From assembly GCA_965214095.1 (NCBI GenBank), contig OZ243938.1, positions 2,784,001-2,848,000 on the forward strand: a DNA stretch of 64,000 bases, written 5' to 3'. Shown one piece after another: positions 1 to 64,000 of the stretch. The stretch is from Candidatus Poribacteria bacterium. GTDB taxonomy: Bacteria > Poribacteria > WGA-4E > WGA-3G. Numbering within the stretch: the stretch's first letter is position 1; every line of letters begins with the position of its first letter. The position numbers and the translations under genes are program-made. The notes beneath the pieces are model-generated. The model made no database searches. It was not told the origin of the DNA and saw only the letters and a program-made list of their open reading frames with translations.

Positions 1-2311
1 GGTCCATAGCAGTTTCGCCGCTGTCTGGTGCCCACCCGTGGTATGTAGGAACAAAATTCGGATAGAGATCATAGTTTCCGTGATAACGTTCAACAATTAT
101 CTCTTTATAGTCATAGTGTGCATCACCGACGAGCAAAACATACGTTGGGGCTGGGGACTGCCATGTGTGATACGCATAACGTAAAAAGTGCTGTATTGAA
201 AATGGATTGAAAAGACTGAAGCCAAATTCGTTATAGATTTCGTCCATTTCCACAACTAAAACTCTTAAACCTTGTGAACGTCTAAATTCAACCAACGGTT
301 GTATGCTATCCAAAAATGTCTTATGGGTAATCACAATGTAGTCCGCTTGGTTAGCAGGACTTCGTAGCGTACTTGGTGGAATTTCAGTGAGGACTCCAAT
401 ACTTTTATAACCGTTGTTAGTAACGGCAAAATAATTGGTAAGTCGTTTTACATCGTCTTCAAACAATATCTGGTATCCGTTGGTTATAGGTGTTACCAAT
501 CCATCAGTCAGTTTTTCAGTCAAACCGCTGCTCCGACTCATTGCATAAAGATCAATTGTTTCGGATGAGAAGTTCGTGATTTTATACTGTGTTTTACCTT
601 CTACTTCGGGTTCTGTATCACTGTTAAATTCAAGGCGGTTCGAATCAGCACGAAAAGTATGCCAATAATCAAATTCGTACCAATCAATATAAAAATCATA
701 TTTTCCCGGTGGCGTGTTGTTTGAATCATTTGCTTCAATACGCAATTCATTGGTTGTAGTTGGATCAATTTTTCTCTGCGGAAAATCCCGTGTAACAATT
801 GGTGCTTGCTGTCGTGTCCATTCCGCTACCTGGCCGAGTTGCTCATTATTAAAAGCGATTACAGCTTTATGTTTCGCTCCATTTCTTCGCCAAGAACCTT
901 GTAACCTCACACGAAGCGTGGCATTTCTATTGAAGTTTTTATTTTCACGAGATACTGCCCGAGGAAGCTCAACTGGGAACTTTTTCGTCCTTATGTCAGA
1001 CCCATCACCTCTAAGACCAGTCCAAAAGTAGTGATCTACTAAATCAGATTTTACATTGGCATCATTTCCATCAAGCGGATCGTGATGTACGTTTTCCTCA
1101 AAACGTATTCTTGTTTTAAAAGCAAGCGGAGGTATGATGTCAGTGGCGACTGGTACTACCGAACGTGTACTGATGCGAAATGTGTCATCTATTTCTTGTG
1201 TATGTTCACTCCCTTTTTCGGAAAAACTGAATATATAAACATTTCTTTCAGTAAATTTGTTAACTATACCGCGTGCATAAAATACAATCATATCACCCGA
1301 ATCAAACGTATCATTCTGGTTATTATCAAAAATGTAATATCCTTGTCTACTACCACTTGTTTCTATCAAGACGGTATCAAAATCTATATCTTCTGGCGTA
1401 ACATCTGCTGATCGGAGGTTGTTATAGGTGATACGGTAGATATCGTTTCGCAAGATTGTTATTTTAAATCTTCTACGTGTTTGGGTTGGTGCGGCTGGGG
1501 CAGCTTGTATTCCCTTGGTATGCATCCGACCTAAACCTTGTCGCCAAGATCTCGCTTGTGTGTTGTTAATCAACATGGATCGGAATAGATCTTCATAAGC
1601 GGGGCTGTCGCTCAAAACGGATATTGGAGGTGTTAAGGCAGATTTTGGAGCACCGAAAAAATCAATACGAAATGTGATTTCTTCAGTGATTTTTATCTGT
1701 TGTGTGGTACTGTTATATTGTATTGGATGGACATGTAATGCGCCAATCCGCTGTGATCGCACAAATCCAACAGGAACAACTTGCACCATTTCAGCTGGAT
1801 ATAACGGAGAGTTATATGCCCCTGTTGATCCATTAAATTTCGATGCAGGAACATCTTCTTGATAAGCATCTGGGAAAAAAGGATCTTTTGCTTGATATGT
1901 GATGAGCGGATATTCTAATCTTTTAAAAGTACTCTGTTTATTAATTACCGTCGTTGATACACTGCTTGATGATGGCAACCCAACTTGTGCAGCGTAAGTA
2001 GGAAGTTTCGGCTTTCCTATTTCAGTTGTTGAGTTTGCACCATTGAATTGTACTTGTGTGAAGGTTTGTCCATTCTCTTGAACTTGCTGTATTTTAAGTT
2101 TGGGAAGACGGAACCTTAAGATAAGATAATGTGATTCTGTTTTTAAGACTTCTAAAAGATTATTTTGTGCATTGTGGGAATTGACGTTCAAACTCGGAGA
2201 TTGCAATCCATCAGTGGTCGGGTTGCATAACGCACCGACATTCACCTCAACTTGCAAAACTCCTATCATAAAACATAACAATAATATGAATAAATAACGT
2301 GTCTTTATCAT
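1..2311 (-). CDS. C25 family (gingipain/PorU-like) cysteine peptidase, secreted; runs off the left edge
   Basis: Not in the ORF track (no stop in window). Manual translation from ATG 2311, which overlaps the pdxA stop as ATGA: signal peptide MIKTRYLFILLLCFMIG, propeptide-like 'GKPKLP...LYPAEMVQVVPVGFVRSQRIGALHVHPIQYN', C25 motifs 'ADYIVITH', 'YVLLVGDAHYDYK', 'NFVPTY'. Confidence 0.8.
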   Translation of the reverse strand, partial: MIKTRYLFILLLCFMIGVLQVEVNVGALCNPTTDGLQSPSLNVNSHNAQNNLLEVLKTESHYLILRFRLPKLKIQQVQENGQTFTQVQFNGANSTTEIGKPKLPTYAAQVGLPSSSSVSTTVINKQSTFKRLEYPLITYQAKDPFFPDAYQEDVPASKFNGSTGAYNSPLYPAEMVQVVPVGFVRSQRIGALHVHPIQYNSTTQQIKITEEITFRIDFFGAPKSALTPPISVLSDSPAYEDLFRSMLINNTQARSWRQGLGRMHTKGIQAAPAAPTQTRRRFKITILRNDIYRITYNNLRSADVTPEDIDFDTVLIETSGSRQGYYIFDNNQNDTFDSGDMIVFYARGIVNKFTERNVYIFSFSEKGSEHTQEIDDTFRISTRSVVPVATDIIPPLAFKTRIRFEENVHHDPLDGNDANVKSDLVDHYFWTGLRGDGSDIRTKKFPVELPRAVSRENKNFNRNATLRVRLQGSWRRNGAKHKAVIAFNNEQLGQVAEWTRQQAPIVTRDFPQRKIDPTTTNELRIEANDSNNTPPGKYDFYIDWYEFDYWHTFRADSNRLEFNSDTEPEVEGKTQYKITNFSSETIDLYAMSRSSGLTEKLTDGLVTPITNGYQILFEDDVKRLTNYFAVTNNGYKSIGVLTEIPPSTLRSPANQADYIVITHKTFLDSIQPLVEFRRSQGLRVLVVEMDEIYNEFGFSLFNPFSIQHFLRYAYHTWQSPAPTYVLLVGDAHYDYKEIIVERYHGNYDLYPNFVPTYHGWAPDSGETAMD

Positions 2312-3393
2312 GAATTACTCGCTAATTGTGCTGCTGCTACTAATGCAGCGATAAGACTTTTTTCACTTGCTATACCTTGTCCCGCGATGTCAAACGCTGT
2401 ACCGTGGTCAACGCTTGTGCGGATGATTGGCAAACCTAATGTTATATTCACAATCTGTCCAAATCCAATCAACTTAATCGGTATATTACCTTGATCATGA
2501 TACATTACAATGACAACGTCCCATTCTCCCATTATTGCCTTTTTGAATAGTGTATCCGCTGGCAAAGGACCGTCTACTTGTAATCCTGTGGCCTGTGCCT
2601 GATTAATCGCTGGTATGAGACATGTCTGTTCTTCTTTTCCGAACATACCCTCTTCTCCTGCGTGTGGATTCAAACCTGCAACAACTAATCGAGGATTGGC
2701 AATACCGAATTGGACCAAGGTATCATGTGTTATTTGAATAACATCTACAATCCTTTCCACTGATAACTGCTGTGGGACCTCAGAAATCGGAATGTGACTT
2801 GTCACAAATGTAACCGTAAGTTCCTCTACTGTATTAGTAGTTATAGAACCGTTTTTCTTCTCTTTTTTTGTGCCAGTATTGAATTCAGAATTAAATTGGT
2901 TTGGGACGTTCCATGTTTTGAGCATCATAACAGTTTTTTCTGATTTTGTAAAATCTGCCAGCATTTCAGTGTGCCCGGGGAATTGTGAACCTGCGCGTTG
3001 TATCGCAGCCTTACAAATTGGCGCGGTAGTGACAGCATCAAACGCACCATCCATTGTGAGTTTCACAGCAGTCTCAATTGCCTGAATTGCTGCTGCACCG
3101 CATTGGGCATCAATTGTTCCAAACGAAATATCTTCAGGAGCTAACGTACTTACATCAAGCACATCAATCCTGCCGTACGATGTTGCAATGTGTTTTGGGG
3201 ACTGGATAAGCGAAACTTGGGGAGAAAAGTTTGTTGTGGTAATCAGTTTTAAGGCATTCTGGATTATAGCGACACTACCGATGACAATCGGATGACATAT
3301 CTGGTAGATGTTTTTGTTAGAAAGGGTTTTAACGATAATTTCCGGACCGATGCCGGCAGCATCTCCCATGGTTATCCCGATACGTGGCAACAT
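2308..3393 (-). CDS. pdxA: 4-hydroxythreonine-4-phosphate dehydrogenase PdxA
   Basis: ITMGDAAGIGPE, PGHTE, GLNPHAGE, MYHDQG, RTSVDHGTAFDIAG motifs. Confidence 0.93.
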   Translation of the reverse strand: MLPRIGITMGDAAGIGPEIIVKTLSNKNIYQICHPIVIGSVAIIQNALKLITTTNFSPQVSLIQSPKHIATSYGRIDVLDVSTLAPEDISFGTIDAQCGAAAIQAIETAVKLTMDGAFDAVTTAPICKAAIQRAGSQFPGHTEMLADFTKSEKTVMMLKTWNVPNQFNSEFNTGTKKEKKNGSITTNTVEELTVTFVTSHIPISEVPQQLSVERIVDVIQITHDTLVQFGIANPRLVVAGLNPHAGEEGMFGKEEQTCLIPAINQAQATGLQVDGPLPADTLFKKAIMGEWDVVIVMYHDQGNIPIKLIGFGQIVNITLGLPIIRTSVDHGTAFDIAGQGIASEKSLIAALVAAAQLASNS

Positions 3394-3436
3394 ATTTAGT
3401 TTCTTAGGGAATAATTTTTACAGTAATCATCTGTCC

Positions 3437-3700
3437 TTATTCAACGAGGCGATACAGTGTGGTAGCCCGGGCTTTAGACACATTTCCTGTAGGCACATCA
3501 AGAATCTCATAAGTCAATTCTTGTGCATCTTCAGTAGGCAAACGATCAGAAATGATAGTAATCCGATCCCCTATATTGACAGTTTTGCCTGCTTTTGTCG
3601 GCTGGTTGTTGAGTAGAACATTACCACGACTACACAACGTATTTGCAGCATTGCGTCTCTTAACAAGCCGCGAAAGTTGTAAAAACTTATCTACTCGCAT
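3437..3700 (-). CDS. S4-domain RNA-binding protein (Hsp15/YabO-like)
   Basis: MRVDKFLQLSRLVKRR...KAGKTVNIGDRI; ATG at 3700 preferred over the track start at 3715. Confidence 0.8.
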   Translation of the reverse strand: MRVDKFLQLSRLVKRRNAANTLCSRGNVLLNNQPTKAGKTVNIGDRITIISDRLPTEDAQELTYEILDVPTGNVSKARATTLYRLVE

Positions 3701-3740
3701 TTCAGTATCAACCAAGATTTAATTTACAAACAAAAGAGTG

Positions 3741-6254
3741 TTAGTTTCCAGTTTGTCCTATTGTGTCCGGGTTCTGTAGCGTTGCTTCGTCAACGGGGGG
3801 CGTAATTCCTTCTGGTTCAGTTTCAGGTGAATCATCAGTTTCTTTTATGAATGCCAATTCAAGCACTTGGGTAATATCGGTTACTTGATGCCATCTGATG
3901 TTCTCTCGTATCTCATCTGGAATGTCAGCAAGGTCTTTCTCATTGTCTTGCGGCATGATGATGTCAACAATCCCGTTACGATAAGCAGCGAGTGCTTTTT
4001 CTTTTAGTCCACCGATGGGAAGTACATGTCCGCGGAGGGTAATTTCTCCTGTCATAGCGACATCTTTGCGAACTTTTTTGCCTGTGATTGCACTGAGAAT
4101 CGCTGTTGCAACGGTGATACCTGCTGAAGGACCATCCTTCGGTACTGCCCCTTCAGGGATATGGATATGGATATCGTTTTTCTCAAATGTATCTTTGGTT
4201 ATATCAAAGTGGTCAGCGCGAGAGCGGAGATATGCTACAGCAGTTTGCACGGATTCTCGCATCACATCTTGGAGTTGGCCCGTCATATCCAACTTACCTT
4301 CTCCCGGCATAAGTGTTGCTTCAACAGAGACAATATCTCCAGCGACTTGTGTCCAGACCATTCCTGTTGAGACACCGACTTCGTCTTGTTCTTGGGCTTT
4401 AGTCCGCACCCACTTTGGTGGACCAAGGTAGTCACTGATATTCAATGTATTGATTTTTACCTTCAGATCCGGTGTATCGTCTGTTACGATCTGTTTTGCG
4501 ATTTTTCTACAGACACTGGTAATAGTACGTTCAAGACTTCGTACCCCTGCTTCACGCGTATATTTATGGATGATGTCAAAGATAGCAGAATCCTCAAACG
4601 TTATATTATCTTCCTTTAGTCCATGGTTATTCAGCTGTTTCGGAATTAGTCCGTTAGGATGGAAAGTCGCAATTTTGTGTTTCTCAAAATCGGTATATCC
4701 CGGCAGTTCAATGACTTCCATTCTGTCTTCAAGAGCGGGCGGTATTGTAATACGCGTATTCGCTGTTGTTACGAACATGACATCCGATAGATCAAATTCA
4801 ACATCCAGATAGTGATCTCTGAAGGTTTCATTCTGTTCAGGATCAAGTACTTCAAGGAGTGCTGATGCAGGGTCACCACGCCAATCGGAACTCAACTTAT
4901 CAATCTCATCAAGCAGGAAAAGCGGATTTTTTGTCTTGACATCGCGCAACCCCTGTATGATGCGTCCGGGAATAGCCCCGATATATGTCCTTCTGTGTCC
5001 GCGTATCTCTGCCTCATCACGTACACCACCGAGAGACATCCGAACAAATTTCCTACCAGTTGCACGGGCGATCGATTTACCTAACGATGTTTTTCCAACA
5101 CCCGGCGGTCCGACTAAACAAAGAATAGGTCCTTTTAACTTCTCAACCAATTTTAAGACAGCAAGGTATTCCAAGACATTTGTTTTGGGTTTATCCAATC
5201 CGTAATGGTCTTCGTTAAGAATCTTTTCTGCATTATCAAGTTCAATTGCATTTTCAGTCCGTTCCTTCCACGGTACTGCAAGAAGCCAATCAACGTAGTT
5301 ACGAATCACTCCGGACTCCGCAGACATAGGGGGTATTTGGGCAAGTCTGCTGAGTTCCTTGAGTGCTTTTGTTTCCGCTTCTTCAGTCATTCCAGCATTT
5401 TTGACCTGCTCGCGTAGATCATCAATATCATCAATATCATCTTCTCGTCCAAGTTCCTTCTGAATTGCTTTCATCTTTTCCTGAAGTACGAATTCACGAT
5501 GAGATTTCCTGACAGACTCACCCACCTTATTTTCAATTTCCTCATCCAAGTCAAACAGATCGAGTTCTGTTTCAAGAAGGGTAACAACATAATTGAGACG
5601 TTTGATAGGATTCAGTTCCTCAAGGATTTCCTGCCGTTTATCAGGGGATGGAAAAGCATTTTCTGTATATTGTGAAACATAACGCGTGATATTATCTGCC
5701 ACAATTCCAGGTTCCACGATCTCACGTATGTGTTTTTCTATGTCAGGTATGATACGTTTAGAAAGCGATTTTATATAACCACGAAAAATCTTCTTCGCCT
5801 CATCAATTTGGGTCTTAGAAACGTCTGCTACCCCTGTGAGTTCAGAAACGATTTTGACAGTTGCAGTTAAATAACCTTCATCCTGTGTGCATTGTGCGAC
5901 AATTGCGCGAGAGGTCGTCTCTATGGCAATACGAATCGTACCGTTCTTCGGGTCATGATCTTGTATAATATTCGCTACGATTCCGACAGAATGTAGGTCG
6001 TCGGGTTTAGGTTCTACATCTTTCTCAAGTTCAGTTTTTTGGTGTAGGAGCAAGACCTTCCAATTCGATGTGAGTGCTGCCTGGGCGGCAAGGACTCCCA
6101 TTTTTCGCTGGATGGTCAACGGAGTCCAATCCACCAACCTGTTATCAAGGAAAGCTTTCGTTTTTGGAAAAAAGGTATCAAAATGTGGTGGTAACGCGAT
6201 AACAGGCAACACAACAGCCGATTCGTTTTCATGTCTGACAGGCTCTTGACTCAT
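3741..6254 (-). CDS. lon: ATP-dependent protease La (Lon)
   Basis: GPPGVGKTS Walker A, RGHRRTYIGA, PKDGPSAG catalytic Ser, GGLKEK. Confidence 0.97.
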   Translation of the reverse strand: MSQEPVRHENESAVVLPVIALPPHFDTFFPKTKAFLDNRLVDWTPLTIQRKMGVLAAQAALTSNWKVLLLHQKTELEKDVEPKPDDLHSVGIVANIIQDHDPKNGTIRIAIETTSRAIVAQCTQDEGYLTATVKIVSELTGVADVSKTQIDEAKKIFRGYIKSLSKRIIPDIEKHIREIVEPGIVADNITRYVSQYTENAFPSPDKRQEILEELNPIKRLNYVVTLLETELDLFDLDEEIENKVGESVRKSHREFVLQEKMKAIQKELGREDDIDDIDDLREQVKNAGMTEEAETKALKELSRLAQIPPMSAESGVIRNYVDWLLAVPWKERTENAIELDNAEKILNEDHYGLDKPKTNVLEYLAVLKLVEKLKGPILCLVGPPGVGKTSLGKSIARATGRKFVRMSLGGVRDEAEIRGHRRTYIGAIPGRIIQGLRDVKTKNPLFLLDEIDKLSSDWRGDPASALLEVLDPEQNETFRDHYLDVEFDLSDVMFVTTANTRITIPPALEDRMEVIELPGYTDFEKHKIATFHPNGLIPKQLNNHGLKEDNITFEDSAIFDIIHKYTREAGVRSLERTITSVCRKIAKQIVTDDTPDLKVKINTLNISDYLGPPKWVRTKAQEQDEVGVSTGMVWTQVAGDIVSVEATLMPGEGKLDMTGQLQDVMRESVQTAVAYLRSRADHFDITKDTFEKNDIHIHIPEGAVPKDGPSAGITVATAILSAITGKKVRKDVAMTGEITLRGHVLPIGGLKEKALAAYRNGIVDIIMPQDNEKDLADIPDEIRENIRWHQVTDITQVLELAFIKETDDSPETEPEGITPPVDEATLQNPDTIGQTGN

Positions 6255-6265
6255 AGTTTGCTCCT

Positions 6266-7555
6266 TTATGCGGTTTTGAGTTCTTCAGAAGAAGTTTCAA
6301 CTAATTCAGGAGGACTTTTACCTAAAACACTATCTTTGGTAATCTGACATGTCTGGACTTCCGAAAGTGATGGGATCCGATACATTGTTTCCAGCATGAT
6401 TTTTTCCATAACTGCGCGTAATCCACGAGCACCCGTTTCGCGTTCAATCACCTGATTGGCAATCGCTGAAAGCGCATCATCGGTTACATCAAACTGCACA
6501 CCTTCATAGGCTAAAAGTTGCTGATATTGTTTAACAATCGCGTTTTTCGGCTCGGTGAGAATCCTGATAAGGGCAGATTCATCAAGTTCTTGGAGAATCG
6601 CAACTACAGGGAGTCTACCAATAAGTTCGGGGATAAAACCATATTTTATCAGATCCTTAGCCGTGGTATGCTCAATTATTTCGTGAATTTTCTGTTGTTG
6701 TTTGGATTTGATGGTTGAACCAAAACCTATGCTCTGTTTCCCAAGTCGACTTTTGATAAGGTTCTCTAAACCGATGAAAGTACCACCACAAATAAAAAGC
6801 ACATTCTTAGTATCAACCTCTAACATCTCTTGGTGGGGGTGTTTTCTTCCACCACGTGGTGGAACACTCGCTACGGTGCCTTCTAAAATCTTTAGAAGTG
6901 CTTGCTGTACCCCTTCACCCGAAACATCCCGAGTAATTGATGGATTTTCGGATTTGCGGGTTATCTTGTCAATTTCGTCTATGTAAATAATACCCGTTTG
7001 AGCACGTTTGATGTTTCCATCCGCTGCTTGAACGAGTTTCAAAATTATGTTCTCTACATCTTCACCGACATAACCGGCTTCCGTAACGGTTGTTGCATCT
7101 GCAATTGCAAAAGGAACATTCAATACTTTGGCAAGCGTTTGTGCAAGCAGTGTTTTACCGGTACCAGTTGGTCCGATTAGCAAGATGTTACTTTTGTCTA
7201 GTTCAATATCATTTGCCTTATCATGTTGCAATCGTTTATAGTGTGTGTAAACAGCGACAGAAAGAATCTTTTTAGCATGTTCCTGTCCAATAACGTATTC
7301 ATCAAGTTTTGCCTTAATTTCTGATGGTTCAAGCAGTAAGACCGGAGGTTCAACGTCTTCCTCTTCTGGTTCATCAACGTCAGGAGGTTGTTCAGGCAAA
7401 TCTACAGCGGGATTTCCTTTAGCGAGTATTCTATTACACTCATTGACACAAACATCGCATATCATTGCTTCTGCCCCCTGAAGGAGTTCAGATACTTGAC
7501 TGCGTTCTCTATTACAGAATGAACAAAACATTCTGTTATCAATTGATTCTGACAT
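6266..7555 (-). CDS. clpX: ATP-dependent Clp protease ATPase subunit ClpX
   Basis: CSFC...ICDVC zinc finger, [27 protein letters not shown] loop. Confidence 0.97.
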
Positions 7556-7641
7556 TCTATCCTCCGACTTCTTTCCCGATAATGCGTTATATAAAAGTTG
7601 GCATGTCTTATTTGAAAGTGTAGAACATACGAATTTGATAG

Positions 7642-8232
7642 TTATTGACGATGTGCTACAACAGTATCAACAATGCCATAGTCCAAGGCTTCTGAAGCTG
7701 TCATATAAAAATCTCGGTCAGCATCCTTTTCTATTTTTTCTAAACTTTGTCCAGTATGCTGTGCTAACAGCGTGTAAAGCCGTTCACGTTCACGCAAGAT
7801 TTCATTCGCATGAATACTGATATCCGTTGCTTGTCCACTAATTCCACCCGCCATGGGTTGATGAATTAGTGCTTTTGAATGCGGCAAAGCGTATCTTTTA
7901 CCTGGGGTTCCCGCAGCCAATAAGACTGCTCCCATGCTGTAGGCGCGTCCTAAACACCATGTTTGAACATCCGCCTTGATATACTGCATTGTATCGTATA
8001 TGGCTAAACCCGCTGAAACCGACCCACCCGGAGTATTGAGATATAATATAATATCTGCATCCGGGTCTTTCCCCTCAAGAAAAAGCATTTGTGCTGTAAC
8101 CAAATTCGCAACAGTGTCATCTTCTATGGGAGATCCGATCATTATAATTCGGTCTTCCAACAACCGAGAATATATGTCATAAGACCTTTCGCCTCGATTT
8201 GTTTGTTCAACAACAAAGGGTACAAGATTCAT
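7642..8232 (-). CDS. clpP: ATP-dependent Clp protease proteolytic subunit
   Basis: [30 protein letters not shown]. Confidence 0.97.
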
Positions 8233-8236
8233 TAAA

Positions 8237-9544
8237 CTAACCCGTAATAATAATACTCTTTTTTTCTGATGATTGCTGAATTAGAAAATCGTAAATCTTT
8301 TCGTGCTGGAGTCCAATTCTAAATTCTTCCATACGATTGCTTGTTTTCAGCAAATCGGCATATCTATAGACATCCTGATTCAATTGCTGGGCAGCCCGTC
8401 GTATTTCCCAATCTAACTCATCTTCAGTCACATATATACCTTCCACATCAGAGATTTCTTCAAAAATCCAATTCTGTTTAGTCTGCTTAATCACATTCTC
8501 ACGCAATTCTGCTGGATAGGTCTCCATATTGATGCCAGCATCTTCGGGCGTCTTTCCTTCTGTTTTTAACTGTTTTTGTAAATTCTCAAGTGTTTGCTGA
8601 ACATGTTTGTCAATCAATTCATCTGGAATTTTTATATCAATCTTTTCAATAAGTTGTTCAAGTATCTGTTCCTTTTGCTGCTCAACATGTAATATTCGCT
8701 GATTTTCAACCATTGTGTTCCAGATAACACCGTGCATCTGATTATATGTTTCGTATCCGAGGTCCTTTGCGAATTCATCATCAAGTGCCGGTAGGTGTTT
8801 CACTGTGATTGCATGTAGTGAAACATCAAAGGACACCGTTTTTCCTGCCAGTGCAGCTACTGGGTATGCTGCATCAAAATCAACCTCAATGATCTTCGTA
8901 TCACCGACACACATCCCAATAAGACCAGAAACCAAATCCGGTTGGATCTCTTCAGACATTAGGTCAATATCTATATCCTGTGCTGATTCACTGTCAAGTT
9001 CTTCACCATCTACGGTGCATATCCAATCTACACGCACACAATCTGTTGCTTCAACAGCACGGTCTTCTTCAATCGGTTCATAAGTAGCCGATTGCATTTG
9101 TAAACGTTTAATATGCGCTTCCACATCTTCACGCGGAACATTAACTGCTGTCTTGTCAGTTATGATTTCTTCGTAGTCAGGAAGAGTAATCTTCGGTCTT
9201 ACATTAACAGTCGCTGAGAATACAAAGGGTTGATTCTCTGTGACCTTCATCTCTTGCAGGGGTGGATCAAAAGTGGGTTGATCAAGAGGTATAAGTTCTT
9301 CGTCTATCAGGGCATCTTCAAATGCGGGCAAAACAAGCTGATTAACAACTTCGCTATTGATATGGTCCGGGAAACGAGACTTGATTATAGCTAAAGGAGC
9401 GCGTCCTTTTCTAAACCCCGGAAGTGATACATAATTCCGCAATACCTGGTACGCTTCTTGTAATTTTTCGTCTACATCTTCTGCAGGAACCTCAATCTTT
9501 AATCTGACTTGTGTGTTATCAAGCGTTTCAACATCAACTATCAA
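8237..9544 (-). CDS. tig: Trigger factor
   Basis: PGFRKGRAP ribosome-binding signature, FKBP-like middle region; tig-clpP-clpX-lon synteny. Confidence 0.93.
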
Positions 9545-9686
9545 GGTGGTATCTCCCTTTATCAGCTCACAATAAGGTAGGTCTTGTATGGTACATCAAT
9601 TTCCTATATGTATTGAGGCAAACAACGCATCATAAGTGCAATAATGTTGGAGCATCACTTTTACTCACACCGTGTTGTGATATAAG

Positions 9687-9772
9687 TGGGCGAGGAGGGA
9701 CTTGAACCCTCACGAGGCATAACCCCAATAGATCCTAAGTCTATCCTGTCTACCAAATTCCAGCACCCGCCC
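9687..9772 (-). tRNA. tRNA-Leu(TAG)
   Basis: GGGCGGG...CTCGCCC-A acceptor stem, CT-TAG-GA anticodon loop, long variable arm, GGTTCAAGTCC T-arm; CCA not encoded. Confidence 0.92.
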
Positions 9773-9852
9773 TTTATCTGACACTCAAAGTAAAGTAGTC
9801 CATCTCTATAGAAAGTTTACCATACGTGCATCTGTTCGTTAGATAGAACGGA

Positions 9853-9925
9853 TGCGCCGTAAAGGAATCGAACCTTCAACCCTCTGATTAAGAGTCAGAT
9901 GCTCTGCCAATTGAGCTAACGGCGC
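9853..9925 (-). tRNA. tRNA-Lys(CTT)
   Basis: GCGCCGTTAGCTCAATTGGCAGAGC, GACT-CTT-AATC, GGTTCGATTCC. Confidence 0.93.
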
Positions 9926-9926
9926 C

Positions 9927-9999
9927 CGCGTCCGGAGGGACTCGAACCCCCAACTTATAGCTCCGAAGGCTATTGCTCTATCCATTGAACTACGGACGC
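9927..9999 (-). tRNA. tRNA-Arg(TCG)
   Basis: GCGTCCGTAGTTCAATGGATAGAGC, GCCT-TCG-GAGC, GGTTCGAGTCC. Confidence 0.92.
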
Positions 10000-10007
10000 A
10001 TCTAAAA

Positions 10008-10080
10008 GGTGGATGATGGGGATTGAACCCACGGCCTCCTGATCCACAGTCAGGCGCTCTACCCCTGAGCTACATCCACC
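10008..10080 (-). tRNA. tRNA-His(GTG)
   Basis: G-1 plus GTGGATG...CATCCAC-C, GACT-GTG-GATC. Confidence 0.93.
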
Positions 10081-10090
10081 ACGTTCAATA

Positions 10091-10164
10091 CACGCCTAGC
10101 AGGACTCGAACCTGCAACCCACAGCTTAGAAGGCTGTTGCTCTATCCAATTGAGCTATAGGCGC
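10091..10164 (-). tRNA. tRNA-Arg(TCT)
   Basis: GCGCCTATAGCTCAATTGGATAGAGC, GCCT-TCT-AAGC, GGTTCGAGTCC. Confidence 0.93.
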
Positions 10165-10173
10165 ATGTGGAAA

Positions 10174-10248
10174 TCGGGGTGAGAGGATTCGAACCTCCGA
10201 CCTTCTGCTCCCAAAGCAGACGCGCTAGCCGGGCTGCGCTACACCCCG
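10174..10248 (-). tRNA. tRNA-Pro(TGG)
   Basis: CGGGGTG...CACCCCG-A, GCTT-TGG-GAGC, GGTTCGAATCC. Confidence 0.93.
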
Positions 10249-10283
10249 ATAAGTAAAGACTTTATTTCAAATTATGTGGTTAT

Positions 10284-10312
10284 ATTATAATACAAAACCT
10301 TCACTATTGCAA
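10284..10312 (-). promoter_or_regulatory. sigma-70-type promoter of the tRNA/tig operon
   Basis: TTGCAA-N17-TATAAT on the minus strand just upstream of tRNA-Pro. Confidence 0.7.
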
Positions 10313-10328
10313 ATTAATCGTCACATTC

Positions 10329-10357
10329 TTGCCATATTTTAGATGGTCTGATATAAT
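10329..10357 (+). promoter_or_regulatory. divergent sigma-70-type promoter for the DUF58 gene
   Basis: TTGCCA-N17-TATAAT. Confidence 0.65.
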
Positions 10358-10401
10358 GGAATCAGAAGGAAAATCGCTAATCTTAAAGTGGACAAAATGC
10401 T

Positions 10402-11280
10402 ATGCTAAGTCCCGAATTTCTTACACAACTTGATAAGTTCCGGATCCATTGTCAAAAACCATTTCGCGGTAGATTTCGAGGAGACCGTCGAAGCCTCAAT
10501 CGCGGAACTGGCGTTGAATTTGCCGATTACCGGCTCTATCAACACGGAGACGATCTCCGGTATCTTGATTGGAATGTCTATGCTCGTTTGGAAAAGTTGT
10601 TCATCAAATTGTTCCAAGCAGATGAAGAATTGCCAGTATCCATTCTGATAGACACAAGTCAATCCATGCAGTTTGGAGAACCTACAAAATTACATTATGC
10701 CAAACAACTTGCTGCAGCGTTGGGTTATATCTCATTAGGAAACTCGGATCGAGTTGCATTCTATACATTAGCAGAACGTCTAACTACAGCATTACCTGCT
10801 ACCTATGGAAAATCACAATTTGCCCGTATTCAAAAAGTCTTGACAACCGTGGAGGCAGGTGGAACAACTAACCTAACCGAATGTCTCAAACATCTGGCAA
10901 CACATCAACCACATGCAGGCGTTGTCATTGTTCTCAGTGATTTTTTGGATTCGGCAGGCTATACTACCGGCATCAATTCGCTGTTAGGACGCGGATTTGC
11001 GTTGACGTTGATACACATTCAATGCCAAGAAGAAATAGAACCTCCACCAACAGGAGAATGGCGGTTGGAAGATGCTGAAACAGGTGAAACAAAGGAAATT
11101 ACTATTAATGAGGAGACTATCTCGCACTACCAAAATCGACAGAAAGAATTCTGTGAACACCTACAAAGCCATTGCACAAAACAAGGTGTCGGTTATGTTC
11201 GGATAAGCACCGATGTTGATTATGAATCTGTTATCATGCAAGATATGCAACGCGCAGGTTTCATTCAACGAAGATACTGA
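10402..11280 (+). CDS. DUF58 / VWA-like protein (MoxR-associated type)
   Basis: GTGVEFADYRLYQHGDDLRYLDWNVYAR, IDTSQSM, VLSDFL. Confidence 0.88.
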   Translation: MLSPEFLTQLDKFRIHCQKPFRGRFRGDRRSLNRGTGVEFADYRLYQHGDDLRYLDWNVYARLEKLFIKLFQADEELPVSILIDTSQSMQFGEPTKLHYAKQLAAALGYISLGNSDRVAFYTLAERLTTALPATYGKSQFARIQKVLTTVEAGGTTNLTECLKHLATHQPHAGVVIVLSDFLDSAGYTTGINSLLGRGFALTLIHIQCQEEIEPPPTGEWRLEDAETGETKEITINEETISHYQNRQKEFCEHLQSHCTKQGVGYVRISTDVDYESVIMQDMQRAGFIQRRY

Positions 11281-11313
11281 ATACAATCAGATAGTGAACA
11301 AGGAGGAAAACAC

Positions 11314-11856
11314 ATGCAGAAACAGTTAGCACAAACAACATTAGAACTGATCCAGGGAGATATAACAAAAGCAGAAGTTGATGCGATTGTAAATGCAGCA
11401 AACAAAGAACTCATCGGTGGCAGTGGCGTTGATGGAGCGATACGACGCGCTGGTGGTGAGGCAATCGTCCAAGCCTGCAATGCAATTCGGAATCGTCAAG
11501 GAGGGTGTCCAACAGGTACAGCAGTTATCACAACCGGTGGTAACTTACCTGCAAAATACGTCATCCATACAGCAGGACCAGTATGGCAGGGAGGCAATGA
11601 GGGTGAATCAGATCTGCTCGCAAGTTGCTATAAAGAATGTCTCCAGTTGGCAGTGGAGAATGAGGCACATTCCATCGCTTTTCCTTCCATCAGCACAGGT
11701 GTCTACGGATATCCGACAGAAAAAGCAGCAAAGGTCGCACTTCAAACAATACAGAACTCAGTTGGTAGTGGAGCAAAAGCACCTGAATGCATTCAGTTCA
11801 TTTTATTTGATGATGCTACTTATAGCTGCTATGTAAAAGCTCTTTCAACTCTCTAA
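11314..11856 (+). CDS. Macro-domain protein, O-acetyl-ADP-ribose deacetylase (YmdB-like)
   Basis: GDIT, AIVNAAN, GGSGVDGAI, VIHTAGP, FPSISTGVYGYP; AGGAGG RBS. Confidence 0.9.
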   Translation: MQKQLAQTTLELIQGDITKAEVDAIVNAANKELIGGSGVDGAIRRAGGEAIVQACNAIRNRQGGCPTGTAVITTGGNLPAKYVIHTAGPVWQGGNEGESDLLASCYKECLQLAVENEAHSIAFPSISTGVYGYPTEKAAKVALQTIQNSVGSGAKAPECIQFILFDDATYSCYVKALSTL

Positions 11857-12000
11857 AATAAACTTCATTCATACATTTAACTGTGGGGTGTGCATAAATA
11901 TATTATGTGCCGACATTGGCTGCGTCTCTCATCAAGTATTTCTTTATATGTAATTGTCACATTTGTGGCAGTATAATCTATTGAGATGCTTTGATTTTGT

Positions 12001-12027
12001 GGACGGCACGCGGAGCGTGCCTACTAC
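12001..12027 (-). repeat. GTAG-type REP palindrome
   Basis: minus strand GTAGTAGGCACGC-TCC-GCGTGCC; sister copy at 23734-23760 with a covarying stem. Confidence 0.65.
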
Positions 12028-12586
12028 TTTTAAGATCATATTTGAGATTGCTTTTCTTTATGCACACTCCTCATTTAATATAGTTATTCTAGTAAAAGAG
12101 AGAAATTACTATCAATTATTTGTTGACATTAACCGACATATAATTATAATAATAGTATTGAGACGAATAATATTAAAATTATATATTATTTTATGTCTAT
12201 ATATTATTACTATAGTTTGGACATTTTAGAGTGCGATGCACCTTTCACTCCGTTGGGGCTGCTGTTTGGTGCTGAGAAGTTCCTTTTTATAGAAAGGTCG
12301 CGTTTGTGGACAGAACTCTACGAATAATCAGAAATGCTTTAGGAACAAGTTATGAGCCCGATAGAAACTGTCCAAACAGTAATTTAAGACCATTTTAAAA
12401 ACTTTAAAACAACTTGATTTCAGTAGAATCATTATGGTATATTATGGTTAATCCAATTAACCGAACGCAATTGCAAATTCAATTCATTCCTATATATTCT
12501 CTATAATAACTGATTCTGACGACAATTGACAATATCATCCTATACCGCTGAAGTTTCGGGTAAATCTGCAACGCAAGGAGAAAATA

Positions 12587-14038
12587 ATGGCATTCTCAAT
12601 TCAGAAATTAAATCGCAGAAAGAAGCAGATGCGAGCACTGATTATCTCTCTCTTAATACATTTTATTGCAATCATAGTGTTAGGCTTCTGGTTAATAAAT
12701 CCGTACATCCAAGAAATTGATGATAGCATGCCTGTAGAATTATTTGACTCACTTACCGAGCAGGGAGAAGTTCGACAGGATATACCAAAACCGAAACCTA
12801 AGATGATATCAAAGGTTGAACGCAAAATCGCGTCATCGGGACTCAAAGGCGTTTCAAGCGCACAACGTATCCCGACACCTGTTAACCCTATATCCCCTAT
12901 ACAAGATGAGAGACCAATTGACGCCCCATCAATGATACAAGACGTCACAAGACTTGCCCCATCCCCCGAAAGTGTCCTAAACCAATCTCAACTTGATGGT
13001 CCAAAGTTAACGGATGGAGATGGACCAACAGAAAGCACTACACCCATACGAAGTAAAAGTAGTAGTGGTTCAATTGACTTAGTTAATCGTGGTAAGGGAA
13101 GTTCAGGATTTGGTAACTTAACAAAAAGCACAAGCACAGGTTCAGTATATGCAGATTTAGGTGAAGGCTATGCGAAGTTACCAACGTTGAAAGATGAGAT
13201 CGGTGATAAATTAGGTGGTATCATCAAAGGCACAGGCTCAGACCTAAAGGCACACATACGCATCATTCGACTGAAGCATACACTCAGCGATTGGTGGCAA
13301 GACCCAACCGCAATTCCTTCACTGATAAAGTGGTTGCGTGAAAACACACCCGTGCGTGCTGATATGAGCTTCGCCGGTGGCGCATTAACCATGACCGACC
13401 CTGACATTATGAGCGCACCACTTATCATTATGACAGGACACGAAAAAGAAATGGTAGGCAACCGAAACCTAATGAAAGAAGGTGAGAAGAGAATAGACGG
13501 TTTTACAGAAGCAGAACGCGCAGCATTACGGAGGTATGTACTTGATCAAGGCGGCACTCTTTTCTTTGACGATTGCGGGTTGAAGGCTGGTTTCTCAGGA
13601 CTAATAGAACGAGAACTATACATGATATTTCCCGAATATGCTTTAGAAAAACTCCCACATGACCACGAAATATACAATATCTACTATCAACTCTCCAAAC
13701 CACCAGAAGGTGGAGAGGTCTTTTGGGAAAGTGAAAATAAAGCACGACCTACCAAATATAAGTTCCATCGTGGGATATATGTACCACGCACACCAGGTGG
13801 AAGGAAATCACCAAATCTAACCTATAAAGACGCACAAGGTGTTCTCCGCACTTCAAACAGGCTCGGTGTCATATTCAATAGAAAAGATTATCTCTGTGCT
13901 ATGGAAACTGCGGAGATACAATCCAGAACTGCACTTCGGAATCGACGTTCCACCGATGTTTATCGTTTTATGACCAACCTGATGGTGTACACACTCAAAT
14001 ACGGTGGCAACACAGACAGATCAGACTATAAAGACTAA
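12587..14038 (+). CDS. Membrane-anchored DUF4159-like protein with long Pro/Gly/Ser linker
   Basis: N-terminal TM (SLLIH); C-terminal 'DWWQDPTAIPSL...PLIIMTGH...LRRYVLDQGGTLFFDDC...LPHDHEIY' resembles DUF4159. Confidence 0.7.
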   Translation: MAFSIQKLNRRKKQMRALIISLLIHFIAIIVLGFWLINPYIQEIDDSMPVELFDSLTEQGEVRQDIPKPKPKMISKVERKIASSGLKGVSSAQRIPTPVNPISPIQDERPIDAPSMIQDVTRLAPSPESVLNQSQLDGPKLTDGDGPTESTTPIRSKSSSGSIDLVNRGKGSSGFGNLTKSTSTGSVYADLGEGYAKLPTLKDEIGDKLGGIIKGTGSDLKAHIRIIRLKHTLSDWWQDPTAIPSLIKWLRENTPVRADMSFAGGALTMTDPDIMSAPLIIMTGHEKEMVGNRNLMKEGEKRIDGFTEAERAALRRYVLDQGGTLFFDDCGLKAGFSGLIERELYMIFPEYALEKLPHDHEIYNIYYQLSKPPEGGEVFWESENKARPTKYKFHRGIYVPRTPGGRKSPNLTYKDAQGVLRTSNRLGVIFNRKDYLCAMETAEIQSRTALRNRRSTDVYRFMTNLMVYTLKYGGNTDRSDYKD

Positions 14039-14060
14039 CACGTCTCACCATAAACCACCA

Positions 14061-14504
14061 TTATTTCAACAATTCCTGCAACTTCTGAGTGCGATATTCA
14101 AATATCTTTTCTATATCCGGACGAACAAAGAGATTGTTAATCAACTTTCCACCCAGAACAGCATATTCCACATCGTCACCAACAAGCGTTCCACCATCTG
14201 TTTCAACAAACGTGTGCTTATGAATCCAGCATCTATAAGGACCTCTACGTTGTTCATCCGCGAAAAAATGCGGAGGTTCCCATTCCGTTATTTCGCTTTG
14301 CCATCGGATAGGAATACCACGAAGTTTCAATTGATAATCTATCAATGTCCCGACTTCCATCTCTATCGGACGCGGTGTAAGCATTTCAAAGTGTAGCCAA
14401 GGCGGTGTGATTTCGGCAAGATTATGTGCATCAGAAAAATATGAAAAAACTTCCTCCTGCGACTTTTCAATCAGTTGTTCAGTTGTCAGCTTAAAAGTTT
14501 TCAT
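14061..14504 (-). CDS. SRPBCC/START-fold protein
   Basis: VFSYFSDAHNLAEITPP, IRWQSEIT, FADEQRRGPY..WIHKH. Confidence 0.85.
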   Translation of the reverse strand: MKTFKLTTEQLIEKSQEEVFSYFSDAHNLAEITPPWLHFEMLTPRPIEMEVGTLIDYQLKLRGIPIRWQSEITEWEPPHFFADEQRRGPYRCWIHKHTFVETDGGTLVGDDVEYAVLGGKLINNLFVRPDIEKIFEYRTQKLQELLK

Positions 14505-14536
14505 TTTCTTCCCTCCGTGATCCTATATGTTGTTCT

Positions 14537-15601
14537 TTATTGTGTCTCTACATAGTTTTCATTAACATAACGCGTAATCAACTCTATCTCTTCCTCTTCA
14601 AGATAAAGTCCGTGTTCAATCATTCGATTGATAACTTCGGTTGTTTCCTCTCTTGATCGTGGTGGATAATCCTCCACATCAGTTGTCGGATGGCATTGTG
14701 AACATTTATCCTCAAAAAGTTCCTTTGCCTCCGCTTCGTTATAAGTGTCTGTAATCGTATCACTTTCCTCTTCTGCTGCCATTGCGACAGATGCCTGTTC
14801 TGCTGCGAACTTCGCATCAGAGGTCCGCTTCTGTTCTGCAAGCTGCTGCTTAACTGCGTTCTTTATATCAGGTGTGATTGCAATCAGATATGTAGACACA
14901 CTCCACTCCTCTTCTTCGGATATCGGCTCTCCGATCACAGGTTTAATCGCCATACGATGCACTAAACGCACCCAATCTGGCGGTGTGCGTGGTTTAGCAA
15001 GAATCGTACGCAAATCGTGGCAAACAACACATTTACGTTGTAACACATGTCGTCCTTCCCGCAACTTCCGTTTTGAAGCAAGTTGATCCAACGGTGCCTG
15101 AGATGGTAACTCAGCAGTGTCTAACAACTGTCGGGTTCTTGCAATTCCTTTCTCGCTGAATGCATCTGTCTTTGCTGTCAGGACAGTTTCATGGAATGAA
15201 AACGGAACTGACAACCCAATCAACAAATAGGTGCATAAAAGTAAACAGACACCGATATACGGCATTGATTCCTCAAAATGGCGAAAAAAGCGAAGGATAA
15301 CGACCTTAATTAAAATCAGCACACCGATGGTAATTCCAAGCATCAAATGCGCAACAGTACGGGGTGGCAATTCAACCTGATATGTCCACAAGCGAGGCAC
15401 CATGTACCACATCATAAAGATATAGAGCAACGCATACGCATAACCCAAACAACGATGTAAAATTGTCAATGAACGTGGTGCTTCACTCTTATGCGTCTCC
15501 TTGTTAAATGGGTATCCCCACAACTTAAACATCAAGAACACCGAAGCATTCGCTATTCCCAAAAATATCAGTCCAAATATTGCACTTGTTGATGTTGACA
15601 T
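14537..15601 (-). CDS. 4-TM membrane protein fused to two c-type cytochrome domains
   Basis: Four hydrophobic helices with His (LHRCLG, AHLMLG); CVVCH and CSQCH heme-binding motifs, each followed by a RM motif. Confidence 0.75.
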   Translation of the reverse strand: MSTSTSAIFGLIFLGIANASVFLMFKLWGYPFNKETHKSEAPRSLTILHRCLGYAYALLYIFMMWYMVPRLWTYQVELPPRTVAHLMLGITIGVLILIKVVILRFFRHFEESMPYIGVCLLLCTYLLIGLSVPFSFHETVLTAKTDAFSEKGIARTRQLLDTAELPSQAPLDQLASKRKLREGRHVLQRKCVVCHDLRTILAKPRTPPDWVRLVHRMAIKPVIGEPISEEEEWSVSTYLIAITPDIKNAVKQQLAEQKRTSDAKFAAEQASVAMAAEEESDTITDTYNEAEAKELFEDKCSQCHPTTDVEDYPPRSREETTEVINRMIEHGLYLEEEEIELITRYVNENYVETQ

Positions 15602-15691
15602 TATTTAGTTTTCCTTTTATGAATTCTCTGGTATATATCTGTATCATTCTCAAATAAGTAAATCTCATCGCATGCACTTTTGATAATGCGA

Positions 15692-15749
15692 ACTCTTATC
15701 CTGAAAATCCTGAAAATCCTGAAAATCCTGAAAATCCTGGTTCAGACAA
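15692..15749 (+). repeat. (ATCCTGAAA)x4 + ATCCTGGTTCAGACAA repeat unit
   Basis: Direct reading; related copies at 17883-17930 (inverted) and 18002-18045. Confidence 0.85.
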
Positions 15750-15771
15750 TATACAATTCAACGCTTCCCAA

Positions 15772-16572
15772 TTACGTATCCAATATAGGACGATTCAATC
15801 GTGAATGGTATGGTTGTTCCATGACCGCACGTTGACGTTCATTTGCCCATTCTGGTACAGGATAAGCAGGCACATAAGCCATATTCCCCGCAGTGTAACG
15901 TGTCAAGATTGAACGTCTCGGATGGTCTGCTGTCCACGGAAGTGTGCCATGTGTTACTGCCTCTGTAAATATAATGACATCTCCAGCATCACAGACAGGT
16001 TGTCGGATATGTTCTTGATGTTTCTGATATAGTCGCATCTCATGTGGACAAGAGTAGTTACTCTTGTGACTTCCCGGTATAACAATCAGTCCACCAGCAC
16101 CTGGTGGCACATCAGTCAGTTGAATCGTTACAACAGTCAATCCATTGTGCATCCTACCATCGCGAAAAATATAATACTGATTCGGATCAAACCCTGGTCC
16201 AGATGAACCGTGAAAAATGAAACCTTCCGCACCTTTGTCCATAGAAAGCAGGAACATCTGATGATCCATGCGGAAACCCTTACCCAATATTTCATTGAGA
16301 TACGGTACAAGTGTCGGATGTGCCAGCATGTCTCGAAACGGATTGCACCACGGTTCCTCCCAGCCAAGCATGCCACCGAGTTCGCTTCTGCCAAACTCAC
16401 CCCGCAACTCCTCAGAACCACCGTCAAGTGTTTGTTCTCTCGGACGCACGCGCAATTGTTCACTATGTTTGTCAATAGCTTCGTTCGCCAATGCTACCTC
16501 TTCTGGAGTCAATACATCTTTTACAACGATATAACCGTTCAGATCAAATAGATATTTTTCATCAGCATTCAT
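15772..16572 (-). CDS. PhyH-family Fe(II)/2-oxoglutarate dioxygenase-like protein
   Basis: FDLNGYIVVKDVL, LTDV..GAGGLIVIPGSHK, AGDVIIF...HG, RRS. Confidence 0.85.
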   Translation of the reverse strand: MNADEKYLFDLNGYIVVKDVLTPEEVALANEAIDKHSEQLRVRPREQTLDGGSEELRGEFGRSELGGMLGWEEPWCNPFRDMLAHPTLVPYLNEILGKGFRMDHQMFLLSMDKGAEGFIFHGSSGPGFDPNQYYIFRDGRMHNGLTVVTIQLTDVPPGAGGLIVIPGSHKSNYSCPHEMRLYQKHQEHIRQPVCDAGDVIIFTEAVTHGTLPWTADHPRRSILTRYTAGNMAYVPAYPVPEWANERQRAVMEQPYHSRLNRPILDT

Positions 16573-16646
16573 CTTTTATCTCCTCTATTCTGCACACTAT
16601 ATCTGTAGGACAAGGTTCCCGTACCTCAGTCATACTATACAATCAC

Positions 16647-17774
16647 TTACACCGCATACGCAACAGAACCATCTTCACGCAACGGTGTTGTGCCTGTATT
16701 CATAGGTCTGAAAGGGGTTTCTGCAATTAAATCATCATTAATTTCTACACCCAATCCAGGTACATTAGGAATTGGAATATATCCACCTTCCCGCTGATAC
16801 GACACTTTGTAGACAGCAAAAGCATCCGATTCATCCGCTTTGGTATATTCCTGTGTGACAAAGTTCGGGATACTTGCATCTAAATGTAGCGAAGCAGCTG
16901 TTATCACCGGACCAAGGAAGTTGTGCGTTACAACCGCGCTGTGGTATGCCTCCGCAATCGCAGCAATCTTTTTGCAGTGTGTCAATCCACCTGCCAAACC
17001 GACATCAGGACGCACATATTGCGGTCCTCCCACCTCCAAAATCTCACGGAACTCCCAGATGCTTACATTCCGTTCACCTATAGCGAGAGGCGTTGTCATC
17101 CGCTTTGCTAATTCCGCTTGTGTCGTAATAGTATCTATCTGAATCGGGTCTTCAATGAAATAGAGATTGAAGGGTGCTAACGCCGACTCTAACACGATAC
17201 TATTCATCGGTGTCAGTTTCCGATGCACCTCAACAATCAGATCCAAATCAGGTCCACCACCTTCTCTCGCTGCTGCTACAAGGTCTCTCGCAGTATTTAC
17301 CAAACGATCCAACGCCATATCCTGAAAATTACCGACCAATGGATCAAACTTCAGCGCAGTAAATCCCTCTGCAACGGCAGCTTTTGCCGCTTCAAACATC
17401 GTCTCAGGGGTGCCACCACCACCCAATAGATGCAGTCTGATTTTGTCTCGGCAGTTTCCACCCAGCAATTCCCATATCGGCACTCCGAAATGTTTGCCCT
17501 TAATATCATACAAGGCAATGTCAACTGCACTTATTGCACCACTTAAGGCAGTGCCTTTGAACGGACCCATTCGGTACAGATGTTGCCAATGATGTTCAAT
17601 ACGCAACGGATTTTGACCGATCAGGTATTTCTCAAAAGTATTTACAATCTTCTCAACTGCCTCTGGATATCCCCAGCATGCAGTCTGTCCGATACCACTG
17701 AGACCCGTATCTGTCCAAATCCGAATCACATAACCGTTTCCAATAAAAAACGACTCAATCTTATCAATTTTCAT
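16647..17774 (-). CDS. Mandelate racemase/galactonate dehydratase-like enolase superfamily enzyme
   Basis: AISAVDIALYDIKGK, KFD, EVH, IEDP, GER, PDVGLAGG, PGLGVE; start MKIDKIE preceded by GGAGGG. Confidence 0.88.
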   Translation of the reverse strand: MKIDKIESFFIGNGYVIRIWTDTGLSGIGQTACWGYPEAVEKIVNTFEKYLIGQNPLRIEHHWQHLYRMGPFKGTALSGAISAVDIALYDIKGKHFGVPIWELLGGNCRDKIRLHLLGGGGTPETMFEAAKAAVAEGFTALKFDPLVGNFQDMALDRLVNTARDLVAAAREGGGPDLDLIVEVHRKLTPMNSIVLESALAPFNLYFIEDPIQIDTITTQAELAKRMTTPLAIGERNVSIWEFREILEVGGPQYVRPDVGLAGGLTHCKKIAAIAEAYHSAVVTHNFLGPVITAASLHLDASIPNFVTQEYTKADESDAFAVYKVSYQREGGYIPIPNVPGLGVEINDDLIAETPFRPMNTGTTPLREDGSVAYAV

Positions 17775-17882
17775 ATCACCCTCCAATGAGTGTTGTCTTT
17801 TCTATGCTTGAACGTATTGTAGCATAAGGCGTTGACAATTGACAATAGTCAAGCAAGCAAAGGTGTGTAAAGTTTTTGTCAC

Positions 17883-18045
17883 TTGTCTGAACCAGGATTT
17901 TCAGGATTATAGGATTTTCAGGATAAGAGTCTGAAACATCAAAATCTCATCCAAAAAATAAACGTCAACTTGGGAATAGGAACTTTGGAGAGCCAAACTC
18001 ATAATCCTGCGAATCTACTAATCCTGAAAATCCTGGTTCAGACAA
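17883..18045. mobile_element. MITE-like element with long inverted ends
   Basis: TTGTCTGAACCAGGATTTTCAGGATTA ... TAATCCTGAAAATCCTGGTTCAGACAA. Confidence 0.6.
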
Positions 18046-18214
18046 CGTCTCTTACATTCTCCCTGAATCTCGGATTTACACGGATGACACAGAGAAGAAC
18101 CTACAACAAGAGAAACTTGCTTCATAAGAAATATTAGTTGAATTGTCGATAAAACTTTGTTAAACTATGTGTTTAAGCGGAATTTACGTATAAACTACAA
18201 TAAAGGACACAACG

Positions 18215-19495
18215 TTGAATATTCTTGTTATCGGACAAGGGGGACGCGAACACACCCTTGTCTGGAAACTTGCACAGAGTCCACTCGTCCAAAAAATGTA
18301 CTGCACACCCGGAAACGCGGGCATTGCACAAATCGCTGAACCAATTCAGATAGATGATGATTTCGCAAAACTCGCGAATTGGGCAGAATCCAATAACATT
18401 GACCTCACAGTTGTCGGACCTGAGAACCCTTTAGCAGCAGGAATCGTTGATGTTCTTAATGAACGTGGTTTGAAAGCATTCGGTCCGGACAAACAAGCAG
18501 CACAACTGGAAGGAAGTAAAGATTTCGCAAAAAAGTTGATGCTGAAAAACGACATCCCAACAGCAGCATATCAGACATTTGAAGATGCTGATGAAGCAAT
18601 TGCGTATATTGAAGATATTAAGACACCTGTTTTCGTCAAAGCAGATGGGTTAGCAGCGGGTAAAGGTGTTATTCCCGGACGCACCATCGCCGAAGCGATC
18701 CAAGCGGTCAAGACAATTTTAGTGGATAAGACATTTGGCGATGCAGGAAAAAGTGTCGTTATTGAAGAGGAGTTAATCGGAGAAGAAGCATCATTTACTG
18801 TCCTCGTGGATGGGAAAAACTGCTTACCATTCGTAAGTTCACAAGACCACAAGATGTCGCACGATGGTGATACAGGAAAGAATACCGGTGGAATGGGAGC
18901 ATACTCTCCTGCACCTGTCATGACTTCCGAACTTCATGAATATGTAATGGAACGGGTTGTTCATCCGACTGTCAAAGGTATGTCAAATATCGGATGTCCA
19001 TTCAAAGGTGTTCTATACGTTGGATTGATGATCACAGATACAGGTCCAAAAGTGTTGGAGTTTAACTGTCGTTTCGGAGACCCTGAAACACAAGTGCTAT
19101 TGCCTCGTCTCAAAAGTGATCTGGTGCCATTGTTGATAGCGTGTATTGATGGAACACTTGATCAACACACTGATGTCCAATGGCACAATGAAGCAGCAGC
19201 GTGTGTAGTTATGGCTTCAGGAGGATACCCAAACCCGTATCAAACTGGAAAAGTAATCACAGGATTAGAAAAAGCCGATTCAATTGATGACGTAACCGTA
19301 TTTCACGCAGGAACAAAACAGCAGAGAAACGATATTGTCACCGCAGGTGGTCGCGTATTAGGTGTCACCGCACTTGCAGATGACCTTAAATCCGCCATTG
19401 AAAAAGCATATCTCGGTGTTACTGATATACATTTTGAGGACGCACATTGGCGGAAAGACATCGGATATAGAGCATTATCACGAACTAATTCATAA
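18215..19495 (+). CDS. purD: Phosphoribosylamine-glycine ligase
   Basis: GQGGREH, PGNAG, KADGLAAGKGV, NTGGMGAYSP, EFNCRFGDPE; TTG start. Confidence 0.97.
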   Translation: MNILVIGQGGREHTLVWKLAQSPLVQKMYCTPGNAGIAQIAEPIQIDDDFAKLANWAESNNIDLTVVGPENPLAAGIVDVLNERGLKAFGPDKQAAQLEGSKDFAKKLMLKNDIPTAAYQTFEDADEAIAYIEDIKTPVFVKADGLAAGKGVIPGRTIAEAIQAVKTILVDKTFGDAGKSVVIEEELIGEEASFTVLVDGKNCLPFVSSQDHKMSHDGDTGKNTGGMGAYSPAPVMTSELHEYVMERVVHPTVKGMSNIGCPFKGVLYVGLMITDTGPKVLEFNCRFGDPETQVLLPRLKSDLVPLLIACIDGTLDQHTDVQWHNEAAACVVMASGGYPNPYQTGKVITGLEKADSIDDVTVFHAGTKQQRNDIVTAGGRVLGVTALADDLKSAIEKAYLGVTDIHFEDAHWRKDIGYRALSRTNS

Positions 19496-19528
19496 GAGTT
19501 CGTATCAAATACAATTGGAGAAACTGAA

Positions 19529-20725
19529 ATGATAGGTAGAATCACCGACCGACAAATAAAGAAACAGATCCGTCAGATTCGGATGCGTTCAATAATCCTT
19601 CTGTCACTCATTTTCCACCTGAGTTTAGCTATTGTATACCTCTTCCTACATCTAAATGGCGTGCCGGAATTCCAAATCAAGCCAACCGACACCGCCCTCT
19701 TTGAAAACATTACTTGGCAGGAACGTCTAAATATACCGAAACGTCCACTGTCAAACCTAAATTCTGAACAGGATCAAGACTTCTCAGGTAACCCGCTACA
19801 AGAGATAGAAGATGCTAAACATATACAACCAGAAGTTGCAGAACTCAGTTCCAGAGTTGTTATTCATGATGTTGAAAATAACGCTGCTCCTATAGATGAC
19901 AACGTTCCTGAACTTATGACAGACGCTAAATTAAGGGACGCTGAAGCTTCTAACCTAAGCCACCTTGTATCACTTCCAGGACGAACTGACGGTATTGGAC
20001 GCGTTACTGGAGATGTCAGGGCACCAGGAAATGGAACAGACAGCAGAATAGGTGGACCCCCTCGGATACTCGGTCCTGGAGGTCCAGGCACACACGATAT
20101 AGAATCTGATATAGAACATGGGCCCGGCGATCCACTACCTATCATCGAATTACCCGATGATCCTGATGGAAAAAACAAGGTCATTTACTGTCTTGATATC
20201 TCCGCAAGCATGCAAGCAGCAGGACTCAACAAACTTAATTTAGCAATCCAAGCAATTAAAGATTCTATCTTGAGTCTCGGAAGCAACGACACATTCAATA
20301 TCGTTGTGTTTTCTTCTGATGTTAGAACAATGAGCAAAGAGATGTTACCTGCCAATGAGGTTAATGTGAAACGTACCATGCAGTACCTTGACAATTTCAC
20401 ACCAGATAGCATTCAACACAATCGTGGAACGAATATCCTTACCGCGCTTGAAGCATCATTGATGTTTAACTCTTCCGTTATCGTATTGGTAACGGACGGT
20501 CTCCCACATACAATTGAAGGACACAACATTGAAACTGATACACAGACAATTCTCAATATAGTAAGAGAGAAGAATCACACCAGCACGGACATCTATGTCG
20601 TCGCGCTTGAGATAGACTTGAAACGTTCTGTCGGTGCACAATTGCTCATATCTTTGACACAAGAACACAATGGAACACTTAAAGTGCTGGACACAGAAAC
20701 ATTACGCATGTATAGTTCGCAATAA
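19529..20725 (+). CDS. Membrane-anchored VWA-domain protein (paralog of 21401-22591)
   Basis: TM 'SLIFH'; MIDAS DISASM, GTN, VTDG. Confidence 0.85.
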   Translation: MIGRITDRQIKKQIRQIRMRSIILLSLIFHLSLAIVYLFLHLNGVPEFQIKPTDTALFENITWQERLNIPKRPLSNLNSEQDQDFSGNPLQEIEDAKHIQPEVAELSSRVVIHDVENNAAPIDDNVPELMTDAKLRDAEASNLSHLVSLPGRTDGIGRVTGDVRAPGNGTDSRIGGPPRILGPGGPGTHDIESDIEHGPGDPLPIIELPDDPDGKNKVIYCLDISASMQAAGLNKLNLAIQAIKDSILSLGSNDTFNIVVFSSDVRTMSKEMLPANEVNVKRTMQYLDNFTPDSIQHNRGTNILTALEASLMFNSSVIVLVTDGLPHTIEGHNIETDTQTILNIVREKNHTSTDIYVVALEIDLKRSVGAQLLISLTQEHNGTLKVLDTETLRMYSSQ

Positions 20726-20726
20726 C

Positions 20727-20818
20727 GGTAGGCGCGCTTTGATGAAGATTAAATTATATAATTGGGTAATTTTCATTTTCCCAAACCCGGTAGGTGCGGT
20801 TTCCTAACCGCACCGGAC
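20727..20818 (+). repeat. Partial composite repeat (ATGAAGATTAA / GGGTAATT ends + REP GTAGGTGCGGTTTCCTAACCGCACC)
   Basis: Close reverse-complement match to ~30914-30990. Confidence 0.75.
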
Positions 20819-20862
20819 ATCGCAAGGCAAAATGTAGAAGCAATTCTAAAACCAACAATAAA

Positions 20863-21366
20863 ATGACAGAGGAACTCACTTATAAAATCGCAAAGTGTTG
20901 CAATCCCGATGAAGATAACCCAATTATAGGTTATTTCAAGGAAGATAGCACCATCACTGTTCACAACACATCATGTCCAACAATACCAGGTTTGAGAACA
21001 GAAAGGTTGTTAGACGTATCGTGGGATGAAATACAGAAATCTAAAACGCCAGATACTTCACCGGAAATGCCAGAATTAGATGAAACGGATTACTTTATTT
21101 TGAAACATCATCAGGAATTGGGTGTGGATTATTCTATAGTTGTCGCTGAAACATTGAGAATCCCGCTTGAAGAAATGCATAAACGACATCGCAAATTAAA
21201 AGAACTTGGCGGATTGAAACGCGTTGAAGGACGTATCATTCAATACCGCAAAAATATCGTCAAAGGGAAATGGATTAAACACCGAAACCATACATATTAT
21301 GAACTCACCCCCAAAGGAAGTGAGTGGATAAACGTCTTTGAAAGACTTTCGTCTAATTCTGATTGA
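20863..21366 (+). CDS. RelA/SpoT zinc-finger-like domain fused to DUF2250-like winged helix
   Basis: AKCCNP...IIGY...ITVHNTSC; ILKH..ELGVDY...RIPLEE...HTYYELT..G. Start at ATG 20863; the track's extension lies in the repeat. Confidence 0.65.
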   Translation: MTEELTYKIAKCCNPDEDNPIIGYFKEDSTITVHNTSCPTIPGLRTERLLDVSWDEIQKSKTPDTSPEMPELDETDYFILKHHQELGVDYSIVVAETLRIPLEEMHKRHRKLKELGGLKRVEGRIIQYRKNIVKGKWIKHRNHTYYELTPKGSEWINVFERLSSNSD

Positions 21367-21400
21367 AGCCTTCATATAATATTACAAGGAGAATTCCATA

Positions 21401-22591
21401 ATGTTAAACGAAATACAGGAGCGATATGCTGAAAAAGAACTGCGCAGAACGCGGATGCGATCAATTATCTTGCTCTCACTCATTGTTCACTTGAGTGCTG
21501 CTATTGTCTACCTATTCTTGCCATTAGGCAACATTGCAGAACAACAAGCAGATGCACTCGCTTTTGACCTATTTAAAGAACAGGATCCCCTGCTTGAACG
21601 AAAACTCAGACCGAAACCGCCACTTTCAAAAAAACGTCTTGATCCTAATCAGAAACTCGCCAAAGATGCACTCCAGAAAAAGATTGATGCAGCAAAAAAT
21701 GAACGGGACGAAGTTGTCAAATTAAGTGAAAGAGTCGTGATCCATGATGTTGAAGTCAACAATGCCCCCATAAACGAATTAGTACCGGACGTGATGACTG
21801 ACGCAAAACTAAGAGAAGCCGAAGCTTCAAACCTAAGCAAATTGATCTCACAACCCGGACGCACGGATGGTGTGGGTCTTGTCACAGGTCGTGTCCGCGC
21901 ACGCGGTGATGGTTTCGGAAAATTTCGTGGATCCTCGCAAGGCGGCGGGGGAGATGGACTCCTTGAAGGCGGTGGAAGTTCTGGATACAAAGACCCACTC
22001 GGAATCATCAAATTCCTAAATGATCTTGATGGACCACAGAATGTCGTGTATTGTCTTGATGTCTCCGCAAGTATGCAAGCAGCAGGTCTCAACAAGTTGG
22101 AATTAGCACTCAATGCCGTCAAAGATTCGGTACTAATGCTTGGAAGTGATGATAAATTCAATATCGTTCCTTTCTCTACAACTGCTAAAATAATGAGCGA
22201 AAAACTTTTACCGGCAGATGAGAAAAATATCAAACATGCATTGTGGTATCTTGACAGATTCACACCAGCAAGCATTCAAAACAACAGAGGCACAAACATC
22301 CTTGAAGCACTAAAAACTGCCTTGGCACATGAATCCTCTGTCATTGTGCTCGTTACAGATGGACTCCCGACAACAATTCAGGGACAGGAAATCGAAACTA
22401 ATCCTGAAAATATACTTGCTCTTGTCCAAGAACAGAATGTCCAGAATGCAAGAATTTATGTTGTAGCACTTGAGATCGACTTGCGGACATCCCCTGGTGC
22501 ATACTTACTTGAATCAATTGCTATCCAAAATAATGGAGACCTAAAGGTCGTTAATCAAGAAAAGTTGATGGAGTTGAACCAACAAAAATAA
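21401..22591 (+). CDS. Membrane-anchored VWA-domain protein
   Basis: TM 'SLIVH', Gly-rich linker, MIDAS DVSASM, GTN, VTDG; AAGGAG RBS. Confidence 0.85.
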   Translation: MLNEIQERYAEKELRRTRMRSIILLSLIVHLSAAIVYLFLPLGNIAEQQADALAFDLFKEQDPLLERKLRPKPPLSKKRLDPNQKLAKDALQKKIDAAKNERDEVVKLSERVVIHDVEVNNAPINELVPDVMTDAKLREAEASNLSKLISQPGRTDGVGLVTGRVRARGDGFGKFRGSSQGGGGDGLLEGGGSSGYKDPLGIIKFLNDLDGPQNVVYCLDVSASMQAAGLNKLELALNAVKDSVLMLGSDDKFNIVPFSTTAKIMSEKLLPADEKNIKHALWYLDRFTPASIQNNRGTNILEALKTALAHESSVIVLVTDGLPTTIQGQEIETNPENILALVQEQNVQNARIYVVALEIDLRTSPGAYLLESIAIQNNGDLKVVNQEKLMELNQQK

Positions 22592-22612
22592 TCTTTTGAA
22601 ATCAAATTAATT

Positions 22613-23419
22613 ATGAACCAAAAATCCGCTGCAGATATTATCCAGCACTTCAGATTAGATGGCAAAGTAAGCCTCGTAAGTGGTGCAAGTCGTGGCATAG
22701 GTAGAGCAATGGCAGAAGGACTTGCAGGGGCAGGCTCAAAACTTGTCATCGCTGGCAGAGAGATTGACACGCTTACACCTGTCGCAGAAAAGATTGCTGA
22801 CGAAACAGGCAACACTGTCCTACCAATTCAAGCAGATGTCGGCGATCTTCAGGAGATTGAGGCACTCGTTGACCAGACTGTCAAAACCTTCGGTAGACTT
22901 GACATCCTGGTCAACAATGCGGGTGTGAATGTCCGAAATCCCGCGTTAGAATTCTCCGAAGAAGATTGGGATTTCGTTACAGGTGTCAACTTAAAGGGAG
23001 CATTCTTTCTCGCAAAAGCATGTGGCAAGGTCATGGAAAAGCAAGGCAGTGGCAAAGTTATCAATACGTTGTCGTTGACATCCGCTATTGGACTACCAAC
23101 AAGTGTTGCTTACACAGCAGCGAAAGGCGGTCTATTGCAGCTCACCAAACTTCTCGCTGTTGAATGGGCAGAACATAACATACAAGTCAACGGCATCGCA
23201 CCGGGTTTTATCCGCACTGAGATGACCGCGCCAGCAAGGGAAGATAGTCGAAACGAATGGGTCCTCAATCGCACCCCCGCATATCGATGGGGTGAACCGG
23301 AAGACCTTGCAGGATTGACAATTTTCTTCGCTTCTAACGCATCCGACTTTGTTACAGGACAAATGGTCTTTGTTGATGGTGGATTTATGGCTGGCAGTGA
23401 TTGGAGAAAACGAAAATAA
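22613..23419 (+). CDS. SDR oxidoreductase (gluconate 5-dehydrogenase/KduD-like)
   Basis: SGASRGIG, NNAG, YTAAK, NGIAPG. Confidence 0.9.
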   Translation: MNQKSAADIIQHFRLDGKVSLVSGASRGIGRAMAEGLAGAGSKLVIAGREIDTLTPVAEKIADETGNTVLPIQADVGDLQEIEALVDQTVKTFGRLDILVNNAGVNVRNPALEFSEEDWDFVTGVNLKGAFFLAKACGKVMEKQGSGKVINTLSLTSAIGLPTSVAYTAAKGGLLQLTKLLAVEWAEHNIQVNGIAPGFIRTEMTAPAREDSRNEWVLNRTPAYRWGEPEDLAGLTIFFASNASDFVTGQMVFVDGGFMAGSDWRKRK

Positions 23420-23420
23420 C

Positions 23421-23654
23421 ATGGAGAATCAGCCAACACCTTCTGCTTTGCAACAAGCGGAACAAATCGTATCAGAATTTGGCATTGATGGTGCAATCCT
23501 GTATGATCATAAACCTGTTTTAAGGATACAAGTCCCCGACTCTGTTTTTACGGATGTACTCAATCTCCGAACCGAACTCGTTGAGAAACTAAAGCCTACC
23601 GGTTTTCGTTTCATTGCCCTCGACCTTGACGGCAATCATACCATCTCTAATTAA
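23421..23654 (+). CDS. Small protein resembling the C-terminal domain of LarE
   Basis: ATG 23421 directly follows the SDR stop; 'LRIQVP...LRTELVEKLKPTGFRFIALDLDG'. Confidence 0.55.
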   Translation: MENQPTPSALQQAEQIVSEFGIDGAILYDHKPVLRIQVPDSVFTDVLNLRTELVEKLKPTGFRFIALDLDGNHTISN

Positions 23655-23705
23655 AACATACCATTAAAGAAATAGTTGGTTCGAATGTCTTATGCACATT
23701 TGCCA

Positions 23706-24004
23706 AACACAATAATGCGCCTCGGACATTCATAGTAGTAGGCATACTCCGTATGCCGTTATTATACCATTTCTAATAGATAAGGTATCATTGGGAATTT
23801 GTAGATTTATCCTCAATTTGCTGAATATAAGAGGCGCAATGAATTGCGCGACTACGAGCGTCTGTTTTGATAATGAGTAGTTTTTATTTAGAAGTGGTAT
23901 TACAACGTTGTCGTCGCGCAACACAATACTGCGCCTCGGACATTCTCAATCTAAATTAGAATTTATACTCTCATAATGAGATATTCTCTATTAGAATTGG
24001 TATA
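23706..24004. repeat. Repeat cluster: 26-bp direct repeats, two REPs and TATACCA(T/A)TTCTAA-type MITE ends
   Basis: AACACAATA(A/C)TGCGCCTCGGACATTC at 23706 and 23920; REPs at 23734-23760 and ~23832-23855; TATACCATTTCTAA (23763) inverted against TTAGAAGTGGTAT (~23889) and TTAGAATTGGTATA (23991-24004). Confidence 0.7.
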
Positions 24005-24013
24005 ACATTCACG

Positions 24014-24048
24014 AAAAAGAAGGTAGCGATCCGGAGACCGCTACCTTC
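24014..24048 (-). terminator. Intrinsic terminator of the candidate sRNA
   Basis: GAAGGTAGCGGTC-TCCG-GATCGCTACCTTC-TTTTT: 13-bp stem including one G-U, C(UCCG)G tetraloop, U-tract. Confidence 0.85.
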
Positions 24049-24227
24049 ATAAATCGCGATTTGGATAACGCGCCTGCCCAAATCGCGATTTGGTGAGCAC
24101 GCCCTTAGGGGAGAGGGACGGGCGTACTCACGACTGTTAGGCACATGATATGCCTAAGTCCTTACATCTTTTTCTATTGAATACTTTCAAAAAACAGCGA
24201 AATCAAACTGAAGACACGTTAATTTCC
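24014..24227 (-). ncRNA. Candidate sigma-54-dependent small RNA (~214 nt)
   Basis: Bounded by a -24/-12 promoter and a terminator; four consecutive hairpins; G-U wobbles form only on the minus strand; no meaningful ORF. Confidence 0.7.
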
Positions 24228-24237
24228 GATACTATTG

Positions 24238-24253
24238 AGCAAGTTTCATGCCA
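24238..24253 (-). promoter_or_regulatory. sigma-54 (RpoN) -24/-12 promoter
   Basis: TGGCATGAAACTTGCT against consensus TGGCAC-N5-TTGCW; exact GG/GC spacing; predicted +1 at G 24227. Confidence 0.8.
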
Positions 24254-24441
24254 TATATCCAATTTTTTACCGATTATGGCAGCAAAAACATAAAGACAAG
24301 AAAATGTCGCAAATCTTATATACGTTGTAAACAGTGATTTACACTGGATTTATAGGCATCACCTTTTTTATGAAAGTTTTTAAAAAAGAATTTTGATTTT
24401 TTAAAATTACATATTGTAGACTAACTCTAAATTAGTCGTGT

Positions 24442-24499
24442 ACGCAAAAAATGCATGGCGATTCATGCAAATATTGCGTTGCTCATGCAAAAAATGCGT
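24442..24499. promoter_or_regulatory. Three palindromic candidate enhancer (UAS) sites
   Basis: ACGCA-AAAAA-TGCAT, ATGCA-AATAT-TGCGT, ATGCA-AAAAA-TGCGT, spaced 23 and 20 bp. Confidence 0.65.
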
Positions 24500-24757
24500 C
24501 CTCAAAATGTGTCGGAATTCGCCTGTTTCAATCTGAAAAAACATTGTTTGAATCACAAAATTTTCACATCAAGTCAACTAAATGTTTCTAATTACGTTTA
24601 TGGAATTGATAAGACAATGTGCTGCATTTTATTGCCTACAATGCAAGAATGATTTGAGTATGGTAATGACGCATCATACATCCATCAGCATTGGGAAAAT
24701 GAAATTGCATTAACTTAAATAGACTTCGTCCAGAATAATATACTTAAGGAGCACATT

Positions 24758-25849
24758 ATGAACAAACAACCCGCATTCATCGAATTACCCTCTGCACCCA
24801 TGCAGACGATCTATCAGAAAATCAAGCAGGTTGTGAATTCTAATATCCCTTTTTTAATTACTGGAGAAACAGGAGTTGGTAAGGAAGGAATAGCAAAGTA
24901 TATACACGAAAATAGTTCACGACGAGACAAACCGTTTGTCGCGATAAACTGTGGAAGGTTCTCTGCTGAGCTTCTCCAAAGTGAACTTTTTGGGCATGAG
25001 GAAGGAGCATTTACCAGTGCAATCCGAAAACGGCAAGGTGCATTTGAACAAGCGAATGGTGGGATACTCTTTTTAGATGAAATCCCCGAAATGTCTTTTG
25101 ATGCACAAAAGATGCTACTCCGGGTTTTAGACACAACGACATTTACAAGACTCGGTGGAAATCATACCCTATCAGTAGATGTGCATATACTCACTGCGAC
25201 CAACAAGAATATTGAAAAAGTTGTTGAGGAACAACAATTCCGGAAGGACCTTTACTATCGCCTCAAAGGGTTGACCCTCTATCTACCGCCTTTACGGCAA
25301 CGAACAGAGGATATCGCACCATTGGTAGATGCTTTCATTCGTGAATTCAGTGCTGAATATGGTAAGGAGGTAATCGGAATTAGTCCAGAAGCACTGAATC
25401 ACCTTGAGCAAGCGGCGTGGCCCGGTAATATCCGGCAGTTGAGAAGCACTATACAAACCGCTATGGCTCTCACAACATCAGATACTCTTGAACCAAAAGA
25501 TTTCCCAAACATCTATCCTGAGTTCCTTCAAACGCTCATCTCAGTATGGGGGGCACTCCCAGCACAAACACAACAAGCAATATGGGAAGCACTCCATCCG
25601 GAAACACAACATATTATAATGCATGAATTCTCAACACAGATGCCACAACCGTGGTACAGTATGAGAAATTCAACTGATGCAGATGATGAAGTGTTAAATA
25701 TCGCTGACATGGAGCAAAATGAAATACTACGGGATGTCGCTCAAATGCGGATAGAAAAATATTCATCACTCCGAGAGGCAGCTGATTCGTTGGGTATTGA
25801 TATCAGAACCCTTCAACGGCACGCACAATGGAATAATGGAGACGATTAA
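24758..25849 (+). CDS. Sigma-54-dependent enhancer-binding protein lacking an N-terminal sensor domain
   Basis: GETGVGKE, SELFGHEEGAFTSA, LFLDEI, FRKDLYYRL, WPGNIRQL, C-terminal HTH SLREAADSLGIDIRTLQRH; AAGGAG RBS. Confidence 0.9.
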   Translation: MNKQPAFIELPSAPMQTIYQKIKQVVNSNIPFLITGETGVGKEGIAKYIHENSSRRDKPFVAINCGRFSAELLQSELFGHEEGAFTSAIRKRQGAFEQANGGILFLDEIPEMSFDAQKMLLRVLDTTTFTRLGGNHTLSVDVHILTATNKNIEKVVEEQQFRKDLYYRLKGLTLYLPPLRQRTEDIAPLVDAFIREFSAEYGKEVIGISPEALNHLEQAAWPGNIRQLRSTIQTAMALTTSDTLEPKDFPNIYPEFLQTLISVWGALPAQTQQAIWEALHPETQHIIMHEFSTQMPQPWYSMRNSTDADDEVLNIADMEQNEILRDVAQMRIEKYSSLREAADSLGIDIRTLQRHAQWNNGDD

Positions 25850-25890
25850 TATATTTGTAGCATAAGAGCAAACTTACTTGATATTACACA

Positions 25891-25922
25891 ATATAGGCGA
25901 GGTATTCACACCTCGCCTATAT
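25891..25922. terminator. Hairpin/REP downstream of the activator gene
   Basis: ATATAGGCGAGGT-ATTCAC-ACCTCGCCTATAT. Confidence 0.55.
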
Positions 25923-25968
25923 TGTTAAAGTAACGCGATTCGTCTCCAATGGCTCGGTTTCTGTTCAT

Positions 25969-26071
25969 TATAGTAGATTTTGAAATTACTTGAACACTCT
26001 GCATCGGCGAGGTTAGGAAACCTCGCCTACCGTGGGTCGAAAGTGTCAACTTATATTTATAATTCACTATA
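25969..26071. mobile_element. TATAGT-ended MITE carrying one REP
   Basis: TATAGTAGA...TTCACTATA ends; internal GGCGAGGTTAGGAAACCTCGCCTAC. Confidence 0.7.
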
Positions 26072-26142
26072 ACACTTTTTTCTTGTGGATTCATTGGAAA
26101 TGTGCTACACTTACCAAAGATTCAAAACAGGAGGTGATGCAA

Positions 26143-27453
26143 ATGCTTCAACCAAAACCCCCACGCGCATTTCATGTGATGACAAAGCCAATCGGTCCAA
26201 TCTGCAATTTAGATTGCGAATACTGCTTCTACTTGGAAAAAGAAGAACTCTATCCAGAAACTCGTTCATTTAGAATGGGGGACGAGACTTTGGAAAATTA
26301 CGTCAAACAATATATAGAAGCACAACAGGTTAACGAAGTTACTTTTGCATGGCAAGGTGGCGAACCCACTTTGATGGGTATAGATTTTTTCAAGCAAGCA
26401 GTCCGATATCAGCAGAGATATAGACGCACGGGCATGACTATCCAGAACACATTCCAGACCAATGCAACACTACTTGACGATGAATGGGGTCAATTCTTCA
26501 AACGGAACAAGTTCCTAATCGGAATCAGTATTGACGGACCACCTGAAATTCACGACAAATACCGCTATGACAAACGCGGTCGTCCATCATCTGATCAGGT
26601 AATAAGCGGGTTGCGGATTTTACAAAACCATAGAGTTGATTATAATATACTTTGTGTTGTCAATAATCATAATGCTGAGTACCCGAAGGAAGTGTACGCC
26701 TATTTCAAAGAACTCGGTGCGGAGTTCATGCAGTTTATCCCTGCTGTTGAACATTTTGATGGTGAAAATGTGTCCCCGCGATCTGTCACAGCAAAGCAGT
26801 ATGGCAAATTCCTAACCGCGATTTTTGATGAGTGGGTCGTCAGTGACATCGGAAAAATCTTTGTGCAGATATTTGATGTAGCGTTAGAAGCGTGGATGGG
26901 GTATAATCCGAGCCTTTGTGTGTTCAATGAAACTTGTGGGGATGCAATGGCGATTGAACATAATGGCGATCTCTACTCATGTGACCATTACGTTGATCCT
27001 GAATACCTCATCGGAAACATAGAAGAAACATCATTAGCAGATCTTGTGGATTCACCGTTCCAACGCAAGTTTGGCACTGATAAGAAGGATACACTACCGG
27101 AATACTGTCGTAATTGCGAAGTGAAGTTCGTATGCAATGGTGGTTGTCCGAAAAACCGAATCATCAAAACACCCGATGGAGAAGATGGGTTGAACTACCT
27201 CTGTGATGGTTATAAGCACTTTTTCAATCATATTGATGAACCGATGAAACTCATGGCTTCCGCACTAAAGATGGGAAAACCTGCCAATAGTATCATACCA
27301 ATGATACGTGAGAAACAGAATCCAAAGTCTAAACGCAGTATCACGAGGACACAACCTGCTGGCACATCCTCACAGAAAATTGGACGAAATTCACCGTGTC
27401 CATGTGGAAGTGGACGTAAATATAAACAGTGCTGTTTAGGAAAGGACACATAA
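26143..27453 (+). CDS. Anaerobic sulfatase-maturating radical SAM enzyme with C-terminal SEC-C motif
   Basis: CNLDCEYC, WQGGEP, SPASM cysteines, GRNSPCPCGSGRKYKQCC; GGAGGTG RBS before ATG 26143. Confidence 0.92.
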   Translation: MLQPKPPRAFHVMTKPIGPICNLDCEYCFYLEKEELYPETRSFRMGDETLENYVKQYIEAQQVNEVTFAWQGGEPTLMGIDFFKQAVRYQQRYRRTGMTIQNTFQTNATLLDDEWGQFFKRNKFLIGISIDGPPEIHDKYRYDKRGRPSSDQVISGLRILQNHRVDYNILCVVNNHNAEYPKEVYAYFKELGAEFMQFIPAVEHFDGENVSPRSVTAKQYGKFLTAIFDEWVVSDIGKIFVQIFDVALEAWMGYNPSLCVFNETCGDAMAIEHNGDLYSCDHYVDPEYLIGNIEETSLADLVDSPFQRKFGTDKKDTLPEYCRNCEVKFVCNGGCPKNRIIKTPDGEDGLNYLCDGYKHFFNHIDEPMKLMASALKMGKPANSIIPMIREKQNPKSKRSITRTQPAGTSSQKIGRNSPCPCGSGRKYKQCCLGKDT

Positions 27454-27490
27454 ACCGACACGTATGATGTATGAAATTTAAAGGAAATGT

Positions 27491-29002
27491 ATGGATAAGA
27501 CCAGACCGAATATTTTACTTATCACAAGCGACCAACAACATTGGAACACATTGGGTTGCCTTAACCCTGAGATACAGACACCGCACTTAGATGCATTAGC
27601 ACAAGATGGCACGCTTTTCCAAAGAGCCTATTGTCCAAACCCAACATGCACCCCAACCCGCGCCTCAATCATCACAGGAAAATACCCGAGTCAACACGGT
27701 GCGTGGTCACTCGGCACGAAACTATTGGAAAGTGAACATACTGTCGGTGAAGATTTTACAGATGCTGGTTACCGCACTAGCTTAGTCGGAAAGGCACATT
27801 TCCAACCGTTGCATGGATCAGATGAATTCCCTTCGCTGGAATCCTATCCTATCCTACAAGACTTAGATTTTTGGCGTAATTTCAATGAAACCTTCTACGG
27901 ATTTGAACATGTGGAATTGGCACGTAACCATGCTGATGAAGCACACGTCGGACAGCATTACGCTATATGGATGGAAGAAAACGGATGCACCAATTGGCGT
28001 GATTACTTCGCACCACCGACAGGCAATGCTCGTGGACAATACCACAAATGGCCAATTCCTGAAGAATATCACTACGATACATGGATCGCTGAACGCACGA
28101 ATGCACTGATGGAAGAATATCAACAGAACGATGAGAACTTTTTCCTATGGGCAAGTTTCTTTGATCCACATCCGAAATATCTCGTGCCAGAACCTTGGGA
28201 TACGATGTATGACCCAGCATCGTTGACGGTGCCTTCCGTTACAGAAGGAGAGCATGACAAAAATCCACCTCACTTTCAAATGACACAACAACAGAAACCG
28301 GATTTCTCCGCGTGGCGTGAGACAGGGAAAGGGGTTCACGGATTCAGATCACATCTAAGGGATCGGGATGCACTCGCAGCAGATATTGCTGTCTATTACG
28401 GTATGGTTAGCCTGATGGATAAGTATATCGGCAAAATCATGGGTAAACTTGACGAACTTGGTCTTGCAGATAATACTTTGGTTGTATTTACCTCTGATCA
28501 TGGACATTTTTACGGACAGCACGGTCTGATTGCTAAGGGCGCGTTCCATTATGAAGATGTTATCAAAGTGCCGTTTATCGTGCGATATCCGGGAGTTGTG
28601 CCAGCAGGAGAACAATCTGATGCGTTGCAAACTTTAGTAGACTTAGCACCTTCGTTCCTGAGTGCTGCGGGGATTGACATACCGCTTCCGATGACAGGTG
28701 TGGATCAGACTGCTGTTTGGTATGGTCAAGAGGAACAAGCGCGTGACCATATCATCGTTGAAAATCATCACGAACCTACGACGGTTCACGTTAAGACTTA
28801 TGTCAATGACCGATATAAGCTTACCGTCTATTACAACCGCGAATATGGTGAGTTGTTTGACATGCAAGAGGATCCGGGAGAGATTAACAATCTCTGGAAC
28901 TCAACTGAACACGCCGATTTGAAGGCAGATTTGGTGATGAAACTGCTGTTTGCGGAAATGGGTAAAGAAGTGCTGCCAATGCCACGTACATCTGGGGCAT
29001 AA
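27491..29002 (+). CDS. Cys-type sulfatase
   Basis: PNILLITSDQ, CTPTRASIITG, GKAH, FTSDHG, ELFD..EDP.E. Confidence 0.93.
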   Translation: MDKTRPNILLITSDQQHWNTLGCLNPEIQTPHLDALAQDGTLFQRAYCPNPTCTPTRASIITGKYPSQHGAWSLGTKLLESEHTVGEDFTDAGYRTSLVGKAHFQPLHGSDEFPSLESYPILQDLDFWRNFNETFYGFEHVELARNHADEAHVGQHYAIWMEENGCTNWRDYFAPPTGNARGQYHKWPIPEEYHYDTWIAERTNALMEEYQQNDENFFLWASFFDPHPKYLVPEPWDTMYDPASLTVPSVTEGEHDKNPPHFQMTQQQKPDFSAWRETGKGVHGFRSHLRDRDALAADIAVYYGMVSLMDKYIGKIMGKLDELGLADNTLVVFTSDHGHFYGQHGLIAKGAFHYEDVIKVPFIVRYPGVVPAGEQSDALQTLVDLAPSFLSAAGIDIPLPMTGVDQTAVWYGQEEQARDHIIVENHHEPTTVHVKTYVNDRYKLTVYYNREYGELFDMQEDPGEINNLWNSTEHADLKADLVMKLLFAEMGKEVLPMPRTSGA

Positions 29003-29008
29003 TAGCAT

Positions 29009-29153
29009 TATAGTGAAATGTAAAAAGACGTGCACATTCCTCGGTAGATGTGGTTTCCTAACCGCATCTATGAAACCGAACCGGCTTTGTGCCAAATACC
29101 TTCTTAGAGGTTCTCGCATAGGATCCGGTTCGGTTAGGAAACCGAACCTACCG
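29009..29153. mobile_element. Truncated TATAGTGAA MITE with an inverted REP pair
   Basis: Left end matches the 36990 copy; REPs GTAGATGTGGTTTCCTAACCGCATC and GGTTCGGTTAGGAAACCGAACCTAC; right end absent. Confidence 0.7.
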
Positions 29154-29167
29154 GACAATTACAAGAC

Positions 29168-29983
29168 TTAGTAACGTCGTCTCCAATGCCAACTGTCACT
29201 ACCTGAGATAAGCGGTCGGATTTCTTCAGGAAGGGTTTCTATAAAATCGGGACTTACCTCGTTACCAGGCCATTCCCTTACCATCGGTGGTGTATAACCT
29301 GCGATAAGTATAACCCTTTCATTATCACTACGGATCGCAGTAGTGCTGTGAACAAGCGACTCCGCGAAAAGCAGGACTGAACCCGCAGATGCTTCAACCT
29401 GATGGATCAGACTATCATCAGATAAGGCTGCCTCTATCATCTCGCTCTGATTCCATGTGAGTCGGTGGCTTCCGGGAATAACACATGTCCCACCATCATC
29501 AGGACCGACATCGGTAAGGTATGCGAGGGTCTTTACAAAGATGCAGTGGAACTTGTTCTGTTCCATATATGTTCCCCAACCGTGCTGTGTGCCACGATGG
29601 AATCCGGTTGGGTTGTAACGGCGTTTGAATAGTTCATCTATATCAGCATCCGCACTCCGCTTATTGATTACCGCTTCGGTTTCCTCAAGCCGTACTCCTC
29701 CGCCTACCACTTCTTCAACTAACGGAACGAGTTTAGGATGTGCTGCATATTCTAATAGTGCAGGATCGTATTCAACAAGATTTCCCATGTGCGCATGATG
29801 TTCACCCCGCCAATTGAGATAGACTCTTGTACCATCAAGGTTTCCACTGTCTTTGATCCTATAAAGTGCCTCTTTTATTCTCTTGATTTCATCATCAGTA
29901 AGAACATTCTCAAGCAGAACGAAGCCGTATATATCAAAGTGTAGCCTTTGTGCTGATGTTAGACTAACTGTATCACTATTCAC
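29168..29983 (-). CDS. PhyH-family dioxygenase-like protein
   Basis: FDIYGFVLLENVL, YLTDVGPDDGGTCVIPGSHR, AGSVLLF...H; GTG start after GAGGAG. Confidence 0.85.
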   Translation of the reverse strand: MNSDTVSLTSAQRLHFDIYGFVLLENVLTDDEIKRIKEALYRIKDSGNLDGTRVYLNWRGEHHAHMGNLVEYDPALLEYAAHPKLVPLVEEVVGGGVRLEETEAVINKRSADADIDELFKRRYNPTGFHRGTQHGWGTYMEQNKFHCIFVKTLAYLTDVGPDDGGTCVIPGSHRLTWNQSEMIEAALSDDSLIHQVEASAGSVLLFAESLVHSTTAIRSDNERVILIAGYTPPMVREWPGNEVSPDFIETLPEEIRPLISGSDSWHWRRRY

Positions 29984-30809
29984 TGTTGTTCTCCTCTTCA
30001 TTGTCTTCTAAATCGTTCTCTTCATCGTCTTTTATATCGTCCTCCGCATCTTTATCTTCACAATATTTTTCTATAAATTCTTTAAGTTTTTTCTTGAGTT
30101 CCTTGGAAATTGGGTAACTATCTATTTCTTCCAAGATTTCCTGGCAAGTTTTGCCACTTTCTATAAGTTTGATTAAAACCGCTGGGAATACTTGTTCAAA
30201 CCCAAATCTAGCAAGCATCTGTGCGATAAATGCCAAAACAAGTAAAGTAGCGATGCCACCAAGCATTCCAAATGGACCAATAGCGGCAAGAGAAGCAGTT
30301 ATTGCAGCTGCACCATAGAAAGGAGAAGCAGCCATTACAACCACCAATACAAGTCCAGGAACTCCCAATCCAGCAAGTATTTCTGCTACTTTGTCAAGTG
30401 GAATGTTATCTTTGCTTTGTTTTTTTACTTCTTCAATAAGATCTCGTACTTCTTCAATTGAAGGAATAGACTCTTTCAACTTCTGAAGTAAGTTTCTCAA
30501 ATCCAACCACCATTCACCTATAGAATGGAAGACATTTTGCATATCTGGCATCTGTGCTTTGATTATAGATTGTATAGCATCTGTCAGTTCCTGGATTGCC
30601 TTCCACAATTCATCCAATTTTGCTTTTCCTGCACTGAGGATAGCACGTAGAACCCTTTTCAACTCCCTTATGACTTGGTTTGGATTCGGTATTCGTTCTT
30701 TGTCCATAGAACGAATTGATCTTATCAACTTACGAAAAGCTTTTATTAGTTCTTGTCCCATTTTACCTGCAATGCGTACTAAGTTTTTCAGAAATTGCCG
30801 CCACTTCAT
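29976..30809 (-). CDS. Hypothetical helical protein with a Gly/Ala-rich membrane hairpin
   Basis: Start MKWRQ after AGGAG; amphipathic N-terminal half; GLGVPGLV...GAAAITASLAAIGPFGMLGG; acidic tail. Confidence 0.75.
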   Translation of the reverse strand: MKWRQFLKNLVRIAGKMGQELIKAFRKLIRSIRSMDKERIPNPNQVIRELKRVLRAILSAGKAKLDELWKAIQELTDAIQSIIKAQMPDMQNVFHSIGEWWLDLRNLLQKLKESIPSIEEVRDLIEEVKKQSKDNIPLDKVAEILAGLGVPGLVLVVVMAASPFYGAAAITASLAAIGPFGMLGGIATLLVLAFIAQMLARFGFEQVFPAVLIKLIESGKTCQEILEEIDSYPISKELKKKLKEFIEKYCEDKDAEDDIKDDEENDLEDNEEENNSE

Positions 30810-30827
30810 AGTATTTCTCCTGTGAAT

Positions 30828-31102
30828 TATAGTGAAATCTATAATTACTTGCACACAATTGTAGCGCAAACTGCATGAAGATTAACAAATAAATAGGGTA
30901 ATTTCCTTGAGAAGTCCGGTGCGGTTAGGAAACCGCACCTACCGGGTTTGGGAAAATGAGAATTACCCGTTTAATAAATTAATCTTCATCCAGTTTGCGT
31001 ACACTACTGCACAAACTGGCAGTTTGTGCTACGGCACAGTCTAGTCCGTTAGTTTAGGTCTCACGTACCAAAAGTGTGCATATATTTTTGTATTTCACTA
31101 TA
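30828..31102. mobile_element. Nested MITE/REP composite
   Basis: Outer TATAGTGAAAT...ATTTCACTATA; inner inverted pairs GTAGCGCAAACTG/CAGTTTGCGTAC, ATGAAGATTAA/TTAATCTTCAT, GGGTAATT/AATTACCC; central REP. Confidence 0.75.
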
Positions 31103-31183
31103 ACATATAGATGCAGGGTTTACCTATACCTATTCCATTCTAATTCTATTTGTTCAAGGACAGTGGAGAACAGGAATTACTAA

Positions 31184-31978
31184 CTACCTATTGGTTATGA
31201 ATGGTGATTTGAGGTGTCCCCAAACGGTCGTCAGTTTTTTAGTGGGTTCAACAGCAAGGTTTAACGGTTCGTCTCCTTCATAGACAAGCAAATCATCTAC
31301 ATATCCAGGAGCGGCGATAGTATAGACATGGAAAGAAACCCATTTTGGGACTTGGAACTCTGCAGCATTTCGGAATGGAAGTCCTTTTTTGCCTTTGTCT
31401 CTGAGAGCTTCATTTCTATCATCGCCAGCATAGAAATCAAACTTGCTTTTACTAACATCGGCGACAACACGGACATATCTCCATTCATCTGTTTCAAAGT
31501 CGTCAATAGGTTGCCATGCAGCACCATTAAAGAGACGTACCATATCCGCATTCCAATTGATGTAAACAGAACCGTTATTTTGCGCATGGTTTTCGGAAGA
31601 TACAATCCTGAAATTAAAGGATCTTCCGCCACTCCTAATGTAAACCCAAAACTCAACGGTAATAACGGAATTTTCAGTTTCAATTGGGATGCCGACTCTA
31701 TCGTCATCTGCACCTCCTAAGATTCCGAGCGATTTTTTGTCTGTTTTAACGACATCATCTGTTACTTCAAGCATATTTCCTCTAATGTCCCAATCAGCTG
31801 GTGGTTTCCCCAGAGATTCTTTTTCGAATCCAGTTTGAAGAAATACCTCTTGCGCAATTGCCGTTTGTAGTAAAATGGAACTTAATGCAAAGACAGTAAC
31901 TAATGCAAGGCATACCAGAAGATGCGTGTTTTGTGCGGCGATTGATACTGAGTTGAAGCGATTCTGTTGGTGCTTCAT
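31184..31978 (-). CDS. Secreted beta-sandwich (LamG/ConA-like) protein with C-terminal VEPxxKLTTxWG motif
   Basis: Signal peptide; paralog of 32193-32969; LAVEPTKKLTTVWGHLK. Confidence 0.7.
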   Translation of the reverse strand: MKHQQNRFNSVSIAAQNTHLLVCLALVTVFALSSILLQTAIAQEVFLQTGFEKESLGKPPADWDIRGNMLEVTDDVVKTDKKSLGILGGADDDRVGIPIETENSVITVEFWVYIRSGGRSFNFRIVSSENHAQNNGSVYINWNADMVRLFNGAAWQPIDDFETDEWRYVRVVADVSKSKFDFYAGDDRNEALRDKGKKGLPFRNAAEFQVPKWVSFHVYTIAAPGYVDDLLVYEGDEPLNLAVEPTKKLTTVWGHLKSPFITNR

Positions 31979-32060
31979 TTTTTCTCCTTATATCATGCTT
32001 CCTTTCCTAAGAAAGTTTGTTTCATCACAGAAATCTCTGCAAAGGAACAGTTTATTGCAT

Positions 32061-32197
32061 TATAGTAAAAACCATAATTATTTACACACGACGGTAGGTT
32101 CGGTTTCCTAACCGAACCGGTGTTTGTTCAATCTCATAGATGCGGTTAGGAAACCGCATCTACCGGGGAGTGTGCACGTATTTTACATTTCACTATA
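32061..32197. mobile_element. TATAGT-ended MITE with an inverted REP pair
   Basis: Near reverse complement of 36990-37127. Confidence 0.8.
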
Positions 32198-32969
32198 AGG
32201 TGCTTTTCTTGACATTACCCCAGTATGTTGTGAGTTTCCCTTTTGGCTCCACAGGTGTAAGACTTGGTGGATTACTGCCTTCGTAGATAAGTAGGTCATC
32301 TATAAATCCTTGTGCGACTGTGGAGTAAACATGGAACGCAACCCACTGTGCAACTGGATTTGTCGCAGCCTTACGGAAGGCGAGTCCTGCTTTTGGTGTG
32401 GCTTCACGAGCAGCATCCATGTCATCTCCTACGTAGTAATCAAAGGTACTTTTACTCACATCAGCAACAACGCGAACATATTTCCAAGCATCAAACTGGA
32501 AATCATCAATCGCAACCCATGCTGATCCGTCGTAAAGCCGAACAGCGTTTTCATTCCAATTCACATAGACACCACCATCGTTTACTGCAATGTTATCATC
32601 AGAAACGACTTTAAGATTGAAAGAGCGACCTGTTCCCTTAATCATTACCCAGAATTCCACTGAAATGATAGGATTTTCAGTGTCAATGGCAACGCCTACT
32701 CTGTCATCGTTTGCTCCACCTAAGATGCCGAGTGCTTTATTATCGGTTTTCACAGTGGCATCTGTAACTTGCATCTGATTGCCTCGGACTTCCCAATCTT
32801 GCGGGGGTTCACCGACTGTGAATTCTTCAAAACCTGTTTGCAATAACACTTTTTGTGCTAATACGGGTTGTGGAAGAAAGAGACTGGAAACAAATGTGAC
32901 TAATAAAATAAATGGTATGATCAGATTGGTATAAGATTTTGACTTGATTCGGTATAAATTGTTATTCAT
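32193..32969 (-). CDS. Secreted beta-sandwich protein, tandem paralog
   Basis: LQTGFE, LGILGGANDDRVG, YVRVVADVSKS, TPVEPKGKLTTYWGNVK. Confidence 0.7.
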   Translation of the reverse strand: MNNNLYRIKSKSYTNLIIPFILLVTFVSSLFLPQPVLAQKVLLQTGFEEFTVGEPPQDWEVRGNQMQVTDATVKTDNKALGILGGANDDRVGVAIDTENPIISVEFWVMIKGTGRSFNLKVVSDDNIAVNDGGVYVNWNENAVRLYDGSAWVAIDDFQFDAWKYVRVVADVSKSTFDYYVGDDMDAAREATPKAGLAFRKAATNPVAQWVAFHVYSTVAQGFIDDLLIYEGSNPPSLTPVEPKGKLTTYWGNVKKSTL

Positions 32970-33066
32970 TATGTTCTCCGTGATTGTAATTAATTATAGG
33001 TTTGCTAACCCTGGTTGGTTAGATAGTAATATTGACTGATTAATATTTCATGAAAATTCACAGTAT

Positions 33067-33687
33067 TCAATTACCTTGCTCTACACACGCTTTTATGCCA
33101 TCAACAAATATCTGAAAACTTTTTGATCTATTGCGACTCGGTTCCATGTGTTGTGCGATGTTACGCGCTACTTCGGTTTTAGGTAGTTTTCCTGTATAAT
33201 ACCGATTTCGTATCAGTAAACGTTCTAATGCTTCGGCCGTTCCCCCTGTAATTGCATCTGAATCTCGATATTTTCTTTGATATTGAAGTGTTTCTGATAT
33301 TTTTGGATATGCTTCATGCAGAGCCGTTATGTCTCCAAAAAACCATGCCTCCAATTCTTCAATTGCTATTCGGTTGACCACTTGAAAATCACCAATAGGC
33401 AGTGTACTGGATTTTGTGACCAGATTCGCATCAAGTGCGGCGTTTTCCATTTGTGATTTGAGTTTGTGGCAATTTTGCCTATCTTCATCAATAAGTACCA
33501 CAATCCTCCAATCTTTGGGAACCCATGTAGAGTATCCTCTCATCCGCATTGGTAGTTTTTTAAGCAAATCTGATTTACCTTGAAAAACATGCAATTTAAA
33601 GGTGACATCGTCTGGGAGAATCTTGGGTAAAATATAATTCAATGCTACTTCTGCCGAACGTTCCTCCAAAAGGAATTCAATATGCAT
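33067..33687 (-). CDS. DUF4276-family (TOPRIM-like) protein
   Basis: FLLEERSAE, FQGKSDL, LIDEDRQ, IEELEAWFFGD, NRSKSFQ. Confidence 0.8.
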   Translation of the reverse strand: MHIEFLLEERSAEVALNYILPKILPDDVTFKLHVFQGKSDLLKKLPMRMRGYSTWVPKDWRIVVLIDEDRQNCHKLKSQMENAALDANLVTKSSTLPIGDFQVVNRIAIEELEAWFFGDITALHEAYPKISETLQYQRKYRDSDAITGGTAEALERLLIRNRYYTGKLPKTEVARNIAQHMEPSRNRSKSFQIFVDGIKACVEQGN

Positions 33688-33689
33688 AC

Positions 33690-34904
33690 TTACCCCTTCT
33701 TTGGACCGCCTGCATTGGTTAACGGATCGCCGAATTCAAAATAACCCTCCATCCACAGTTGTCCTAACTTAGCACCAGTTTTTAGAAACTCATTAATTCC
33801 TTGCATTTCCGATGTGCGTTTGCACACAGTAAAACCTTGTTCGTCTCTATATAACACCCATACCTCATCTGCGCGAAATTCATTAACAAATTGTGGTGAA
33901 TGCGTAGTAATCATGAGCTGCGACAAGGCTGAGACCTGATGACATTCCTCTGCTAATCCAGATAATAGACGTGGATGCAAATAGTTTTCAGGTTCTTCAA
34001 TTCCAATCAACTGAGGTGGTTCGGGATCATATAACAGTGTCAAGTAAGACAACATCTTTAACGTGCCATCGGAGGCAAATTTTGCCAAAATAGGTTGATC
34101 AAACGGAGCATCTTTAATTTGTAACAGAAGCCGCCCATCTAACATGATCTCTGCGTCTACCTTCTCTAAACGCGGTACCCTTCTGGACAGAATTGAGAGG
34201 ATATCATTCAAACGAACTTGATGTTGCTCTTTCAAATATTGGATGACGTTTGGTAAATTATCGCCCGATTCGGACAACCTTTCTTGAGGTCCAGCTTCCG
34301 AAACACCACGTGTTGCATCAGCAGAAAGATAAGAGAGGTGCCAACCTGTAATAAACCTTCGGAGTGCACTGACACGTGGATGTCTCGCCAATTGACCTAA
34401 TGTGCTGACAGCAATCATTGATGAATCATCAAGTTGCTCAGTTATCCGTTCTTCATCTTCATCAGGTGTTTCCCCTCCAATAACACGGCCTGCACCATCC
34501 TGAAAATCAAGGAACCGAAACGGTTTACCTCTACTACCGCGCCGCCACTGTAACCATTCGGCATTAACGTAAGGACCTTTCGTTTCCTCACCAATTGCTA
34601 AATGATAAGTGATAATTGGTGTGTTGGGTCTTTCACGATATTTTAACTCAAATTCAATGGGTCCTTCACTTCCCCGTGTTCTTAGTTCTTTAAACCGTCC
34701 CCGTTTGTCCCATGCTCTGCGTAGACCTTCTGTAAAACAATCAGAAAGAAATGCAAAAACATCAAAAAGCGTTGATTTACCACTGCCGTTTGACCCTAAA
34801 AAAGCAGTAAGCGGTGTGATTTTTTTTAATTCAACATCACGTAACGCGCGGTAGTTTTTCACCCGCAATGCCTCAATGCGGGGTACAGTTTGTTTTGTTT
34901 GCAT
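33690..34904 (-). CDS. ABC-type AAA ATPase (AAA_21/AbiEii-like)
   Basis: [36 protein letters not shown]. Confidence 0.88.
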
Positions 34905-34965
34905 CTAATATCTCCATTTGACTTGCATTCTCTAAACTAATCTGTCTAAATAATACTGATGAAAT

Positions 34966-35745
34966 TTACGGCATCCAGATGTTCCATTCTCCTCTTTTTT
35001 GCCAAGGTCGACATTCATAGCACAAACACATAAAACGAATTGCAAAGCGCGGAGATTTTCCAGCATTTAACGTACTAGCATGCGGCAATAGATGGTGAAA
35101 CAAGAGAACATCCCCCTGTTTTGCAACAACTTCCATCGGTTCACCCAAATCAATCTCTGGCAAATGTGTTAGCATAATTTGGACATTATCGGAAAGACTT
35201 GGATTTTGTTTGCGGTATTCACGAATACGCTGTGGACCCTCAGGCCAAATCACCGTCGTGCCTTGATGGGAATTGGCATCAGTAAGATAGGTTAAACTGG
35301 ATGCGCGAAATGTGCCTGGATCCAATCGTAAATCTCTTGAGTAACCATCTAAATGAGGTAAAGGTGTCCTCCATTCATCATCAATGGGAAATTGATTCAT
35401 TGCCCAGATGGCATCTGGCTCTTTGCTTTTACAATGCGGGATGGTCGGATATTGTTCAGCAAGTTGATTTAGGACGGTAAGATAATCTGGTGTGCAACAT
35501 GCCAACAAATCTGGATGCGTTACACCGAAAAGCTCAATACGCTTTTCGTGTGCCATGTTCTCTATGTAAAAACCAGTGAGAAATGGACGTTGGATGTTTT
35601 CCCAAGAGTCTGGATTGCTGGATTCCATTCCCATGCAATTCCACATTGCTTTTTCTGCCTTTGCGATGGTCTTATTCGGAATCAACCCCGACAGTAACAA
35701 GTATCCCCTTTCATCAAACTGCTTTAACTGTGCTGTTGAAAGCAT
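34966..35745 (-). CDS. PhyH-family dioxygenase with canonical HxD...H
   Basis: FDERGYL, PHLDG, YLTD, GDVLLFHHLLPH. Confidence 0.8.
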   Translation of the reverse strand: MLSTAQLKQFDERGYLLLSGLIPNKTIAKAEKAMWNCMGMESSNPDSWENIQRPFLTGFYIENMAHEKRIELFGVTHPDLLACCTPDYLTVLNQLAEQYPTIPHCKSKEPDAIWAMNQFPIDDEWRTPLPHLDGYSRDLRLDPGTFRASSLTYLTDANSHQGTTVIWPEGPQRIREYRKQNPSLSDNVQIMLTHLPEIDLGEPMEVVAKQGDVLLFHHLLPHASTLNAGKSPRFAIRFMCLCYECRPWQKRGEWNIWMP

Positions 35746-35808
35746 CGAATGTCCCTTTGTTATTTCGCTTAATTAATTTTGAATGTATATGAAAGTATAA
35801 TATTAATG

Positions 35809-36102
35809 TTATGACAAATAAATCCAAGACCATAATATTACCCAAGAAACCGATAGGATTAAGAATGATATATTCCCTACCATCTGTGAAGGATTTAATG
35901 TTATTTTTTCGCCAGCAAATATAAAGTAATATGAAAATATACTCCAGATTATTACAATTCCTCCCAAAATGGAAGTCCACAAAAAATGTCCTGAACCAAT
36001 ATTTAGGTATTGGATCAAGATATCCACATTTATCAGTGAAAGTCCGACAAAAATTGCTATTAGCACATTTCTTTTATTATCACTCAAAAGATTGAATTTC
36101 AT
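35809..36102 (-). CDS. Small 3-TM hypothetical membrane protein
   Basis: GAGGA RBS, three hydrophobic segments, co-oriented with its neighbours. Confidence 0.6.
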   Translation of the reverse strand: MKFNLLSDNKRNVLIAIFVGLSLINVDILIQYLNIGSGHFLWTSILGGIVIIWSIFSYYFIFAGEKITLNPSQMVGNISFLILSVSWVILWSWIYLS

Positions 36103-36122
36103 AACTTGTCCTCGACTAATCT

Positions 36123-36950
36123 TTAGTCAACACGTAATATAGATACATCAGAATTCGGTTTTGGGAATTTCATATCTAAATTCTCAAGAGTTTCAACGAT
36201 ACGTTCTGTGATAATAAGATTCCGATACCACTTTTTGTTCGCTGGGATTATATACCATGGTGCCCATTCTGTACTGCATTTGTGTAGCACAGATTCATAC
36301 GCCTGCATGTAATCGTCCCAGTAAGCGCGTTCCCGGATATCCGCTTCAGTGATTTTCCAATGTTTTGTGGGGTCGTTGATGCGGGATTCAAGCCGCTCTT
36401 TCTGTTCGTCCTTAGATATATGAAGGAAGAATTTCAGGATGACTGTTCCGTTTTCCACGAGCATCCTTTCAAAATCGTTTATCTGCTGGTAGCGTTGTTT
36501 CCAAACCGATTCTGGTACAAGGTCATGCACCCGCACAACAAGGACATCTTCATAATGTGACCGGTTGAAAATTCCGATTTTTCCTTTTCGTGGTACGGCT
36601 CTATGTGCACGCCACAAAAAATCTCGTGAAACTTCGTCCGCTGTCGGGACTTTGAAATTAACTACATCACAACCTTGCACATTTATACCTGTCATTACCC
36701 GCCTAATAGTACCGTCCTTACCACATGTATCCATTCCTTGTAGGATTATTAGAAGGGCATGCTGACTTTCAGCGTAAAGTAGTTCCTGAAGTTTGAGTAG
36801 ACGTTTATTCAGTTTCTTTAAGGGTTTTTTCGTTTCACCTTTTTTACGATAAGCCCCTGTATAATCCGGAATATGTTCGGGGTTACAATCATTTTCAACC
36901 CCGCTGAGACCAATTTTTTCAACGGGCTTAACAATAAAAGGTTGCTTCAT
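36123..36950 (-). CDS. ppk2: Polyphosphate kinase 2 family protein
   Basis: QGMDTCGKDG, FKVPT, FNRSHYEDVL, KFFLHISKDEQ, APWYIIPA; start MKQP at 36950 after GGAGG. Confidence 0.9.
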   Translation of the reverse strand: MKQPFIVKPVEKIGLSGVENDCNPEHIPDYTGAYRKKGETKKPLKKLNKRLLKLQELLYAESQHALLIILQGMDTCGKDGTIRRVMTGINVQGCDVVNFKVPTADEVSRDFLWRAHRAVPRKGKIGIFNRSHYEDVLVVRVHDLVPESVWKQRYQQINDFERMLVENGTVILKFFLHISKDEQKERLESRINDPTKHWKITEADIRERAYWDDYMQAYESVLHKCSTEWAPWYIIPANKKWYRNLIITERIVETLENLDMKFPKPNSDVSILRVD

Positions 36951-36989
36951 TGCGATCCTCCAAATATTCAAGGTGTATGTGAAATAGAT

Positions 36990-37127
36990 TATAGTGAAAT
37001 GTAAAAATACGTGCAGGCTCCACGGTAGATGCGGTTTCCTAACCGCATCTATGAGACTGAGCAAACACCGGTTCGGTTAGGAAACCGAACCTACCGTAGT
37101 GTGTGAATAATTATGGTTTTTACTATA
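36990..37127. mobile_element. TATAGT-ended MITE with an inverted REP pair
   Basis: TATAGTGAAATG...TTTTACTATA; two GTAG REPs. Confidence 0.8.
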
Positions 37128-37197
37128 AATCCAATAGTTGGACAAACGGAACTTGCCGAATTGTCCCTACTGGAATGGTTAACCTATCCGATTCTGC

Positions 37198-40100
37198 TTA
37201 CTTCGCTAAAGATTCGTAGTAGTTATCGACGAGTTTACGATATTCGGGTGGAACATCTTCTTTTGCGACTTGAGTCAGTTGTTTTTTCTCTTGAAGCATG
37301 TTGAGACGTTTTTCTAATGCTTCCTCCAATTTTCTCAGGTCACGTATAGCGAATTCATAATTGGGGAAGGGTTGCGAACGTCGTCCTGCTGGCGGCTGCA
37401 TAGAATCGATCATCTCAAGCCATAGTTCTTTTATTTCGCGATTGGATTCTACCCCACCGCGTGGTAAGTCATTTTCATTTTCTCCCTGACCGTTCTGCCC
37501 GGGTTGCTGCCCTTGTTGTGCTTCTTGACCGGGTTGCTGTCCAGGTTGTTGACCTTCTTGTTGTCCTTCTTGACTCGGTTCCTGTCCTTGTTGTCCAGGT
37601 TGTTGACCTTCTTGAGCGTTTTGCATGGCTTGTTGTGCCTCTTGCATCCGTTCCATTAACTGCTGTTGCTGTTCGGCAAGTTGCTGTTGTCGTTGTTGTT
37701 GCTCCGCAGTCTGTTCTTGCCCTTCCATTCCTTCAAGTTCACGTTGAATGTCCTGCATCTGTTCTTCAAAACTCTGAAGTTGATCCAGTGCAGCTTCCAA
37801 TTGTTCCTCTTCATTTGTTGCCATATTGGCTCGTGCCTGTTGAAGATCTGCTTGTGTCTCTTGAAGCGTTTCAAGTACTTCTTGCTGATTCAGATCAGCG
37901 GATTGCAAACTACGCCATTGTAGTGCGCGTTGTGCGGTTGCCATATCTTCCGATGTCTGTTCTTCCGCAAGTCGTCTTGATGCGTCTGAAACATTTTCCG
38001 CCGCCTCTGGATTGTCTTGGTTGAGTTGTTGTTGAAGGTTGCCCAAATCTTCTTCAAGCGATTCTAAGTCGCGTTGCAATTGTCGCTGCTCATTTGCAAG
38101 TTCGGAGGCTTGCCGATAATCATCGGGAGTCATACCCGATTGCTGAGACCTGTTTCTTAACTCCTGTGTTTGTTGTTGAACAACGGATTGTTCCTCTGTC
38201 AACTGTTGGAGTTGTTGGTTGGCTCTTTCAAGAGCGTTTTCGGAGAATTCAGCTGCAGCTCTTTCAAGTTGATCAATAGCTTCCTCAAGTCTTTCCTCAG
38301 CTTTTTCACCCTTCGCGGCACTCATCTGGGGTTGTTGCTGCTCCATCCCTTGTGATGCTTGCTGCATTTGCTCACCTGCTTGTTGCATCGACTGTCCGGC
38401 TTGACTGAGACGTTGTTGTTGAGGATTTTGCGCATTGCCCTGCATTTGGGAAAGTTGTTCTGACATCTGTTGTGCCTGCTGAGATAATTGTTCCTGTTGT
38501 TGGCTATTCTGTTGCATATCACTCGGAGAAGGTTGATCTTGTCTCCCTAATTCTTGACTCTGTTGATTAAGATTTTGTTGTTGTGATAGCATTTCACGTG
38601 CTTGGTCTAACATCTCCTGGGTCTGTTCTTGCATCTCTTGATCAAGTTCTTCCTGATCTTGCTCAAGTTCACTTTCAAGCTCCTCCATTTCAATTTCAAA
38701 GTCCTCAGCGAGTTGAGGTTGACTGGCTCTCGCCTGCATCAGGACTTTAGGTATAGCAAGATTGACTTTATTGAGCAGCTCCAATGCAGCTTGTTCAGGT
38801 GGCATTGCTTCAACAGGTTGGACAGCATTCAAGTTATCTCTCGCTTCACCCATTTTATCAATCGCTTCTTCAAGGTTCATCATGATTTCTGGGTCAACTT
38901 GCATCTCTTGCATCGCCATACTTAACTCATCCGCTACACGTTGTGTTTTATCTTTCAAGTCAGATTGCTTTTTTCCAGTCTGTTTAACGGCAGTACTATA
39001 TTCATCCGTAACCGATGGCGGTTGTGAGTTGATGTGCTTCCAAGTCTCGCGGATGATCTGCTTCTGTGATGCAATTACCTCCAACAAAGGATTTGGCATA
39101 CTTTCTTCAGCTTCAACTTGTCCACCATCTTCAAGCCGCTGATTAAAGGGTTTGATCTCTATGAAGTAAATTTCACTACTCGCTTCACCTGGTCCAGTTA
39201 GTGTGTTATTGTCAATAGCATGTGCATAGTATGAGATCACTTCACCAGGTTCAATATCAAACTCTTCCAAATAGAAGGTATATGTGCCAGACCGCAGATG
39301 TTTTCCAGATCCTACATCAGCATTTTCACCAGTAGATTCTAAAGGGATCTCCTTCAATTCACCTGCACCGATGCGATACATAAGGTTTAACTTATCAACG
39401 CCGAAGTCATCTGTAGCCTCAGCAACGATTTCTACCTCTTCCAATTTTGATGCTTTGACATCGCGTCCGGGTTCTTTGATTACCACTTCAGGGACATTGT
39501 CGGGTAAGGCTTTGATAGTATATTCAATCGGAATTTCATTCTTGAACTCATCAATACAGAAGAGTTCAACAGTATATTTTCCATCTTCACGCACATCTAT
39601 CGTATGTGTAAGAATGTTCCCATCAGCAATGTTCATTTCAACAGATGTAGAAGGATCTGCGTCATCTGTAACATCTTCCGCAATTATGGTTGCCGCTTCT
39701 GAACTTTGCTGGGTGAATGTTGCTTTCTGTATCACTTTATTGGTTGTCATACGGATTTCTGCTGTTGTGCCTACGACTGCTTGTATATCACCACTTCCTT
39801 GCTGCACAACAGGGCCAAGATCTGTATATTCAGGATATACATAAGAGACAGAAATATCTTCAACCCGTGGCATTTCAAACACTTCGACGGTATACCGTTC
39901 AGAGGTGGTTTCATTTGCTACAACATAGTATTCCATGTCGGCTTCTATATTGAATATTTCATAAGCAAACCCGCGTTTGTCCTCGGGGTTCTGCAACATA
40001 TTGATTTCCTGTTTACTTCCTTCACTTTCTGCTGTCGGTGGTGTGTCTTTGTCATAATATGTTAGGACCGCCTTCTCCGCATCCTTGCCCGTAACAACGA

Positions 40101-40749
40101 CCTCAATAGGTAGACTTTTTCCACGCAGGATACGATCATTTCCGGGTGTGACCTTAACTTTTGTCGTCAAAATCGGGTCAGTTTTCTCCCATGGCACAAA
40201 TATTCGCATCAAACTTGTTCGAGTTTCTGATGGAAAAAGAAGGGAAAGCAAACAACACGCCGCAAAGACTAAAAATGCAATACCTACAAATTTACGGGTA
40301 CGACTGTGATCAACCGTTGTTTTGAAATCTATGCCTTTTATACGTTCTGTTGTATCTTCAAGCAACCGTTGTAGCATGTGCGCCTCTATCGGATCATCTG
40401 ATTCACGGGCACCGAATTGGACTGCACTAACAAGTCTGTCTTCAAGATTTGGATGGCTCTGTTCAACGTTCAGAGCGACATCTCGCAGTGTTAGTGATGC
40501 TCTCAAAGGTTGAATTAAATGTTTATAAAGTAGGTAAAGTGTTGCTCCAACTATCCCCGCAAGTAAAACAATGCGTACAGGACTTGGGAGTGGCATCAAC
40601 CAATCAACGACTGATCCTCCGATTAGAATTGCCAAGAGTCCGATCAGCACGATAGCCAAACCTGTCCAGAATAGACTCCGTTTCCATACCCGTCTCGCGT
40701 CCAATATTCTTGCCTGCAGTTCTGCGTAACCTTCTCTTGTGTTCATCAT
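37198..40749 (-). CDS. DUF4175-like membrane protein with long Q/E-rich coiled coil
   Basis: Three N-terminal TMs, DRLVSAVQF, YPEYT, ATDDFGV, Q-rich repeats, C-terminal VPPEYRKLVDNYYESL. Confidence 0.75.
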   Translation of the reverse strand: MMNTREGYAELQARILDARRVWKRSLFWTGLAIVLIGLLAILIGGSVVDWLMPLPSPVRIVLLAGIVGATLYLLYKHLIQPLRASLTLRDVALNVEQSHPNLEDRLVSAVQFGARESDDPIEAHMLQRLLEDTTERIKGIDFKTTVDHSRTRKFVGIAFLVFAACCLLSLLFPSETRTSLMRIFVPWEKTDPILTTKVKVTPGNDRILRGKSLPIEVVVTGKDAEKAVLTYYDKDTPPTAESEGSKQEINMLQNPEDKRGFAYEIFNIEADMEYYVVANETTSERYTVEVFEMPRVEDISVSYVYPEYTDLGPVVQQGSGDIQAVVGTTAEIRMTTNKVIQKATFTQQSSEAATIIAEDVTDDADPSTSVEMNIADGNILTHTIDVREDGKYTVELFCIDEFKNEIPIEYTIKALPDNVPEVVIKEPGRDVKASKLEEVEIVAEATDDFGVDKLNLMYRIGAGELKEIPLESTGENADVGSGKHLRSGTYTFYLEEFDIEPGEVISYYAHAIDNNTLTGPGEASSEIYFIEIKPFNQRLEDGGQVEAEESMPNPLLEVIASQKQIIRETWKHINSQPPSVTDEYSTAVKQTGKKQSDLKDKTQRVADELSMAMQEMQVDPEIMMNLEEAIDKMGEARDNLNAVQPVEAMPPEQAALELLNKVNLAIPKVLMQARASQPQLAEDFEIEMEELESELEQDQEELDQEMQEQTQEMLDQAREMLSQQQNLNQQSQELGRQDQPSPSDMQQNSQQQEQLSQQAQQMSEQLSQMQGNAQNPQQQRLSQAGQSMQQAGEQMQQASQGMEQQQPQMSAAKGEKAEERLEEAIDQLERAAAEFSENALERANQQLQQLTEEQSVVQQQTQELRNRSQQSGMTPDDYRQASELANEQRQLQRDLESLEEDLGNLQQQLNQDNPEAAENVSDASRRLAEEQTSEDMATAQRALQWRSLQSADLNQQEVLETLQETQADLQQARANMATNEEEQLEAALDQLQSFEEQMQDIQRELEGMEGQEQTAEQQQRQQQLAEQQQQLMERMQEAQQAMQNAQEGQQPGQQGQEPSQEGQQEGQQPGQQPGQEAQQGQQPGQNGQGENENDLPRGGVESNREIKELWLEMIDSMQPPAGRRSQPFPNYEFAIRDLRKLEEALEKRLNMLQEKKQLTQVAKEDVPPEYRKLVDNYYESLAK

Positions 40750-41009
40750 TACTCCTCTGTTCTTATCCGATTTTGGGATGAAATAAAATATCCTAAGTTT
40801 ACGTCAATTGGATTTATGACCTTATGTATTAGACTGATATGTTACAAAAATGTTTTTAGAAAGTAGAACTGATGTACTCTCAATACAAATCAAGGTTTTC
40901 TATCTAATATAACAAATTATCTATTAATATAGCAAGGATATTTTGATATCAGCGTAATTCAATTGTCGCGATTACCGAGTGTTGGATATTGACAATTGAT
41001 TCTATTTAC

Positions 41010-43070
41010 TTATTCTCTGGTTTGCTTTACCTTAATCACTACAAGCGTTACATCATCTTCAGACGGTCTTCCGCGTGCCCATTTAGTACTTGCCTTAAAG
41101 AGGTGTTCAATAATTTCCTTTGGAGATTCATCTGCTACTTCTGTGAACAACTCTTTCGTTTTTGGATAATCTAACATCTCATCTTTGTGATTCAACATTT
41201 CTGGCAAGCCGTCACTCATTAGTAAGACAGTATCTCCAGCTTGAAGTTCAAACGACACTTCTTCACGTTCAGAACCAATACCTCCACCTAACGGCATTCC
41301 TTCAAGCAGTATTTCCTCAACAGTATCTTCGTTTGCATGATAGAGCAAAACAGGTGGCATCCCCGCTCCCGTCAGTGTCATTTTATTCTCCTCAAAAGTA
41401 GCGAGTGTCATTGCCATATACAGCCTTTTAAGATTCATGCTCTTAACACCTTGTGAGATGCGTTCAAGCGTCTCAGCATTTCCTGTTCCTGGTCTTGTAG
41501 TCTTGAAAAGGCTTTTGACAGCGGAAACAACGAGCCCCGCATTCATGCCGTGTCCAGTTGCATCTCCGATTGCAATCGTAAGTTTACCATCTTCTGTTAG
41601 GTTGTAGTCGTAATAATCTCCACCTACTTCTGTTGCGGGATGCATTTCAAAGTCAACATCAAGGTGAGATATATCCGGTGCTGCTTGTGGTAACATTGAC
41701 ATCTGTAGTTCACGGGCAGCTTCCAATTCCTCAGTTTTGCGAGTGTTTTCTACTTCCAAGAGTTGACGTTCAAGTTCTTCAGTTTCAAGTTTACGTCTTG
41801 TGCGGGAGAAGTTTCGTGCAAGATATACCGACATGGAGAAAAGTGGAGCGAGGATTATGATAAGAACTCCCCATTGCCAAGCAATTGTGAATCCTGTTTG
41901 TGCAATAAAAAAACTTAGTGCTATCGGCAGGATAAACGGTGAAAGTGAACCGAGTCCAAATATCCATGCACCATCCTTTTTCTTTACAATGGCAACAAAT
42001 ATAACCCGTGCCATTTCTAACAATGTGAAAATCGTACCCAGTAATAGGAGAAGAGTTGTTAAGCCTGTGTTGAAAGTAAAGGATGTGTTTTTCAGGAAAC
42101 TAATGGTGTAATTATTCACGTCAAACCAACTAACAAAGACAGTGAAAATCCAACCAAACAGCAATAAATAATAGATCTTTGGTCTCTTTGGATAAAAGAG
42201 TTTATACAGAAATAACAATCCGGACAGGAACATTAAGATATATACAAAGATAAGCAGCGTCAGCAGATTTCTAAGTTGAATTGCACTCGTTGCTAATAGA
42301 AAGAATTGGAAGATAAGATAAACAAAGGCACCAATACTGCCAGTTGAAATCGCAAAATATAGATTCTCCTTTGCACGTGGGAAAAAGAGATATAGCAATA
42401 GATGCTGCAGCATGAGAAAAACACAGATCGCAGTCCATACCATCTGTAATGTTGTGCCATGTCGAACAATATCAACACGAACTTTAATGCTTTCTTTCAA
42501 TGGTGCAATCACAAACCAAAAACCGAGAACAGGTAAAGATTGGTATGACGAAACATTTGAATACCTAACTGCGATTACATGGTCGGTCTCTCCAGAAAAT
42601 GTAATCTGCTGTGGGTTACGTTCCCAATACGGTTTCTCATCCTGTTTCTGCGTTGCTACTGACCCGAATTCATAAAGCAACTCACCATCAAGATAGATTT
42701 CAGATGCTCCAGCTTGATATACTATATTTAGAGCCAGTGGGGTATTCCAGAGTCGCTGATCTGGAATTGACAGATGTAGTCTAAACCATCCGATTCCGTT
42801 CCAGTTTTTTTCGAATAGTTCACTTTTTGGCAGGAGTGTGCCGAGGGTACCCATATATTCCCACTCAGAATCATCAAAAGTTGGACTTGCCCACTCAGGA
42901 TTATCACCCATTTGAAACTTCCATGGATAAACTTTAATGCCTGACTTTAATTCATCTGATGTGAGCACAAGTGATTCAGGAATAGAATCGTTGTCTTGCG
43001 CTGGCGCGTGGAAAATGAACATACTCATAATGATTATGAGAAGTAGGGTTAGAATAGACTTGTATTTCAT
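41010..43070 (-). CDS. Membrane sensor PP2C/SpoIIE phosphatase (sugar-binding-like N-domain + 7TM)
   Basis: WKFQMGDNPEWA..FDDSEW, GWFR; about 7 TMs; EVGGDYYD, GDATGHG, SDGL, DDVT. Confidence 0.88.
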   Translation of the reverse strand: MKYKSILTLLLIIIMSMFIFHAPAQDNDSIPESLVLTSDELKSGIKVYPWKFQMGDNPEWASPTFDDSEWEYMGTLGTLLPKSELFEKNWNGIGWFRLHLSIPDQRLWNTPLALNIVYQAGASEIYLDGELLYEFGSVATQKQDEKPYWERNPQQITFSGETDHVIAVRYSNVSSYQSLPVLGFWFVIAPLKESIKVRVDIVRHGTTLQMVWTAICVFLMLQHLLLYLFFPRAKENLYFAISTGSIGAFVYLIFQFFLLATSAIQLRNLLTLLIFVYILMFLSGLLFLYKLFYPKRPKIYYLLLFGWIFTVFVSWFDVNNYTISFLKNTSFTFNTGLTTLLLLLGTIFTLLEMARVIFVAIVKKKDGAWIFGLGSLSPFILPIALSFFIAQTGFTIAWQWGVLIIILAPLFSMSVYLARNFSRTRRKLETEELERQLLEVENTRKTEELEAARELQMSMLPQAAPDISHLDVDFEMHPATEVGGDYYDYNLTEDGKLTIAIGDATGHGMNAGLVVSAVKSLFKTTRPGTGNAETLERISQGVKSMNLKRLYMAMTLATFEENKMTLTGAGMPPVLLYHANEDTVEEILLEGMPLGGGIGSEREEVSFELQAGDTVLLMSDGLPEMLNHKDEMLDYPKTKELFTEVADESPKEIIEHLFKASTKWARGRPSEDDVTLVVIKVKQTRE

Positions 43071-43177
43071 TATGAATTTGAACGGTGGTGTATATTGTAG
43101 TTTTTCCTTTTATATTACTACGTCTGCGTTGAAATGGCAAGGGTATTTTGGCATGTTGGCAAGTGTAGCAAATTCGG

Positions 43178-43206
43178 TTGATTATTCACGGTCTATATGC
43201 TATTAT
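43178..43206 (+). promoter_or_regulatory. Candidate sigma-70 promoter, near-leaderless, for the DUF488 operon
   Basis: TTGATT-N17-TATTAT, 9 nt before ATG 43216; no SD. Confidence 0.4.
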
Positions 43207-43215
43207 CTTTATATT

Positions 43216-43770
43216 ATGGATAAGAAAACAGACACCATTCCAATTTGGACGATAGGCTACGGAAGCCGTTCCATTTCTGAGTTTATTGATGTCCTTAAGC
43301 AATATGAGATTGCCTATCTTATTGATGTTCGATCGGTCCCACATTCAGGTTATAAGCCAGAATTCTCCAAAAATCAACTTGCCAATGAAGTTGAACAACA
43401 CGGCATTCGTTATGTGTTTATGGGTGACCTGCTCGGTGGGAAACCTGATGATGAATCGTGTTATGTTAACGGAATTGTTGATTATGAGAAGGTTAAGGAG
43501 GCGGAATTCTATCAGCGTGGTATTGAACGTCTACGGACTGCTTGGACGCAACAGCAGCGTGTTGCACTTATGTGTGCTGAGGGGAAGCCAGAACATTGCC
43601 ATCGCACTAAACTTGTCAGTGCTACCCTCACTGATGAAGATTTGCCTGTTGTCCATATTGACGAAAATAGTGAAGAGATGACTCAGGAACAGATCATTGA
43701 TCGGATTACGGGTGGACAGATGAATTTGTTTGGGGATGATATGTTTCACTCGCGTAAGAAGCACAAATAA
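43216..43770 (+). CDS. DUF488-family protein
   Basis: WTIGYG, LIDVRSVP, LLGG, ALMCAE...CHR; start MDKK at 43216 (the track extension overlaps the divergent gene). Confidence 0.85.
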   Translation: MDKKTDTIPIWTIGYGSRSISEFIDVLKQYEIAYLIDVRSVPHSGYKPEFSKNQLANEVEQHGIRYVFMGDLLGGKPDDESCYVNGIVDYEKVKEAEFYQRGIERLRTAWTQQQRVALMCAEGKPEHCHRTKLVSATLTDEDLPVVHIDENSEEMTQEQIIDRITGGQMNLFGDDMFHSRKKHK

Positions 43771-43776
43771 TATATT

Positions 43777-44268
43777 ATGAAAAAGATTAAAGTAGTCACC
43801 ATCGGTGTATACGGTTTTGATGAGACAAGTTTTTTTGACGCACTGTGCAAAGCAAGAGTTGATACCTTCTGCGATATTCGTAGTCGGCGCGGGGTCCGTG
43901 GTTCTACCTATGCATTCGCGAATAGTAAGAGGCTGCAAGCACGGCTTGTTGAACTTGGCATCCGATATATTCATCGTAAAGATCTTGCACCGACGCAATC
44001 TGTCAGAGAGAAACAAGCGGCAGCAGATAAAGCAACGAAAACCGCTAAACGCAAACGGACTGAACTCGGTGAAGTTTTCATTGAAGCATATCGCACTGAA
44101 TGTCTTGATGCATTTGAACCTAAAAGTCTATTTGAGGAATTAGAATCGGATGCTCGGATTGTGGCATTTTTCTGTGTGGAAACTGTCCCAGAGGCATGCC
44201 ACCGCTCATTAGTAGCTGAAAAACTTGCACAAGCATTCAATTGGGAGGTAGAAGATATCTTACCGTGA
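43777..44268 (+). CDS. Second DUF488-family protein
   Basis: VTIGVYG, CDIRSRR, YIHRKDLAP, FFCVE..PEACHRSLVA. Confidence 0.82.
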   Translation: MKKIKVVTIGVYGFDETSFFDALCKARVDTFCDIRSRRGVRGSTYAFANSKRLQARLVELGIRYIHRKDLAPTQSVREKQAAADKATKTAKRKRTELGEVFIEAYRTECLDAFEPKSLFEELESDARIVAFFCVETVPEACHRSLVAEKLAQAFNWEVEDILP

Positions 44269-46766
44269 GAGTATTGATTGTTGCAAAAACACGAATGGGT
44301 AGCGGTGCGTGTATCGGAGGGATAACAGAGATAGGAGAGAGTGTCCGACTCATTCCATTGAATGCTGATCCGCATGATGGTGCAAACAGAGAATATGAGA
44401 TTGGTGATATTTGGGAAATTACTGGTGAGCCAGAAACTTCGCTGATTCCACCACACAATGAGAACTTTGTTGTCCATAGTCAGTTACGACTTTATAGGAC
44501 AGAAGATACGAGAGAATTGATAGGTGCGATTGAACTCTTGATGCCGTCGAAAACAGGAAATCCGTTGAAGTTGTATGAAGGCTTACTGAAAATTACAGAC
44601 AGCGGCTCGCTCTACCTTCCACCGGGAAGTGATGTGCTACCTTACAGCACCATGTTTTGGCGAACAGATAAGGAACTCATCCTTGAAACAGATAAAAAGA
44701 AACTACGTTATCGTTATCCGACTGAAAATGGCGGTTGTACGCTCACTTTTGTCGGCTATCAAGATCCGCCAAGAGCAATTCCAAAAGGTACACTTCTGCG
44801 TGTGTCACTTGCTCATTGGTGGCGACCAGACAACACGTCACACGTTGAACTGCGTTGCTACGTGCAAATTTCCGGATGGTTTTTTGAAGAGGTGGAACCA
44901 GTGCTTCCGGAACCGTCCCGAAAAATGAAACTGCCACCATCTCCGATTTTAACACAAAATCCTTTAGAAATGCTTGAGAATGTTTTTGGGCATGAAGAGT
45001 TTCGTCCACTTCAGAAGGCTATCATTGATAATATCCTCAACAGACAAAATGCCCTGGTTGTTCTACCAACAGGGGGCGGAAAGTCACTCTGCTATCAATT
45101 GCCAGCACTCATTTTTGATGGATTAACTGTGGTTGTTTCTCCACTAATTGCCCTCATGCAAGATCAGGTGATGCAGTTGGAACAGAAAGGAGTCAGTGCA
45201 GCTTTTCTCAACTTTATGATTGAGGAAGAAGAGTATGTGGTCACAATGCATAAGGTCAGACAGGGTGAAATTAAGTTGCTTTATCTTGCCCCTGAAACAC
45301 TTGTTAAGTCTGAAATACTCGTAATGCTTGATGAAGCGAACGTCGCATGCCTTGCGATTGATGAAGCGCACTGCATTTCGCAGTGGGGACACGATTTTCG
45401 TCCAGATTATCGAGAATTAGTCTCCATTCGTCAACGCTTTCCAAACGCTGTTTGTGTGGCACTAACAGCTACAGCTACTCCACGGGTTCAAGATGATATT
45501 AAGCAGTTGTTAGGAATTCATGATGATAACAAGTTTATTGCCAGTTTTGACAGACAAAACCTTTTTATCGCCGTTGAGCCAAGGTTTAATTTACTCGGGC
45601 AAACATTAACATTTCTTAATAAGCATACGAATGGATCTGGTATAATCTACTGTCAAAGGAGAAAACAAGTTGAATCGCTTTATCAGGATTTAGTAGCACA
45701 TGGGATTTCGGCACTGCCCTATCACGCAGGACTTGATGGTGAGACCCGCAAACAAAATCAAGAGGCTTTCATTAATGGTGACACCCGAGTGATAGTTGCT
45801 ACAATTGCGTTTGGGATGGGCATAGATAAAGCAGATGTACGTTGTGTCCTACATGCTGGATTACCAAAGAATCCAGAATCTTATTATCAGGAAATTGGAC
45901 GCGCTGGCAGGGATGAGCTCCGATCAGCATGTCTCTTGTTATTTGATAATGAAGATGCTGAAATTATCAACGATTTCATTGATCAAGGTGCCCCATCTGA
46001 ACGGGAAGGACGACTCAAACGATTACAGACGCTTGTTTCATGGGCGACTTCAACAGAGTGCCGCCGCAAAGAATTGCTAGGCTATTTCGGAGAAGAATAC
46101 GAGACACAGAATTGTGGAATGTGTGACAACTGTTACAATACTGAAATAGAACAGGTTGACTTGACAGAACCAGCGCAAAAATTTCTCTCTGGTGTTTACC
46201 GAACTAATCAGATTTTCGGAGAAGTATATATCATTGATGTTTTAAGAGGTTCACGACGAAAAAAGATTCTTGATAACGAGCATGACAAAATCAAGACCCA
46301 TGGCATTGGCAGAGAGTATAACAAGGACCAATGGCGATATTTGGCACATCAATTCCTCAAACACCAACTGTTAGAGCGAGATTCGCGGTTCGGTAGTCTT
46401 TGTTTAACAAAAAAAGGATGGGACATCCTTAAAAATAGAGAGAAATTTTGGGGACTTCCTGTAGATACAGTAAATCACGTAACCGAAATGGTAAATACTT
46501 ATGAATCAATATCCGAACCAAACCTATCCGCTCCTGAACTTTTCGACCAACTTCGTGCCAAGCGTAAAAGTATAGCAGATCAGGAACGGTTACCAGCATT
46601 CTGTATTTTTCACAACAAAACGTTGCTAACTATGGTGACAGATTTTCCGCAAACCAAAGAAGCCTTTATGCAGATTCGTGGTGTTGGACAAGTGAAAACA
46701 GAAAAGTATGCTGATATTTTCTTGCCGGTTATCCAGGCGTATTGCGAGGAACAGGGAATTGATTGA
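44265..46766 (+). CDS. recQ: RecQ helicase with an extra ~210-aa N-terminal (dual-OB-like) domain
   Basis: GTG start overlapping the upstream TGA; PTGGGKSLCYQ, DEAHCISQWGHDFRP, QEIGRAGRD, Zn-binding CRR...CGMCDNC, RQC and HRDC domains; N-terminus VLIVAKTRMGSGACIGG. Confidence 0.88.
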   Translation: MRVLIVAKTRMGSGACIGGITEIGESVRLIPLNADPHDGANREYEIGDIWEITGEPETSLIPPHNENFVVHSQLRLYRTEDTRELIGAIELLMPSKTGNPLKLYEGLLKITDSGSLYLPPGSDVLPYSTMFWRTDKELILETDKKKLRYRYPTENGGCTLTFVGYQDPPRAIPKGTLLRVSLAHWWRPDNTSHVELRCYVQISGWFFEEVEPVLPEPSRKMKLPPSPILTQNPLEMLENVFGHEEFRPLQKAIIDNILNRQNALVVLPTGGGKSLCYQLPALIFDGLTVVVSPLIALMQDQVMQLEQKGVSAAFLNFMIEEEEYVVTMHKVRQGEIKLLYLAPETLVKSEILVMLDEANVACLAIDEAHCISQWGHDFRPDYRELVSIRQRFPNAVCVALTATATPRVQDDIKQLLGIHDDNKFIASFDRQNLFIAVEPRFNLLGQTLTFLNKHTNGSGIIYCQRRKQVESLYQDLVAHGISALPYHAGLDGETRKQNQEAFINGDTRVIVATIAFGMGIDKADVRCVLHAGLPKNPESYYQEIGRAGRDELRSACLLLFDNEDAEIINDFIDQGAPSEREGRLKRLQTLVSWATSTECRRKELLGYFGEEYETQNCGMCDNCYNTEIEQVDLTEPAQKFLSGVYRTNQIFGEVYIIDVLRGSRRKKILDNEHDKIKTHGIGREYNKDQWRYLAHQFLKHQLLERDSRFGSLCLTKKGWDILKNREKFWGLPVDTVNHVTEMVNTYESISEPNLSAPELFDQLRAKRKSIADQERLPAFCIFHNKTLLTMVTDFPQTKEAFMQIRGVGQVKTEKYADIFLPVIQAYCEEQGID

Positions 46767-46882
46767 AATGCCTCTTTTATTCCGTTTCAGAAGTATTTGG
46801 AACCTTTGAAGGCATTTCCTGCATCATAGGAATAACATAACTCCGAATCGTCAACTCCTCTATCGTCTCCGTAAAGATGTTG

Positions 46883-47803
46883 TTATATGTCTCCAATCTT
46901 CCCCAAAATATACCCAACAGCATCCGATATTTCCTCACGATCAACCCACTCAATACGTGCGTCTTTCCGAAACCATGTCATCTGCCGTTTTGCAAATCGT
47001 CGGGTGTTCTGTTTTAGTTGTTCAACTGCTTCTATATAAGTACATTTCCCATCAAGATACGCAATCAATTCTTTATAGCCAAAACTTTGGAGAGCAAAAT
47101 TATCACGGGAATATCCTGCAGCTAATAACGACTCAACCTCTGCAATCAATCCATTTGCAAGCATTATGTCTACGCGTTGTTCAATGCGGCAGTAAAGTAG
47201 TTCACGTGGCATTGTGAGTCCAAAAGCGATAAATGGATAACGTTGGTTTTCAGGTTTCCATTGCTGCTGGTGTTCAGACATAGGAGTACCTGTTAGTTCA
47301 TAAACTTCAAGCGCACGGATGACGCGGATAACGTTGTTAGGATGGATACGTTCTGCAGATTCTGGATCGCAAGTTCGGAGACGATTATGCAGCACATCAA
47401 CGCCGTGTGCTGATGCTTCCTGCTCAAGTCGTTTACGAAGTGAAGGGTCTGCCGCAGGTCCTTCAAACAAACCATCAACAATGGCGCGGAAATAGAGACC
47501 AGCACCACCAACGAGTAATACTTGTTTACCCCTATTTTGTATATCAGCAATTGCTGTATCTGTGAGGGATTGATAGTCTGCGACAGAGAAAGGTTGTGTG
47601 ATGTCTACACAATCTATGAGGTGGTGCCGTGCTGCTTGTTGTTCTTCGGGAGTAGGTTTGGCGGTCCCGATGTCCATCTGACGATATATCTGTCGGGAAT
47701 CAACGGAGATAATTTCGGCATTGAGACGTTGGGCAAGTTGAATTGCTATTTCAGTTTTGCCAGATGCTGTGGGACCGAGGAGACAGAGGAGTTTCGGTTT
47801 CAT
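46883..47803 (-). CDS. miaA: tRNA dimethylallyltransferase
   Basis: GPTASGKT, DSRQIYRQMDIGTAKP, RRFAKRQMTWF. Confidence 0.96.
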   Translation of the reverse strand: MKPKLLCLLGPTASGKTEIAIQLAQRLNAEIISVDSRQIYRQMDIGTAKPTPEEQQAARHHLIDCVDITQPFSVADYQSLTDTAIADIQNRGKQVLLVGGAGLYFRAIVDGLFEGPAADPSLRKRLEQEASAHGVDVLHNRLRTCDPESAERIHPNNVIRVIRALEVYELTGTPMSEHQQQWKPENQRYPFIAFGLTMPRELLYCRIEQRVDIMLANGLIAEVESLLAAGYSRDNFALQSFGYKELIAYLDGKCTYIEAVEQLKQNTRRFAKRQMTWFRKDARIEWVDREEISDAVGYILGKIGDI

Positions 47804-47813
47804 CTATCAAATG

Positions 47814-48347
47814 TTATTGCGTGGACAAGGAATCAGTCAAGTTCGGTAACCATCGTGAAAAGAAATGGATCGCCTCATCATCTTGGCGATGTGGTGCAAG
47901 TAGGTATTTTCCTTTAGATCTTTCTGAATAGCCAAGAACATAGAAACCGATTGAATGATGGTATCCAACAGCAACAATGCCAACCGCATTAAGACCGATG
48001 GCGATCACACCAACTGCGTTTGTCCCGATGGCGACAACCCCTACAACGTTTACCCCGAAAACAAACACCCCTGCCATGTTAATACCAACTGAGACTATGC
48101 TGATGGCGCATACGCCTAATGTAATAACACTATAATGAATGTTCCCTCCATCAAATATAGCACCTATATCCATAAACCAAGAAGTGAGCAGATGTGAAAA
48201 ATCCCAACTGCGTATAGGAATGCATATAGTGATAAAAGTTATGAAGGTTATTAATACTGCGTAAACGATGCTCCACTTTACCAAATAAGGCTTAAATGCA
48301 TTTTTAAAGTTTTCAGCGTTTGACATATCTTGTGATGTATCTTGCAT
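47814..48347 (-). CDS. Membrane protein with GxxAxG decamer repeats
   Basis: GVNVVGVVAIGTNAVGVIAIGLNAVGIVAVG. Confidence 0.65.
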   Translation of the reverse strand: MQDTSQDMSNAENFKNAFKPYLVKWSIVYAVLITFITFITICIPIRSWDFSHLLTSWFMDIGAIFDGGNIHYSVITLGVCAISIVSVGINMAGVFVFGVNVVGVVAIGTNAVGVIAIGLNAVGIVAVGYHHSIGFYVLGYSERSKGKYLLAPHRQDDEAIHFFSRWLPNLTDSLSTQ

Positions 48348-48363
48348 TGAGTTGTCTCCTTAT

Positions 48364-49458
48364 TTACGTTGCAGTGTTGCCAGCATTTACAATCCAACCA
48401 CCACCAAGAACGTATTCTCCATCATAAAAGACGGTGGCTTGACCGGGGGTGATTGCGCGACGTGGTTCGTCAAACTTAACAACTGCTTCTGTCTCACTCA
48501 CGGGAGTAATTGTCGCAGGACCACCCTCGTCACGAGAACGGATTTTAACGTGTGCGCGTATCGGTTCTGTCATCTTCTCAATTGAGATGAGGTTGATACG
48601 TTCTACGTGCATAGTATCTTCAAGGAGATCGTCATGTTCTCCGACAACGACGGTGTTATCTGATGCGTCGAGTTTCGTCACATAAAGCGGCTTGCCGACT
48701 GCGATGCCTAACCCACGACGTTGTCCAACGGTATAAAATGGCACACCTTGATGCTTGCCGAGTACTTTACCATCCTGGTCAATAATATTGCCACCTTCAA
48801 TCTTTTCAGGAATTCTATCTTGAAGGAACCTTCTATAATTGGTATCTGCGACGAAACAGAGTTCCTGACTTTCAATCTTTTCGGCTGTTCGCAACTGATA
48901 CTTGCGTGCGAGGTCACGCACTTCTGCTTTTGTATATTCACCGAGAGGCATCATGGCACATCGTAATTGCTCCTGTGTGAGTGCAGCAAGGAAATAGGAT
49001 TGATCTTTGCTAACATCAAGTGCCTTTCGTAAAAGATAACGACTTGTCTCAGGATGCTGTTCAATTCGGGCATAATGTCCTGTGGCTATTGTCTCACATT
49101 CCAATGATTTTGCCAGGTCAAGGAGTTTCCCGAATTTGAGTTTACGGTTACAGACCATGCATGGACTTGGTGTGCGACCAACGAGATATTCTTCTACAAA
49201 ATAGTCAATAATCTGTTCTCGGAATATATCTTCGTAATTCACGCCATAAAAAGGGATTCCAAGTTGTGTGGCAACGCGCCGCGCATCCTCAATGCCTTCA
49301 AGTGAACAGCAATTGGGACGTTCCGGTTCTACTTCAATGGTATCAGGCGCACCGAGCCGCATAGTGATGCCTGTGACATCATATCCAGTGTCAACCATCA
49401 TGGCAGCGGTAACAGAACTATCTACGCCACCGCTCATTGCGACGAGTACTTTTTCCAT
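48364..49458 (-). CDS. mnmA: tRNA 2-thiouridylase
   Basis: AMSGGVDSSV, TPSPCMVCN, ATGHY, KDQSYFL, YTVGQRRGL, TPGQ. Confidence 0.96.
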   Translation of the reverse strand: MEKVLVAMSGGVDSSVTAAMMVDTGYDVTGITMRLGAPDTIEVEPERPNCCSLEGIEDARRVATQLGIPFYGVNYEDIFREQIIDYFVEEYLVGRTPSPCMVCNRKLKFGKLLDLAKSLECETIATGHYARIEQHPETSRYLLRKALDVSKDQSYFLAALTQEQLRCAMMPLGEYTKAEVRDLARKYQLRTAEKIESQELCFVADTNYRRFLQDRIPEKIEGGNIIDQDGKVLGKHQGVPFYTVGQRRGLGIAVGKPLYVTKLDASDNTVVVGEHDDLLEDTMHVERINLISIEKMTEPIRAHVKIRSRDEGGPATITPVSETEAVVKFDEPRRAITPGQATVFYDGEYVLGGGWIVNAGNTAT

Positions 49459-49497
49459 GGGATATTACCTTGGGGTGTTTACGGTATAAGGTATTTA

Positions 49498-50664
49498 CTA
49501 CGCTTCAACTTGCCAATGTTCATTGCCAGCATAGCGTGCATCATAAACATCTTGATTAAATTCCAAACCGAGACCGGGTGTATCGGGCACTGTGAACGTT
49601 CCATCTGAGAATTCATAACCAGAAACATCAATTACATCACTGGTTAACGTTGCGACTTCACCGTAAAGAAAATGTGGGATCGATTTTGCGAATTGGAGAC
49701 TGAGGAAAAACCCGAGTAGAGAACCCCAGTTATGTGGAGCACATTGGACATTACCCGCAGCTGCCATATCAGAAAGTCGTCTCCAACCTGTCACACCAAG
49801 TCCTTTCATGTCGTGTTGGATGACATCAAGGACACCCGCTTCAAAGAACGGATCGTAGAATTCAAGTGGAGCACGGGTGCGGGTTTCACCATCAGCGATT
49901 AAGGTGTTTAAGCCTTTTTCTTGGATATATGCTTTTAAGTTGCGGTATAATTCAACATCTTCTTCAAACATCTCTTCAATCCAGAACACATCACATTCAC
50001 TTGTTTCGTCAAGGAAAGTGATCACTTCATCGTAAGTATATGCGTTGTTCGCATCAACGAGGATATTGTAACCGTCTCCTGCAATGCTTCGGGCAAGTTG
50101 CACGACCTCTATGTCCCGTTCTAACCCGGCTTTACGTTCCATGAGATGATTGCCGCGTCCCATTTTCATTTTGCACGCGGTGAATCCATCTGTCAGACTC
50201 TTCTTGACATCATCCTCTATGCGTTTGAGACCTTCGGCTTTTGTTTCATATAACAGATCGTTGAAATAAATTGTGCTATCATACGCAGGTAATCCGTTAC
50301 CGTAAGATTCAGTTCCCATGAGTTGATATGCAGGTTTTCCAAGAATTTTCCCGATTGTATCCCACAAGGCATTTTCAAATCCACGGTATTTTTCAACAAC
50401 TCCATTTTCAGGATTCAACAAATCAAACGGATTCTTATTGATGGCAGACTTTGCTTCTTCTGCGGATGACCCCCAACTTGTTGCTCCCCAACCGAGTGTG
50501 CCATCATTGGTATATATACGCGTAATTCCTTCACGCCACTTACCATTGGGATCAGGTTGTTTTATCTCTTTTGCCCCTGAATTACAACCGATTGCTGGTT
50601 GATCAATTTCAATTGTAACCTGTTCAATTTTGATTATCTTGATATCCTTCGGATAATTAGGCAT
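49498..50664 (-). CDS. Mandelate racemase/enolase superfamily protein
   Basis: KMKMG, VDANN, WIEE, ADGE, APHNWG, PGLGL. Confidence 0.85.
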   Translation of the reverse strand: MPNYPKDIKIIKIEQVTIEIDQPAIGCNSGAKEIKQPDPNGKWREGITRIYTNDGTLGWGATSWGSSAEEAKSAINKNPFDLLNPENGVVEKYRGFENALWDTIGKILGKPAYQLMGTESYGNGLPAYDSTIYFNDLLYETKAEGLKRIEDDVKKSLTDGFTACKMKMGRGNHLMERKAGLERDIEVVQLARSIAGDGYNILVDANNAYTYDEVITFLDETSECDVFWIEEMFEEDVELYRNLKAYIQEKGLNTLIADGETRTRAPLEFYDPFFEAGVLDVIQHDMKGLGVTGWRRLSDMAAAGNVQCAPHNWGSLLGFFLSLQFAKSIPHFLYGEVATLTSDVIDVSGYEFSDGTFTVPDTPGLGLEFNQDVYDARYAGNEHWQVEA

Positions 50665-50771
50665 GTGTTCAAATCCCCTTCAATTGTGGCAGCATACATC
50701 TATAGGATAAGGATACTAAGGTTGTGTTTGATTGGAAAAGTAAAATTACTTCATGTATCTAATCAACAAGT

Positions 50772-51998
50772 TCAATCTTCTACACTTTCTTTTGGATCAA
50801 GTTCAACAAGCAAGGAATTAAGTTCATAATTGACCGTTGTGTTTTTCTCCTTATTTTCATAGTAGTCATAGAGCTTAAACTGTAAATTATCGGTCGGATT
50901 AGATTCTTCAATTTCCTTGATCAGTGCAGGTTTATTCAGTAGTTGTACGATAAGGACTCTGTCTTCGTGATTAGGAATTGCTTTGTTTATCAGCAAATCG
51001 ATTAATCGTGGTGCTAATCCAGATGCGCTCCCTTTTTCAGCATAAAGACTTAACGTATCAACAACAACCTTTTTCGTTTTTATACTTGAATCGTTGGTGA
51101 GCATGTCAATTAAATTATCAACAGCATTTGCATCAACATGCTTCTGTAATGCTCTGACAATGGAGATCCGCACTAAATCGTCGGTGTCTTTAAGAGCGTT
51201 GATCAATTTTGGTGTTGGCGGTGGATTTAGCAATATCATCGATCTGGCAGCAGCACGTCGTGCGACAACGTTAGCATCATTCAAACCTGCCTCAATGTCA
51301 TCTTTGTATGCTTTGTTGTTCAGTTTGTATAAAGCAGCAATAATCTCCATCTTCAAACCAGCATCCGTTGCTGTATTTTTTAGTGCTTCTAATCTGTCCT
51401 CGGCAGCAGGATCAGCGATTTCTCCGATAATACGGATCAATCTGTCCCTGACTAAAACAGGCGTGTCTGTGCTTTCAACTGCGGTGAAGAGTTCATCAAG
51501 ACCTTTGCTTCCAATTTGTGTTAGGATATAATCAAAGTCTGAATGTGCATTGGTATATTTATTTTCAATGAAACTCTTTATAATAAGGGGAATGACTGGT
51601 GTTCCTTTATCAATTAGGATTTGTATTGTATCCTTATGAACACGGTATCTCCCATCAAGAACCCGACAAGTTTCCCTCATTTCAGATAAGTTCAATTCTG
51701 CGAGTCGTCTGGCACGTTCATTTTTATATTCACTTTCTTTATTGTTGGTTCTTAACCACGCAGTGTTCTCAGAAAGGGCATGACTATATGCAATGAGCAA
51801 GAGTGCTCGAACTTCATCCTTATCTTCTTCTTCTACTTCGGCAAGTTTTAGATGTTCCTCAATTGCTTCAATTGCAAGTCCAGCTTGCAATAATTTATCT
51901 TTACCAGGCGATATTTCAGGTATGATTCCACCATCCTGCTTACAGCCAAACGACACAACCCATAGTAATACGAGGCATATCGTTATAAGTTTTTTCAT
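50772..51998 (-). CDS. HEAT-repeat lipoprotein
   Basis: MKKL...SFGC lipobox; repeats such as RRAAARS, LINALKD.DDLVR; paralog of 52838-54061. Confidence 0.78.
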   Translation of the reverse strand: MKKLITICLVLLWVVSFGCKQDGGIIPEISPGKDKLLQAGLAIEAIEEHLKLAEVEEEDKDEVRALLLIAYSHALSENTAWLRTNNKESEYKNERARRLAELNLSEMRETCRVLDGRYRVHKDTIQILIDKGTPVIPLIIKSFIENKYTNAHSDFDYILTQIGSKGLDELFTAVESTDTPVLVRDRLIRIIGEIADPAAEDRLEALKNTATDAGLKMEIIAALYKLNNKAYKDDIEAGLNDANVVARRAAARSMILLNPPPTPKLINALKDTDDLVRISIVRALQKHVDANAVDNLIDMLTNDSSIKTKKVVVDTLSLYAEKGSASGLAPRLIDLLINKAIPNHEDRVLIVQLLNKPALIKEIEESNPTDNLQFKLYDYYENKEKNTTVNYELNSLLVELDPKESVED

Positions 51999-52207
51999 GT
52001 TACGTTCGTTTTTTCCTCCTAACATCAACATAAATAAAATGTCCCATTCATAATGTTACTTCTATTATTTTTCCTCAAGATTACGAGGGTATCATTCTTC
52101 ATATATAATAAAACAGATGCATTTTTGTGTCAAGAATATATTTGCTTCCGTATTATCAGTGTGAATCCAATAGCAAAACAGAACAAATCGTTTGCAGTCA
52201 CTATACA

Positions 52208-52243
52208 ATATCACAGCCTCTTCCATGCTCATGAAAGAGGCTG
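52208..52243. terminator. Hairpin between the HEAT paralogs
   Basis: ACAGCCTCTTCCATG-CT-CATGAAAGAGGCTGT. Confidence 0.45.
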
Positions 52244-52272
52244 TATTTACATGTCCATATTGGTTGTTCAAT

Positions 52273-52825
52273 TTGACATACTCCCCCAGCTAAAGCAGGG
52301 GGATTCTTTTATCCCTCTGCCCTGGGTAAATTCTGCGATCAACAGTGAATGCAAACGCCAGCAAGGCCTTTGTTTGTCTTCTATCACCTACTGCACTGGA
52401 CGATGCCCCGCCCATTCATCTGTCACAGATTTTCACCTGTTTTAGATAGCAAGATTCTTTTTTGTGAAGTGGCACTGCCTCACCCGAAACAGTTCATTGT
52501 TGTCCTTCTTACCAGACACCCCGACACAACAAGAGATGACTTACTTCTCTTGGGGGTCTTTTATACAATATGTCTACTCGCTCCTTTTGAGAGTTCGCTA
52601 TTTAGCGACTTTGGTAACGCATATTGCAGATATGTGCTGCATATCAACCCGCTCACGTGTTCCAGTTCGCATTCGACTGGCATGATATGGATGCTCTCCA
52701 CCTACCTACATGGTTGACGATGTAGTATTACATCTAATCTTTCGTTGGGCAGTCAGTGATACCCCGCACATGTTAGCCGTTCTACATCCCAAAACTAAAG
52801 CATTGGGTTTTGAACGGAATGTTTG
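52273..52825 (-). mobile_element. Non-autonomous IS200/IS605-family remnant (both ends, decayed tnpB-like interior)
   Basis: Right end GAATCCCCCTGCTTTAGCTGGGGGAGTATGTCAA; left end CCGTTCAAAACCCAATGCTTTAGTTTTGGGATGTAG preceded by TTTAT; interior interrupted by stops. Confidence 0.7.
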
Positions 52826-52837
52826 ATAAAAGCACAA

Positions 52838-54061
52838 TTATTTGATTTCTTCAAGCAAATCAAAGAGTGCCTTTCTCACGAAATCACTTTCTTCCTGTTG
52901 TGAATAAGTGTAGAGTTGATTATATATATCCTCGGTTAGCTTCAATGCTTTAAGGGATTTTTTTAACACAGGATCCTGCAAGAATGTAACAATCCGAAGT
53001 CGTACATTGTCACTGCTTATCTCTTTATTTATGAGTAACTCAGCGACAGTTTTTGCGATTCCTCTTTTTAGTTCTCCACCAGCATGAACATACGTAGTAA
53101 GCGTATTTAACACCTCTTGCTTGACATTTTGTTGTTCTTCCCTATCAGCATCTTTATTTTCGCTCTTCAGAACGTTTACCAAAGGTTGTACTGCATTTTT
53201 TGATTTATGTACAGCCAGTGCCTTAACAATTTCCTTTACTACCTGTTGATCATCGTCTTTAAGAGCATTGATGAGAGAGGAAGTGTTGACATTCTTTAGG
53301 TTCGCCATAGATTTTGCTGCAGCCCGACGCACTTCAACCTTATCTGATTTCAATCCGGCAAGTATCTGAGATTTATAGGAACTATCACCGAGTCTATATA
53401 ACGTTGTATACAATTCCATTTTGAGTGCTGCGGACATATTTGTCAGGTCAATTGACTTTAATCTTTCGACTGTCGTTTTATCGCCAATTTCGCCGAGTAC
53501 GCCAATAAGTTTCATTTTTGTTGCGAGAGGAGTTGAAGCGTCAGTGATACTGTCTAAAACAGGATCAACCGCATTAGACTTCATCTTTACAAGAACATTT
53601 GTGAGATGATTTTGTATCTTTGGATATGTGCCAGCAACAAGATGTTTAATTATTACATTTGCGGCATCTGTTCCTTTTTCAACAAATACTTGAAAACCAT
53701 TCTGTTGAACTTGTGAACGTTTACTGAGAATTTCAATCATTTTGTCCATCTCAGCATCGTTTAAGGCAGCTATTCTTTGTTCCTTTTGTTTCTCGTATTC
53801 CGATTCAAATGTCTGTCCTCTTGTAACACCTGATGTTAGTGCATGTGAATATGCTATAACAAGCAATGCTCGGGGTTCTGCTTTATCCTCTTCTCTTTTT
53901 TCAGCCTCTATAAGATAATTATTTATGGCTTCAACTGCATTCCCTTTATCCATTAGTGTTGTCCTACCCACCTCCAGATGTGTGGGACCTTTCTGTTTCG
54001 TATCACAACCTATGCAGATGAATAAGAGTAAAATCAACGGTATAATTGTAAGTTTCTTCAT
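52838..54061 (-). CDS. HEAT-repeat lipoprotein
   Basis: MKKL...CIGC lipobox; RALLVIAYSHAL shared with the paralog; HEAT repeats. Confidence 0.78.
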   Translation of the reverse strand: MKKLTIIPLILLLFICIGCDTKQKGPTHLEVGRTTLMDKGNAVEAINNYLIEAEKREEDKAEPRALLVIAYSHALTSGVTRGQTFESEYEKQKEQRIAALNDAEMDKMIEILSKRSQVQQNGFQVFVEKGTDAANVIIKHLVAGTYPKIQNHLTNVLVKMKSNAVDPVLDSITDASTPLATKMKLIGVLGEIGDKTTVERLKSIDLTNMSAALKMELYTTLYRLGDSSYKSQILAGLKSDKVEVRRAAAKSMANLKNVNTSSLINALKDDDQQVVKEIVKALAVHKSKNAVQPLVNVLKSENKDADREEQQNVKQEVLNTLTTYVHAGGELKRGIAKTVAELLINKEISSDNVRLRIVTFLQDPVLKKSLKALKLTEDIYNQLYTYSQQEESDFVRKALFDLLEEIK

Positions 54062-54245
54062 AGACCCTTTATGTTCCTCCTAACACTATTATTTAAGAAC
54101 GATTTGTCAATATAACTGCGAATTTTTCAATAGTCTACATTATAAAAAATACCACATAATCTTCTAAAAGTCAAATCAAATACAGATAAGACAGGTTCAG
54201 AATTGTTCTGATCTATTGAGAATACATAGTAGAGCTGCTGCCTGA

Positions 54246-54656
54246 TTATTCCGCTAACAATTCAACTTTATATTCCTCAACAATGGCGTTCAAAACAGAT
54301 TGACGAATATCATCTAACTGTGATGCTAATTCCTCTTCAACATTAACCATCAGGCTGTGATCAAAAGTTTCACGTTCAGCACATGGGTCAAACGATTCAC
54401 CATGTGCTTCCAATAAGTGAGACAAGCGTTCAGGAGTTAATCCTGCTGAGATACCGTGTAAGTTCCACGCAGTACCATGGTAACCTTTCACATAGTCATC
54501 TCCGAGATTCTTTCGCAATATCTCTTCTCTTTCTGCACCTTGTACACTACTATTTTCAAGTTCTTCCATAGCAGCTATTGCCCTCGAATCCAATTCTATT
54601 TGAAATGCAGTTGAAGCATCTGCTGCAGCAACTGAATAGATTTTATAGTTTGTCAT
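54246..54656 (-). CDS. Hypothetical acidic protein
   Basis: AAGGA RBS, directly downstream of nnr. Confidence 0.65.
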   Translation of the reverse strand: MTNYKIYSVAAADASTAFQIELDSRAIAAMEELENSSVQGAEREEILRKNLGDDYVKGYHGTAWNLHGISAGLTPERLSHLLEAHGESFDPCAERETFDHSLMVNVEEELASQLDDIRQSVLNAIVEEYKVELLAE

Positions 54657-54674
54657 TTTCCTTCTCTATTTCGG

Positions 54675-56231
54675 TTATTCTTGTATCAATGTAGATATTG
54701 CCTGCGGTATTGTCCTTAACACATCGCTTGCGATGAGTCCATGCCTACCAAAAGTTTTGGCAGCGATGTCTCCCGCAAACCCGTGCAAATAAACACCAAG
54801 AGTCGCGGCGTTAGCACTTGGCACTTTTTGTGCAATCAATCCTGCGATAACTCCTGTCAGCACATCTCCCATACCCGCAGTTGCCATTCCTGGGTTGCCG
54901 GTAGCGTTTATCCAAACTCTACCATTTGGATAGGAAGTTATAGTAGGTGCACCTTTAAATACAAGTGTTCCCTCGTATCTTTCTGCGAATTCCGCCGTTG
55001 TGCTAATCCTGTCTGCAGCTAATGTCGGAATAGGAGTGTCTGTGAGCCGTGCCATCTCTCCGAGATGAGGTGTTAGGATTGTTTCCTCACCGAGTAATGG
55101 AATAAGTTCTTTTGCTTTTGCTAATGCATTCAAACCATCTGCATCAATAACCATTTGCAAACCCAGTCCTCGTTCACTATTATCCTTTATCAGTTGATGA
55201 ACAAGCACCACCGTTTCTCGGTTTTGCGACAGACCAGGTCCTATTGCGAGAACAGACTGAGTTCTTTCTGCAAATTCAAGGATAGGTTGGGTTGCTGATT
55301 CTGCTAAACTCCCATTTTCCGTTTCAGGTAAAGGCAGTGTCATAACTTCAGATAACTTAACCTCTAAAATAGAGTTTAGACTTTCCGGAATAGCGAGTGT
55401 CACAAGTCCCGCGCCTGCCCGTAAAGCAGCTTCACTTGTCAGAGAAGCCGCGCCTGTCATCCCTGTTGACCCGGCAATAACAAGCACACGTCCATAACTT
55501 CCTTTGTGTGAATCAGAAGCACGGGGTGGCAACCAAGCCGCTGCATCTTTTTCTGTTGTCCAATTAACTTTGATCTTCTGTGCATTAATGACTTGTTTCG
55601 GAAATCCAATGTCAACAATCTCTAATTGACCTGCAAGTTCAGCACCGGGTTGTAATAACAATCCTCTTTTAGGTAAACCAATAGTTACCGTCCTATCGGC
55701 TTTTACACAAGCACCTAAAGGAGCACCTGTATCTGCATCCAAACCAGATGGTAAGTCAACAGCAAGAATCGGCATGGATAGTTTGTTGATCTCATTGATT
55801 ATTGTTGAGATAGGTTCTCGTACATCACTATGCAATCCTGTACCAAAAATCGCATCTACCAACAATTCACATCTACGATTCTTTATATAGGTTGTATCAT
55901 CTGTCAAAGTCTCCTCAATACACAGTCCAAGCTTATATGCAATGTCCAAATTAGCTCGCGCTTCTCCTGAGAAGCTTTCTTGTGGAGAAACAAGAAAGAT
56001 ATGCACCTCACGTCCAACATGCGCGAGTTGACGTGCAATCACCAGACCATCCCCACCATTATTCCCTTTACCTACAAGAACACCGATTCGTTGCGCAGAT
56101 GGATAATGACATTCTATGGCACGAACAATTTCATTCCCCGCAGTTTCCATAAGAACGATGCCCGGGATACCAATACCATCAATTGTATCTTGGTCAATTT
56201 TGCGCATTTCAGCTGCAGTCACAACTTTCAT
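54675..56231 (-). CDS. nnr: Bifunctional NAD(P)H-hydrate epimerase/dehydratase
   Basis: LMETAG, GKGNNGGDG, DAIFGTG, DSHKGSYG, DADGL, TPHLGEM, GMGDVLTG. Confidence 0.94.
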   Translation of the reverse strand: MKVVTAAEMRKIDQDTIDGIGIPGIVLMETAGNEIVRAIECHYPSAQRIGVLVGKGNNGGDGLVIARQLAHVGREVHIFLVSPQESFSGEARANLDIAYKLGLCIEETLTDDTTYIKNRRCELLVDAIFGTGLHSDVREPISTIINEINKLSMPILAVDLPSGLDADTGAPLGACVKADRTVTIGLPKRGLLLQPGAELAGQLEIVDIGFPKQVINAQKIKVNWTTEKDAAAWLPPRASDSHKGSYGRVLVIAGSTGMTGAASLTSEAALRAGAGLVTLAIPESLNSILEVKLSEVMTLPLPETENGSLAESATQPILEFAERTQSVLAIGPGLSQNRETVVLVHQLIKDNSERGLGLQMVIDADGLNALAKAKELIPLLGEETILTPHLGEMARLTDTPIPTLAADRISTTAEFAERYEGTLVFKGAPTITSYPNGRVWINATGNPGMATAGMGDVLTGVIAGLIAQKVPSANAATLGVYLHGFAGDIAAKTFGRHGLIASDVLRTIPQAISTLIQE

Positions 56232-56635
56232 GCAGTTTCGCCTTGTAGTTTGTCAGCTAATTCCAATAAATACGTTTCCATTTTACAAGTAGCTTGTTCT
56301 AAGCTCTCTTGCGAAACCTGAATTTCCTGAATTCGTTCATCTTGATGCGTTTTTAGACAAAACGTCAAATTTGTGCGAAGATCGAACAGACTCTGATGAA
56401 TATGGTCTTGGAATGAACCATCTGGATACATCCACCGTCTACCACGCGTCTGACGTAAGTTGAAGTGGCAATGTCCGTTATCACCACCAAAACAATCAAA
56501 CCGCATAATCTCATCATCATAAACATATAGCGATGCTGCGGGACCACGTCCACCAACATCATCTCGCCAATAGACTTGCAACAAAACATTCTCTTGAATA
56601 GGATATTCAACCAGATCATGTTTTCGGTTAGCCAT
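56228..56635 (-). CDS. Hypothetical protein
   Basis: GAGGAGG RBS before MANRK; ATGA overlap with nnr; EIMRFDCF..GHCH motif. Confidence 0.7.
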   Translation of the reverse strand: MANRKHDLVEYPIQENVLLQVYWRDDVGGRGPAASLYVYDDEIMRFDCFGGDNGHCHFNLRQTRGRRWMYPDGSFQDHIHQSLFDLRTNLTFCLKTHQDERIQEIQVSQESLEQATCKMETYLLELADKLQGETA

Positions 56636-56953
56636 CTGTATCCTCCTCATCCACTAAAAAAGTATGTTGAGTTTCAACTTAATATGTGATAAATTATAGC
56701 ATTGTTACAATGAAGGGTCAAGATCTTACTAGACTAAATTGCGGAGTACCGTCTTGCAGATTTCAATTGATGTAGTATGGAAACTTGCTGAAGCTTCCTC
56801 GACAACATGTGACATGTCTTCATCCGATTCAGCAATTATCGCTAATATTCTGTTAGGTGATAACCTCATAAATCAATTGACATAACAGTTTGACTGTTGC
56901 GATCATCTGGTCGCACAATTTTGATCTACGGATCATAAAGAAAGGAAATTAAT

Positions 56954-57958
56954 ATGGCAAAATTTAAAGCAGGTATTATCGGTTGTGGTGGACGCGGACG
57001 CGCACATGCACAAGGATACAAAGCATCTCCTGATGTGGAGATAGTCGCATGCTCAGACCCAATTGAAGGCGCACGTGACAAATTCTCTGAACAGTTTGAA
57101 GTGCCGCGGACTTATGAAGACTATAATGAAATGCTTGAAAAGGAATCGCTGGATTTCGTCAGCGTATGCACATGGATTGCACTTCATAAAGATATGGTCA
57201 TCGCTGCTGCCAATAGCGGCATCAAAGCAATCCACTCCGAAAAACCGATGGCACCGACATGGGGTGAGGCAAAAGCACTCTATCAGGCATGCGTGGATAA
57301 CGATGTCGTGATAACTTTCTGTCATCAACGCCGTTTTGGTGCACAATTCATCAAGGCAAGACAATTGGCGAACGAAGGTGCAATAGGTGATTTGCGGAGA
57401 ATGGAAGGTTCATGTTCAAATCTACTTGATTGGGGAACACATTGGTTTGATATGTTCCAATTCTACAACAATGACGAACCTATTGACTGGGTTATTGGTC
57501 AAATAGATGTAACAGAGGAAAGAATCGTCTTCGGAACGCAGGTAGAAACCAGTGGTTTAACGTGGTACCGATGGAAAAACGGTGTAGAAGGCTTGTTGAC
57601 GACAGGTGGTGTCTCCTTAAGTGGATTCGCAAATCGTATCATTGGTACGAAAGGCATTATTGATGTCGGTGGTGGAGCACCGGTAAAAATGCTAAGAGAA
57701 GGGTCAAACGAATGGGAACAACCCGATCTCAGCGATGTTACCCCAAAAGGAAACGACACGACACTCTCTGTACTTGATCTAATTGACAGTGTCAAGACAG
57801 GACGTGAACCTGAGCTTAGTGGACGAAAAGCACTTCAGTCAACTGAACTTATATTCGCAACCTACCACTCCAGTCGTGAACGTGCCAAAATCACCTTACC
57901 ACTCACCGCAGATGATTCCGCACTTCTAACTATGGTCGCAGATGGAGATATCGGTTGA
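56954..57958 (+). CDS. Gfo/Idh/MocA family oxidoreductase
   Basis: GIIGCGGRG, EKPM, HQRRF, DWGTH. Confidence 0.9.
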   Translation: MAKFKAGIIGCGGRGRAHAQGYKASPDVEIVACSDPIEGARDKFSEQFEVPRTYEDYNEMLEKESLDFVSVCTWIALHKDMVIAAANSGIKAIHSEKPMAPTWGEAKALYQACVDNDVVITFCHQRRFGAQFIKARQLANEGAIGDLRRMEGSCSNLLDWGTHWFDMFQFYNNDEPIDWVIGQIDVTEERIVFGTQVETSGLTWYRWKNGVEGLLTTGGVSLSGFANRIIGTKGIIDVGGGAPVKMLREGSNEWEQPDLSDVTPKGNDTTLSVLDLIDSVKTGREPELSGRKALQSTELIFATYHSSRERAKITLPLTADDSALLTMVADGDIG

Positions 57959-57970
57959 TTTCAACTTAAT

Positions 57971-57993
57971 TGGGCAGGTTTTGAACCTGCCCA
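57971..57993 (+). terminator. Hairpin downstream of the oxidoreductase
   Basis: TGGGCAGGTT-TTG-AACCTGCCCA. Confidence 0.55.
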
Positions 57994-58157
57994 TAACACA
58001 AAACATAGGATATAGATACAATGCTATGTTTTTATCAACCTAATTATAATTCCTGCGTCTAAACCATAAATTTAATCCAATCTATATTAATAGGACATTA
58101 ATTCTTGTGAATACACGCGAAGTTGAATCCAAACTTCGTAGTAGTGGGGGAAAACGC

Positions 58158-61100
58158 GTGTCAAAAATCAAAAATTGTTTTACTTCTGTGTGCCACAACA
58201 AACAAGGGACTAAATTATCAACCGGTTATCGTTGGGCACTATTTCTCATTTTCCAATTGCTTATTGCATTGTTAGTTGTGCAGCCGAATGCCTGGGCAGG
58301 TCTATTGGGTCTCTCCGTAGATGCGAATGGCGATAATGTATTTAACGGTAAAGACGATGGAGAGAAATTAATCATCTCCTTTACAACCAGCGATTTTGGT
58401 GATGCTCCTAATGAACTTGGTCAAGGTGGTCAACAGTATAAATATGCTATCCTTGTGGATCATAATGGAGAGAAAACAATCATCTCCGGTCCTGGTACAG
58501 GTGATACATTATCAAAAAACCAAACTGTACAATATGTATGGGATGGAACCTATCAAAAACCTGACAATCCAGATGAACGACAAATACTACCTGATGGTGA
58601 TTATACAATTACAGTCAAACTTACTGGTACTCCCGCTCTTCCACAAGGTCAAGTATCAGAACTAACTGCCCAAGTAACCTTAGACACCAAAGTTCCAGAA
58701 ATTACTATCAGTATTGATGATGATGCTTTTTCACCTGTCCTGTATTCACTTCCTGTCTACTATGATATAGATGAAGATGTCTCCGAGGCATGGTTGGAAT
58801 TTCAAAGAGCACCAGGAAACGTTAACATTGGCAGACGTGTTCCACTTGCTACCACATCTGGCAGCCACACATATAATTGGGATGGTGAGGATAACAATAG
58901 AAGAGCCTTTTTTGATGGACAATATACTTTAAGAATTCGAGTGAAGGACAGAGGTGGAAATGAAGCAGAATCAGGGAAAACAGGGAATATTACAATTGAC
59001 ACAGAAGAACCCCGTATTACAAGTCTTACACTGAACGATTCAATTGCACTTACAAATGGCAAGTTTGTGAACGCGCCAATTACGACAATCGATTTCACTG
59101 CTGATGACCCTGAAGGCACAGGTGTTAATCTCACGGGACGAGATACAGAAGTCCTAATTAGATTTGTCGGTGGAGGATACCTAAATGGTGCAATGACCTT
59201 TGGGAACAAAGTTACATTTACGCTCGGGGATATTTTAGATGAACTTGATGAAAACGGTGAATATGAAGTTACTGCATTTATCTCCGATAATGTTGGAAAC
59301 CTTGCTTCAAGTCGCGTCCGATTCACATTTGATAACTCTGTTCCCATATTAAAGAGTGTCGCAACACAAAGTGGAGAATTTGCCCCGGGTAGTGGTATTA
59401 GTGGATTGACAAATTATATTGAAGCGACATTAGAAGACAATATTGAACTTAATCTCGCTGATTCAACAATACGGTTAAAAGGACCGAGTGGTAGCGACAT
59501 GCTTGGACAGCAGACGCGACCCGCAGATGATAAAATACGGTGGCAGCTGTTATCTCCCCTATTAGCAAAAGATGGCATACATGACGGTCAGTACACTGTT
59601 GAGGTAGTCGCTTCAGATAAGGCGGGAAACCAAACCACACCCATACAGATTACATTTCTTTTTGACAATCTTGCACCAGAACTTGTATCAATAAGTCCGA
59701 CACGTGATGGTGAACCATTCAACATCTTAGGCGACACTGTGTATTACAATCTCCCCCTAAACCAGTTTGTTGCTACTTTTGATGATGGTGAATTTGGGAC
59801 AGGTGTAATCTTTTCAGAAGCAGACGACATTAGTCGTATTATATTTGGTACACAAAAGACAGACGGTGGTGTTGATACAATATCAGGCAGCGCATTCCCA
59901 GACCCAAATAATAATGTACTTACATACATATTGGATGATCCTCTTCTAAATAGTGATGGAAATCAAGACGGAAGTTATAGACTTAATGTTAAAGCTTCAG
60001 ACCCTCTCGGTAATAATAGAATCTACAGTTTTCATCTTATCTATGACACACAAGTGCCCACGCTTGTTTCTACAGTCCCAGCTGCGAATCAAAGCGTTCA
60101 GGATTTATCGCAAGTTGTTGTGAAACTAAATGAAACAACAAGCGGAATTGATTTCGTTCAAAGTGTCTTTGCACTCAAACGCAATATGGGTGAAAATCAA
60201 GTTGAAGTGCCTGTGAATATTTCAAGTAACGGCACAGATACTGCTACACTTACGCTACTACAACCGATTGCGTTGGATGGATCCGACGATGGCACTTATA
60301 TAATTGAAGTTATACCGACTGACAGAGCAGGAAATCTCGGTTCAGTTGTCCGTCGTGAATTCTATCTGGTCAGTCAGGTACACCCACAAGTCAAATTACT
60401 TACACCTGAGACCGGAACGGTAAATAGTTTAGATGATATAACAGTAGAACTTGTTGGTTATATCGGTTCAGGAATCAATTTTGATGCTTCAACAATCACT
60501 GTGCGAAACGCACTAGGTCAAATAGTTCCACAAGCAGAAGTTACTGCAGATGCTGCCACTAACCAGTTGACATGGAGCACAGAAGCCGCAATTCCAAAGG
60601 GTACAGCAGATGGAAGATACACTATTACAACGTCTTTCCGTGATTATTCTGGTGTTGTAATCGCTCAGACTTTTAATTTGAATCTGGATACCTTATCCCC
60701 TTCAATCACATCTGTCCAGGTTGGCACAGATGCATTGAGTTCACTATCTCTTGATAGTACTATTGATGTTACTGAAGCGTTCTCTCATATCAATATTGAA
60801 TTTGATGCAACCGATGTAGACTTTGAAAACACAGTTGTCACATTAGTAGACCCCGATAGCAATGAGATTGCAGCACGCAAAAGCATTGATGGGGAAACAT
60901 TGTTGACACTTAGTTTCCAAAACCTCGCGAGACTCGGTTCTTACACACTTACAGTCACACCCATAGATAACATCGGAAATGTATCTGACTCACCGTTTAT
61001 CTACAAATTCAATTTAGATATTGCAGTGCCAGTTGTTACATCTGTCTTGATTGACGGTCAAATTGGTGCGATTGTTTATGTCAAGGGTGCTGGAGAAATC

Positions 61101-64000
61101 ATCGCGACGATAGCAGATACGACTGGAATCGGTATAGCAGTTGGACAAGGTGAATCAAACATCGTTGTAACAAGTGAAAGTGGACTTCCTGTGCCTGGAA
61201 TTACGACGGTAAACAGTGAAAACCAACTGGTATGGAGACCATCAGTATTACCCTCTGATGGTAGTGCGGATGGACGCTATACGGTCTTTGTTACTCCTGT
61301 AGATAAAGCAGGTCGTACTGGTGATGTTGTATATCGTGCATTCATATTTGATACACAATCCCCTCAAATAACTGCTGCTGCACCTATAACTTTACATCAA
61401 CCGATTTCTTATGTCGGTGATAGTTTGGAACAGTTTCAATTTTCTGTTGAGGATGTCGGTCCCGCGCTACTTGACCTTGATGATCAAACTATTAGTCTTA
61501 CAAAGGAAAGTGGTGAAATTGTTGCTGGACATACTACACATGATAGCAACAATCAACTTTTCTTCACACTCCCTGCTCCATTGCCCACTGATGGTAGTGC
61601 TGATGGGAAATACACACTTACGGTTGACCTTGTTGACAAAGCGGGTAATCCATATCAAGTTGAGCATACTGTTGTTTACGATTCTCAAGCACCACAGTTG
61701 GCTTCAGTCTCATTGAACACAGAGACACCGTTAGATCTAACACCTTATCAAGTTACAGATCTATCCGGTTCTATCAGCAAAATCACACTGAACTTTATCG
61801 AGATGACAAGGATCGATTTTGATAATACGATTATCACATTAATGGGACCAGATGGTTCAACAATTCCGTTAACACTTGAAAATAACGGAATTGACAAAAT
61901 AACTGCAAACTTTGTTTCTCTAATACAGGGTGGCTTGTATACGCTTTCTGTCACTCCGCAAGACGTTTCTAGTAATGTTGCCCAAGGGGCAGTCCCATAT
62001 CCATTTCGTCTGAAGTTTGAAGTGCCAGGTATAACAACCGTTCATGCAAACTCAGTTTCTGCATCCTATGAACTTGCATCCTATGAGATTATGGATATAT
62101 CTGATGTCATTAACAGTTTCTCACTCAAGTTTACGGACGCAGAACGTATTGACTTTGAAAACACAAGTGTCACACTCACTTCACCTAACGGACAGGATAT
62201 AGCAGTAACCCAAGAGGAGAGCGGTAGCAATCAGTTCTTGGTGCGTTTTATCCCATTAACACAAAGTGGTCTCTATACACTCTCTGTCACACCACAAGAT
62301 ATTGCGGGAAATGTCGTACAAAGTCCAATTCAATATCAGTTTAGACTGGAAATCACGCTCCCCACCGTAGGTTCGGTCCTTATTGATGGTAAACTTGGCA
62401 CAAATATATTGATTAATGATCCTGACACAGAGATAATCGCAATGTTCGCGGATGCAACGGGTGTGGGATTAGCGTTTGGCGATAGTGGTTCAACAATTAC
62501 TGTCAATAGTGAACAAGGATCTGCTGTGTCTGGAATCATCTCATCCAACGGAACGAACCAGGTAACTTGGACTCCCGCGGCACTTCCGACAGATGGCAGT
62601 GCCGATGGACGATATACTGTTACTATCACTCCTGTAGATAAATCTGGACGTACGGGGACAGTTGTCAATCGTCACTTTATTTACGACACACAGGCACCAC
62701 GAATAATCAACGCTACACCAATCATACTTCATCAGCCGATGTCTTATATTGGTAGCAACCTAACATCAATTGAGTTGACAGTTGAAGATGTAGGTCCATC
62801 ATTACTTGAGCTTGATGATCAAACAATCACATTGGACAAAGATGGTGCGGAAGCGGTTGCCGGACAGGTAACGCATGACGGAGTTAACCGGCTTTTCTTC
62901 ACTCCTACTCCATCTCTGTTGACTGATGGAAGTGCAGATGGTGAATACACTCTGACTATAAATCTCATTGATAAAGCAGGGAACACGAATCAAGCTACAC
63001 ACACAATCCATTATGATTCGCAAGTGCCACGTATATCATCAGTCTCTCTGAATACTGAGACACCGATAGACTTAACACCATATCAAGTTACAGATTTATC
63101 TGCGTCTATCAACAAGCTTACAATTAATTTTGTTGAAACAACACTGGTAAACTTTGCAGCTACGGTTATTACACTCACAGGTCCGGGTAATTCATCAATT
63201 CCACTCACAATAGAAAATAATGGTACTGACCAATTAACTGCAAGTTTCGTCTCATTAGAACAGAATGGTATGTACACACTATCTGTCACACCACAAGATA
63301 TTGCTGGAAATGTCGCACAGGGGGCAGTTTCATATCCGTTTAGGTTGAAGTTTGAAATACCAGGATTAGCATCTGTTAAAGCAAATACAGTTGATGCTTC
63401 TTTTGAACTAATTTCTTATGAGATTGTTGAAACTACTGAATCTGTTAGTAGTTTTACCCTTGAGTTTACAGATGGCACACGTATTGACTTAGAAAGTACT
63501 GAAGTAGTCTTGACAGGACCTAACGGTCAACAGATACCCTTGACTTTAACTGAGGACGGTGATGCGAAGTTAGACATACGATTCGTCTCATTAGAACAGA
63601 ATGGTATGTACACACTATCTGTCACACCACAAGATATTGCTGGAAATACGGCGCAGGGAGTTGTGTCATATTCGTTTAGGTTGAACCTTGAGATACCAGG
63701 AGTAGCATCCGTTACAGCAAATTCCGCAGACGATTCTTTACAACTTATTCAACATGCGATAGTTGAGACTTCTGAATTAATTAACAATCTCACACTTGAG
63801 TTTACTGATCCATTACGTGTTGACTTTGAAAATACCAACGTAAGTCTGAGAGGACCAGATGGACAAGAGATCCTAGTCACGCTTGAAGACAACGATAGTT
63901 CTCAGTTGATCGTTCGTTTTGTGCCTCTGGAACAAAGCGGTCTGTATACACTATCTGTCACACTACAAGATAATGCTGGCAACATTGCTCAGAACGCTGT
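58158..64000 (+). CDS. Giant secreted Ig-like repeat protein (>1900 aa; runs off the right edge)
   Basis: GTG after GGGGGA; signal peptide ...PNAWA; FlgD-like 'WDG...DGDY' domains; many 'DGxYT...DxAGN' repeats; the same frame is read at both ends (interior not checked codon by codon). Confidence 0.8.
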   Translation, partial: MSKIKNCFTSVCHNKQGTKLSTGYRWALFLIFQLLIALLVVQPNAWAGLLGLSVDANGDNVFNGKDDGEKLIISFTTSDFGDAPNELGQGGQQYKYAILVDHNGEKTIISGPGTGDTLSKNQTVQYVWDGTYQKPDNPDERQILPDGDYTITVKLTGTPALPQGQVSELTAQVTLDTKVPEITISIDDDAFSPVLYSLPVYYDIDEDVSEAWLEFQRAPGNVNIGRRVPLATTSGSHTYNWDGEDNNRRAFFDGQYTLRIRVKDRGGNEAESGKTGNITIDTEEPRITSLTLNDSIALTNGKFVNAPITTIDFTADDPEGTGVNLTGRDTEVLIRFVGGGYLNGAMTFGNKVTFTLGDILDELDENGEYEVTAFISDNVGNLASSRVRFTFDNSVPILKSVATQSGEFAPGSGISGLTNYIEATLEDNIELNLADSTIRLKGPSGSDMLGQQTRPADDKIRWQLLSPLLAKDGIHDGQYTVEVVASDKAGNQTTPIQITFLFDNLAPELVSISPTRDGEPFNILGDTVYYNLPLNQFVATFDDGEFGTGVIFSEADDISRIIFGTQKTDGGVDTISGSAFPDPNNNVLTYILDDPLLNSDGNQDGSYRLNVKASDPLGNNRIYSFHLIYDTQVPTLVSTVPAANQSVQDLSQVVVKLNETTSGIDFVQSVFALKRNMGENQVEVPVNISSNGTDTATLTLLQPIALDGSDDGTYIIEVIPTDRAGNLGSVVRREFYLVSQVHPQVKLLTPETGTVNSLDDITVELVGYIGSGINFDASTITVRNALGQIVPQAEVTADAATNQLTWSTEAAIPKGTADGRYTITTSFRDYSGVVIAQTFNLNLDTLSPSITSVQVGTDALSSLSLDSTIDVTEAFSHINIEFDATDVDFENTVVTLVDPDSNEIAARKSIDGETLLTLSFQNLARLGSYTLTVTPIDNIGNVSDSPFIYKFNLDIAVPVVTSVLIDGQIGAIVYVKGAGEIIATIADTTGIGIAVGQGESNIVVTSESGLPVPGITTVNSENQLVWRPSVLPSDGSADGRYTVFVTPVDKAGRTGDVVYRAFIFDTQSPQITAAAPITLHQPISYVGDSLEQFQFSVEDVGPALLDLDDQTISLTKESGEIVAGHTTHDSNNQLFFTLPAPLPTDGSADGKYTLTVDLVDKAGNPYQVEHTVVYDSQAPQLASVSLNTETPLDLTPYQVTDLSGSISKITLNFIEMTRIDFDNTIITLMGPDGSTIPLTLENNGIDKITANFVSLIQGGLYTLSVTPQDVSSNVAQGAVPYPFRLKFEVPGITTVHANSVSASYELASYEIMDISDVINSFSLKFTDAERIDFENTSVTLTSPNGQDIAVTQEESGSNQFLVRFIPLTQSGLYTLSVTPQDIAGNVVQSPIQYQFRLEITLPTVGSVLIDGKLGTNILINDPDTEIIAMFADATGVGLAFGDSGSTITVNSEQGSAVSGIISSNGTNQVTWTPAALPTDGSADGRYTVTITPVDKSGRTGTVVNRHFIYDTQAPRIINATPIILHQPMSYIGSNLTSIELTVEDVGPSLLELDDQTITLDKDGAEAVAGQVTHDGVNRLFFTPTPSLLTDGSADGEYTLTINLIDKAGNTNQATHTIHYDSQVPRISSVSLNTETPIDLTPYQVTDLSASINKLTINFVETTLVNFAATVITLTGPGNSSIPLTIENNGTDQLTASFVSLEQNGMYTLSVTPQDIAGNVAQGAVSYPFRLKFEIPGLASVKANTVDASFELISYEIVETTESVSSFTLEFTDGTRIDLESTEVVLTGPNGQQIPLTLTEDGDAKLDIRFVSLEQNGMYTLSVTPQDIAGNTAQGVVSYSFRLNLEIPGVASVTANSADDSLQLIQHAIVETSELINNLTLEFTDPLRVDFENTNVSLRGPDGQEILVTLEDNDSSQLIVRFVPLEQSGLYTLSVTLQDNAGNIAQNA

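Follow-up and report, generated by a model that had tools for sequence, protein, structure and literature searches.

To our knowledge, control of small RNAs by an activator acting with sigma-54 has been described in Proteobacteria only. In Vibrio, the activator is LuxO, a response regulator with a receiver domain whose main output is a small RNA, and the Qrr RNAs that it controls require Hfq and pair with the luxO mRNA itself. A similar plan is found in the Gammaproteobacteria, where transcription of a noncoding RNA, often encoded beside the activator, depends on a bacterial enhancer-binding protein together with sigma-54, as in GlrR/GlmY, CbrB/CrcZ, and NtrC/NrsZ. GlrR, CbrB, and NtrC are two-component response regulators, and their RNAs act via Hfq, Crc, or RapZ. 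Some regulatory RNAs, such as CsrB and CrcZ, are sponges carrying multiple binding sites, and others, such as RsaE and RoxS of Firmicutes, expose C-rich loops and act independently of Hfq. The CbrAB system is discussed in a review (PMC8871633).

A locus with a comparable layout lies in a genome of the sponge-associated Poribacteria, within the 64,000-nt stretch of DNA analyzed here (the window). Its parts, in window coordinates, are as follows.

24227-24014, minus strand: RNA gene, about 214 nt from the promoter-derived +1 to the end of the terminator
24253-24238, minus strand: sigma-54 promoter TGGCATGAAACTTGCT (TGGCAT-N5-TTGCT, with the −24 GG and −12 GC)
24158-24227, minus strand: variable, AU-rich 5′ part of the RNA
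24137-24157, minus strand: hairpin 1, from fold and alignment
24093-24131, minus strand: hairpin 2, a 12-bp stem with arms at 24131-24120 and 24104-24093 and a loop at 24119-24105
24119-24107, minus strand: invariant 13-nt part of the hairpin 2 loop, GUCCCUCUCCCCU, the proposed functional site
24051-24091, minus strand: hairpin 3, a 14-bp stem (arms 24091-24078 and 24064-24051) with an inner 2-bp helix
24014-24048, minus strand: intrinsic terminator, with a stem at 24048-24019 (13 pairs, UCCG loop) and T5 at 24018-24014
about 24352-24319, both strands: conserved block about 60 to 95 nt upstream of the promoter, from an alignment of 19 loci
about 24360-24410, both strands: A/T-rich tract, from the sequence
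24444-24497, both strands: candidate enhancer of three GCA-W5-TGC inverted-repeat sites (24497-24487, 24477-24467, and 24454-24444)
24572-24757, plus strand: region conserved ahead of the activator gene, including its leader, from an alignment of 18 loci
24758-25849, plus strand: divergent gene for a 363-aa bacterial enhancer-binding protein, the putative sigma-54 activator (Pfam Sigma54_activat, PF00158, E value of 2.7e-65)

The original prediction, made from the DNA letters alone, had described these parts as a self-contained module consisting of a promoter, hairpins, and a terminator on the minus strand, three palindromes, an A/T-tract region, and a divergent enhancer-binding protein. Each element was checked and located in the sequence, the palindromes being the three GCA-W5-TGC sites. 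The prediction had also likened the unit to luxO/qrr1, and here the agreement is partial. The layout generally known for LuxO and Qrr (a sigma-54 promoter, a small RNA ending in a terminator, and a divergent AAA+ activator) is present, but a receiver domain is missing from the activator, and the RNA shows no relation to Qrr.

Within the RNA, the variable 5′ part is followed by three conserved hairpins and then the terminator. A 218-nt stretch covering this region folds with a predicted energy of −92.4 kcal/mol, compared to a mean of −54.5 kcal/mol for 200 dinucleotide shuffles (z score of −8.3), none of which folded as well. A covariance model built on the hairpins recovered the RNA in 23 of 40 genomes from one genus of Poribacteria, with a single match in every RNA-bearing genome except G036, which has two, giving 24 loci in total. 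It was detected in none of 113 genomes sampled from other genera of the phylum and, in the sister genus, in none of 57 genomes. Among 20 aligned sequences, the loop GUCCCUCUCCCCU was invariant in all 20, and the diverged second copy in G036 keeps CUCUCCCCU in its loop.

The stems covary. Three of the 8 pairs in hairpin 1 changed on both sides, with 86% of cells paired; four pairs changed on both sides in hairpin 2 (99.6% of cells paired), and four in hairpin 3 (96%). Overall, changes on both sides were seen at 11 of 36 pairs, and the paired fraction of the 708 cells was 95.2%, compared to 23 to 45% when the alignment was slid, values to be read with the knowledge that the structure was derived from the same sequences that tested it and that the species are related. 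For four of five covariation measures, the observed value was reached in none of 500 shuffles. Covariance-model scores ranged from 76 to 130 bits on this strand and did not exceed 39 bits on the reverse strand across the 23 genomes, and G-U pairs are frequent at two positions of the hairpin 2 stem. The covariation, the far lower reverse-strand scores, and the G-U pairs all bear out the earlier proposal of a strand-specific RNA.

The 5′ part and the terminator vary between relatives. Promoter and hairpin block lie 69 to 91 nt apart in 12 of the 19 loci; in the other 7, the gap is 171 to 733 nt, and the long 5′ parts in three of these relatives (G003, G020, and G062) match repeats that are dispersed in the window's genome. 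The terminator hairpin is present, with compensatory changes, in 15 of the 20 aligned relatives. It is missing from four species (G019, G010, G031, and G024), in which a U-rich run follows hairpin 3, and G008 has a related stem without the U-run.

A search of the window against Rfam 15 returned only six tRNAs at gathering score. Between 23900 and 24400, the best matches did not exceed 19.8 bits against cutoffs of 60 to 80, with no match to Qrr, GlmY/GlmZ, CrcZ, or RsaE, in agreement with the expectation that the RNA belongs to no described family. A metagenome scan with a 19-nt loop pattern returned 105 stretches; none of the 80 loci retrieved matched the covariance model, and on the basis of these 80 of 105, such stretches are chance or unrelated matches. 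Comparison of sequences across the genus indicates that the RNA is real and represents a new family in a known type of circuit.

The promoter fits the TGGCAC-N5-TTGCW arrangement, with GG at −24 and GC at −12; the C of the −12 GC lies at 24239, which places the +1 near 24227. The strict sigma-54 motif was found in 19 of the 24 covariance-model loci, including 18 of 18 where the start of the activator is visible, and alignment of the 19 related loci shows no change in TGGCA or TTGCT. The genome encodes rpoN (an open frame of 598 aa that matches Sigma54_DBD with 194 bits), the absence of which would have counted against the original prediction. We infer that the RNA appears to be transcribed by sigma-54 polymerase in dependence on the adjacent activator. 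A search of sequencing runs found the stretch in four runs from one study and in no RNA run, a result that speaks neither for nor against expression.

Between the promoter and the activator, the three GCA-W5-TGC sites are spaced 20 and 23 bp center to center and lie about 200 to 245 bp upstream of the promoter. They are the only cluster of at least three such sites within 80 bp among the 116 sites in the 5.2-Mb chromosome. Out of 67 strict sigma-54 promoter matches, only the RNA promoter has three upstream sites, one other has one, and the rest have none. Of 19 related loci, 17 carry two or three copies of the motif in a relaxed form. The A/T-rich tract, together with the conserved block, may form a candidate site for a DNA-bending protein; inspection of the spacer by eye gave no clear match to the IHF consensus.

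The activator begins its AAA+ sigma-54 interaction domain at residue 12, carries the Walker A/B motifs (GETGVGKE and ILFLDEI), and matches AAA_lid_14 with an E value of 7.2e-22. Its predicted sigma-54 contact loop, GAFTSA, is one residue off the consensus GAFTGA. No N-terminal sensor or receiver domain was detected with Pfam, and the C terminus is helix-turn-helix-like, with only a weak NUMOD1 match below the cutoff (residues 332 to 355, E value of 0.0018). This order of an AAA+ domain and a putative C-terminal helix-turn-helix, without an N-terminal regulatory domain, resembles PspF, and the NCBIfam PspF model was the only one to span nearly the full protein (residues 16 to 339). However, it scored 231 bits against a cutoff of 443 (188 against 529 in a second comparison), no psp operon lies beside the activator, and the target here would be an RNA gene. 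The AAA+ domain of LuxO is among the solved relatives of the activator (E value of about 1e-60), while the NCBIfam LuxO model reached 240 bits against a cutoff of 800; LuxO, GlrR, and NtrC models all fell far below their cutoffs, and no equivalog model reached its own. The GlrR, CbrB, and NtrC systems also differ in having receiver-bearing activators, in belonging to a different phylum, and in the lack of any sequence or structure match between their RNAs and this one.

The activator and the RNA are found together across the genus. Activator orthologues of at least 73% identity occur in 18 of the 40 genomes, and the RNA occurs in all 18, with the promoter 477 to 619 nt from the activator start in each. 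The earlier expectation that promoter and hairpins would be conserved beside orthologous activators thus holds at 18 of 18 loci. In the 17 genomes that lack the RNA, searches with the activator recovered nothing closer than paralogues (55 to 58% identity where listed, best E values of 1e-77 to 1e-120). Five of the 24 RNA loci lack the promoter. Four genomes (G008, G016, G021, and G029, the last on a contig that ends 437 nt upstream) have the RNA with neither activator nor promoter, the second copy in G036 likewise lacks both, and G022 keeps the promoter beside a truncated activator remnant with the enhancer region replaced. Because such loci exist, the RNA can persist without the activator. 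In the sister genus, activators of about 70% identity are encoded as tandem pairs, each pair downstream of a sigma-54 promoter of its own, the enhancer motif GCAATTTTTGC occurs upstream of a sigma-54 promoter at one locus, and at the one locus read past the activator operon (L078), what follows the sigma-54 promoters is protein-coding sequence. In the window's genome, the RNA appears to be the only target of its activator. Sequence and comparison establish how the RNA folds and on which strand it lies, along with its promoter, the enhancer cluster, and the link between RNA and activator.

The surroundings of the module are less constant. Neighbors include a radical SAM/SPASM enzyme, a sulfatase, and a dehydrogenase, and the next gene downstream of the RNA is a convergent short-chain dehydrogenase. 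The internal layout is kept while flanking genes vary between species, which makes "self-contained" a fair description. In three of six loci, the activator is followed by a 281- to 284-aa protein of no Pfam family; it was rejected as a conserved partner, its homologue in the window's genome being 1.3 Mb away with no promoter or complementarity there.

The explanation we favor, and consider probable as a whole, is a sigma-54- and activator-driven RNA of about 214 nt that works through a base-pairing loop. The sensor-less 363-aa AAA+ activator would bind the three GCA-W5-TGC sites, contact sigma-54 holoenzyme at TGGCAT-N5-TTGCT across the A/T-rich, probably bent, spacer, and open the promoter using ATP; transcription would then stop at the intrinsic terminator. 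The product would combine a fast-evolving 5′ part with a conserved three-hairpin core, in which the C/U-rich 13-nt loop of hairpin 2 would be the working part. The loop would most likely act by Hfq-independent pairing with purine-rich Shine-Dalgarno-type sequences in mRNAs, lowering their translation. Because the genome uses canonical Shine-Dalgarno sequences and its 16S tail reads CACCUCCUUUCU, the CUCUCC/CUCCCC of the loop can pair with GGAG-type sites. Hfq gave no match in the 94%-complete genome under a search that found it in control genomes, and CsrA was not found in the genome. An exposed C-rich loop that could pair with G-rich ribosome-binding sites without Hfq recalls RsaE and RoxS, from which the RNA differs in its promoter type and in having no homology detectable with Rfam.

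Partners of the loop were sought in several ways. In a duplex-energy scan of about 3,900 crude gene starts, the real loop reached −18 kcal/mol or lower at 15 genes, compared to 3 to 10 genes for six shuffled loops, only a slight enrichment, and the top genes share no common theme. Exact complementarity singled out one ribosome-binding site, with 11 nt, upstream of a 230-aa protein. A 9-nt loop complement followed by ATG occurred at 44 sites in 23 genomes with the RNA and 37 sites in 17 genomes without it, no excess accompanying the RNA. Target prediction by the loop is not specific, which also suits a reading in which control of the promoter is the same and the RNA binds a protein, as a decoy or scaffold, with no mRNA pairing; the constant loop and the long perfect stems would then serve for recognition. 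A loop that stays constant across 13 nt as its stems change is typical of a protein or ribonucleoprotein contact surface and fits protein binding as well as it fits pairing with mRNA. Yet the locus has no linked gene for a candidate protein partner, its flanking genes differing between species, each RNA carries one copy of the loop, unlike multisite sponge RNAs, and CsrA and Hfq were not found; we regard protein binding as unlikely but worth keeping in mind. Feedback of the RNA on its own activator through the leader of the activator mRNA, in the manner of Qrr and luxO, is improbable. Conservation of that leader is unusually high. At about 24656-24682 it forms a hairpin whose loop, AAUGACGC, never varies and whose stem covaries (recovered in 17 of 18 per-sequence folds, with differing stem letters), and in the window's species the hairpin 3 loop GCGUUAU is complementary to AUGACGC. 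However, most relatives have GCGCUAA in this loop and have lost the complementarity, the best partner there lying inside a stem, and the invariant loop of hairpin 2 matches the activator's ribosome-binding site over only about 4 nt by eye. Feedback was set aside after folds of the loop against the leader gave no conserved single-stranded partner and whole-RNA duplex folds gave uninformative long-range pairings.

Two further readings would remove the RNA altogether. If the hairpins were DNA-level or repeat-derived elements, such as REP- or MITE-like sequences or a terminator cluster, the promoter would be a relic. The hairpin 1 core TAGGCAY...RTGCC (74 sites) and the terminator apex GCGRTCTCCGRATCGC (19 sites) do recur in dispersed hairpin families, repeats have entered the 5′ part in the three relatives mentioned above, and a high-copy repeat abuts the terminator. 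Against this, the hairpin block has one full copy in the window's genome, where only short apex motifs recur elsewhere, and the model matches once per genome save in G036, so the concern that the hairpins might be high-copy dispersed repeats does not apply. The G-U pairs and the large difference in score between strands favor RNA, and both the loop and, in 19 loci, the promoter are invariant, leaving a repeat origin very improbable. Still less credible, to the point of being negligible, is a promoter that serves a small protein gene overlapping the hairpins. A 57-aa GTG open reading frame (23971-24144, minus strand) does overlap the block, but it has no Pfam match, indels between the helices shift the reading frame, and none of the frames running through the loop stays open and retains a start codon across the 23 loci (G063 lacks a start in all three). 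This candidate was rejected on the lack of a conserved frame. A 64-aa open reading frame lies inside a high-copy repeat, in keeping with the prediction that no protein gene follows the promoter.

An extension of the base-pairing explanation would place a second RNA device upstream. The leader holds invariant segments complementary to the activator's own Shine-Dalgarno sequence and AUG, and in the RNAalifold prediction GGUAAUG is joined to CAUUAUG, and CUUC to GGAG; across the 18 loci, none of these pairs changed on both sides, all being invariant or changed on one side. In such a two-RNA cascade, the signal would be read by the structured leader, not by a sensor domain, the activator would fire one promoter, and an Hfq-independent, anti-Shine-Dalgarno-like RNA would act broadly on translation in a sponge symbiont, a scheme we offer as speculative and rather doubtful.

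In the literature searched, no regulatory RNA was described in Poribacteria; the locus adds a new family and lineage to a known circuit type, with no new principle. The phylum is uncultured, and its regulatory circuits are readable only from genomes. The locus offers compact, movable parts (activator, enhancer, sigma-54 promoter, and RNA) for use in a test host, where rebuilding could reveal what governs an activator without a sensor domain and what role the RNA plays. Small-RNA control by an activator and sigma-54 would in this way be extended beyond the Proteobacteria, into a host in which no Hfq was found.

Sequence comparisons give good support to a gene for the predicted ~214-nt minus-strand RNA (24227-24014) and to its place in a sigma-54 module, made up of the following features.

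24253-24238, minus strand: near-consensus sigma-54 promoter TGGCATGAAACTTGCT, with a predicted +1 near 24227
Between promoter and hairpin 1, minus strand: AU-rich stretch, from sequence
24157-24137, minus strand: hairpin 1, from sequence
24131-24093, minus strand: hairpin 2, from sequence
24091-24051, minus strand: hairpin 3, from sequence
24048-24019, minus strand: 13-bp terminator stem with a UCCG loop, followed by a T5 run to 24014, from a terminator scan
24758-25849, plus strand, divergent from the RNA: open reading frame of the sigma-54 activator, with an AAA+ domain from residue 12

The sequence features originally noted, a minus-strand sigma-54 promoter with a predicted +1 at 24227, hairpins, a UCCG terminator with U5 ending at 24014, and a divergent enhancer-binding protein, were borne out in every detail. 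The predicted folding energy of the 218-nt stretch is −92.4 kcal/mol, versus −54.5 ± 4.6 kcal/mol for 200 dinucleotide shuffles (z −8.3). Both arms of hairpin 3 are palindromic in the window; because the palindromes are broken in relatives but the pairing between arms is retained, this pattern argues for a hairpin over two operator sites.

As originally proposed, the sigma-54 promoter has no credible protein gene behind it. A 57-aa ORF across the hairpins is not conserved, a 64-aa ORF beyond them (23730-23924) lies inside a dispersed repeat and has near-identical copies elsewhere, and the next gene past the RNA, encoding a short-chain dehydrogenase, is convergent. The repeat (23719-24008) starts a few bases past the terminator and reaches a depth of as many as 137 overlapping BLAST hits to the window's own genome; a smaller repeat lies at 23635-23683. 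Three relatives (G003, G020, and G062) also have a 5' RNA region enlarged by repeats. Despite the repeats around it, the hairpin block is present as one copy in its own genome and the conserved core (hairpins 1 to 3) is unique there, so the hairpins are not high-copy dispersed repeats. Short motifs from the apices of hairpin 1 and the terminator do recur in dispersed hairpin families of the same genome (e.g., C1:313040 and C1:1510577). Two such families, GTAGTAGGCACRCTCCGYGTGCCGT at ~75 sites and AGGAGCGATCTCCRAATCGCGA at ~15 sites, have cores similar to hairpin 1 and to the sRNA's terminator apex, a hint that the RNA derives in part from elements of this kind.

BLAST detected the hairpin block in 19 of 36 same-genus genomes (73 to 94% identity); searches of 24 genomes belonging to the order's other families gave no match. 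A covariance model of hairpins 1 to 3, built on an alignment of 20 copies, matched 23 of 40 genus genomes at 76 to 130 bits but scored at most 39 bits on the opposite strand of the same sites, in agreement with the proposed strand-specific RNA. When 151 genomes sampled across the phylum were searched, all 22 genomes with matches belonged to this genus, and none of 113 others, 57 of them from the sister genus, had a match. Among these related species, and for a structure derived from the very same sequences, standard pairs filled 95.2% of 708 alignment cells and 11 of 36 pairs had changed on both sides. The observed value was reached in 0 of 500 shuffles for four of five covariation measures and in 28 of 500 for the fifth, pairing fell to 23 to 45% in a control in which partners were slid, and RNAalifold independently identified 16 pairs with compensatory change. 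The hairpin 2 loop GUCCCUCUCCCCU is identical in all 20 aligned sequences, and no reading frame through it is conserved among relatives. No Rfam family matches the RNA, consistent with its proposed novelty. One genome (G036) encodes a second, diverged core (L070, G036:C25:74526-74630) with loop GUUCUCUCCCCU and compensatory changes in its stems, ~55 nt beyond the end of a 476-aa ORF, with neither a sigma-54 promoter nor an activator nearby.

The strict promoter motif was found upstream of the block at 19 of 24 loci and at 18 of 18 with a visible activator start, 477 to 619 nt from that start; its TGGCA and TTGCT elements are invariant in the alignment of related loci. Full-length activator orthologues (at least 73% identity) are encoded in 18 of 40 genus genomes, every one of which also has the RNA, upholding the expected conservation of promoter and hairpins beside the activator. 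The required rpoN is encoded in the window's genome. The 17 RNA-less genus genomes contain paralogues only, with best E-values from 1e-77 to 1e-120 and, among those listed, 55 to 58% identity. Exceptions lie in the opposite direction: three genomes have the RNA and neither activator nor promoter (G008, G016, and G021), and one (G022) keeps the promoter with only activator residues 205 to 359 and has lost the enhancer region. The G026 activator gene has an internal TAA. G029 also has the RNA and shows neither promoter nor activator, on a contig that ends 437 nt upstream. An extra, truncated activator copy (residues 1 to 172, 85% identity, internal TGA) lies far from the sRNA locus in G003 (L045, OZ244616.1:4235721-4242343; G003:C1:4238828-4239343).

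Three GCA-W5-TGC sites lie upstream of the promoter (24497-24444), the sole cluster of at least three within 80 bp among the 116 sites in the chromosome. A scan of the 300 nt upstream of each of 67 strict sigma-54 promoter matches gave three such sites for the sRNA promoter alone, a single site for one other match, and none for the rest; by this measure, the RNA would be the activator's sole target. A relaxed motif occurs two or three times in 17 of 19 related loci. In the sister genus (L077 to L081), ~70%-identical activators stand in tandem pairs directly after their own sigma-54 promoter TGGCACGAAATTTGCT, an arrangement that suggests autoactivation. One of these loci (L078) has two more sigma-54 promoters, one with the GCA-W5-TGC motif GCAATTTTTGC upstream, before a protein gene and an apparent gene fragment.

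Since its AAA+ domain starts at residue 12, the activator has no sensor or receiver domain. It contains Walker A and Walker B motifs and a GAFTSA loop, and its nearest solved relatives are the AAA+ domains of NtrC1, FleQ, LuxO, and ZraR. It reaches no NCBIfam equivalog cut-off; PspF, the only NCBIfam model aligning end to end, shares its architecture, yet the activator is not PspF. Public records contain close relatives (76 to 87% identity) in Candidatus Poribacteria bacterium MAGs. The window's own assembly is 5.2 Mb with 41% G+C; a 32-kb contig in it (C2) has 64% G+C versus 41% for the chromosome and may be foreign DNA or assembly contamination. In three relatives (L039, L040, and L043), the activator gene is followed by one for a 281- to 284-aa protein that has a hydrophobic segment at its N terminus and matches no Pfam family; its homologue in the window's genome is unlinked (C1:1491233-1492075). 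Elsewhere in the window are six clustered minus-strand tRNA genes (9687-10248) and, at 26032-29002, genes for a radical SAM/SPASM enzyme carrying a SEC-C motif at its C terminus and then a sulfatase, which look like a sulfatase-maturase pair and are syntenic in the closest relatives only.

Neither Hfq nor CsrA was found in the window's genome (94% complete), canonical Shine-Dalgarno (SD) sequences are in use, and the RNA's invariant loop holds CUCUCC/CUCCCC, able to pair with GGAG-type sites; Hfq-independent pairing with ribosome-binding regions is therefore tentatively favored as the way the RNA acts. The real loop gave 15 strong predicted target sites versus 3 to 10 for shuffled loops, the top predicted targets are unrelated to one another, and only one ribosome-binding site offers 11 nt of complementarity. 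RNA-bearing genomes were not enriched for the loop complement followed by ATG (44 sites in 23 genomes, versus 37 sites in the 17 that lack the RNA). That the same loop is a protein-binding site is a serious rival to ribosome-binding-site pairing. Feedback on the activator mRNA was not supported by pairing predictions.

The region upstream of the activator (24572-24757) is strongly and unusually conserved across 18 species. In 17 of the 18, it includes a hairpin (~24656-24682) whose loop, AAUGACGC, is invariant and whose stem letters covary. It also has invariant segments complementary to the activator's own SD and AUG, with no pairs changed on both sides, that could mask both. This leader may be a cis-regulatory element and the point where control enters.

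Activator/sigma-54/sRNA circuits are known in Proteobacteria as LuxO-Qrr, GlrR-GlmY, and CbrB-CrcZ, and the Poribacteria module matches their layout and logic. Its RNA, however, is unrelated to theirs, and its activator, which has no receiver domain, scores under all family cut-offs, so on sequence grounds the module lies outside those families. Literature searches turned up no publication that addresses small RNAs or sigma-54 regulation in Poribacteria. The finding is rated as a new RNA family in a known kind of circuit.
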